A DNA stretch of 33,695 nucleotides. Source: Acidobacteriota bacterium. GTDB taxonomy: Bacteria > Acidobacteriota > Terriglobia > Terriglobales > Acidobacteriaceae. Under the pieces are notes generated by a model. That model did no database searches. It was not told the DNA's origin and saw only the letters and a list, made by a program, of their open reading frames with translations. The translations under genes were made by a program, and so were the position numbers. The DNA lies in assembly GCA_021810815.1 (NCBI GenBank), contig JAJZHR010000001.1, positions 1 through 33,695 on the forward strand. Reading direction: 5' to 3'. Shown piece by piece: positions 1 through 33,695 of the stretch. Positions within the stretch are counted from its first letter, which is position 1. The number at the start of each line of letters is the position of its first letter.

Positions 1-2
1 AT

Positions 3-161
3 CTAACAAGCGAATTTGAATGTGCAAGGAAATCAACACGGCGAAAAAAATCGCCGGGTGTTGTGGCGCGCAGGGCGGCTCGGGAATCTGAGAGCGGCAA
101 TCGCATCAATGCCCTGCTGGCATTGGCTGAAAATATCTCGCGCGGGCGAGCGAGGCTGTAG
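3..161 (+). CDS. 3' end of the XRE-family HTH gene (wrap-around continuation of 33337..33695)
   Basis: The frame of the 33337 gene maps through the repeat into frame 3 here and stays open to TAG at 159..161. The joined product would be 129 aa. Confidence 0.6.
   Translation, partial: LTSEFECARKSTRRKKSPGVVARRAARESESGNRINALLALAENISRGRARL
5..130 (+). repeat. Terminal direct repeat, left copy (126 bp, identical to 33570..33695)
   Basis: Base-by-base comparison of the window ends shows identity from aacaagcgaatttgaatgtgcaagg to ctggcattggctga. Positions 1-4 (atct) do not match 33566-33569 (gaga). Confidence 0.95.
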
Positions 162-440
162 CGTGTGCGGACTTAGATGCGCCGGAAAATCCACAAGCGG
201 CCTGGATGTCGCATTTTGACGGCTGAGGTTTTGTGATAGTGTCAAAACCGTTGCCGCCGCGTCGGGCAACCGTTCCAAGCAAGACTTGGTTGGCTCTACG
301 TCAGTGGGCAGTCGCAAACGTAGGCACCGTCGTGTCTTCGAACATGCAGCCTCAGAGCCCTCGAATCGCGCAAGCGAGTCGCTGATTTGCGTGTGTCTCA
401 GCAAAGGCAACCCCTCTTCTCGCCTCCCGCAAAACACAAC

Positions 441-926
441 ATGGCGAAATCGCATTCGATGCGCCGCTCGAACGCGGCGGCGACGCATTGTCTGTACCCG
501 GCGGAGACTTCGCTGGGATGGCGCGTTGTGCGCAGGATCACCGAGGCCGAAGCGATGCGGATGCATGCGCTGGGAACGGTGCGCCGCGTGGAGCATGAAG
601 ATGGAACGTCGGCCGGGTACCAGATGGTGGAGGCGGCTGTCCGCGAGGATGATCTACCGTCGCGCGAACCAGACTGCGGCATCACGGCGAGGGAATCGCA
701 GATGAACGCGGGGTTGCGCGGGAGATCGCGGACGAAGGGGCTGAGCGAAGACGAGCGGATGGCGCGACGCAGCTCAAAAGGCCGCGTGATGGAGCCGGAG
801 GACGCGATCGAGCGGGCGATGGAAAAGGTGAGGCTGTGGGCGAGCCCGGCAAGCCGCATCGACGATGGACGCGGAAAGCCGGTGTATGGCGACAGAGCTG
901 TGCGGTGCTATCCCAAGCCGTGCTGA
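441..926 (+). CDS. Hypothetical protein, first gene of the late/lysis block (possible late regulator, unproven)
   Basis: ATG at 441 lies inside ORF 387..926 and gives 161 aa with coding-like composition. No motif was recognised. It sits between the regulatory gene and the lysis and packaging genes. Confidence 0.5.
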   Translation: MAKSHSMRRSNAAATHCLYPAETSLGWRVVRRITEAEAMRMHALGTVRRVEHEDGTSAGYQMVEAAVREDDLPSREPDCGITARESQMNAGLRGRSRTKGLSEDERMARRSSKGRVMEPEDAIERAMEKVRLWASPASRIDDGRGKPVYGDRAVRCYPKPC

Positions 927-941
927 GCGGAGGATGCTGCG

Positions 942-1157
942 GTGAACCCTTTCGTGGAGCTTGCTCTCACAGCGGTGACGCAATTGATCGTGGCGGCATT
1001 TGTCTACGGGCAACTGACGCAAAGGCAGAAGGACCAGGCCGGCTGGCTGAAGGCGCATGACGAAAAGCTCGCGATGCACAGCGATCGCTTGGTGAACCAC
1101 GAAGGGCGCATTGCGCACATCGAGGGGCGCAAGGGCGTTCCGTTTGGCGGCGGATAG
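942..1157 (+). CDS. Small membrane protein, putative holin or lysis accessory protein
   Basis: GTG start follows GGAGGA. The 71-aa product has one N-terminal TM helix (LALTAVTQLIVAAFVYG) and a charged helical tail. It lies immediately upstream of the endolysin. Confidence 0.5.
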   Translation: MNPFVELALTAVTQLIVAAFVYGQLTQRQKDQAGWLKAHDEKLAMHSDRLVNHEGRIAHIEGRKGVPFGGG

Positions 1158-1186
1158 CCGTAATCAGAGCACTGAGGGGCGAGGCG

Positions 1187-1579
1187 ATGAATGTTGACCT
1201 GGTGATGATGGCGTTGACGGCGTGGCGCGAGGCACGAGGCGAAGGTCCGCAGGGAATGCTGGCTGTGGCTTGGGTGATTGCGAACCGCGTGAAGGCGGGC
1301 ATCGAAGGGACGTGCGCGCTGGATGTGGTGACGGCGAAGTGGCAGTTCTCTTCGCTGACCGCGCCGGGCGATGCGATGTTGATCCAGTGGCCGCATTCGA
1401 GCGATCCGGCTTGGATCGAGGCTTGCTCGGCGGCGACGACAGCTATGAGCGGCTCATCGGCCGATCCGACAGGCGGAGCGACGGACTATGCGAATCTCGC
1501 GGTGTGCGATCCGGCGTGGGCGAAGGTCTACAAGCGTAGCGCGGTGATCGGGCACCACACGTTCTTCACGAGGATCTAG
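1187..1579 (+). CDS. Endolysin, SleB-type cell wall hydrolase (Hydrolase_2 family)
   Basis: Motifs ALTAWREARGEG, VAWVIANRV and KWQFSS are typical of SleB-like cell wall hydrolases. The product is 130 aa. Confidence 0.8.
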   Translation: MNVDLVMMALTAWREARGEGPQGMLAVAWVIANRVKAGIEGTCALDVVTAKWQFSSLTAPGDAMLIQWPHSSDPAWIEACSAATTAMSGSSADPTGGATDYANLAVCDPAWAKVYKRSAVIGHHTFFTRI

Positions 1580-1689
1580 AGCAACAAGTGGCATCTGTGT
1601 GCGAGCTGCACTACGGTGTCCATCGACAATCACGGCGGGTCGCAGCCACAACCGACGCGCAGAGGCGCGGGGCACGAGGAGAAACATAT

Positions 1690-2148
1690 ATGAACAAGTT
1701 CTTTCAAAAGATTGCCAGCGGGTTCGTGTGGGTGGGCAAGGAGTTGGCTGCGGCGGGGACGTGGGTGCCAAAGGTGATCCGCATTGTGAATGATGCGGAG
1801 AAGGATGCCCAGTCGCTGCTTCCGCAAGCGGTGACGGTGTTCGAGGATGTGGATGCTGTGGCGCTGTCGGCGATCAAAGACGGTGGGAGCGCGCTGCTGT
1901 CGGCGGACAACCTGGTGACGGCGATTGTTGCGGCGTCGAAGGTGGACGGCCTGAACATCGCGGCTGACGAGGCCGTCGGCGTTGCCCTGAAGAGCTTTAT
2001 CCAGGAGGTGACGAGCAAGAACACCTGGACGACGCTGATGTGGTCCATGAAGAAGCTGGTGTCCGACTGGGACGAGTTCGGAGCGAGCGCGAAGGCGGCG
2101 ATCGCGAAGCTGGAAGCGGACGCGGCATCGCCAGTGGGAACTGTCTAA
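1690..2148 (+). CDS. Hypothetical protein (lysis region)
   Basis: ATG at 1690 follows AGGAGA, inside ORF 1588..2148, and gives 152 aa. The N-terminus is amphipathic and hydrophobic (FFQKIASGFVWVG). No family was recognised. Confidence 0.5.
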   Translation: MNKFFQKIASGFVWVGKELAAAGTWVPKVIRIVNDAEKDAQSLLPQAVTVFEDVDAVALSAIKDGGSALLSADNLVTAIVAASKVDGLNIAADEAVGVALKSFIQEVTSKNTWTTLMWSMKKLVSDWDEFGASAKAAIAKLEADAASPVGTV

Positions 2149-2153
2149 GAGGG

Positions 2154-2537
2154 ATGGCGAAACGTCCATGCGCGCGGCCTGGCTGCGGGGAGCTGGTGGT
2201 GCGTGGCTGTTGCGCAGCGCACTCCTCGCAGAGTCCAAAGGCTGTCTCAGAGAGAACGAGAGAGAGCGCGAGCCGTCGCGGCTACGGCCGAAGATGGCAG
2301 GCTGCGAGCGCGGGCTATATTCGGCGGCATCCGGTGTGCGCTGATCCGTATGGCAAGCATGGCGGATTGCCGCACCCGACAACACTTACTGACCATGTCG
2401 TCCCGCACGAGGGAGATATGAGGCTGTTCTGGGATCCGAGCAATTGGCAGCCGTTGTGTGCTGGTTGCCACAGCACGAAGACGGCCAAGGAAGACGGCGG
2501 CTTTGGCAGGCCGAAAACCGGGGCAGGGGCGGTGTAA
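2154..2537 (+). CDS. Phage HNH endonuclease (terminase-associated)
   Basis: HNH core reads DHVVPHEGDMRLFWDPSNWQPLCAGCHSTKT, with an N-terminal Cys cluster CARPGCGELVVRGCC. It lies directly upstream of terS and terL. Confidence 0.85.
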   Translation: MAKRPCARPGCGELVVRGCCAAHSSQSPKAVSERTRESASRRGYGRRWQAASAGYIRRHPVCADPYGKHGGLPHPTTLTDHVVPHEGDMRLFWDPSNWQPLCAGCHSTKTAKEDGGFGRPKTGAGAV

Positions 2538-2724
2538 ATCCTCACAAGCCTCGCGGCGTAGACCGTGTGGTTAGCCCCTTTTTTTCGTCCACAAAATGGA
2601 TGTTTTGGGATTCACGCATCGGATTGCATTTGGCCACGAGGCGCAGAGGCATATGCTTTGCTGGCGTTCGGAGCCACTTTACAGCCATTTACACCTGTGA
2701 AAACCGAAGAAAAGATGCCCAATT
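2538..2724 (+). promoter_or_regulatory. Candidate cos/packaging-site region (noncoding gap between HNH and terS)
   Basis: This 187-bp gap is AT-richer than its surroundings and has a T7 run at 2579..2585. The call rests only on the known HNH-TerS-TerL-portal arrangement of cos phages. The cut site cannot be seen in the sequence. Confidence 0.3.
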
Positions 2725-3171
2725 ATGGCTGGCCGCCCACGAAAACCGACCGCTCTGCTTGAAATGAGCGGTGCATTCGCTAAGAATCCCGCGCGGGCCG
2801 TGGCGCGGGCCAATGAGCCTCGTCCATCCACCGTTCTCGGCGATCCACCAGCCGCTTTCCTGAATCCGCATTCGCCCACCTCGCTTGAGCTGCTCGGCAT
2901 CTGGCGCGAACTCGAATCGCAGGCGATCGAGGGCGTGCTCACCGGCTGTGACCGCTTTCTGCTCGAGGCGGCCTGCCGCATCATGTATCGCGTGCGCCGG
3001 CAGGGCGCATCGACAGGAGATTTCGCAAACCTCCGCGCCTATCTCGGCGAGATGGGCCTGTCTCCAGGTGGAAGGACTCGCATCGATGTCAAAGCACCCA
3101 AGCCCGCGCAGGAAGAAGGCACCAGCACCATCGCCCGTCTCGCTCAAGAAAGGTTCGCCGCCGTCAACTAG
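2725..3171 (+). CDS. terS: Terminase small subunit, P27 family
   Basis: N-terminal MAGRPRKPTALLEMSGAF, the LELLGIWRELESQ and TGCDRFLLEAAC pattern and a 148-aa size fit P27-type TerS. It sits upstream of TerL. Confidence 0.8.
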   Translation: MAGRPRKPTALLEMSGAFAKNPARAVARANEPRPSTVLGDPPAAFLNPHSPTSLELLGIWRELESQAIEGVLTGCDRFLLEAACRIMYRVRRQGASTGDFANLRAYLGEMGLSPGGRTRIDVKAPKPAQEEGTSTIARLAQERFAAVN

Positions 3172-4867
3172 CCACTCGGCCGTCGCCCATCAGTACGCTC
3201 GCCACATCGCGTCAGGTGCCATCCCCGCCTGCCTTGAGGTCCGCCAGGCGTGCCAGCGGCATCTCGATGGCCTCGCTGCTGAGCGCAAAAAGGACTACGC
3301 TTACCGCTTCGATGAGGTCAAGGCCAACTTCGTCTGCCGCTTCATCGAGGCGATGCCCCACGTCAAGGGCGAATGGGCTCGCCCGCGTCCTGGCCACAGC
3401 ACGTTGATCGTGCTCGCGCCCTGGCAGGTTTGGATGACCTGCTGCATCTTCGGCTGGGTGTCGAAGGCCAGCGGACTACGCCAGTTCACGGAGGTCTACG
3501 CGGAGATCCCGCGCAAGAACGCCAAGTCCACATGGGCCGCTGGCGTCGGCCACAACATGCTCGCAGCCGACGGGGAATACGGCGCTGAGGTCTACTGCGG
3601 CGCAACTACTGAGCGCCAGGCGATGGAGGTTTTCCGCACCGCGTTGCAGATGGCGCGGCGCAACACAGAGTATGAGCGCCACTTCGGAGTTGAGCACGCG
3701 GTCAAGAGCATCTACCGGGAGGCGGATGGAAGCAGGTTCGTTCCCGTGGTTGGCAATCCTGGCGATGGAGCATCGCCGTCGTGCGCCATCCTGGACGAGC
3801 TGCACGAGCACGCGACGCCGATCCTGCTGGACACCATGCGCACCGGAATGGGCGCTCGCAGCCAGCCGCTCCTCATCGCGATCACCACGGCCGGCAGCAA
3901 CCTCGCCGGTCCCTGCTATGCGATGCGCAAGGACTTACAGAAGGTGCTTGGGGGCCAGATCCAGAATGAGTCGCTCTTCGGCGTCATCTACACCATCGAT
4001 AAGGAGGACGATTGGACCAGCGAACTCGCCCTGCGCAAAGCGAACCCAAACTACGGCGTATCCGTCAAGGCTGAATTCCTTCGGCGCGAGCAGGCAAAGG
4101 CGGTGCAGTCGAGCCACCTCCAGAACACCTTCAAAACCAAGCACCTCAACATCTGGGCTGGAGCCGCCGCCGGATGGATGAACATGCAATCCTGGAACGC
4201 CTGCGCCGACCTCACGCTCCGCCTTAGCGAGTTCGTCGGCCAGCCGTGCTATGAGGGAGTGGACCTCGCCTCGCGCATCGACCTCGCCTCGCGCATGAAG
4301 GTCTACAAGCGCGTGATAGATGGCAAGGTGCATTACTACCTGTTCGGTCGACACTATGTTCCGCAGGACGCTGCCAACGACAGCGCCAAGGCCCACTACG
4401 CCATGTGGGTGCAGCAGAAGTGGCTCGTGCCGCACCCTGGTCCGGAGATTCAACTCGCCTTCATCCAAGCGGAGATCGAAGCGGAGCTGCCCCGCTTCAA
4501 CCACCAGTGCATTGCGTTCGACCAGTACAGCGCGCAGCAGATGCAGCAGGAGATCGAGAAGAAAGTCCGCCCGGATGTCGTCATCACCCTGCCGCAGACG
4601 GTGGCGATGCTCTCGGAGCCGATGAAGGAAGTCGAAGCGGCCGTGCTCGGAGGACGGCTGCACCATGATGGCGATCCAGTCCTCGCCTGGGCCGTCTCGA
4701 ATGTCGTCGTCAGGCCGGACAACAATGACAACATTTTCCCGCGCAAGGAACATCCTGACAACAAGATCGATCCCGTCTCGGCGCTTCTGAACGCCATGAA
4801 CCGCGCCTACAACGCCAACGCCGCGCAAGCATCCATCTACGCCACGCGCGGACTGAGAGAGCTATGA
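3086..4867 (+). CDS. terL: Terminase large subunit (Terminase_1 / HK97-like)
   Basis: Walker A-like PRKNAKST, Walker B CAILDELHEH and nuclease-region GVDLASRIDLAS are present. 3086 is the last in-frame ATG/GTG/TTG before the conserved region, so the gene overlaps terS by 86 nt. Confidence 0.85.
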   Translation: MSKHPSPRRKKAPAPSPVSLKKGSPPSTSHSAVAHQYARHIASGAIPACLEVRQACQRHLDGLAAERKKDYAYRFDEVKANFVCRFIEAMPHVKGEWARPRPGHSTLIVLAPWQVWMTCCIFGWVSKASGLRQFTEVYAEIPRKNAKSTWAAGVGHNMLAADGEYGAEVYCGATTERQAMEVFRTALQMARRNTEYERHFGVEHAVKSIYREADGSRFVPVVGNPGDGASPSCAILDELHEHATPILLDTMRTGMGARSQPLLIAITTAGSNLAGPCYAMRKDLQKVLGGQIQNESLFGVIYTIDKEDDWTSELALRKANPNYGVSVKAEFLRREQAKAVQSSHLQNTFKTKHLNIWAGAAAGWMNMQSWNACADLTLRLSEFVGQPCYEGVDLASRIDLASRMKVYKRVIDGKVHYYLFGRHYVPQDAANDSAKAHYAMWVQQKWLVPHPGPEIQLAFIQAEIEAELPRFNHQCIAFDQYSAQQMQQEIEKKVRPDVVITLPQTVAMLSEPMKEVEAAVLGGRLHHDGDPVLAWAVSNVVVRPDNNDNIFPRKEHPDNKIDPVSALLNAMNRAYNANAAQASIYATRGLREL

Positions 4868-5046
4868 AGATCGATTTGCAGGACGGGCTTCTTCTCGCCG
4901 GCGTGGCCCTCGTCATCAGCGGCATCGCGCATTGGAGCATCGCCGCCGCTGCCATCGTCCTGGGCGGCATGTGCCTGCTCAGCAGCCTCGCCATCGCCCA
5001 CGTCAAGCAGTCGGGAAAGGACAAAGATGGGTCAGCTCTCAAATAG
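4864..5046 (+). CDS. Small two-TM membrane protein, hypothetical
   Basis: ATGA overlap with the terL stop. The 60-aa product has two hydrophobic segments (LLLAGVALVISGIAHW and AAAIVLGGMCLLSSLAIA). Confidence 0.45.
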   Translation: MKIDLQDGLLLAGVALVISGIAHWSIAAAAIVLGGMCLLSSLAIAHVKQSGKDKDGSALK

Positions 5047-6616
5047 GCTTGGCATCCGCGCGCTCTCGCTTGAGGATCCCTCGCAGCCACTCGTGCCGTA
5101 CTCCGCGCTCATGGAGTCGCTCGGCATCGGCAGGTCCGACGCGGGCGTCTTCGTCAATGAGAAGCAGGCCATGCGGCTCACCACCGCCTTCGCCTGCATC
5201 ATGGTCATATCATCGGACCTCTCGTCGCTGCCGCTCAGCATCTACCAGCAGCTCCCGGACAGCTCCGTGCGCGAGGCGTTCCACCACAAGTATTATGAGC
5301 TGCTGCACGACACGCCGAACAGCATGATGGGTTCCACCGTCTGGCGCGGGGCGTGGCTCGCCCAGGCGCTCGGCTGGGGCAACGGATACACCTACATCCT
5401 GCGCGACAAAGGGGCGCGGGCCATCTCGCTCCAGCTCCTGCCGTCGGATCGCACATCGCCGGTGCTGCGCGAGGGGCAGCTCTACTACGCGACGACGGCG
5501 ACGCACGATGGCTCCGTCAGCTACATCGATCCGGCGAACGTCCTGCACCTCAGCGGCCTCTCCACCGACGGCATCGTCGGCCTCTCGCCCATCCAGACCT
5601 GCAAGAACGCCTTCGGCCTGGCGATCGCCGCGGAGAAGTTCGGGGCGCAGTTCTTTGGGAACGGCGCGCGCTCCACCGGCGTCCTCACGCACCCTGGCCA
5701 TCTCGGCACGGAGGCGTATGAGAACCTCAAAAAATCCCTGAACGAGAGGATGACCGGCCAGAACGCCCTCAAGCCGCTGCTGCTCGAAGAGGGGTTGCAG
5801 TGGAATCAGACCAGCATCGCTCCCAACGATGCCCAGTTCCTCCAGACGCGCCAGTTCCAGCGGTCGGAGATCGCTGCCCTCTACCGCGTGGCCATGCACC
5901 TGCTGCAGGATCTCGCGCGCGCCACCAACAACAACATTGAGCACCAGTCGCTCGATCACATCCGCTATTGCCTCCGCCCCTGGGCCGTGAAGATGGAGCA
6001 GGAGATCAACCGCAAGCTGCTCGGTGGCCGCTTCTACTGCGAGCACAATTTCAACGACTTCCAGCGCGGCGACTTTGCATCGCAGACGCAAGGCTACACG
6101 TTGCTGCGAAATGCCGGCGTCTACAGCGCGAACGACATCCTCCGCGCCCTGCGGCAGAACCCGATCCCAGGCGAGGACGGCGGCGACGTGCGCCTCGCCC
6201 CGCTCAACATGGTGCCGCTCAGCTCCCTGGTGCGCGATCCGGCGGACCAGAACGCGCCAGCCACCGATGCCAACGATGGCGAAACCATCACGGACCTGCG
6301 GCGCGAGCGCATCCTGGGCGCGTACAGGCGTTTGGTGCGCGACGCTGTGGGCCGCATCCGCAACCGCAAGGAATGCGACGAAGAAACGGCCTACAAAGCC
6401 TTCCAGCCCATCATGGCATCGATGGCCGAGGCTCTGCTGGCCATGCACTGCGCCACCGGCAAGATTTCCGAGCACGAGCAGGCCGCTGCCTCCCACGCCC
6501 GCAAAATAGCCGCCAGCCGTAAGAAATGGCCTGCAAGCTCGACCGACGCAGCCAGCGAACTCACCTCAGCGGCCTATGACGCCCTCGCCGAAGTCCTCCT
6601 AGGAGAAAAACGATGA
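5027..6616 (+). CDS. Portal protein, HK97 family
   Basis: 529 aa with motifs FACIMVISSDLSSLPL, GWGNGYTYI, LSGLSTDGIVGLSPI and QFLQTRQFQRSEIAALYRV. It sits after the terminase. Confidence 0.85.
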   Translation: MGQLSNRLGIRALSLEDPSQPLVPYSALMESLGIGRSDAGVFVNEKQAMRLTTAFACIMVISSDLSSLPLSIYQQLPDSSVREAFHHKYYELLHDTPNSMMGSTVWRGAWLAQALGWGNGYTYILRDKGARAISLQLLPSDRTSPVLREGQLYYATTATHDGSVSYIDPANVLHLSGLSTDGIVGLSPIQTCKNAFGLAIAAEKFGAQFFGNGARSTGVLTHPGHLGTEAYENLKKSLNERMTGQNALKPLLLEEGLQWNQTSIAPNDAQFLQTRQFQRSEIAALYRVAMHLLQDLARATNNNIEHQSLDHIRYCLRPWAVKMEQEINRKLLGGRFYCEHNFNDFQRGDFASQTQGYTLLRNAGVYSANDILRALRQNPIPGEDGGDVRLAPLNMVPLSSLVRDPADQNAPATDANDGETITDLRRERILGAYRRLVRDAVGRIRNRKECDEETAYKAFQPIMASMAEALLAMHCATGKISEHEQAAASHARKIAASRKKWPASSTDAASELTSAAYDALAEVLLGEKR

Positions 6617-7524
6617 AGAAGGCCAAGCATCTCTCTCTCGCCGTCAAGCAGCGCGCATCCAGCCCGCGCGCGTCCATGCAGCGCAGCTTCCGCGCCTCCC
6701 TGCAGCCCAACGGCGTCCTCGAAATCCTCGTGTACGAGGAAATCGGAGAGGACTTCTGGACCGGCGGCGGCGTCACCGCGCTCGGTATCAAGCAGAAGGT
6801 CGATGATGCTGGCGTGTTCAACAGTGTCGCTGTCCGCGTCAACTCGCCCGGCGGAGACGCATTCGAGGGAGTGGCGATTTACAACGTGCTGCGCTCGTTG
6901 GGCAAGCCGATCAGTGTCTTTGTGGACGGAATCGCGGCCTCTGCGGCCAGCATCATCGCCATGGCGGGCGACACCATCACGGTCGGCCACAACGCCATGA
7001 TGATGATCCACAACGCATGGACGTTCTGCGCCGGGGATGCTGCCGCCATGCGCCAATGCGCGGATGTGCTCGACACGATTTCGCAGTCCATCGGCCAGAC
7101 CTACGTCTCGAGAACCGGCAAGACGTGGTCCGAAGTCAAAGCCATTATGGACGCCGAAACCTGGATGGGCGCTGAGGAATGCCTTGCCCAGGGCTTTGCC
7201 ACAGCCATTGCCGATCCCAGCCAGCAGGACGATGCGGCCCTGTCCCTCGCAGCCAGCTTCCGTTCACTGGCCAAGCTCAAGCGCGTTCCGGAGCGGCTGA
7301 AGCTCGCGAGCAAGGCAAATGCAGCAAAATCCGATGCGGATGGCGACGATCTCTGCGACTGCCCCTGCGATCCCTGCGTCAACGGCAACTGCGGCGACTG
7401 CAACTGCGATGGCTGTGGTTCGGATTGGTGCTCCAGCGACGATTGCGACTGCGGCGAAGCCGACGTGGACGCCTCGAATCTCAGTCAGTATGAGGCGCGG
7501 CTGAAGCTCCTGAAGGCGCCCTGA
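6613..7524 (+). CDS. Prohead (head maturation) protease, ClpP-like S14, with an unusual Cys/Asp-rich C-terminal insert
   Basis: VRVNSPGGDAFEG and GIAASAASIIAMAGD carry the catalytic Ser context, and MMMIHNA the His. ATGA overlap with the portal stop. The C-terminus carries 11 Cys in 33 residues. Confidence 0.85.
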   Translation: MKKAKHLSLAVKQRASSPRASMQRSFRASLQPNGVLEILVYEEIGEDFWTGGGVTALGIKQKVDDAGVFNSVAVRVNSPGGDAFEGVAIYNVLRSLGKPISVFVDGIAASAASIIAMAGDTITVGHNAMMMIHNAWTFCAGDAAAMRQCADVLDTISQSIGQTYVSRTGKTWSEVKAIMDAETWMGAEECLAQGFATAIADPSQQDDAALSLAASFRSLAKLKRVPERLKLASKANAAKSDADGDDLCDCPCDPCVNGNCGDCNCDGCGSDWCSSDDCDCGEADVDASNLSQYEARLKLLKAP

Positions 7525-7669
7525 GCGGCGGCCAGAGCGGCGGCCAGAAAACAAGTTTCAGCTTCCCGGCGGCACAACTGGACGCTGCAAGGCGTCCGAC
7601 CGCAGGGAAGCGAAGCGATGCGACGCGCGCCAGGGCGAGCGTAGGCAAAGCAACGAGCAAAAAGAGGGT

Positions 7670-8950
7670 ATGACGATGATCTACGCGAAAATGCTGCGAG
7701 AGAAGCTGGTGAGTCTGTCTCTGGACATGCGCGCCATTGTGGACAAGGCCAAGGGGGAGAACAACCGTGGTCTCACGTCCGAGGAAGCCGAGAAGTTCGA
7801 CAGATTAGAGGCCGACTATACGGCCACGGAAGCCAGCATCAAGCGGGCAGAGAAGGTGGACACAATCGAGGCCGATCTGGCCGCTCCGGATGCTAAGGAT
7901 CGCATCATCGCGCGCCTCGAAGACGATGGCAATGGCGAGAGCACCAAGGACAAAGCTCTCCACGCCAAGGCGTTCAGCGGATACCTGCGCGGCGGCATCG
8001 AGGCGCTTGACGCCGATCAGCGGCAGTTCATGGCTCGGCGATTCATCAAGAACGCTCAGAGCACCACAACCGGAAGCCAGGGCGGCTACCTCGTGCCCAC
8101 CGGCTTCAGCGACAAGCTCGAAGAGGCCCTGAAGTTCTTCGGCGGCATCGCCGGCGTCGTCGGCAGCTTCACGACGGCGACTGGGAACCCCTTCCCGTGG
8201 CCCACCCTGAACGACACGGCCAACGTCGGTGCCATCGTCGGCCAGAACACTCTGGTTGCAGAAACTGGTGAGACGTTCGGGCAGGTCAACTTCGGTTCCT
8301 ATATCTTCAGCTCGCAGGCTGTGCCGATCCCGCTCGCCCTGATCGAGGACTCCGCGTTCGACATCGATGCCATGCTCACCCGGCTGCTCGGAACCCGCCT
8401 GGCCCGCATCTGGAACACCAAGATGACGGTCGGCGTCGGCACCACAGAGCCGTATGGCATCGTCACGGCTGTTGTCGCATCGGGCAACACCGTGCAGGGA
8501 GCTGTCGGCGAAACCACCTCGATCATCTACAACGACCTGGTCAACCTGGAGCACGCCGTCGATCCGGCGTATCGCAACGGAGCGAAATACATGTTCCACG
8601 ATACGACGCTGAAGGTGCTCAAGCAGCTCAAGGATGCGTCCAACCGGCCTTTGTGGCAGCCCGGCCTCACTGCCGGATTCGCCACCGGAGCGCCCTCCAC
8701 CATCCTCAATCACGAGTTTGTCATCAACAACGACATGCCCGTGATGGCGGCCAGCGCGGCCAGCGTGCTCTTCGGAGACATGTCGAAGTATATGACCCGT
8801 CGCGTGGGCGAGGGAACCAGCGTCCTGCGGCTCACTGAGCGCTACGCCGATTACCTGCAGGTCGGCTACATCGCCTTCCTGCGGTCGGACGGCAACCTGC
8901 TCGACGCGGGCACCCACCCCATTGCTGCGTTCCTCAACTCCGCCACCTAA
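7670..8950 (+). CDS. Major capsid protein, HK97 family (with N-terminal delta/scaffold domain)
   Basis: 426 aa with a coiled-coil N-terminal region followed by GGYLVPTGFSDKL. It lies after the protease. An alternative ATG at 7676 is possible. Confidence 0.85.
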   Translation: MTMIYAKMLREKLVSLSLDMRAIVDKAKGENNRGLTSEEAEKFDRLEADYTATEASIKRAEKVDTIEADLAAPDAKDRIIARLEDDGNGESTKDKALHAKAFSGYLRGGIEALDADQRQFMARRFIKNAQSTTTGSQGGYLVPTGFSDKLEEALKFFGGIAGVVGSFTTATGNPFPWPTLNDTANVGAIVGQNTLVAETGETFGQVNFGSYIFSSQAVPIPLALIEDSAFDIDAMLTRLLGTRLARIWNTKMTVGVGTTEPYGIVTAVVASGNTVQGAVGETTSIIYNDLVNLEHAVDPAYRNGAKYMFHDTTLKVLKQLKDASNRPLWQPGLTAGFATGAPSTILNHEFVINNDMPVMAASAASVLFGDMSKYMTRRVGEGTSVLRLTERYADYLQVGYIAFLRSDGNLLDAGTHPIAAFLNSAT

Positions 8951-8959
8951 CCCTGGTAG

Positions 8960-8992
8960 GCGGCCAGCAGGCGCAACAAGCCCGCTGGCCGC
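8960..8992 (+). terminator. Stem-loop after the capsid gene (9-bp stem gcggccagc/gctggccgc, no U-tract)
   Basis: A perfect inverted repeat lies 10 nt after the capsid stop. The lack of a T-run makes its function as a terminator uncertain. Confidence 0.3.
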
Positions 8993-9023
8993 CGCAGGCT
9001 GAATCCTCTTACTGGAGACGCGC

Positions 9024-9251
9024 ATGAAAGTTCGCATCCTCATCTCGATCGCAGGCAATGCAGAACCGATGTACGATCTGCCAGACTTTTCCTTCGCTCC
9101 CGGCGAAACGCTCGATCTGCATGACACGCTGGCCCAGCACTGGATCAACGCTGGCCACGCTGAATCGGTTCAAGAATTGTCGAAAAAGGGACGGAAAGCT
9201 GCCGCCGCTGCCGCGCCCGAGCTGCTCGCCATCGTCGAAGGACAGGAGTAG
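9024..9251 (+). CDS. Hypothetical small head-module protein
   Basis: 75-aa ORF between the capsid and connector genes, with an SD-like GGAGAC upstream. Confidence 0.5.
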   Translation: MKVRILISIAGNAEPMYDLPDFSFAPGETLDLHDTLAQHWINAGHAESVQELSKKGRKAAAAAAPELLAIVEGQE

Positions 9252-9254
9252 CCC

Positions 9255-10085
9255 GTGGGACTGCGCACCCTCATCGAACCCGCGTCCGAGCCGGTATCGG
9301 CGGCCCAGTTGGCGCAGTTCCTCCGCGTCGATCAGAACGCCGACGCGGACATGATCGCCGCGCTCGGCCTCTCTGCGCGCCGCTGGTGCGAGGAATACAC
9401 CAAGCGCCGCTTCATCTCGCAGACCGTCCGCCTCACGCTCGACTTCTTCCCCGGCTTCATCGATTCGCGCATCACCGGGTCGAACTTCGCCACGCCGCTC
9501 ATCGGTGGTTCCACGGCTCTGCTCGCGGGCATTCGCTACGCGATCATCCTGCCCTTCCCGCCCGTCAGCTCCGTGGTCCAGCTCGCGTACATCGATGTTG
9601 AGGGCAATCCGCAGACCCTCAACCCTGCGACGCAATACGAGCAGGATCTCGTATCGCAGCCCGCGCGCCTCGCTCCCACCTTCGGCCAGGTGTGGCCAGT
9701 CGCTCGCGTCGTCACCAACGCAGTCACCGTCGATTTCGTCGCCGGATACGGTGGCAATGCGACCTTCTCGCTTGGCGTGGGCCCCGGAGCGGTCACATCC
9801 GGCTATACGTTCCTGCCCACCGACGTTGGCAGGCCGATCACCGTCGGCGCGGTGTCCACGACGGTCGCCACGGTCGATGCGGGCAGCAATGCCACCCTCG
9901 CGGCTCCGCTCACTGTGCCCTTCGTGAACGGCGCGGCCTATCTCGGCGCGCCTGTGCCGCCCAACATCTGCACCGCGATCCTCTTCCTCGCGCGCTACTG
10001 GTACGACCTGGGCAACGTCGAGGCCGCGAGCATTCCCGATGTCGTCCAATCGCTGCTTTCGCCCTACAGGGACCTGCGGATATGA
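9255..10085 (+). CDS. Head-tail connector protein, gp6-like N-terminal domain with a long C-terminal extension
   Basis: GTG start. N-terminal SAAQLAQFLRVDQNADADMIAALGLSARRWCEEYTKRRF matches the gp6-like (Phage_connect_1) pattern. At 276 aa it is about 2.5 times the usual size. Confidence 0.65.
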   Translation: MGLRTLIEPASEPVSAAQLAQFLRVDQNADADMIAALGLSARRWCEEYTKRRFISQTVRLTLDFFPGFIDSRITGSNFATPLIGGSTALLAGIRYAIILPFPPVSSVVQLAYIDVEGNPQTLNPATQYEQDLVSQPARLAPTFGQVWPVARVVTNAVTVDFVAGYGGNATFSLGVGPGAVTSGYTFLPTDVGRPITVGAVSTTVATVDAGSNATLAAPLTVPFVNGAAYLGAPVPPNICTAILFLARYWYDLGNVEAASIPDVVQSLLSPYRDLRI

Positions 10086-10432
10086 CAGCGAAGGGAGCCG
10101 GCATCGCCATCAACGCTTCGCGCCTGCGCCACCAGATCACCATCCAGCAGCAGACGGCCACCACCGACGCATCGGGAGCCGCGCTCGCATGGACGGTGCT
10201 GATGACGATATGGGCGGAGATCACCGTCCTGCGCGGCACCGACGCATGGCGCGGCGGCCAGTTCACCGCTCAGAAGTTCGCCCAGGTCACCATGCGCTAC
10301 CAGCCTGGCATCCTGCCGGACATGCGCGTGCTCTTCGGCAGCCGGATCTTCATCGTGCAGGATTGCGTCAACGTCGAAGAGCGGAATGTGCGCCTCGAAT
10401 TGCTCTGCGTCGAGCTTGACGGCCAGGCATAG
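10082..10432 (+). CDS. Head-tail adaptor / head closure protein (SPP1 gp16-like)
   Basis: ATGA overlap with the upstream stop. LRHQITIQQQ, WTVLMTIWAEI, RIFIVQDCVNVEERN and LELLCVE fit the Phage_H_T_join pattern. Confidence 0.75.
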   Translation: MTAKGAGIAINASRLRHQITIQQQTATTDASGAALAWTVLMTIWAEITVLRGTDAWRGGQFTAQKFAQVTMRYQPGILPDMRVLFGSRIFIVQDCVNVEERNVRLELLCVELDGQA

Positions 10433-10455
10433 ATACGGAAAAAAGGAGGTTTGAC

Positions 10456-10932
10456 ATGGGAGTCCAGGATGTCGAAATCGTAGGCCTCGAAGACCTCGAA
10501 CGCCGCATGACCGAGTTCGCGCCTCAATTCAACCGTGCCTGCATCCGCAGGGGCGTCGATGCTGGCGCTGCCGTGCTGGTCGGCGCCGCCAAGGGCTTCG
10601 CTCCCACGCTCAAGCCCCATACATCGACGAGCAAGCGGGAGCCAGGCGAGCTGCGCGACGCCATCGAGGCCATCCCTGATCCCGTCGATGCCAACAATCC
10701 CAGCCGCACCGGCAGCACCGTCTCGCCCACCTACACGAAGTCCGATGGCCCTGACTCGCCGGGCGTCTGGGGAAAATTCGTCGAATACGGAAGCGTCCAC
10801 AATCCCCAGCCGGAGCCGTTCCTGCGTCCCGCCATCGACGGCTCCGGCATGGAGGCCATCGATGTCTGCATCGCTGAGGTCGGCGCGGCCCTGGGCATGA
10901 TGGCGGAAGCACCCGCGCAGGAGGCCGCATGA
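10456..10932 (+). CDS. HK97 gp10-family neck / tail-completion protein
   Basis: FVEYGSVHNPQPEPFLRPAID is the typical HK97 gp10-like signature. AAGGAGG lies upstream. Confidence 0.7.
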   Translation: MGVQDVEIVGLEDLERRMTEFAPQFNRACIRRGVDAGAAVLVGAAKGFAPTLKPHTSTSKREPGELRDAIEAIPDPVDANNPSRTGSTVSPTYTKSDGPDSPGVWGKFVEYGSVHNPQPEPFLRPAIDGSGMEAIDVCIAEVGAALGMMAEAPAQEAA

Positions 10933-11327
10933 TCGAGGCTGGAATCGTCGCCCTCGCGCAGGCCGACGCCGGCGTCAAGGCGCTCTGCCCGGTCGGCGGC
11001 TTCTGCGCCACGCTGCCCAAGGGGGCGATCCTGCCGAGCTGGACCTATCTCGTCGTCTCGCGCGTGCCGGACTACACGCTCTCCGGCCGCAACAAGCTCA
11101 CCATGACGCGCCTGCAGATCGACTGCTTCGGCCAGTCGGCAGCCGATGCCATCAACCTATCCGAGGCCATCCGCGAAGTCCTCTCCGGCTATCAGGGAAC
11201 GCTCCCCGACGCCGACGCCACCGTGGTCCAGGCGGCGTTCCACACCGACACGGTTGACTTCTTCGACGATCTGGCGCGCACCAGCCGCCGCATGATCGAG
11301 TTCGAGATCCACTTCTCCCAGCCGTAA
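10929..11327 (+). CDS. Tail terminator / tail completion protein (DUF3168-like)
   Basis: 132 aa with ATGA overlap. Its position immediately upstream of the major tail gene and the TMTRLQIDCFG pattern support the call. Confidence 0.55.
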   Translation: MIEAGIVALAQADAGVKALCPVGGFCATLPKGAILPSWTYLVVSRVPDYTLSGRNKLTMTRLQIDCFGQSAADAINLSEAIREVLSGYQGTLPDADATVVQAAFHTDTVDFFDDLARTSRRMIEFEIHFSQP

Positions 11328-11385
11328 GGCTGCGATCCGATTTTATGCACCAACCATCTCAACCAATTCTCAAGGAGTCCAACCC

Positions 11386-11853
11386 ATGCCACTTCCCAGC
11401 ACCAACGTCACTCCCACCGCGGCCCAGGTAGGCTACGGCGCGGCATTCTCCGTCGGCACAGGCTTGCCGGGTGCTTATGTCTACACCCAGATCGCCGAAG
11501 TCAAAGACATCAAACCCAGCGGCTTCACCGTCGGCGAAGAGGACGTCACCACGCTCGGCTCGCCCAGCGCCACCCGCGAATTCGTTCCCACCCTGGTCGA
11601 GGGGGGCACCGTCGAGATCTCCGGCAACTACATCGCCGATACCACCCAGACGCAGCTCGAAACCCTCGCAAAAGCCCGCACCATCTTCCCGTTCCAGTTC
11701 GCGTTCCCGCTCTCCACCAGCAAGAACGTCACTCGCAGCGGCCTCTGCTTCATCACCAAGCTCGCCCCCGGAGCGGACATCGTCGCAGACAAGGCTCCGG
11801 CCTTCAACTGCACGATGCGCATCACCGGCGTCGAGACCGAGGTCATCGCCTAA
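11386..11853 (+). CDS. Major tail (tube) protein
   Basis: 155 aa, between the tail terminator and the chaperones. EVKDIKPSGFTVGEEDVTTLGS and FVPTLVEGGTVEISGNY resemble TP901-1/lambda V-type tube proteins. Confidence 0.7.
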   Translation: MPLPSTNVTPTAAQVGYGAAFSVGTGLPGAYVYTQIAEVKDIKPSGFTVGEEDVTTLGSPSATREFVPTLVEGGTVEISGNYIADTTQTQLETLAKARTIFPFQFAFPLSTSKNVTRSGLCFITKLAPGADIVADKAPAFNCTMRITGVETEVIA

Positions 11854-11930
11854 AACGTAAATCGAGACATAACCCAACCGCGAGCAACAACCAGCCTGCG
11901 CCCGAAACGAAGAAAATCGAAAGGAGCACC

Positions 11931-12203
11931 ATGCCAGAGAATCCAGTCGTCCGCGCCAAGTTCACCGTCACCCACCACGAAGTTCTCCACTACCAGAGCG
12001 GCGATCCGCACGTCACCGTACACCTGCAGCCCCGCTGCGAATCGTCCATCCCGGAGGACAAGCGCTTCGCGGCAGCCACGCCCAGCGGCGAACTCAAGAT
12101 GTACATCACCAACAAGAGCGCCATCGAGCACCTCAAGCCGGGAAGGGCCTTCTACCTCGACTTCATCCCGGTGCCGGAAGGCGTCTCCCCGTACCACAGC
12201 TAG
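11931..12203 (+). CDS. Hypothetical small tail-module protein
   Basis: 90-aa ORF with AAAGGAG upstream and a coding-like composition. No family was recognised. Confidence 0.5.
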   Translation: MPENPVVRAKFTVTHHEVLHYQSGDPHVTVHLQPRCESSIPEDKRFAAATPSGELKMYITNKSAIEHLKPGRAFYLDFIPVPEGVSPYHS

Positions 12204-12273
12204 ATGTGCCAACGCGGGTCCGGGTGAGCATTCCCAGACCCGCAGCACTTCTCATCACCTGGAAAGGACCGCC

Positions 12274-12666
12274 ATGAAGAAGCCAGCCGCCAAAGAATTT
12301 GATCGTCTTGAGGCAACCGAGATGCTCGCCAAAGCCGCCAAGATCACTGTCGAGGGCCGCGAATACAAACTTGTCATCACCAATGGCTGCCTGATCGAGT
12401 TCGAGCAGCTCACCGGGATCAGCACCATTACCGAGAGCGAGAAAATCCTTCGCAACCCATCGCGCCACGCGCTCATCGCGATGTTCTATGTGCTGCTGAA
12501 GAACGCGGGCGCGAGCTACCTGCAAAGCGAGGTCGAGCAGCTCGTGACCGCGAAGAACCTGCCTCGCGTCTTCGAGACCATCGCGGCCGCATGGTCTCTA
12601 TCCATGGCTCAGGAGGAGGAGCGGAATGACCCTATCGTGCCCGCGACAGCGATCAAGCCGCGCTGA
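12274..12666 (+). CDS. Tail assembly chaperone (gpG / GTA g10-like)
   Basis: 130 aa, upstream of the tape measure gene. ITVEGREYKLVITNGCLIEFEQLTG resembles GTA-type chaperones. Confidence 0.65.
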   Translation: MKKPAAKEFDRLEATEMLAKAAKITVEGREYKLVITNGCLIEFEQLTGISTITESEKILRNPSRHALIAMFYVLLKNAGASYLQSEVEQLVTAKNLPRVFETIAAAWSLSMAQEEERNDPIVPATAIKPR

Positions 12667-12695
12667 CGTGGGTCAATCTGTGGGCGGCGGCGCGA

Positions 12696-13004
12696 GTGCA
12701 TGTAGGCCTTGCGTGGGAAGAGTGGATAGGAATGACGCCCGGCATGTGCTCCGAGCTGGAGCGATGCGTGCGGATGCGTTTCCGCCGCGAGGAAGCCATC
12801 GCGGGTGTCCTCGCCAGCGCCATCGCCAACTTCTCAGCGCATCCTCCCAAGAATCCTCTGGGGCCGAGCGATTTCTTCGCATCCATCGCCCCTCCGGAGC
12901 GCGAAGAAAAGCGCATGACCGGAGAGCAGATGCTGGCCGTCTTTGACCGCTGCGTCGGCGTGGAAAAGGCAGCGGGAAGACTGACAGTGACGGGTATGGT
13001 GTAA
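12696..13004 (+). CDS. Second tail chaperone ORF (gpT / GTA g10.1-like); may be made as a -1 frameshift fusion
   Basis: This ORF is in the -1 frame relative to 12274..12666. Its frame is open from 12630, giving a 37-nt overlap with the chaperone. LTWVNLWAAARVHVGLAWEEWIGMTPGMCSEL resembles the W..L..lGL.p.eFW.mTP.EL pattern of GTA g10.1-like proteins and begins upstream of the first GTG at 12696. Confidence 0.55.
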   Translation: MHVGLAWEEWIGMTPGMCSELERCVRMRFRREEAIAGVLASAIANFSAHPPKNPLGPSDFFASIAPPEREEKRMTGEQMLAVFDRCVGVEKAAGRLTVTGMV

Positions 13005-13014
13005 TCTGGCGGGC

Positions 13015-13632
13015 ATGGACGGCGGATCGATTGCAGTGATGGTTGTTCTTGTCCTGATCGCTTTGGCGCTGCTGGCGGCTCTCGTCAGGTCGGCTGGCGA
13101 GAGAGGTCAGCGGAATGCGGAGCGGTTCAATGATCGGGTGCCATTTTATGTCGCTCCGCGCCCGGATACTCCGCCCCCACCAGCGCATGAGCCGCTGCTC
13201 AGGCTGGCGGACCTCTGGCAGTTTCGCGCTGCCGGCATCGCGTATGAAAGTCGCAACGGGAACGTCTCGCGGAGTTCGATTGCGCGCGAGCTGAAGCCCG
13301 GCATGAGTCTTCGCCTGCGGCGGGAGCCGCAGAACGAGTTCGACCCCGATGCCATCGCCATCTATCCAGTGGAGCTGGAGGGCGGTGCCGACCTGGACAT
13401 GGCTTTCGTCCCCAAGGCCGTCGCCGCTCTCATCGCCCCGCTGATGGACCGCTATGCGGTGATGGAAGCGCATGTGATGAAGGTGGTGCTCAACGGCCCG
13501 CACGACCATTTCGTGCACGTCTACGTCGAGGTGCGCATGACCGCGCCGCCAGAGCCGCTGCCGCCGAAGCCGCCCAGGGTGAGGCGGAAAAAACTCGCAG
13601 CGGACGAAACGCGGAAAGAGGTCGAAGCATGA
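13015..13632 (+). CDS. Membrane-anchored HIRAN-domain protein (moron)
   Basis: N-terminal TM IAVMVVLVLIALALLAALV is followed by Arg residues, so the C-terminus is predicted cytoplasmic. AAGIAYESRNG, LKPGMSLRLRREPQNEFDPDAIAI and FVPKAVAALIAPLMD fit the HIRAN pattern. The tail is Pro/Lys-rich. Confidence 0.65.
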   Translation: MDGGSIAVMVVLVLIALALLAALVRSAGERGQRNAERFNDRVPFYVAPRPDTPPPPAHEPLLRLADLWQFRAAGIAYESRNGNVSRSSIARELKPGMSLRLRREPQNEFDPDAIAIYPVELEGGADLDMAFVPKAVAALIAPLMDRYAVMEAHVMKVVLNGPHDHFVHVYVEVRMTAPPEPLPPKPPRVRRKKLAADETRKEVEA

Positions 13633-14297
13633 ATAAGCGGTGGTGGTTGATCGGGATCGGCGTTGCCTTGGCCGGTGTTGGCCTCTATGTCGCAGCGGAA
13701 AGCGCGAAGGAGACGCAGACTAGGGCTGGCGAGGCGAGTGTGGCTTTCCGCGCGGAGCAGGAGCGGACGAACGCCGAACTGGACGTGACAAACGATAAGT
13801 TGGAAGAGGACATCGAGCGGGACGGAAGGCAGATGGGCGAAGAGTACGGCCCTGCGGCGCGCTGGATTGTCAGTGAGCAGAAAGACGAGTTGCGGGGCAA
13901 GGTCGAGAGCCTTTCGCTTGATGGCGGCGCGCTCGTCGTGCATTGCCTGCCTGTTTTCGCGGGAGAGTTGAAACCGCCTTTCCGAATGGCTGCCAGTCAG
14001 GCCGACGGGGAGGAGGTGCGCTATAGGATCGACAATGGAAAGATTCAGCTTGCGACATTGGCTGTATCGGGCGACGCCAGCGCGCTCATTGTTCCCGAGG
14101 CCATGCTGAAAGTGTTCGCGCAATCGAAGAAGGCGGTCCTGGAGTACGAGCCGGTAGGGCAGCAAGAGGTTTTGGACCTGACCGGACTTGGCCAGGCAGA
14201 GCGCGAAGCTGGCTGTCCGCAGGCCCCGCAAGTAGCCAAGGCGAAGCCGAGAATGACGGATGATGGAAGAGTGATAAGCGATTTCAATTTGCGCTGA
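13629..14297 (+). CDS. Membrane-anchored protein with coiled coil and an unknown C-terminal domain (moron partner)
   Basis: ATGA overlap with the HIRAN gene. MNKRWWLIGIGVALAGVGLYVAA has KR before the TM, so the C-terminus is predicted periplasmic. It continues with an acidic coiled coil and a beta-rich region. 222 aa, no family recognised. Confidence 0.55.
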   Translation: MNKRWWLIGIGVALAGVGLYVAAESAKETQTRAGEASVAFRAEQERTNAELDVTNDKLEEDIERDGRQMGEEYGPAARWIVSEQKDELRGKVESLSLDGGALVVHCLPVFAGELKPPFRMAASQADGEEVRYRIDNGKIQLATLAVSGDASALIVPEAMLKVFAQSKKAVLEYEPVGQQEVLDLTGLGQAEREAGCPQAPQVAKAKPRMTDDGRVISDFNLR

Positions 14298-14326
14298 TGC
14301 GAAGCTGAGTGCTGGATGTGAATCAG

Positions 14327-14356
14327 AGCCGCCCAACCGGGCGGCTTTTGTGTTTT
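14327..14356 (+). terminator. Rho-independent terminator
   Basis: 8-bp GC-rich stem agccgccc/gggcggct with loop aacc, followed by ttttgtgtttt. It lies 30 nt after the 14297 stop and 17 nt before the tape measure start. Confidence 0.8.
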
Positions 14357-14372
14357 CAAAAGGAGCAAGATC

Positions 14373-16979
14373 ATGGGCGGAAGCAAGCGGGTAGGCTCGG
14401 CGCACATCGAATTCAGCGCGCGCACAGCCAAGGTCATCTCCGGCATGGAAGAGGCCAAGGTCGCGACGCGCAAAGCCGCGCTGCAGATGAAATCCGACAT
14501 CCATGAGGCGCAGGGTTCGATCGCCGTGTTGGGTGAGGAGATTGGTGTGCATCTGCCGCGCCACGTCCAGCGTTTCGTGGCTGCGATTCCCGGCATCGCG
14601 CCCGCGCTCTCGGCCGCATTCAGCGCAGTCGCCATCATCTCGATCGGAAAAGCCATCTTCGAGGTCGGAGACAAAATCTACGACACCTTCCAGAAGGCAA
14701 AAGAGGCGCAGGCGAAGGCTGCCGAAGCAAGCTCGGCCTTCCAGCAGCAGCAGCACCTGTCGAATATGGAGCTGGCGGTCGCCAACGACAGGATCGCTTC
14801 TGCCATTGCCAAGCTGGAGAGGAAGCCGGTCAATGGCCTGAAGATGGCCATCGACGAAGCACTGCTCGAACTGGAAAAGTTCGGCAGGGAGATGGACAAA
14901 ACCTTCGCCGAAATGCGCGGCCAGATCAAGGAAATGCAGGCCCCGTGGTACCAGAGGGTCACCGGCACCCAGGGCAACGGCGCTGTGCTGAAGCAGGCCG
15001 ACGACTACAAGGCCGCGCTCGATGACATCAACAGGCAAGAAGAGCGCTCCATCGCGCTCGCCAGAACGCAGGCGGAGGTCGAGGCCGTCCGCAACCGGGC
15101 GATGCAGCAACGGGTCGATGCGGCTGCGAAGGCCAAAAAAGAAATCGGCGATGAAATCTCGCTGCTTCAGCAGCTCAACTCCCTCAAGGGCGCAGGGGCA
15201 GACATGGGCGATGCAACGCTGGCCCAGAATGCGCAATACCAGAACGTTCTTATCGATCTCCACCAGAAGATGGGGCCCAGCGCAAGGCTCGACCGCAACC
15301 AGGCGAGCGTCCAGCAGGGAATGCAGGTTCTATACAACGAAATCGGCAATCAGGAGCAAGGTTTTAGCGAGCGGCAGCAGAATCGAGCGCTTGAAAATCG
15401 CAAGCAGCAGGACGAAGATGCCAAGGCGATGCTGTCTCAGAAAAAGCAGGAGGCGGCTGAGGCGAAGCGCGCCCAGCAGGAGGCGGATCGACAGCAGATG
15501 GATGGATTCCGGCAGCGCCTGGAAGCGATGCGTGCTCGCGGGATGCAGAGCGTGCAGGCGGAGCACCTCTTCTGGCTGACGATGCAGGCCACGACGCGGC
15601 GCGGATCGAAGAATTGGGAGGCGACGCAGGCTCTGGCGCAAGCGGCGCAGGCCGAGTTCATGAAGTCGCTTGCCGCGCAGGACAAAGCAATGGCCGCCGA
15701 GAAAGCCAAAGCCGACGCCGGTGCCGCCAAAGTCTCCGTCATGTTCGCGGCGGAGAACGCCAAGGCGGCCGCCGAGCAGATCAGCGATGCGCAGAAGCTC
15801 CAGCAGATCCATCAGGGAACCATCGACAAGCTGGCCGAGCTGCAGATCGGCTACCAGAGGACGATGGGCACGATCAGCGACTATGTTGCGGAGCAGCGCC
15901 TGGCCGCCATCGCCGAGCGCGGGAACCGCGACGCCATGGCGGACATCGACGCGCAGCTCAGGCGCGTGCGCGCGGATGGCACCCGCGCCGTCGAGGAGCA
16001 GCGCAAGGAGATCGCCAAGTACGAGCAGGAGAAAGCCGCGCTGCAGGGCAGGATCGACATCGAGAAGATGAACACCCGGATCGCCAACTCTGAGGATTCG
16101 CTGCTCGGCGGCGTGCAGCAGCAGATGGCGCAGATGGTGGCCCAGGGGCTGGACACGGCCGAGCAGCTCCGCGAAATGTTCACCTCTGTCATCGGCGGAG
16201 CCAACGAGGAGATGGCGAAGGCCATCACCGGCCAGCGGACGAGCTGGAGCAAGATGGCCGCTGGCCTCGCCAATCAGGGAGCGACCAAGGTGCTCCAGAC
16301 CGGCGAGGCCGGAATCATGAAGCTCCTGCTGGGGCATGGAGCGAAGGGCAAGCGTGGCGAGAGCCGAGACAATCCGATGTATGTCAGTGAAGTCGCCTCG
16401 GCCGCCGGTGCGGCGCAAAGGGGAGCTGGCGGCCTGCTGGGCAAGCTGATGGGACATTTCGGCCTTGGCGGCGCGGCTGGACCCGCAGCTCAGCCTGCAG
16501 GCGGCTCGCAGGGAGGCGGTGCGGGGCCCATGGGCAGCTTGATGAGCGATTTCGGCCTTGGCGGCATGCAGCCGGCCGGCGGATCGCAGGATGGCATGGG
16601 CGGCCTGATGAATGGGATGTTCGGAGCCGTGACAGGGAATTCCGGCGGCAACTGGTGGAGCAATCTCGCCAGCATGTTCGTCCCCCACGCATCGGGCGGC
16701 CCCGTGTCCGCCAACACCGCCTATCTGGTGGGCGAGGGCGGCGGCCATCCGGAGGCTTTCTTCCCCGGCGTCAGCGGCACCATGGCCACCCATCATGCGC
16801 TGATGAGCGCCGTCGGCAATCGCGGCGGCAACCAGGTCCACTACCACATCGACGCGCGCGGCACCGACGCAGCCCAGGTCGAGATGCGCGTCCATCACGC
16901 CATCCGCGCGGCGCACCAGGACGCGATCCACAAAGCCGTGAAAGCGGTCCACGAAATCCACCGACGCACCGCCCACTGA
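14373..16979 (+). CDS. Tail tape measure protein
   Basis: 868 aa with AAGGAG upstream. Long Ala/Gln/Glu coiled-coil regions, a Gly/Met-rich segment and a C-terminal AYLVGEGGGHPEAFFPG motif are typical of tape measure proteins. Confidence 0.85.
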   Translation: MGGSKRVGSAHIEFSARTAKVISGMEEAKVATRKAALQMKSDIHEAQGSIAVLGEEIGVHLPRHVQRFVAAIPGIAPALSAAFSAVAIISIGKAIFEVGDKIYDTFQKAKEAQAKAAEASSAFQQQQHLSNMELAVANDRIASAIAKLERKPVNGLKMAIDEALLELEKFGREMDKTFAEMRGQIKEMQAPWYQRVTGTQGNGAVLKQADDYKAALDDINRQEERSIALARTQAEVEAVRNRAMQQRVDAAAKAKKEIGDEISLLQQLNSLKGAGADMGDATLAQNAQYQNVLIDLHQKMGPSARLDRNQASVQQGMQVLYNEIGNQEQGFSERQQNRALENRKQQDEDAKAMLSQKKQEAAEAKRAQQEADRQQMDGFRQRLEAMRARGMQSVQAEHLFWLTMQATTRRGSKNWEATQALAQAAQAEFMKSLAAQDKAMAAEKAKADAGAAKVSVMFAAENAKAAAEQISDAQKLQQIHQGTIDKLAELQIGYQRTMGTISDYVAEQRLAAIAERGNRDAMADIDAQLRRVRADGTRAVEEQRKEIAKYEQEKAALQGRIDIEKMNTRIANSEDSLLGGVQQQMAQMVAQGLDTAEQLREMFTSVIGGANEEMAKAITGQRTSWSKMAAGLANQGATKVLQTGEAGIMKLLLGHGAKGKRGESRDNPMYVSEVASAAGAAQRGAGGLLGKLMGHFGLGGAAGPAAQPAGGSQGGGAGPMGSLMSDFGLGGMQPAGGSQDGMGGLMNGMFGAVTGNSGGNWWSNLASMFVPHASGGPVSANTAYLVGEGGGHPEAFFPGVSGTMATHHALMSAVGNRGGNQVHYHIDARGTDAAQVEMRVHHAIRAAHQDAIHKAVKAVHEIHRRTAH

Positions 16980-17020
16980 CACTCTCGCCTCTTCCCATCG
17001 CACCCGAAAGGAAAAACACC

Positions 17021-20000
17021 ATGCCCCGGCTAATCGCTGCCGCCGTGACGCGCTGCGTCGCGCTCGCCATTCTTTGCTTCGTCGCTCTGCTATTCGTCTT
17101 GCTGCTGGTCTGCATCCCCGCGTACGCCCAGCACACCACGATTCTCGGCAACGAGTTCCAGGACCTCAGCGGAACGCTGATGCAGCAGGGATATCTCTGC
17201 CTCGCGCCGGTGAACGCCAACGGGCAGAGCACTGGGTTCGCGCTCACCGGCGTCGGCCAGGTCAACTCCGCCCAGCACTGCTATTCCATCGTCAACGGCT
17301 CCATAGGCACAGCCGACCAGGTCGCCGACACCTCGATGAGCACCCCTGCCGTGAAGTACGTCGTCACCATCAGCGGCGTCACGCACCAGGTTCTCTACCA
17401 GTATCCGCAGCCTATCTCGATCACAGGAGCGTCGTTCAGCTTCGACGCCTACACGCCGCCCGTCGTCGTCGCGCAGCCGCTCGGCAACATCGTCACCTAC
17501 GACTCGGGTCCGCCGGCCGCTCCCTGCGCCTTTCCCGCGATCTACATCCAGTCGAACGCTACCACTGGCAACGTGTGGGCCTGCATCGGCACCACCTGGG
17601 TGCAGCAGCTCACCAATAACGCCGCGCTGCCGCTCGCTGGAGGCAACATGACCGGGCCCATAGTCCTCGCGGCTGATCCCACCAGCGCCTTGCAGGCGGC
17701 AACCAAGCAGTATGTGGACGCCAACAGCGGCACCGGAGCTGTCAAGTTTACTCCCACAGTCGCGCAGAATGTATCGCAGCCCGGCAGCACCACGCTCGGC
17801 GTCAACTCGCTGAACGCTGTGCTCCACGCGATCTACTACCAGTCGCCGGCTGGAACCGGGAACAACGGCATCGCCAACGCCTTCGCCTCGGCCGCTTGCG
17901 CCAGCGGATGCACGGTGGTTGCCGACCCCGATTATTCGAATGTGGAGTTGGCGACCTATCCGACCATCGCAGGACAACACCTGATTGATCTGCGGCAGGG
18001 TGAGAACACGCACTATCTGACAAACCCTCTTTACAGTCACTCCGGCTGCGGCGTCACATCAGGACCAGCAGCGCAGGACACAGGCCTGAACGCAGAGGAG
18101 CACTGCTACCTCATCAATGCTCTGAACGCGCGGCAGTACGGAGCAGTGAACTACGTCAAGTTCGCAGGCTTGGGTGATAGCAACGGAAACAATGCTACGA
18201 CGGCGGGTAATTGGTGGGCTGCGCGGGGCTTCCAGTTTATTACCGAGTGCTGGACGGAAGGCATTTGCGATGGCACGGATATCTTCCTGAACAAGTACAG
18301 CGTCGGTGATGCGAATGGCTTCAACGTCAACGTCTGGGCCGCTGGCGGAGCGAAAGCTGTCTCCGATGAGGGAATCAAGGGCGAGACGTTTGTAGTCGGA
18401 GAACTTACTGCGTACCCTCACGCGACGATTGCAACAGGAGCAAGCTCAGGCTCTACTTTCCTTACGACAACCACACCATCAGGCGACACGCACTTCATCC
18501 CCGGCGCATATCTGGTAGACATCACGCAGGGCGGTACTTCCGGCGGAGTGGTGGCGACGGCAGTAAATGGCTTTGGTGGACCGAACTATACAGTCACTGG
18601 AGCGACTGTGCCGGTATCGACAGCATGGGGAACGCTAAGCGCGGCTTGCAATGGTCCCGGGAGCATGGCTCAGTACGCAAGTGTGAGTTGCTCGGTCACA
18701 GTAACTTCCGGCACATTCGTTGCGGGCGGAGTCTGCCTCGGCGGAGGGCCATTCTATGAGTATGCTTCACTGACCTCGCCGAGCACTCTTAGCGGAGGCC
18801 TTCAGACCTTCACGATCTCGATCCGAAATGCCTATAACACTGGCGCCGCGATGATGCAGGGAGGATTGTGTGGCCAAGGGTTGACGGATGCGAATGATAC
18901 AGGATGGCGGACGACGTACCCTATCCTTGGCGCAACTGCAAATAACACAATTGTCTTCTTCGATGCCAATCGATCAGCGGATAGTATCTCGATGGAGACG
19001 CTTCCCGTGGGCACCACGCTCGCGCTCTATCCGATGGCTGAGATCATCGGCACCGGCGGCGGCGTGGCCAACACGGTGAACCTTGCGACGAACAACGTCA
19101 ATTTCACAGCAAACGATGCTGTCGAGAACCCTCACCTTTCTGCTGTCAATCTAGCTGGCGTGAACACAACTATGACTCAGGTTTCGCGGTCGAACAATTC
19201 TGGATCATATATGTGGCAGACAACCTTCAACTGCGTCAAGACCTATAGCTGTAGCAATGCTACTATGTGGAATTTGTTGGTTACTGGCCAGTCAACGCCT
19301 TACACTTTCATGAATTTCTCATCATATATTCCGATATGGTTCTATTCTAATGTGGCGATGCCGCAGAGCTACATTGATGTCCACAACTCCCCTGATCCTG
19401 GAAGAGACGTACCTTTATTTAATCTTCCATACAACACCAAGTTGCTTTATAACACTGGCGGCGGACTTGAAGACACGTCAGCATTTACAGTCGATGACGT
19501 GCTCGCTGTTGCTTTTGGGAGCAATCTAGGCGGCACGACGAATATTACAGGCACGATGAATGCCTCCGGCACTAATAACATCTCCGGCACTAATAACATC
19601 TCCGGCACGACAGGCATCACGGGCAACTCCGGCACGCCTGTAAGCCTTCATGGAGCCGTGAACGAGACATCGCAGCCGAGTCTCCAGTCGCCACCGCCTG
19701 TGCTCACTTTGACGAATGTTTACACCGGAGCGGCGGGAGCATTCGCACACAGCTACTCTATAGCGGGTGTGACTGCGTCTGGCCAGACAACCCTGAACTG
19801 GCAGTCGAATAACAACTACATTCAGCCAAATTCGTCTGCAGGGAACACCATCGAAACGCTCGATGCTGCTGACTATGTGACGATCACATGCCCAACCTCA
19901 GCGCAGATGCCCGGCTTCACGTCAGCGAATGTTTTTTTGGTCACTGCGGCAGGCAGTCTGCCGCACTACCTTGGCAACTGCCCGTTTGGTGATACGTTTG

Positions 20001-20677
20001 TCGATAACTTTTCCGACAGCCAGAACCAGACCACAGGCGGCGTCAGCACGGGTTATTCGGTTCCCTTTGTCGGCGGCACAGTTGACCTGGATCGCCGCTA
20101 CGGCAAAGGCATCGGGTGGTACGATCTGGCGAATGCCAGCAGCAGCCAGACCACTCCAGACACGCACCTGAGCAGCCCCGCAGTCGGCACTGTCAGCGTG
20201 GACGGCAGCACGGTTGGCGACGGCCAAGGAACACTGATCGCCAAGACGGCAACGCTGGCCAGTGGAACTGTGGGCGGCTCGGCGATCTGTACGGCGGCAG
20301 GTGGGGCTACTTGCCCTAGCGCTCCTGTCACGTCCGTCTTTGGTCGCACCGGGCCAGTCGTAGCTGCGGTTGGCGACTACTCAGTAGCGCAGGTGACTGG
20401 GGCAGCCGCAGCGAGTGCATTGCCTCTACGCGGGACAAGTGCAGCCTTCGCCCCAGGAGCACTTGCTGCCGGTGCCTGTGCCATTCAAACAGCCACTGCT
20501 ATCGCAGGTGCAAAAACTACGATGGTGGCTCGTGTGTCGCCTGTATCTGACCCTGGAGCGGGTCTCGTATGGCAGGAGGTTTTGACTGACGGAAACGTCG
20601 CTGTGCGCCTCTGCAACGCCACGGCAGCCTCCATCACGCCAGCCAGCACAGCCTACAACATCGCGGTGATTCAGTAG
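17021..20677 (+). CDS. Large tail fibre / receptor-binding protein with a signal-peptide-like N-terminus
   Basis: 1218 aa from ATG 17021. The fibre motifs LPLAGGNMTGPIVLAADPTSALQAATKQYVD and VTSVFGRTGPVVAAVGDYS are present. The N-terminus is MPRLIAAAVTRCVALAILCFVALLFVLLLVCIPAYA-Q. Confidence 0.7.
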   Translation: MPRLIAAAVTRCVALAILCFVALLFVLLLVCIPAYAQHTTILGNEFQDLSGTLMQQGYLCLAPVNANGQSTGFALTGVGQVNSAQHCYSIVNGSIGTADQVADTSMSTPAVKYVVTISGVTHQVLYQYPQPISITGASFSFDAYTPPVVVAQPLGNIVTYDSGPPAAPCAFPAIYIQSNATTGNVWACIGTTWVQQLTNNAALPLAGGNMTGPIVLAADPTSALQAATKQYVDANSGTGAVKFTPTVAQNVSQPGSTTLGVNSLNAVLHAIYYQSPAGTGNNGIANAFASAACASGCTVVADPDYSNVELATYPTIAGQHLIDLRQGENTHYLTNPLYSHSGCGVTSGPAAQDTGLNAEEHCYLINALNARQYGAVNYVKFAGLGDSNGNNATTAGNWWAARGFQFITECWTEGICDGTDIFLNKYSVGDANGFNVNVWAAGGAKAVSDEGIKGETFVVGELTAYPHATIATGASSGSTFLTTTTPSGDTHFIPGAYLVDITQGGTSGGVVATAVNGFGGPNYTVTGATVPVSTAWGTLSAACNGPGSMAQYASVSCSVTVTSGTFVAGGVCLGGGPFYEYASLTSPSTLSGGLQTFTISIRNAYNTGAAMMQGGLCGQGLTDANDTGWRTTYPILGATANNTIVFFDANRSADSISMETLPVGTTLALYPMAEIIGTGGGVANTVNLATNNVNFTANDAVENPHLSAVNLAGVNTTMTQVSRSNNSGSYMWQTTFNCVKTYSCSNATMWNLLVTGQSTPYTFMNFSSYIPIWFYSNVAMPQSYIDVHNSPDPGRDVPLFNLPYNTKLLYNTGGGLEDTSAFTVDDVLAVAFGSNLGGTTNITGTMNASGTNNISGTNNISGTTGITGNSGTPVSLHGAVNETSQPSLQSPPPVLTLTNVYTGAAGAFAHSYSIAGVTASGQTTLNWQSNNNYIQPNSSAGNTIETLDAADYVTITCPTSAQMPGFTSANVFLVTAAGSLPHYLGNCPFGDTFVDNFSDSQNQTTGGVSTGYSVPFVGGTVDLDRRYGKGIGWYDLANASSSQTTPDTHLSSPAVGTVSVDGSTVGDGQGTLIAKTATLASGTVGGSAICTAAGGATCPSAPVTSVFGRTGPVVAAVGDYSVAQVTGAAAASALPLRGTSAAFAPGALAAGACAIQTATAIAGAKTTMVARVSPVSDPGAGLVWQEVLTDGNVAVRLCNATAASITPASTAYNIAVIQ
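19532..19639 (+). repeat. Six tandem 18-bp units encoding the hexapeptide G-T-x-N-I/A-T/S; two units are identical
   Basis: ggcactaataacatctcc is repeated exactly at 19568..19585 and 19586..19603. Degenerate units flank it (GTTNIT, GTMNAS, GTNNIS, GTNNIS, GTTGIT, GNSGTP). Confidence 0.85.
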
Positions 20678-20690
20678 CTCTGGAGCAATC

Positions 20691-21353
20691 ATGATTCTTG
20701 GCACAGTCAATGGCGCGAGCATCGTCGCGCTTCCCAGCGATACCGACCCTCTGTGCGCCGCGCCGTCGAGCATCGAGTGGGATCCGCAGGAAGCCGTCGC
20801 CTGCACCAGTAATCCCTTCACTGGGGCCGAGCAGCTCTTCGATTGGGGCGCGAGCTGGTGGCAGGGCCAGCTCAGCTTCCGCTCGATGACGCGCTACTCG
20901 GCCGACGTGTGGCAGGCGTTCATCCTGGAGCTGCGCGGCGGCATCAACGTCTTCAGCATCGGCGATCCTCTGCGCGTCGCGCCGAAAGGCGTCCCGCTTG
21001 GCGCTCCGCTCGTCTCCGGAGCTGGCCAGGTCGGCTACTCCCTCGTCACGCGCGGTTGGCAGCCCAACAGTGTCGGCCTGCTGCTTCCCGGCGACTACTT
21101 CTCTGTGCCCATCGGCCCCGGCCCTGGGACGAGGCTCTATCGGGCGCTGGAGGCGGTGAGTTCCGACGCGAGCGGCAGCGCCACCATTAGCTTCTGGCCG
21201 CCGCTGCGGGATCAGCCAGGAGATGGAGTCGCCATCGCCACCAGCAACTGCACTGGGCTCTTCCGGCTCGCGGCTAACAAGGGCAACAAATTCAGCGTCA
21301 ACGCGACCACGCTGGACGGATTCACAGGACTTGCCATCCGGGAGGCAATCTAG
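20691..21353 (+). CDS. Distal tail protein-like baseplate component
   Basis: 220 aa and first of four tightly packed tail-tip genes. The call rests on position plus a weak pattern (GYSLVTRGWQPNSVGLLLPGDYFSV and ISFWPPLRD). Confidence 0.45.
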   Translation: MILGTVNGASIVALPSDTDPLCAAPSSIEWDPQEAVACTSNPFTGAEQLFDWGASWWQGQLSFRSMTRYSADVWQAFILELRGGINVFSIGDPLRVAPKGVPLGAPLVSGAGQVGYSLVTRGWQPNSVGLLLPGDYFSVPIGPGPGTRLYRALEAVSSDASGSATISFWPPLRDQPGDGVAIATSNCTGLFRLAANKGNKFSVNATTLDGFTGLAIREAI

Positions 21354-21355
21354 CG

Positions 21356-21937
21356 ATGCCCCGCCAAGCCTCCGCCGCCATGCTCGCCGCTCTCGCCGCT
21401 CCCGTTGTTCGGTGCGCCCTGTTCGTCCAGGCGCAGTTCGCCGCATCCACGCTCAACCTCTGGAGCGGCCTGGGCAACACCGTCTGGAACGGCCAGAGCT
21501 GGAGCGGCGTCTACGGGATGCACGAGATCTCCGTCATCAGCGAGGATTCCACTGTGGAGGCGCGGGGCATCACGCTGGCGCTCTCCGGCATCCCGTCCGA
21601 CCTGATCTCGGATGTGCTGGCGGAGCTGCGCGTCGGCCTTCCTGTCAGCGTATGGCTCGCCTGCTACGACGCGAGCGGCAACCTGATCGCATCGCCCATC
21701 CTCGCCTACGCGGGCCGCATCGACCAGCCCACCATCGACGACTCCGGCGAGACGTGCTCCGTCGCGATCAACGTCGAGAATGTGCTCGTGGACCTCAACC
21801 GCTCTGTCTGGCGTCGCTACTCGCCAGACGACTTGCAGATAGTCGCGCACGGCGACGCAGGCTTCCAATTCGTTCCCGGCATCCAGGAGATCACCACCTA
21901 CTGGGGACGGCTGCCAGCCAACTACAACAACCGCTGA
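21356..21937 (+). CDS. Tail hub-like protein (DUF2163 / GTA g13 N-terminal-like)
   Basis: 193 aa. CALFVQAQFAASTLNLWSGLGNTVWNGQSW and LAYAGRIDQPTIDDSG resemble DUF2163-type proteins. It sits between the Dit-like and papain-fold genes. Confidence 0.45.
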   Translation: MPRQASAAMLAALAAPVVRCALFVQAQFAASTLNLWSGLGNTVWNGQSWSGVYGMHEISVISEDSTVEARGITLALSGIPSDLISDVLAELRVGLPVSVWLACYDASGNLIASPILAYAGRIDQPTIDDSGETCSVAINVENVLVDLNRSVWRRYSPDDLQIVAHGDAGFQFVPGIQEITTYWGRLPANYNNR

Positions 21938-21947
21938 GAGGACTGCG

Positions 21948-22379
21948 ATGACCCGACTGCCCAATTGGCAATCCGCGCTGGAGGCGCACCTGCGCGCCTC
22001 CGCCCAGGTGCGCTTCGCCTACGGCGCGATGGACTGCTGCCTCTTCGCCTGCGACGCCGTCCTCGCCATGACCGGAGAGGATCTCGCAGCCTCGTTTCGT
22101 GGCAAGTATTCCACGCGGCGCGAGGCTTCCATCGCGATACGCTCTTACTGCGGCAGTCCGCTCGTGCGCTCGCTTGCGGAGCGGATCGCGCGCGATCGCG
22201 CCATACCGGACGTGGATGTTGCTCACGCGCGGCGCGGCGACGTGGTGCTGCATGGCAGGAATCTGGGCGAATCCCTGGGCATCGTCTCGCTCGATGGCAC
22301 GGAGATGATCGCGGTCGCGCAGGACGGCCTCTGGCGGCTGCCGCTATGCATGGCGAAGCGAGCATGGAGGATCGGCTAA
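21948..22379 (+). CDS. NlpC/P60-like (papain-fold) tail-associated protein, DUF6950-like
   Basis: FAYGAMDCCLFACDAVLAMTGEDL carries a candidate catalytic Cys, and ARRGDVVLHG a candidate His. At 143 aa it occupies the position of the GTA g14 / lambda K-type gene. Confidence 0.5.
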   Translation: MTRLPNWQSALEAHLRASAQVRFAYGAMDCCLFACDAVLAMTGEDLAASFRGKYSTRREASIAIRSYCGSPLVRSLAERIARDRAIPDVDVAHARRGDVVLHGRNLGESLGIVSLDGTEMIAVAQDGLWRLPLCMAKRAWRIG

Positions 22380-25336
22380 TGGCCAAGGTAGGCGAAGCGA
22401 TCGGAGGAGCGGCCCTGCTCGCTGCAGGCATTGCACTCGATGTGATGACGGCGGGCACGGCGACCCCGTTCGAAGCGGCGCTCGCCAGCTTCCTCATCGG
22501 CACAGGCGCGTCCCTCGCGCTCACAGGCGTCGGCGGCCTGATCGCCGGGAATCCACAGGCGGGCCTCGCCGTCGCCAACCGCAACCCCATCCAGCAGTGG
22601 CAGTACCTCTACGGCACCTGCAAGGTGGGACCCACGATCATCTTCGAGACCACCAATTCTTCCCAAGACACCTCGAACGACAAGCAGCTCCATAGGGTGA
22701 TGATTCTGTCCTGCCATTCCTGCCAGGGCAATGTCCAGTTGCGCCTCGACGGCCAGCCGGTGCCGATGACCTATCTCGGCACCGTCAACGACGCCCTGCA
22801 ATACGTGAGCTACACGCCGACGCAGACCAACGTCCTCATCGGCACCATCTCGCGCAGCAACGGCCTCGCCACCATCGTGCTGGAGCAGGCGCTGCCCGGC
22901 CAGAACGGGCTGCGCCTCGCCATCACCTATGTCGGCGTCAACAGCCCCAACAACGAGTACAACGCCTTCAACGGGATCTGGATCGTCGCGCAGCCGAACG
23001 CGAACGATGCCACCACCTTCACCTTCGTCAACGGCGGACCAGACCTCGCACCCACCACCGGCCTCGGCGGCGTCGCATCCACCACCTATCCCGACTACGC
23101 AGACAAGGTCTACCTCGAAGTGCAGCTCGGCAACCAGACGCAGACCTTCCCCGGCCTGCTCGCGTCCGGAACCGGCTGGGGGCCGAAGTGCGTCTGCGCC
23201 GGATTTACCGTCGCCTACCTGCGGCTCGGATACGCGGACGAATACTTCGGCGGCGGCATCCCGCAGACCAGCTTCGTCATCGACGGCAAGAAGGACATCC
23301 TCGACCCCCGCACCAACACGCGAGGCTTCACCGACAATGCGGCACTCTGCGTCGCCGACTTCATGTCGCTGGACACCTCTGTCGGAGGCTTCGGCCTCGC
23401 CATCGGAACCAACATCCAGACGGCCCAGCTCTCGGCCGCCGCCAACATCTGCGACGAGCCGATCAACCTGGCCGCAGGGGGCACCGAGCCGCGATACACC
23501 TGCAACGCCATCGTGCCGCTCAACATGACGCGCGGAGCCATCCTCGCGCACCTGCTGGCCACCTGCGCTGGACGCCTCAGCTACCAGGGAGGCATCTACA
23601 ATATCCTGCCCGGAGCGTGGGTCGGTTCCACCTTCGCGCTCACGGTGGCCGACCTCGTGGGGCCGATCCAGCTCAAGCCGCGCCTCTCCATCCGCGACAC
23701 CTGCAACGGGGTCAAAGGCACCTACATCGCCGCTGCGAACGACTACCAGATGGCCGATTTTCCCATCTACATCCAGGACGCCTACCACGGCTACGCCACC
23801 GACCAGTACCTGCTGGAGGATGGAGGCGAGCGCATCTTCCGCGATGTCGCGCTCAGCGGCTGCAACTCGCCCTCGATGGCGCAGCGCCTCGCCAAGATCG
23901 AGCTGATGCGCACCCGCTACCAGGGCCGCTACACGGTGCGATGCACCATGCGCGCGTACCAGGTCGTCGCCCTCGATGTCATCACCATCACCCTCGCGAA
24001 GTACGGCTGGAGCAACAAGCTAATGGAGGTTCTGGCCTCGCGCTTCGTGCAGCACGTCTCCGGGCAGGATGGAGCGGCCGCGCTGCTGGTGGAACTCGAC
24101 CTGGCAGACACAGACCCGTCCATCTACGACTGGTACATCACGGAGGAGTTGTCGCCGCAAGGCTACGCTTCGCCAGCGCAGCGAGAGACCTACTACTGTC
24201 CGGAGCCCGAGCAGCTCACGCTCTACTCTGGACCCGGAGCGACGATCAATGGCACTGTTTATCCCAGCACGATCCACACAGGAGCTGACGGAATCTCGCG
24301 TAACTCTCTCTACGCCGTGTGGCTCGCGCCGAACGACGGCTACGTGCTGCAGGGCGGCGGCTACATCGAGATCCAGTACCAGCGCGTCGGCGATGCGGCG
24401 TGGCAGACCTATGCCCGCGTGGACGCCGCATCGGTCACCTATTGCTTCATCCAGCCCGTCTCCGACGGCCTGCAATACCTAGTGCGCATCCGCGCCGTCA
24501 ACTGCGCCGGCACTCCGTCTGCTTGGGTGGATGCTGGTCCTGAGACGATCAGCTCAACGCTCTCGATGATCGCGTATTCCGGCGTTCAGGCGGCCGCGAA
24601 CGGCACTCTGATCGGGATCGCCAACGCCGACGGCACTGGGTCGATCCTTATCGGCGCGTTCACGGCGATGATCGGAGCGCAGACTGCCTCGTGCTCGCCC
24701 AGCCCGAGCGAAATCGACGGCCTCAACCAGGGCCAGCTTTACGAGGTGTATTACATCGATCCGTATTTCGCTGGCGGGATCATCGCTCCAGTCGCGACGC
24801 AGAACACAGCCGATTATCTCAGCAAAGCTGGTTATTTCCTTATCGGAACTGTCTACGTTCCTAGCGGGTCGCCGGTCTATCGGCCAACCACCTACAGCGA
24901 TACGGGAGCGCTGCCGACGCAGACGCCCATCGCGGCGTATGGCGGCGATCTATCCACCAGCGCCGTGGTCATCGGCTATTCCCAACTTTCGTCTGGAGGT
25001 ATGAAGACGTATGTCTACGGCTCCTGCACATGGTCTGGATTCGCAGCCTTCACGGCCCCGGCGGCGATGAAGTTGACCGTGCGCGCCGCCTTCACAGGAA
25101 CGCTCCGATCAGGGGAGGGAGCTGTGACCGCCACCATAGCAGGAGTCACAACCACGATGGCCTCCGAGTTCACGGCGACCGACCTGGGCGCGACCTACTA
25201 CACGCTCGTCGTGCCGGCGGGAACCGATCTGAGCAGCGTAAGCGTCAATGCGGCGATCTCCGGAGGCAATGTCAGCACGGCACCGCTCGGCAGATACCCC
25301 GCAACAGTCAGCATCTTCGAGATCTGGATACAGTGA
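22379..25336 (+). CDS. Host specificity / central tail tip protein (lambda J / GTA g15-like) with an FN3-like domain
   Basis: 985 aa with a TAATG overlap. It is the largest tail-tip gene and follows the papain-fold protein. An FN3-like stretch reads IEIQYQRVGDAAWQTYARVDAASVTYCFIQPVSDGLQYLVRIRAVNCAGTPSAW. Confidence 0.7.
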   Translation: MAKVGEAIGGAALLAAGIALDVMTAGTATPFEAALASFLIGTGASLALTGVGGLIAGNPQAGLAVANRNPIQQWQYLYGTCKVGPTIIFETTNSSQDTSNDKQLHRVMILSCHSCQGNVQLRLDGQPVPMTYLGTVNDALQYVSYTPTQTNVLIGTISRSNGLATIVLEQALPGQNGLRLAITYVGVNSPNNEYNAFNGIWIVAQPNANDATTFTFVNGGPDLAPTTGLGGVASTTYPDYADKVYLEVQLGNQTQTFPGLLASGTGWGPKCVCAGFTVAYLRLGYADEYFGGGIPQTSFVIDGKKDILDPRTNTRGFTDNAALCVADFMSLDTSVGGFGLAIGTNIQTAQLSAAANICDEPINLAAGGTEPRYTCNAIVPLNMTRGAILAHLLATCAGRLSYQGGIYNILPGAWVGSTFALTVADLVGPIQLKPRLSIRDTCNGVKGTYIAAANDYQMADFPIYIQDAYHGYATDQYLLEDGGERIFRDVALSGCNSPSMAQRLAKIELMRTRYQGRYTVRCTMRAYQVVALDVITITLAKYGWSNKLMEVLASRFVQHVSGQDGAAALLVELDLADTDPSIYDWYITEELSPQGYASPAQRETYYCPEPEQLTLYSGPGATINGTVYPSTIHTGADGISRNSLYAVWLAPNDGYVLQGGGYIEIQYQRVGDAAWQTYARVDAASVTYCFIQPVSDGLQYLVRIRAVNCAGTPSAWVDAGPETISSTLSMIAYSGVQAAANGTLIGIANADGTGSILIGAFTAMIGAQTASCSPSPSEIDGLNQGQLYEVYYIDPYFAGGIIAPVATQNTADYLSKAGYFLIGTVYVPSGSPVYRPTTYSDTGALPTQTPIAAYGGDLSTSAVVIGYSQLSSGGMKTYVYGSCTWSGFAAFTAPAAMKLTVRAAFTGTLRSGEGAVTATIAGVTTTMASEFTATDLGATYYTLVVPAGTDLSSVSVNAAISGGNVSTAPLGRYPATVSIFEIWIQ

Positions 25337-25343
25337 TTCAATC

Positions 25344-26528
25344 TCAGCAATTGGCCAGCATCTCTCTTTCGCCGATGCGCACTGATCCCGAGGGCTTCTT
25401 TCCTGGCTCGATGGCGAGCACAGCCTCGTATTTAACGCGGGTGCGCTGATGGGCGTAGTACTCCATCATCCGGCGGCCGACGTGCCCGGCGATGGCCTGC
25501 ACCGTCTCCGGATTCACATCGTTCTCCAGCAGCCGAGTGATGCAGTGGTGGCGCAGATCGTGGGGATTCAGGCCGGGCGTTCCAGTGGCGCGGCGGAGCT
25601 TCGTCCAGCTATCGCGCAGAAACCAGCGCGACGGCGGGAGGGAAGGGTCGTAGAGGTTGCGCTTGATGCGAAACGGGAACAGGTGGTGGTCTGGCTCGCA
25701 TGCCCCCAGGCGTAGCGCGCGGCTGTAGCACTGCTGCACAGCCCACTTCGCCGTTGGGTTCAGGGCGATCTTGCGCGGCCGCGAATTGTTTTTCACGGAG
25801 TCTTCAGGAATATAAATTTCAGGGATGTTTGCGTGGAGGAAGATGTGCTTCAGCCTCAGCCCTCGCAGCTCGATGCCGGCGGCCGTCGTGTTGTTCGTGA
25901 TCGCGGCCACGCAATAGGCGAGATGCGCCTCTGGGTGGCGCGCCGCCGCCTTCCAAAACCTCTCCTCGTCGGCCTCCGTGAGGATCTGGCGCGGGCTCCA
26001 GCTCCGCATGGGCAGCGGGAAATAATACGGCTTGATCGGGTGCCATAGACGGCAATGCGCCAGCATTCGGCAGAGCGTTCCCAGTTCGTGGTTGATCGTG
26101 GAATGTCCGGCATGCCGCTTCCAGGGCGTCGTCTCGCCATCTTCGCACTGGACCAGGTTGTGCAGGCGGGCGACCTGGTAGGCGCGCAGATGGCCTGCCG
26201 TGATCTCGCGCATTCCGAGGCCAGCAAAGAAACGGTCAAGCGCGATCAAGTAGCCGCGCGTCGTCTCGTGCGTGCGCAGACGCAAGGCTGTGGACTGCGC
26301 GCGCCGCTCCATCCAGAGCGCGGCAGCGTCCGTGAAGAGCATCGATGCCATATCGGCGGTACCACAGTGCAGCGAGTCATTGGCTGCCGAGCAGGCAGGG
26401 CACGCGATGTGATTGGGGGAATGCTGCAGGGTAGGATCCGGCGCAAACGCGCCTTTGTCGGCATAGAACTGTGGGAGGTGCATGATCCCGCTTTCGTGAG
26501 CATCGGCAGCGTAGGAGATTCCCGGCAT
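25344..26528 (-). CDS. int: Tyrosine integrase (phage integrase family)
   Basis: TAAGIELRGLRLKHI (Arg I), HDLRHHCITRL (HxxR) and GHVGRRMMEYYAH (catalytic Tyr). The start is uncertain: internal Met codons at 26483 and 26351 are alternatives. Confidence 0.85.
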   Translation of the reverse strand: MPGISYAADAHESGIMHLPQFYADKGAFAPDPTLQHSPNHIACPACSAANDSLHCGTADMASMLFTDAAALWMERRAQSTALRLRTHETTRGYLIALDRFFAGLGMREITAGHLRAYQVARLHNLVQCEDGETTPWKRHAGHSTINHELGTLCRMLAHCRLWHPIKPYYFPLPMRSWSPRQILTEADEERFWKAAARHPEAHLAYCVAAITNNTTAAGIELRGLRLKHIFLHANIPEIYIPEDSVKNNSRPRKIALNPTAKWAVQQCYSRALRLGACEPDHHLFPFRIKRNLYDPSLPPSRWFLRDSWTKLRRATGTPGLNPHDLRHHCITRLLENDVNPETVQAIAGHVGRRMMEYYAHQRTRVKYEAVLAIEPGKKPSGSVRIGEREMLANC

Positions 26529-26592
26529 CGGCGTCTATGGCGCATAGGTGGGATGCGCCTCTCAACCCATTCCGGGGAGAATCAGACTAGAT

Positions 26593-26609
26593 AATACCTT
26601 ATTGGTATT
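26593..26609. promoter_or_regulatory. Operator-like palindrome AATACC-ttatt-GGTATT in the divergent int / RHH intergenic region
   Basis: A perfect 6-bp inverted repeat lies in the most AT-rich part of the 145-bp gap. A third ATACC half-site is at 26637..26641. Confidence 0.4.
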
Positions 26610-26673
26610 TTATGTGTTGCAGAAATGACGAGCGTGATACCTTTTCCATTGTCGGGGCTCGCTGGATCGGCGT

Positions 26674-26925
26674 ATGGTGGTGTCCATGAAGAAGACAAGA
26701 TCGCAGAAGCAGCCCAGCGTCACGACGCAGGCAGTAAAGCGGAAGAAAGTAGGCCGCCCAAGGGTCGAGGAGCCAAAGGTGACAATGTCATTGCGCTTCA
26801 GCGGGGAGATGATCGCCGCTCTCGATGCGTGGGCGCAGAAAAACGGTGAAATCGGCCGGTCGAACGCGGTGCGCCAGGCGGTTGCGAAGATGGTTCGCGA
26901 GGATGGCCGCGCGGAAAGTTCTTGA
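26674..26925 (+). CDS. Ribbon-helix-helix (CopG/Arc-like) DNA-binding protein; candidate regulator or recombination directionality factor
   Basis: MSLRFSGEMIAALDAWAQKNGEIGRSNAVRQAVAKM fits an RHH beta-strand plus two helices after a basic N-terminus. It sits between int and attP. An alternative ATG is at 26686. Confidence 0.65.
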   Translation: MVVSMKKTRSQKQPSVTTQAVKRKKVGRPRVEEPKVTMSLRFSGEMIAALDAWAQKNGEIGRSNAVRQAVAKMVREDGRAESS

Positions 26926-26974
26926 CAAGGGCATCCCGCGCATAGATATTTTCACAGTATCAAACGAATTGACT

Positions 26975-27081
26975 TTGAAACACAGTTTCTCAGAGCGCAC
27001 ATGTAGGAGTGGTGGGCGAGGCAGGGCTCGAACCTGCAACCACCGGCTTAGAAGGCCGGTGGTTGAAAACTGGTGTTTCAA
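26975..27081. other. Candidate attP region: tRNA-derived core flanked by an imperfect inverted repeat
   Basis: ttgaaacacagtttc (26975..26989) and gaaaactggtgtttcaa (27065..27081) are near-perfect reverse complements. They bracket the tRNA-Arg 3' fragment, next to the int and RHH genes. Confidence 0.55.
27010..27064 (-). tRNA. 3' portion only of a tRNA-Arg(TCT): anticodon arm, variable loop, T-arm, 3' acceptor strand and CCA. Not a full gene.
   Basis: The minus strand reads ccggc-cttctaa-gccgg tggtt gcagg-ttcgagc-cctgc ctcgccc a cca. No 5' acceptor strand (gggcgag) or D-arm is present upstream. Confidence 0.7.
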
Positions 27082-27112
27082 GGCAATCTTTCTTCTTTTC
27101 AGGAGATTTGCC

Positions 27113-27676
27113 ATGGATCACGTCCCGCCACATCTTCAAGCACCGGCCGATTTGGCCGCCGAGCAGCGCAGATGCTGCGTAGGTATCGACTATCCCGGCA
27201 TCGGCTATGTTCATGCCGTTGGCTGCGGGAGCAACCGAGCGGCGCATTGCAGCGATGCTGCTCTGGCTGCGAACCGGCGCGAGGGGCTGCTGGCGCAGCT
27301 CATCTTTGCCGCGAACAACCTTGCCGAGGCCAACATTCTGCCGGGCTCTGCGCCTATATGCAGGGAGTGCTATCGGGGCGTCAGCGTAGCACGTGCGAGC
27401 CATGCCGAGAGCTGCCTGACGGGCCGGGTGCTCGATCTGATCGAGGTCCTGGTGGCGAATGATTCCATACCAACCGAACGAAAGGAGACTGCAGGAGGCG
27501 AAGAAGGACGCGCGGGAGAAGGGGTTCTTCCGCGCGGTCCGTTGAATTCTCCCGCGTGCTGCAACGGCCTCGAAACGGAGGACGGGTATCTTCACGCGTT
27601 CGAGTGCCAGCCCTTATACGAGATTTGCGAGGGCGACGTCCTCCGTAGGCTCGCCGAGATCGGCGGCGCGCGATGA
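27113..27676 (+). CDS. Hypothetical Cys-containing early protein
   Basis: ATG is 7 nt after AGGAGA. The stop overlaps the next ATG (ATGA). 187 aa, no family recognised. Confidence 0.55.
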   Translation: MDHVPPHLQAPADLAAEQRRCCVGIDYPGIGYVHAVGCGSNRAAHCSDAALAANRREGLLAQLIFAANNLAEANILPGSAPICRECYRGVSVARASHAESCLTGRVLDLIEVLVANDSIPTERKETAGGEEGRAGEGVLPRGPLNSPACCNGLETEDGYLHAFECQPLYEICEGDVLRRLAEIGGAR

Positions 27677-29433
27677 CGGCTGCCCGGAAGAAGCAACAGG
27701 TGGAAGAGATCGCGCTCGCGGAGCTGGCGATATCGCCGGATGAGACGCGCAGGAAGGTCGATGCCGGCGCTCTGGCGGAGCTGGCCGAATCGATCAAGCA
27801 GCAGGGCGTGCAGGAGCCGCTGCTGGTTCGCCGCGTGGAGCAGAGCTATGAAATCGTCGCCGGCCAGCGGCGGTACCTGGCGTGCAAGCTGGCCGGGCTG
27901 AAGAGCTGCCCGTGCCTGGTGCGCGAGATGAGCGACGCGCAGGCGCAGGAGGCGCGGGTGGTGAGCAATCTGCAGCGCGAGGACTTGCCTCCGCTGGAAG
28001 AGGCGATGGCGTTCTCGCATCTGCTGCTGGCGCCAGGGGCAGATATCGATACCGTGGCGGCGAAGCTTGCCAAGGAGCCCGGCTATATCATGCGGCGGCT
28101 GAAGCTGCTGGACGCGATCCAGCCTGTGCGGGATGCGTTGCTGGCGGGAGTGATCGAGATTGGGCATGCGCTGGAGCTTGCTCGTCAGGGCGAAGAGACG
28201 CAGGCATCGTTGCTCGAATGGCTGAATGTCGGCTGGAGACGCGAACGCGAGGAGGACCCCGACGATGACGATGACGATGACGATGACGAGGACGACGAAG
28301 TCGAAGATCCTTTCCGCATGGAGGTAGTTGTCGAGATTGCATCGCCGTTCCGGCATCGCACGCTCACCTCGGTTGCTTCGCTGAGAATGCATATCGGCAC
28401 ACACAAGCTGAGGAGCCTGGGCGACGCTCCGTTCCCGCTCGATGCGCCTCTTCCGCCGATCACGTGCGTCGACTGCCCGAAGCGGTCCGGGAACTCGGCG
28501 CTGCTGTTCGACGATTGCGCGAAGGACACCTGCACGGATCGCATTTGCTTAGACTCCAAGCTCAAGGTTTGGGTGAAGAGCGAGTTGGAAGCGGCCGATC
28601 GCGAAAAGCGGAAGCTGCTGATGCTTTCGAGCGGTGGAAATGCGGCTGCTGTTTCTTCCTGGCGCGTGAGCGTGCTGAAGGGTGACGCCGCATGCGAGTG
28701 CGCAGAAGAGGCCATCTGGATCGACGGCGAGCGGATGGGCCATCGCGTCCTGATCTGCCGCGAGGAGTCATGCGCGAAGCATGGAAGAGGTCGATTCTCC
28801 GGAGGCAGTGCCGTCAAGGCTGATCCCGCGAAAGCGAAGCGCGAGCGCGAGGCGCTGCTGGCCAAGGTGAAGGCGGAGAAGCTGTATCGCGAGATGCTGT
28901 TCACAACTCTGGCGAAGGCTCCAATCTCCCTATATGCGCCATCGCTTGACGCCGAGATATGCGACTACGCGATTGGGCGCGCGAACACGCGGTACCCCGC
29001 GAAGGTGGCTGCCGCGCTTGGATGGAGCGAGGACTTCTTCTCGTGGAAGGGCCATGGCGAGCGCAAGAAGAAGCTGGCGGCGATGATGCCGGGAGCGATG
29101 GCTCGCGCCGCGCTGCTGGTGATCTATTCCGGCGAGCTGGCGGTGCATGAAGACAACATCGGGAAGCCTGAGGACCTGGAGCGGCTGGCCGGGCTGCTGA
29201 AGGTCGATGTGAAGAAGGTTCGCTCCGATGCCGTGCTGGCCGGAACTGATGCGAAGAAGCCTACAGAGAAGCCAGCGGCTTTCGAGGCGAAGGAGCGGGA
29301 CCAGAAGATTGCCGCCCAGACTGCCAAGGATGTAGCTGCGCGAATTCCTTCCAAGGCTTCGAAGAAGTCTGCGAAGAAATCCGTCGATGAGGCCGCCGCA
29401 AAGAAGGCGAGGGCCGCTCGAAGCAGGGCGTGA
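27673..29433 (+). CDS. ParB/Srx N-terminal-domain protein, long form, with an acidic run, Cys clusters and a Lys-rich tail
   Basis: VQEPLLVRR and YEIVAGQRRYLAC (GxRR box) mark the ParB N-domain. Downstream are EEDPDDDDDDDDDEDDEVEDP, then CVDCPKRSG..C..C..C and CECAEE..ICREESCAKHG, then a KKSAKKS-type tail. 586 aa. Confidence 0.75.
   Translation: MTAARKKQQVEEIALAELAISPDETRRKVDAGALAELAESIKQQGVQEPLLVRRVEQSYEIVAGQRRYLACKLAGLKSCPCLVREMSDAQAQEARVVSNLQREDLPPLEEAMAFSHLLLAPGADIDTVAAKLAKEPGYIMRRLKLLDAIQPVRDALLAGVIEIGHALELARQGEETQASLLEWLNVGWRREREEDPDDDDDDDDDEDDEVEDPFRMEVVVEIASPFRHRTLTSVASLRMHIGTHKLRSLGDAPFPLDAPLPPITCVDCPKRSGNSALLFDDCAKDTCTDRICLDSKLKVWVKSELEAADREKRKLLMLSSGGNAAAVSSWRVSVLKGDAACECAEEAIWIDGERMGHRVLICREESCAKHGRGRFSGGSAVKADPAKAKREREALLAKVKAEKLYREMLFTTLAKAPISLYAPSLDAEICDYAIGRANTRYPAKVAAALGWSEDFFSWKGHGERKKKLAAMMPGAMARAALLVIYSGELAVHEDNIGKPEDLERLAGLLKVDVKKVRSDAVLAGTDAKKPTEKPAAFEAKERDQKIAAQTAKDVAARIPSKASKKSAKKSVDEAAAKKARAARSRA
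28261..28284 (+). repeat. (GACGAT)x4 hexanucleotide microsatellite encoding the poly-Asp run
   Basis: Four exact tandem units are followed by gacgaggacgacgaa. Confidence 0.9.
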
Positions 29434-29497
29434 GCAAGCATGCAAAGAAGTCACCGAAGAAGGCAGCGAAGAAGAGTGTGTCGAAAGGGAGGAAGCC

Positions 29498-29750
29498 ATG
29501 AAGAGTTGCGCGTGCGGTTGCGGCGAGGAGTTGTCGGAGGAGTCGAAGTGGAGCTATAAGCGCGGTCACAGGCCTGCCGGGGGGGGGCAAACGCGAAGCC
29601 GCTGCGCCGGATGTCGATGATGGAGCGGAAGAGTCGGCCGCTCTGGTTGTCCTCGAATTGAGCGAGGAGCAGATTGTCCGCATCTGGGAGATGTTGCCGC
29701 TGCCTGAGAAGGCTTTGGCGATCCAGGAGGCGTTGCGGGCAAGCCGTTAG
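29498..29750 (+). pseudogene. Small Cys-motif gene interrupted at a G9 tract; the reading frame changes at 29579..29587
   Basis: Frame A gives MKSCACGCGEELSEESKWSYKRGHRPAGGG and then 10 junk-like codons to TGA at 29620. The +1 frame continues as KREAAAPDVDDGAEESAALVVLELSEEQIVRIWEMLPLPEKALAIQEALRASR to TAG at 29750, with no upstream ATG/GTG of its own. Confidence 0.5.
29579..29587 (+). repeat. Homopolymeric G9 tract
   Basis: Counted directly as ccg ggggggg caa; nine consecutive G. Confidence 0.95.
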
Positions 29751-29776
29751 CTGGATCCGCGAGAGGGAGGTATCGC

Positions 29777-30088
29777 ATGGTTGCGAGCGAAGAGAGATGC
29801 AGGTTTTGCGGCTGCACGCGGGGCGATCCGTGCCGCGTGCCGCCGTACAACGAGGGCGACGAATGCGCGTGGCTGCCGCAGGCGGCTGGGAATGTCTGCT
29901 CGGCTCCGCAGTGCGCTCTGCGGTGGGGCGATGAGGAGAGGGTGCAAGCGAAACGCCGGGCGGACGCTAGGCAGAAGAAGCGCGCTCCGTGGCAGGTGCA
30001 TGCGTTGATTCAGCAGGAGAGGCGCGAGCGGCGGAAGGCGAGCCGCTTGCGGGCCAAAGCGGCGGGAGCCGGAAAGAAGGTCGCATGA
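29777..30088 (+). CDS. Small Cys-rich (putative zinc-binding) protein with a basic C-terminal tail
   Basis: GAGGGAGG lies upstream. CRFCGCTRGDPCRV..C.W..VCSAPQC is followed by an Arg/Lys-rich helix. 103 aa. Confidence 0.6.
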   Translation: MVASEERCRFCGCTRGDPCRVPPYNEGDECAWLPQAAGNVCSAPQCALRWGDEERVQAKRRADARQKKRAPWQVHALIQQERRERRKASRLRAKAAGAGKKVA

Positions 30089-30387
30089 TGACGAGCGTTG
30101 GGATTGTATTGAGGAGATGCGCGTGCGGGCGCGTCAGCGCGGGAGAGCGGTGCAGGCGGTGCGCGGAGGAGGTTGCCGAGCTGGAGTCGATCGCGGCCCT
30201 GGAGTCGGCCGCAGCGCAGAGGGAGTTGGAGAGCCTTCTTCCCTGGCCGACGCGGATGAGGCGGATCGCGGGGCGAGCACTGCGCTGGCTGTGGATCCCG
30301 ATGTTGGCATTCGCCCTCATCGTGCTGCTGTGGCTGGGGGCGTCGCTGATGGCGGCGGTAGTGGAGCTGCAGGCCGCAGCGCGCTGA
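30085..30387 (+). CDS. Small protein with an N-terminal CxC..CxxC motif and a C-terminal TM helix
   Basis: ATGA overlap. RRCACGRVSAGERCRRCAEE is followed later by WLWIPMLAFALIVLLWLGASLMAAVV. 100 aa. Confidence 0.55.
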   Translation: MMTSVGIVLRRCACGRVSAGERCRRCAEEVAELESIAALESAAAQRELESLLPWPTRMRRIAGRALRWLWIPMLAFALIVLLWLGASLMAAVVELQAAAR

Positions 30388-30399
30388 GGCGAGAGGAGC

Positions 30400-30801
30400 A
30401 TGGCCAGTGTGAAGCAAGGGGGAAACGAAATGGATTCCATGAACGACGAAACAATCACAGTGAGCATAGGGAACGTTGCCGACGGTGCCATGGTCGTAGC
30501 GTTCGAGCGCGCCTTGAACGAGGTGCTGAAAAACATCGCCGACCCGAACACGCCGGCCACGCAGTCCCGGAGCATCGTTCTTCGATTGAAGATCAAGCCG
30601 AAGGATGACCGCGTGCAGCTCTCGACTGAGTTCACGTGCGAGTCGAAGCTGGCGTCGATCACGCCGAACCAGTCGCGCATGTTCCTGGGCCGCGACAAAG
30701 AGGGCGCGCTGTATGCGCTGCTCGGCGACCCGCGCCAGCTCAACATCTTCACGCCGCCAAAGCCCGTCTCAGTGCCCGAGCCGATCCAGTTCAAGCGGTA
30801 A
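30400..30801 (+). CDS. Conserved-looking hypothetical early protein
   Basis: 133-aa ORF. The alternative ATG at 30430 has better SD spacing. The pattern ALNEVLKNIADPNTPATQSRSIVLRLKIKP looks like a recurring phage early protein, but I cannot name the family. Confidence 0.55.
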   Translation: MASVKQGGNEMDSMNDETITVSIGNVADGAMVVAFERALNEVLKNIADPNTPATQSRSIVLRLKIKPKDDRVQLSTEFTCESKLASITPNQSRMFLGRDKEGALYALLGDPRQLNIFTPPKPVSVPEPIQFKR

Positions 30802-30864
30802 AGCGCTGTCCAACTTTTGAAGTTCAACCGCCGCCGACACGCGGCAGAAAAGAGCCAGTCTTCC

Positions 30865-31605
30865 ATGATCGAGAAAATGCAGGACTATTTGCTTGGCTTG
30901 CTGAAGCCGAAGCATCCGATTGTCCACGCTGTCGATGGCCACAACTACGCGGTGAGGGCGGATGGAACGCTCGGCGAGCTTGTTCGCAAGCCCGCGCCGA
31001 TCGCGAAGCCTACGCTCGATGTCTCCACGCTGACGGGATTCGTCGATGCTTACCGGGTACGCATCGACGAGTTTCCGGCGGAGCACGCGATCCATGTCGT
31101 GGATCACCGCACGGTCGAGCTGAAGTCGATGCACGGGGACGAGTTCGGGCGGCGCCACGTCTGGCTCAGCGCGACCTGCGCGGAGGTGTCCCTGTTTCCG
31201 TTCGGCGAATTCATCACTCCAGAGAAGTTCATCATGGGCCTGCACGATGGCTTCCTTTGCACGGAGGACATTCTCAAACTGCAGCGCCTGGCGTCCAGCC
31301 TATCCGCGGACAACTCGGTGGCGACCAGCGATGACGGCCTCAGCCAGAAGGTGACCGTCAACCTGGGCGCGGTGTCGAAGCAGTCCATCGACCTGCCAAC
31401 GCGGATTCCGCTCGCCCCTTACAGGACGTTCCGCGAGGTCGATCCGTGCTTCAACGAATTCATGGTGAGGCTACGCGGCGCTAAGGATAGTGTGCCGGCG
31501 ATTGCGCTGATCGAAGTGAGCGGAGGCAAGTGGAAGTCCGACACGGTTCTACAGGTGGCCCAATGGCTGCGGCGCGAACTGAAGGATGTACCCGTCATCG
31601 CCTGA
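30865..31605 (+). CDS. Hypothetical early protein
   Basis: 246 aa from ATG 30865, inside ORF 30817..31605. Coding-like composition with no family recognised. Confidence 0.5.
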   Translation: MIEKMQDYLLGLLKPKHPIVHAVDGHNYAVRADGTLGELVRKPAPIAKPTLDVSTLTGFVDAYRVRIDEFPAEHAIHVVDHRTVELKSMHGDEFGRRHVWLSATCAEVSLFPFGEFITPEKFIMGLHDGFLCTEDILKLQRLASSLSADNSVATSDDGLSQKVTVNLGAVSKQSIDLPTRIPLAPYRTFREVDPCFNEFMVRLRGAKDSVPAIALIEVSGGKWKSDTVLQVAQWLRRELKDVPVIA

Positions 31606-31647
31606 GGCGTCGGGAAGGGGCCGCATCTGTGGGCGGAAACACCCAGG

Positions 31648-31785
31648 ATGCGCCCCGGTATTCCTATGCGCGACACCTACGGCCCGGCCAAATGGGTCGC
31701 GCACGGATACTGGCGAAATTGGCAACTGTGGCCCATCGACACGGCGCGGGAGGATCGGCCGCGGGATGCGCGAGTCGGGACATGA
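31648..31785 (+). CDS. Small hypothetical ORF (Trp-rich, 45 aa)
   Basis: Not in the supplied track because it is under 60 aa. MRPGIPMRDTYGPAKWVAHGYWRNWQLWPIDTARED has high third-position GC. Confidence 0.3.
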   Translation: MRPGIPMRDTYGPAKWVAHGYWRNWQLWPIDTAREDRPRDARVGT

Positions 31786-31966
31786 GGCAACAGCGGCGCG
31801 ACGCGGCAGAAGGTTCGATGGCAAGTGGAACTTTGCGACTGAAGACCTCGCTTGCACGGACGGCCATGTCGATGATGAGCCAGACCTGTACTGGGTGGTC
31901 AAGAAGGCGGCCGGTGCGCTGCTTGATGGCCGGGAGTGGAAGGAGTTCCCGGTCGAGCATCGGTAG
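31766..31966 (+). CDS. Small hypothetical protein (66 aa)
   Basis: This is the distal part of ORF 31586..31966. FDGKWNFATEDLACTDGHVDDEPDLYWVVKKAAGALLDGREWKEFP looks coding with high GC3, whereas the upstream part of the ORF looks out of frame. Confidence 0.4.
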   Translation: MRESGHEATAARRGRRFDGKWNFATEDLACTDGHVDDEPDLYWVVKKAAGALLDGREWKEFPVEHR

Positions 31967-32082
31967 CGATCTAGAGCACCAATTCCAGAATAAGTTGCAG
32001 GACGATGGGGCGCTGGCCGAGCTGGCCGGGCGTGGGCAGAGTTGCGCGGGAACGGTTTGGGGCAGGGAAAGGGATTGCAGCG

Positions 32083-33078
32083 ATGAGCGCCAGAGCGAGT
32101 GCTTACATGAAGGGGATGACCGTGTGCCCGGGCGGCGAGCTGATTTCGCCGCGCGAGAAGCTGGTCGGGATGGTGCTTGCGGACTCGCACCAGGACCGCG
32201 CGGGCAGGTTCACGTATCCGGCGGTGGAGACGATCGCGGAAGAGTCGATGTGCGACAAGCGGAGCTGCCAGCGATACCTGGCGGCGCTGGAGCGCAAGGG
32301 TGTGATCGCGCGGATGCGGCCGGAGAGTCAGGGAAGGTCGCAGCGGGTTTTCTACTTCTTCGTCGAGCTGGACGCTCTGCCGAAAGGGTGGCAGGATGCC
32401 ACCCTTTCCGAGGGTGCGGCTGGCAGGGAAAAGGGTGACACGGTGCCACCCTTTTCGCAGGCGGAAAGGGTGGCAGAAAGGGTGGCAGAAAGGGTGGCAG
32501 AAGGGTGGCAGAAGGGTGACAAAAAACGCGCTGCCCATCTAGGTACGCGCGCGCGGGAACAAGAACTAGAACAAAAGCAAGTACAACCACACCCCCTACC
32601 CCCGCAAGCGGGGGAATGCGCTACGGCGGAGGGACGCGGGTTGAGGCTGGAGCCGAAGCGAGTTGCGAAACCAGAGCCGAAGCGCGAAGCCATGCCAGAG
32701 AAGCTCGAAGCGAAGCTGGAGCCAAGCGCGAGTCAGGAACAGGAGGCGAGCGCGAATGCGAAGACGGCGCTGGAGCGGGCCATCGATGCGGCGGTGCAGC
32801 AGGTGATGCGCGGTTTGTCGCTGGTTTCGTCGGATCGGCGGATGGCGCGCAAGCTGCGCGAGGCCGTGGTGCTGGAGGCGGACAATGGCGAGTCGCCGCC
32901 GACGGTGGCGCTGGCGATGGTGGCGGCGTGGCAGCACCAGGCCGAGGCTTCCCGCTACCTGCGCTGCAAGTACGGTCCGGCGAAGTTCTTCGCGCTGGGC
33001 ATCTGGAAGGACGAGAACCGGTGGCACTGGGACGAGGACCTGCTGCGGAGAGCGGCAGAGGCGAGGCTGGGCACATGA
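32083..33078 (+). CDS. Replication initiator / replisome organiser with an N-terminal winged-helix HTH and internal iterons
   Basis: SPREKLVGMVLADSHQDRAGRFTYPAVETIAEESMCDKRSCQRYLAALERKGVIARMRP matches the HTH_36-like pattern. The iteron array lies inside the gene, as in lambda O. ATG 32083 is inside ORF 32005..33078. Confidence 0.7.
   Translation: MSARASAYMKGMTVCPGGELISPREKLVGMVLADSHQDRAGRFTYPAVETIAEESMCDKRSCQRYLAALERKGVIARMRPESQGRSQRVFYFFVELDALPKGWQDATLSEGAAGREKGDTVPPFSQAERVAERVAERVAEGWQKGDKKRAAHLGTRAREQELEQKQVQPHPLPPQAGECATAEGRGLRLEPKRVAKPEPKREAMPEKLEAKLEPSASQEQEASANAKTALERAIDAAVQQVMRGLSLVSSDRRMARKLREAVVLEADNGESPPTVALAMVAAWQHQAEASRYLRCKYGPAKFFALGIWKDENRWHWDEDLLRRAAEARLGT
32384..32521 (+). 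repeat. Iteron array (candidate origin of replication): nine copies of AAGGGTG(G/A)CA, seven direct and two inverted
   Basis: Direct copies are at 32384, 32431, 32466, 32478, 32490, 32501 and 32512. Inverted copies (TGCCACCCTT) are at 32397 and 32444. The tandem block has 12, 12, 11 and 11-bp spacing, and an A6 / AT-richer segment follows. Confidence 0.75.
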
Positions 33079-33136
33079 GGCCGCGCAGTGGGCGGCCGTG
33101 GATGGAGTCGCAAATGCTTTTCAACGAGGAGGCGCA

Positions 33137-33340
33137 ATGGATGAGTCGAAGGCCAACGGGATTGTGAAGATGCTGCGCGGAGCCGAGCGAAACTGCGAAA
33201 AAGCTGGGCGCGGCAATCCGGAGACGGCAGTGATCGCGAGGATGCTGGTGCAGGAGGCCATCCTGGAATTGGGCGGAGAGATCGCGACTCCACGGCTTCT
33301 GGAGCGCATCGAGGCTGTTTTGCGAGGAGGCGCGCAATGA
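33137..33340 (+). CDS. Small hypothetical protein
   Basis: ATG is 5 nt after GAGGAGG, and the stop overlaps the next ATG (ATGA). 67 aa and helical-looking. Confidence 0.55.
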   Translation: MDESKANGIVKMLRGAERNCEKAGRGNPETAVIARMLVQEAILELGGEIATPRLLERIEAVLRGGAQ

Positions 33341-33695
33341 AGTTCGCGCTCACTGAACAGGATGCGAAGATGATGCGCGACATGGGCCTCCGTGTCAGGA
33401 GGCTTCGTCGAGAGCGGGGGATGTCGATCACGGAGCTGGCTGATGCTTCCCGCGTGAGCAGATTCAACCTCTACCATGTGGAACGTGGGAGCAGCAATTG
33501 CGGTGTTGTGATCGCAGCGAGGCTGGCAACCGGCCTTGGCGTGGGGATGGAGCTGCTCTTCGATGGAGAAACAAGCGAATTTGAATGTGCAAGGAAATCA
33601 ACACGGCGAAAAAAATCGCCGGGTGTTGTGGCGCGCAGGGCGGCTCGGGAATCTGAGAGCGGCAATCGCATCAATGCCCTGCTGGCATTGGCTGA
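33337..33695 (+). CDS. XRE/Cro-CI-family HTH transcriptional regulator (3' end runs off the window and continues at 5..161 if circular)
   Basis: Not in the supplied track because it has no stop in the window. LRRERGMSITELADASRVSRFNLYHVERGSSNCGVVIAARLATGLGVGMELLF is a classic HTH_XRE pattern. Confidence 0.75.
   Translation, partial: MKFALTEQDAKMMRDMGLRVRRLRRERGMSITELADASRVSRFNLYHVERGSSNCGVVIAARLATGLGVGMELLFDGETSEFECARKSTRRKKSPGVVARRAARESESGNRINALLALA
33570..33695 (+). repeat. Terminal direct repeat, right copy (126 bp)
   Basis: Identical to 5..130 and ends exactly at the window end. Confidence 0.95.

Follow-up and report, generated by a model that had tools for sequence, protein, structure and literature searches.

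What are two small, overlapping genes doing between the tail chaperone genes and the tape measure gene of a temperate phage: do they build the tail, serve the phage's own DNA, or travel as cargo for the lysogen? The locus lies in a window (the whole stretch of DNA analysed, 33,695 nucleotides) that holds a complete phage genome, assembled as a circle of 33,565 bp; we call the phage temperate from its integrase gene (25344-26528). We found no tRNA genes, and Rfam and NCBIfam scans yield no match in the cassette region.

The chaperone/tape-measure junction

The upstream boundary of the junction is an ORF at 12274..12666 (+ strand), which we take as the G-like tail assembly chaperone from its match to phrog_2115 'tail protein' (3.2e-7), from a Pfam Phage_TAC_11 match that stays below the cut-off (0.0073), and from its position after the major tail protein and before the tape measure. 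A T-like -1 frame (12630..13004, +) runs over the end of G; it is open from 12630, meets its first start codon at 12696 and matches Pfam Phage_tail_T just under its cut-off (4.2e-5; 24.3 bits vs 25.9). We saw no canonical XXXYYYZ slippery heptamer in the chaperone pair. The downstream boundary is the tape measure gene (14373..16979, +), identified by Pfam Tape_meas_lam_C at the cut-off (8.1e-5) and by phrog_1538 'tail length tape measure protein' (5.5e-6), and preceded by a strong AAGGAG ribosome-binding site. Between these boundaries lie gene 1 (13015..13632, +, 205 aa) and gene 2 (13629..14297, +, 222 aa). The preliminary description proposed that the two are translationally coupled, and this is borne out: the TGA of gene 1 and the ATG of gene 2 overlap as ATGA at 13629..13632 (+), with a GAGG Shine-Dalgarno sequence 7 nt upstream of the ATG.

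The pair was also described as an extra insertion at this junction, a claim that the relatives support in part. In two distant prophages (L009 and L010), whose capsid protein is only about 36% identical to that of this phage, no gene separates the chaperone from the tape measure. However, in L006, the closest relative (54-61% identity in the head genes), the T frame is followed by an unrelated phrog_5 gene; L006 shows no HIRAN domain, and its contig stops short of the tape measure. The pair itself is absent from L006, L009 and L010, and the informative relatives are distant (36-60% identity). That distance counts against calling the pair an accessory cassette.

We observed the pair in one clonal 33.6-kb temperate phage only. 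The contigs carrying this phage (n = 16) are 99.97-100% identical where they overlap 11301-17100, so they offer no presence/absence polymorphism of the cassette, which we also count against the accessory reading. Exact-protein look-ups with gene 1, the chaperone and the major tail protein returned the same clone every time and no cassette-free variant. In a word-indexed search of 5.8 billion proteins for full-length homologues, gene 1 and gene 2 each retrieved only the query itself, which makes both of them orphans at full length. Nothing useful came from IMG/VR, which we scanned with both proteins of the pair, the tape measure and a profile of the gene 2 family, and from metagenomes we recovered just four short contigs.

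Within the structural block, codon usage is most atypical in gene 1 and gene 2. Their codon adaptation indices (0.595 and 0.523) are the lowest of its 21 genes, and their GC3 values (0.756 and 0.712) are among the lowest, most others lying at roughly 0.79-0.92. The overall GC of the pair is not distinct from that of its neighbours.

The junction is not an unprecedented site for such genes: HK97 gene 15, the first 'moron', already occupies the stretch from the tail chaperones to the tape measure, and its product gp15 is a YebO-like inner-membrane superinfection-exclusion protein (PMC3594210). The two cases share the slot, an HK97-type temperate siphophage, a membrane product, and the status of an add-on absent from relatives. 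However, gp15 is one small protein without a DNA-binding domain, and the promoter and prophage expression of gene 15 are documented, whereas the promoter here is doubtful. Pfam searched at E up to 1 finds only HIRAN in gene 1 and no YebO-type family in either protein.

We give about even odds (roughly 0.5) to the reading that the pair is an acquired moron in the chaperone/tape-measure slot, encoding a membrane-spanning complex that likely guards the lysogen against incoming DNA. A temperate HK97-like siphophage would have acquired the cassette horizontally, and its genes would not be tail-assembly genes. Several observations point to an accessory cassette: the phage is temperate; the slot is shared with an inner-membrane exclusion protein, HK97 gp15; the codon usage is atypical; the junction is empty in L009 and L010 and holds an unrelated gene in L006; both proteins are membrane-bound or exported, unusual for tail-module products; and a terminator closes the cassette while the lysis cassette lies elsewhere. 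We regard it as very improbable that the two are instead phage-specific tail-assembly or virion/ejection components, with the terminator only reducing tape-measure and distal tail expression. Their position inside the tail module, the close packing, the necessarily leaky terminator and the likewise hydrophobic N-terminus of the gene after the tape measure would all suit such a role. However, both proteins carry signal or anchor sequences that take them to, or through, the producing cell's membrane, members of the gene 2 family are lipoproteins and secreted proteins and are often encoded outside phages, neither protein matches a structurally annotated PHROG, and the pair is absent from relatives.

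Transcription signals around the pair

A hairpin scan places an intrinsic terminator at 14325..14356 (+), 28 nt past the gene 2 stop and 16 nt ahead of the tape-measure gene. The stem (14325-14348) has 10 pairs, 7 of them G-C, around a loop of 4, and is followed by the T-run TTTTGTGTTTTC. This is the best terminator-like site in the window and, with both strands scanned, the only one whose stem has at least 8 pairs. About 20% of shuffled 33.7-kb strands hold at least one site of this kind somewhere, so that chance placement of one in the 75-nt gap is very unlikely. The strong hairpin claimed in the preliminary description is therefore real, but it is not necessarily the cassette's own terminator. 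Since the essential distal tail genes must be transcribed through 14325-14356, it may equally well act as an attenuator of the late operon.

The candidate promoter is an extended -10-like motif, TGGTGTAAT, at 12997..13005 (+), the only such motif on the + strand (vs 1.8 expected per strand). It is without -11A, the A that is conserved as the second base of the -10 hexamer, and the nearest -35-like sequence (CTGACA) lies only 13 nt upstream, leaving no usable -35. Just 10 nt separate the T-frame stop from the gene 1 start, and a transcript from TGGTGTAAT would be a leaderless mRNA. A consensus promoter scan of the + strand called no promoter at this position. The weak extended -10 reported earlier is thus present as a motif, but it makes weak evidence for a promoter; we consider the candidate promoter doubtful and expression in lysogens putative. 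The absence of a convincing promoter and the read-through that the terminator demands for the tape measure and distal tail genes are both observations against an accessory cassette.

Since the two genes lie among the late structural genes and lack a clear promoter, they could also be late helpers of the phage's own cycle. Gene 1 would then tether or shield the 3′ ends of phage DNA at the inner membrane face, for replication, packaging or exonuclease protection, and gene 2 would be its envelope-side partner; p16.7 of phage phi29, a membrane-anchored DNA-binding protein, offers a parallel. Every gene but the integrase lies on the + strand, as this role would allow, and standalone phage HIRAN proteins are encoded in DNA-metabolism regions, with gp253 of phage G between gyrB and gyrA and the DLP4 HIRAN gene in a replication module (PMC6469090). 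We nevertheless judge the helper role unlikely: a replication gene would be expected among the early genes rather than ahead of the tape measure, relatives manage without the pair, the codon usage is foreign, and the exported partner has no obvious replication role.

The two proteins and their families

Gene 1 encodes a predicted single-pass membrane protein with a HIRAN domain and a Pro-rich basic tail. Residues 1-69 comprise the TM segment and a Pro-rich linker. The anchor (residues about 6-24; 13030..13086, +) reaches a KD19 maximum of 3.35 and stands between MDGGS and a stretch with five Arg within 17 residues, so that the positive-inside rule predicts an N-out/C-in orientation. In a single-sequence AF2 model, residues 3-38 form a helix, with pLDDT 87-94 for residues 1-20.

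The HIRAN domain (residues about 70-176; 13222..13542, +) matches Pfam PF08797 over residues 82-155 with E = 5.8e-9 and 36.1 bits, above the gathering cut-off of 24.7. Gene 1 contains GIAYE, LRLRREPQNEFDPDAIAI and FVPKAVAALIAPLMD. Residues 70-176 also match the PADLOC model PDC-M03B (2e-7), but only over its HIRAN part (profile positions 130-226 of 245). Our choice of the HLTF residues that matter for the pocket draws in part on general background, and the HLTF sequence used for comparison was checked against the PDB. When aligned with HLTF HIRAN, gene 1 keeps G69, Y72, R87, P89, N91, D94, A97, I98, K113 and F142, with F in place of Y93; the residues of the 3′-end pocket are Y72, N91, Y93, D94, K113 and F142, and also R71 and Y73 (PMC8262856). 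R71 and Y73 are unconserved, being A and E in gene 1, which counts against an accessory cassette. The signature residues also align with phage HIRAN proteins. At the level of sequence profiles, the C-terminal domain of gene 1 is HIRAN, and this assignment from the preliminary description is upheld both by Pfam and by residues shared with human HLTF and the phage proteins.

The wider likeness to HLTF/Rad5 and standalone phage HIRAN proteins follows the pattern G-x-x-Y ... R-[ED]-P-x-N-x-[YF]-D-x-[ND]-A-I ... K ... F, which is kept in gene 1. However, those proteins are soluble, and the phage versions have about 100 aa and lie in DNA-metabolism or accessory regions. None of the other HIRAN proteins inspected has a membrane anchor. 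Searched against annotated phage genomes, gene 1 gives only weak HIRAN-domain matches, and its best weak tblastn matches include proteins annotated as HIRAN. The single-sequence model of gene 1 is poor (mean pLDDT 52.4) and gives no structural confirmation of the HIRAN fold, a further observation against an accessory cassette; Foldseek with this model finds no PDB match at E ≤0.001. We discarded Foldseek matches to ribosomal proteins, which are meaningless for a model of pLDDT 52, and a spurious phmmer match of 33 residues between the linker and a BMC-H shell protein.

In gene 2, a long acidic helix stands between a TM/signal segment and a beta-sandwich. The hydrophobic segment (residues 5-23; 13641..13697, +; KD19 1.87) is preceded by KR and followed by the acidic helix, an order that predicts N-in/C-out. 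The beta-sandwich (residues about 75-200; 13851..14228, +) is modelled with pLDDT above 90 by AF2 with a 24-sequence alignment (mean pLDDT 84.5) and carries two near-invariant cysteines, C106 and C196. Among 1.84 billion cluster representatives, 25 are related to the domain. They bear TM segments, or signal peptides or lipoboxes where gene 2 has its hydrophobic segment; many members are lipoproteins or signal-anchored. These export signals and the two conserved cysteines indicate that the gene 2 domain is exported. The opposite membrane topologies claimed for the pair are therefore supported, with strong evidence for gene 2 from the 25 family representatives and the near-invariant cysteines.

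By sequence comparison, the gene 2 domain defines a small family absent from Pfam. It is related to phrog_1848, and a family profile search added only 3 further members. We found no match to gene 2 in annotated phage genomes. The family profile has no match among PDB sequences, and a Pfam scan of gene 2 at E up to 1 gives only sub-threshold matches to two unrelated families, DMAC1_Dmo2 and DUF4307. Foldseek with the gene 2 model returns nothing from the PDB at E ≤0.001, the best non-significant match being the carbohydrate-binding CBM56 (3e-3, TM-score at most 0.40), and matches in BFVD are uncharacterised proteins throughout.

The genomic contexts of the gene 2 family are mixed and often lie outside phages. 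Some are mobile or defence-type islands: relatives in L034 and L035 lie 3 kb from an integrase, and one in L036 lies with ParE, Abi_alpha and an IS. Clusters of secreted proteins also hold members (L036). Others are ordinary chromosomal contexts, such as the sdh operon in L012, or the locus in L038, where we take the neighbour, from our own reading of its translation, to be glutamyl-tRNA synthetase-like. Gene 1 and gene 2 were not found together elsewhere, and this, along with the ordinary contexts of some gene 2 relatives, is an observation against an accessory cassette. A constant partner of the family was sought and rejected; the neighbours are heterogeneous and none has HIRAN. We also rejected a relative in L018 as lying beside a tape measure gene, since the neighbour reaches Pfam TMP_N only at E = 0.046 and its BLASTP match is non-significant.

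These contexts bear on another reading, that the pair is cargo for lysogenic conversion and acts in the envelope in a way that has nothing to do with phage exclusion, such as in cell-surface or stress physiology, and that HIRAN is used for something other than foreign DNA. The ordinary chromosomal relatives (L012, L038), the secreted-protein cluster (L036), the non-significant CBM56 matches and the diverse functions of morons (PMC3594210) all agree with it. However, HIRAN has to date been linked with DNA ends (PMC8262856), the membrane anchor to which it is closely coupled here points to DNA at the membrane, and the pair has no enzymatic or transport domain. We hold this reading to be quite unlikely.

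Comparison with known envelope and defence systems

If the pair is an accessory cassette, its products would most likely form a two-protein complex across the cytoplasmic membrane, with gene 2 presenting a disulfide-bonded beta-sandwich outside the membrane on a helical stalk and gene 1 holding a HIRAN DNA-3′-end-binding domain just inside it. The most likely task of such a complex would be to shield the lysogen from foreign DNA as it crosses the membrane, by superinfection exclusion or defence. A defence role is suggested by the largely kept HIRAN pocket, by the presence of HIRAN in prophage conflict systems (PDC-M03/HipIN), and by the gene 2 relatives in mobile or defence-type islands. We infer complex formation, lysogen expression, DNA binding by HIRAN and an exclusion phenotype alike, and the capture of entering DNA by HIRAN would be a hypothetical mechanism. 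Neither protein matches known families of defence or exclusion, beyond the HIRAN shared with PDC-M03B, and this too counts against the reading.

The Ltp lipoproteins of temperate Streptococcus phages are anchored to the cytoplasmic membrane at its outer face and stop DNA injection (PMC3952083). They resemble the pair as prophage-encoded membrane-surface proteins, many gene 2 family members being likewise lipoproteins or signal-anchored. However, Ltp consists of helix-turn-helix-like repeats, a fold unrelated to the gene 2 beta-sandwich, and is encoded in the lysogeny module without a cytoplasmic partner.

Kiwa follows the working logic put forward in the preliminary description: a membrane part (KwaA) senses infection at the envelope and an inner-face partner (KwaB) binds ejected phage DNA (PMC11785009). 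The components differ, however: KwaA is a multi-pass membrane protein, KwaB uses DUF4868 rather than HIRAN, and Kiwa is chromosomal or island-borne, whereas the present pair lies in a tail operon. A PADLOC-DB scan of both proteins finds no Kiwa, no match for gene 2, and only the HIRAN-containing PDC-M03B models for gene 1.

PDC-M03 consists of a HipA-family kinase and a HIRAN protein (PMC13245101), and in HipIN-type modules HIRAN has been proposed to sense DNA ends of invading phages (PMC8262856). Modules of this kind share the HIRAN domain with gene 1 and occur on prophages; in phage phiCDKH02 a HipA kinase/HIRAN pair adjoins the integrase. However, they have a HipS-like domain where gene 1 has a TM anchor, and the partner here is an exported beta-sandwich. 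No HipA-family kinase was found among the window ORFs scanned with Pfam or the called genes with Pfam matches. Membership of gene 1 in PDC-M03 was rejected, the HIRAN domain alone being held in common.

A more specific version of the envelope role, which we regard as rather unlikely, is a two-component membrane-spanning guard against DNA entry. The beta-sandwich would detect an incoming phage, docking on its tail tip, tape measure or DNA conduit, and the TM-coupled HIRAN would grip the free 3′ end of the linear genome as it arrives, stalling entry or circularisation. Such a guard would make membrane-tethered HIRAN the basis of an exclusion or defence system for the first time. To our knowledge, ideas on what HIRAN does in prokaryotes have until now been guesses, made for HipA-type modules, and the guard would give membrane-tethered HIRAN a bacterial or phage role and the small, uncharacterised family of exported beta-sandwiches its first function. 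A pair that blocks incoming DNA would be a mechanistically distinct addition to the membrane systems acting on genome entry (HK97 gp15, Ltp and Kiwa), and without such a role it would be another orphan moron. The locus also suggests that phages other than the enterobacterial lambdoid ones can reuse the chaperone/tape-measure junction as a slot for cargo.

We also considered the two genes as a spanin pair and rejected this. Gene 1 has an N-out/C-in orientation, carries its HIRAN on the cytoplasmic side and lacks a lipobox, and gene 2 has a TM segment and helix but ends in a beta-sandwich. The lysis cassette lies about 12 kb from the pair, where an endolysin gene (Hydrolase_2, 1187-1579) stands near a gene for a small TM protein (942-1157).

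Gene order and the terminator-like hairpin

The window is a temperate HK97-type siphophage. Its ends repeat (5-130 recurs at 33570-33695, 126/130 bases), so the contig assembles as a circle and represents a complete genome of ~33,565 bp. Every gene is on the + strand except the tyrosine integrase (25344-26528); a ParB-like gene is also present. The head and early tail genes run in the order TerL, portal, ClpP-type protease, HK97-fold capsid, head-tail adaptors and major tail protein. These are followed by the G-like tail chaperone (12274-12666), its T-like -1 frame (12630-13004), the pair under study, the tape measure (14373-16979, 868 aa) and the distal tail genes. The -1 frame arrangement is as expected, but the G/T overlap (12630-12666) lacks both a canonical XXXYYYZ slippery heptamer and any homopolymer of ≥4 bases.

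Gene 1 (13015-13632, 205 aa) and gene 2 (13629-14297, 222 aa) overlap by ATGA, with a GAGG ribosome-binding site 7 nt 5′ of the gene 2 start. A terminator-like hairpin at 14325-14356 (10-bp stem with 7 G-C pairs, loop of 4, T-run) starts 28 nt past the stop codon of gene 2 and leaves 16 nt to the tape-measure ATG. In strength it surpasses every other such site in the window and, with both strands scanned, it alone has a stem of ≥8 pairs; its centroid hairpin has an energy of -19 kcal/mol. The pair, its coupling and the strong terminator were thus all found where the preliminary description had placed them. Its view that the pair is closed by its own terminator holds for the hairpin and T-run, but with the tape measure and every distal tail gene located beyond it, the site must be read through in lytic growth. 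The hairpin could equally well be a moron terminator (that of an accessory cassette in a phage operon) that antitermination overcomes or a simple attenuator. A weak extended -10 had also been proposed upstream of the pair. The motif, TGGTGTAAT at 12997-13005, exists and is the only one of its kind on the window + strand (expectation 1.8 per strand). It has no -11A, however, and its single -35-like hexamer is 13 nt away; a consensus promoter scan gave no + strand promoter at this position. It lies within the T reading frame, and the resulting mRNA would be leaderless.

Occupancy of the chaperone/tape-measure junction

We consider the pair to be an acquired accessory cassette with two membrane-spanning products that would probably be directed against incoming DNA, a reading to which we give a probability of about one half. 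Among structural genes, codon adaptation is lowest in gene 1 (0.595) and gene 2 (0.523), and their GC3 is low (0.756 and 0.712, respectively), which points to a foreign origin. The pair is known from a single clonal phage, all contigs carrying it being 99.97-100% identical over this region. The junction had been described as normally empty. This is the case in two distant prophage relatives (L009 and L010, capsid ~36% identical), where the tape measure directly follows the chaperone, but not in L006, the nearest relative identified (54-61% identity in head genes), which carries an unrelated tail-completion/Neck1-like gene after the T frame (12173-12742; phrog_5, 7.7e-16). No HIRAN was found in L006, whose contig ends ahead of the tape measure. 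A tail or virion role for the pair is highly improbable. The phrog_5 gene of L006 follows the T frame rather than preceding the major tail gene; its equivalent in the window (10456-10932) is in the usual place.

The insertion site itself is not unusual. HK97 gene 15, the element for which "moron" was coined, sits at the junction of the tail chaperone and tape-measure genes, and its product is an inner-membrane protein for superinfection exclusion (PMC3594210), so the site has precedent: the position is classical and the content of the cassette is new.

Two membrane proteins of opposite predicted topology

Residues 82-155 of gene 1 match Pfam HIRAN (E = 5.8e-9; 36.1 bits, cut-off 24.7). This stretch also matches the HIRAN portion of the PADLOC PDC-M03B models and of four PHROG families without an assigned function, and the best weak tblastn matches in phage genomes include HIRAN-annotated proteins. 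Aligned to HLTF HIRAN (sequence identical to PDB chains 2mzn, 4s0n and 4xzf), gene 1 retains G69, Y72, R87, P89, N91, D94, A97, I98, K113 and F142; Y93 is replaced by F, and R71 and Y73 are lost. The HIRAN assignment of the preliminary description is therefore upheld at the level of sequence profiles, while the structure search was uninformative (single-sequence AF2 model with pLDDT 52, Foldseek matches at noise level). The residue pattern is compatible with DNA-end binding, short of proof. Capture of the 3′ end of an entering genome by HIRAN, as a specific mechanism, is doubtful, and it is unlikely that the pair acts late in support of the phage's own DNA. The N-terminus (MDGGS, a 19-residue hydrophobic helix with a hydrophobicity maximum, KD19, of 3.35, then five Arg within 17 residues) agrees with the proposed N-out/C-in anchor and, by the positive-inside rule, predicts a cytoplasmic HIRAN domain. 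We found no full-length relatives of gene 1 in a word-indexed set of 5.8 billion proteins and no TM anchor among the other HIRAN proteins inspected.

Run exhaustively over 1.84 billion cluster representatives, phmmer gave 25 relatives of gene 2 (E 4e-15 to 9e-5). Two of them are very long and match in several short stretches; the other 23, of ~80-360 aa, share residues ~75-200 and were aligned with gene 2. Most of these 23 start with a signal peptide, TM segment or lipobox (a few are N-terminally truncated), and C106 and C196 are nearly invariant across the alignment, which marks the domain as exported and probably disulfide-bonded. AF2 with this alignment gave a mean pLDDT of 84.5 (>90 across the domain) for a beta-sandwich preceded by a helix (residues 4-70) that takes in the TM segment and an acidic stalk. 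The export signals of the family bear out the opposite topology predicted for gene 2, with its beta-rich domain outside. The domain belongs to no Pfam family and is related to phrog_1848, of unknown function. Foldseek against PDB gave no match at E ≤ 0.001 (best CBM56, 3e-3, TM-score ≤0.40), and every BFVD match is an uncharacterised, similarly built phage protein (Klebsiella phage KP15, Escherichia phage RB16; ~1e-5).

Relatives, known systems and other features of the phage

Gene 2 relatives sit in mixed genomic contexts: within an sdh operon (L012), beside a glutamyl-tRNA synthetase-like gene by our reading of the translation (L038), alongside small phage-like ORFs that follow one another in rows (L013), after a small protein with two TM segments to which they are coupled (L019, L020), at 3 kb from an integrase (L034, L035), and with an apparent tandem paralogue in an island with ParE, Abi_alpha and IS (L036). 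None of these contexts has a HIRAN neighbour. That the pair is envelope cargo unrelated to exclusion is quite improbable. In L036 the family member (8001-8837) and what by eye resembles a divergent tandem paralogue (9726-10277) lie in a secreted-protein cluster; the surrounding island encodes ParE and its antitoxin, Abi_alpha and DUF2971 and contains an IS element. In L019, and at the same locus in L020, a 121-aa two-TM protein (315-680) is translationally coupled to a lipoprotein family member (674-1234) through an ATGA-type overlap, echoing the window's order of a membrane protein gene and then a gene 2 family member.

The superinfection-exclusion or DNA-entry-blocking model of the preliminary description is alike in working logic to Kiwa, in which a membrane sensor has a partner binding ejected DNA (PMC11785009), and to the Ltp-type surface exclusion lipoproteins (PMC3952083). 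HIRAN also occurs in HipA-type candidate defence modules (PDC-M03/HipIN), for which phage DNA-end sensing was proposed (PMC8262856; PMC13245101). We rejected membership of Kiwa, whose components are missing here, of PDC-M03/HipIN (no HipA kinase, no HipS domain) and of HK97 gp15/YebO (no homology), as well as a spanin pair (no spanin arrangement). A PDC-M03/HipIN-like layout was seen in Clostridioides phage phiCDKH02 (1726-3315), where HipA-domain and HIRAN-domain genes lie side by side, adjoining the integrase.

The endolysin of the window (Hydrolase_2, SleB-type, 1187-1579) is far from gene 1 and gene 2. Directly 5′ of it in this lysis region (942-1579) is the gene for a 71-aa protein that combines an N-terminal TM segment with a helical tail, and the few translated ORFs neighbouring the endolysin include no lipoprotein o-spanin candidate. 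The 1218-aa protein encoded directly after the tape measure (17021-20677) is without a Pfam match. Its N-terminus is strongly hydrophobic and resembles a signal (KD19 3.38), and its codon usage is atypical (GC3 0.666, CAI 0.55), as in a swapped host-recognition module. A 90-aa gene (11931-12203) separates the major tail protein from the chaperone, its only match being to the C-terminal end of phrog_6978 (8.6e-10). The equivalent slot in L006 (11136-11450) holds an unrelated 104-aa membrane protein, so the tail module may have a second slot for variable cargo.
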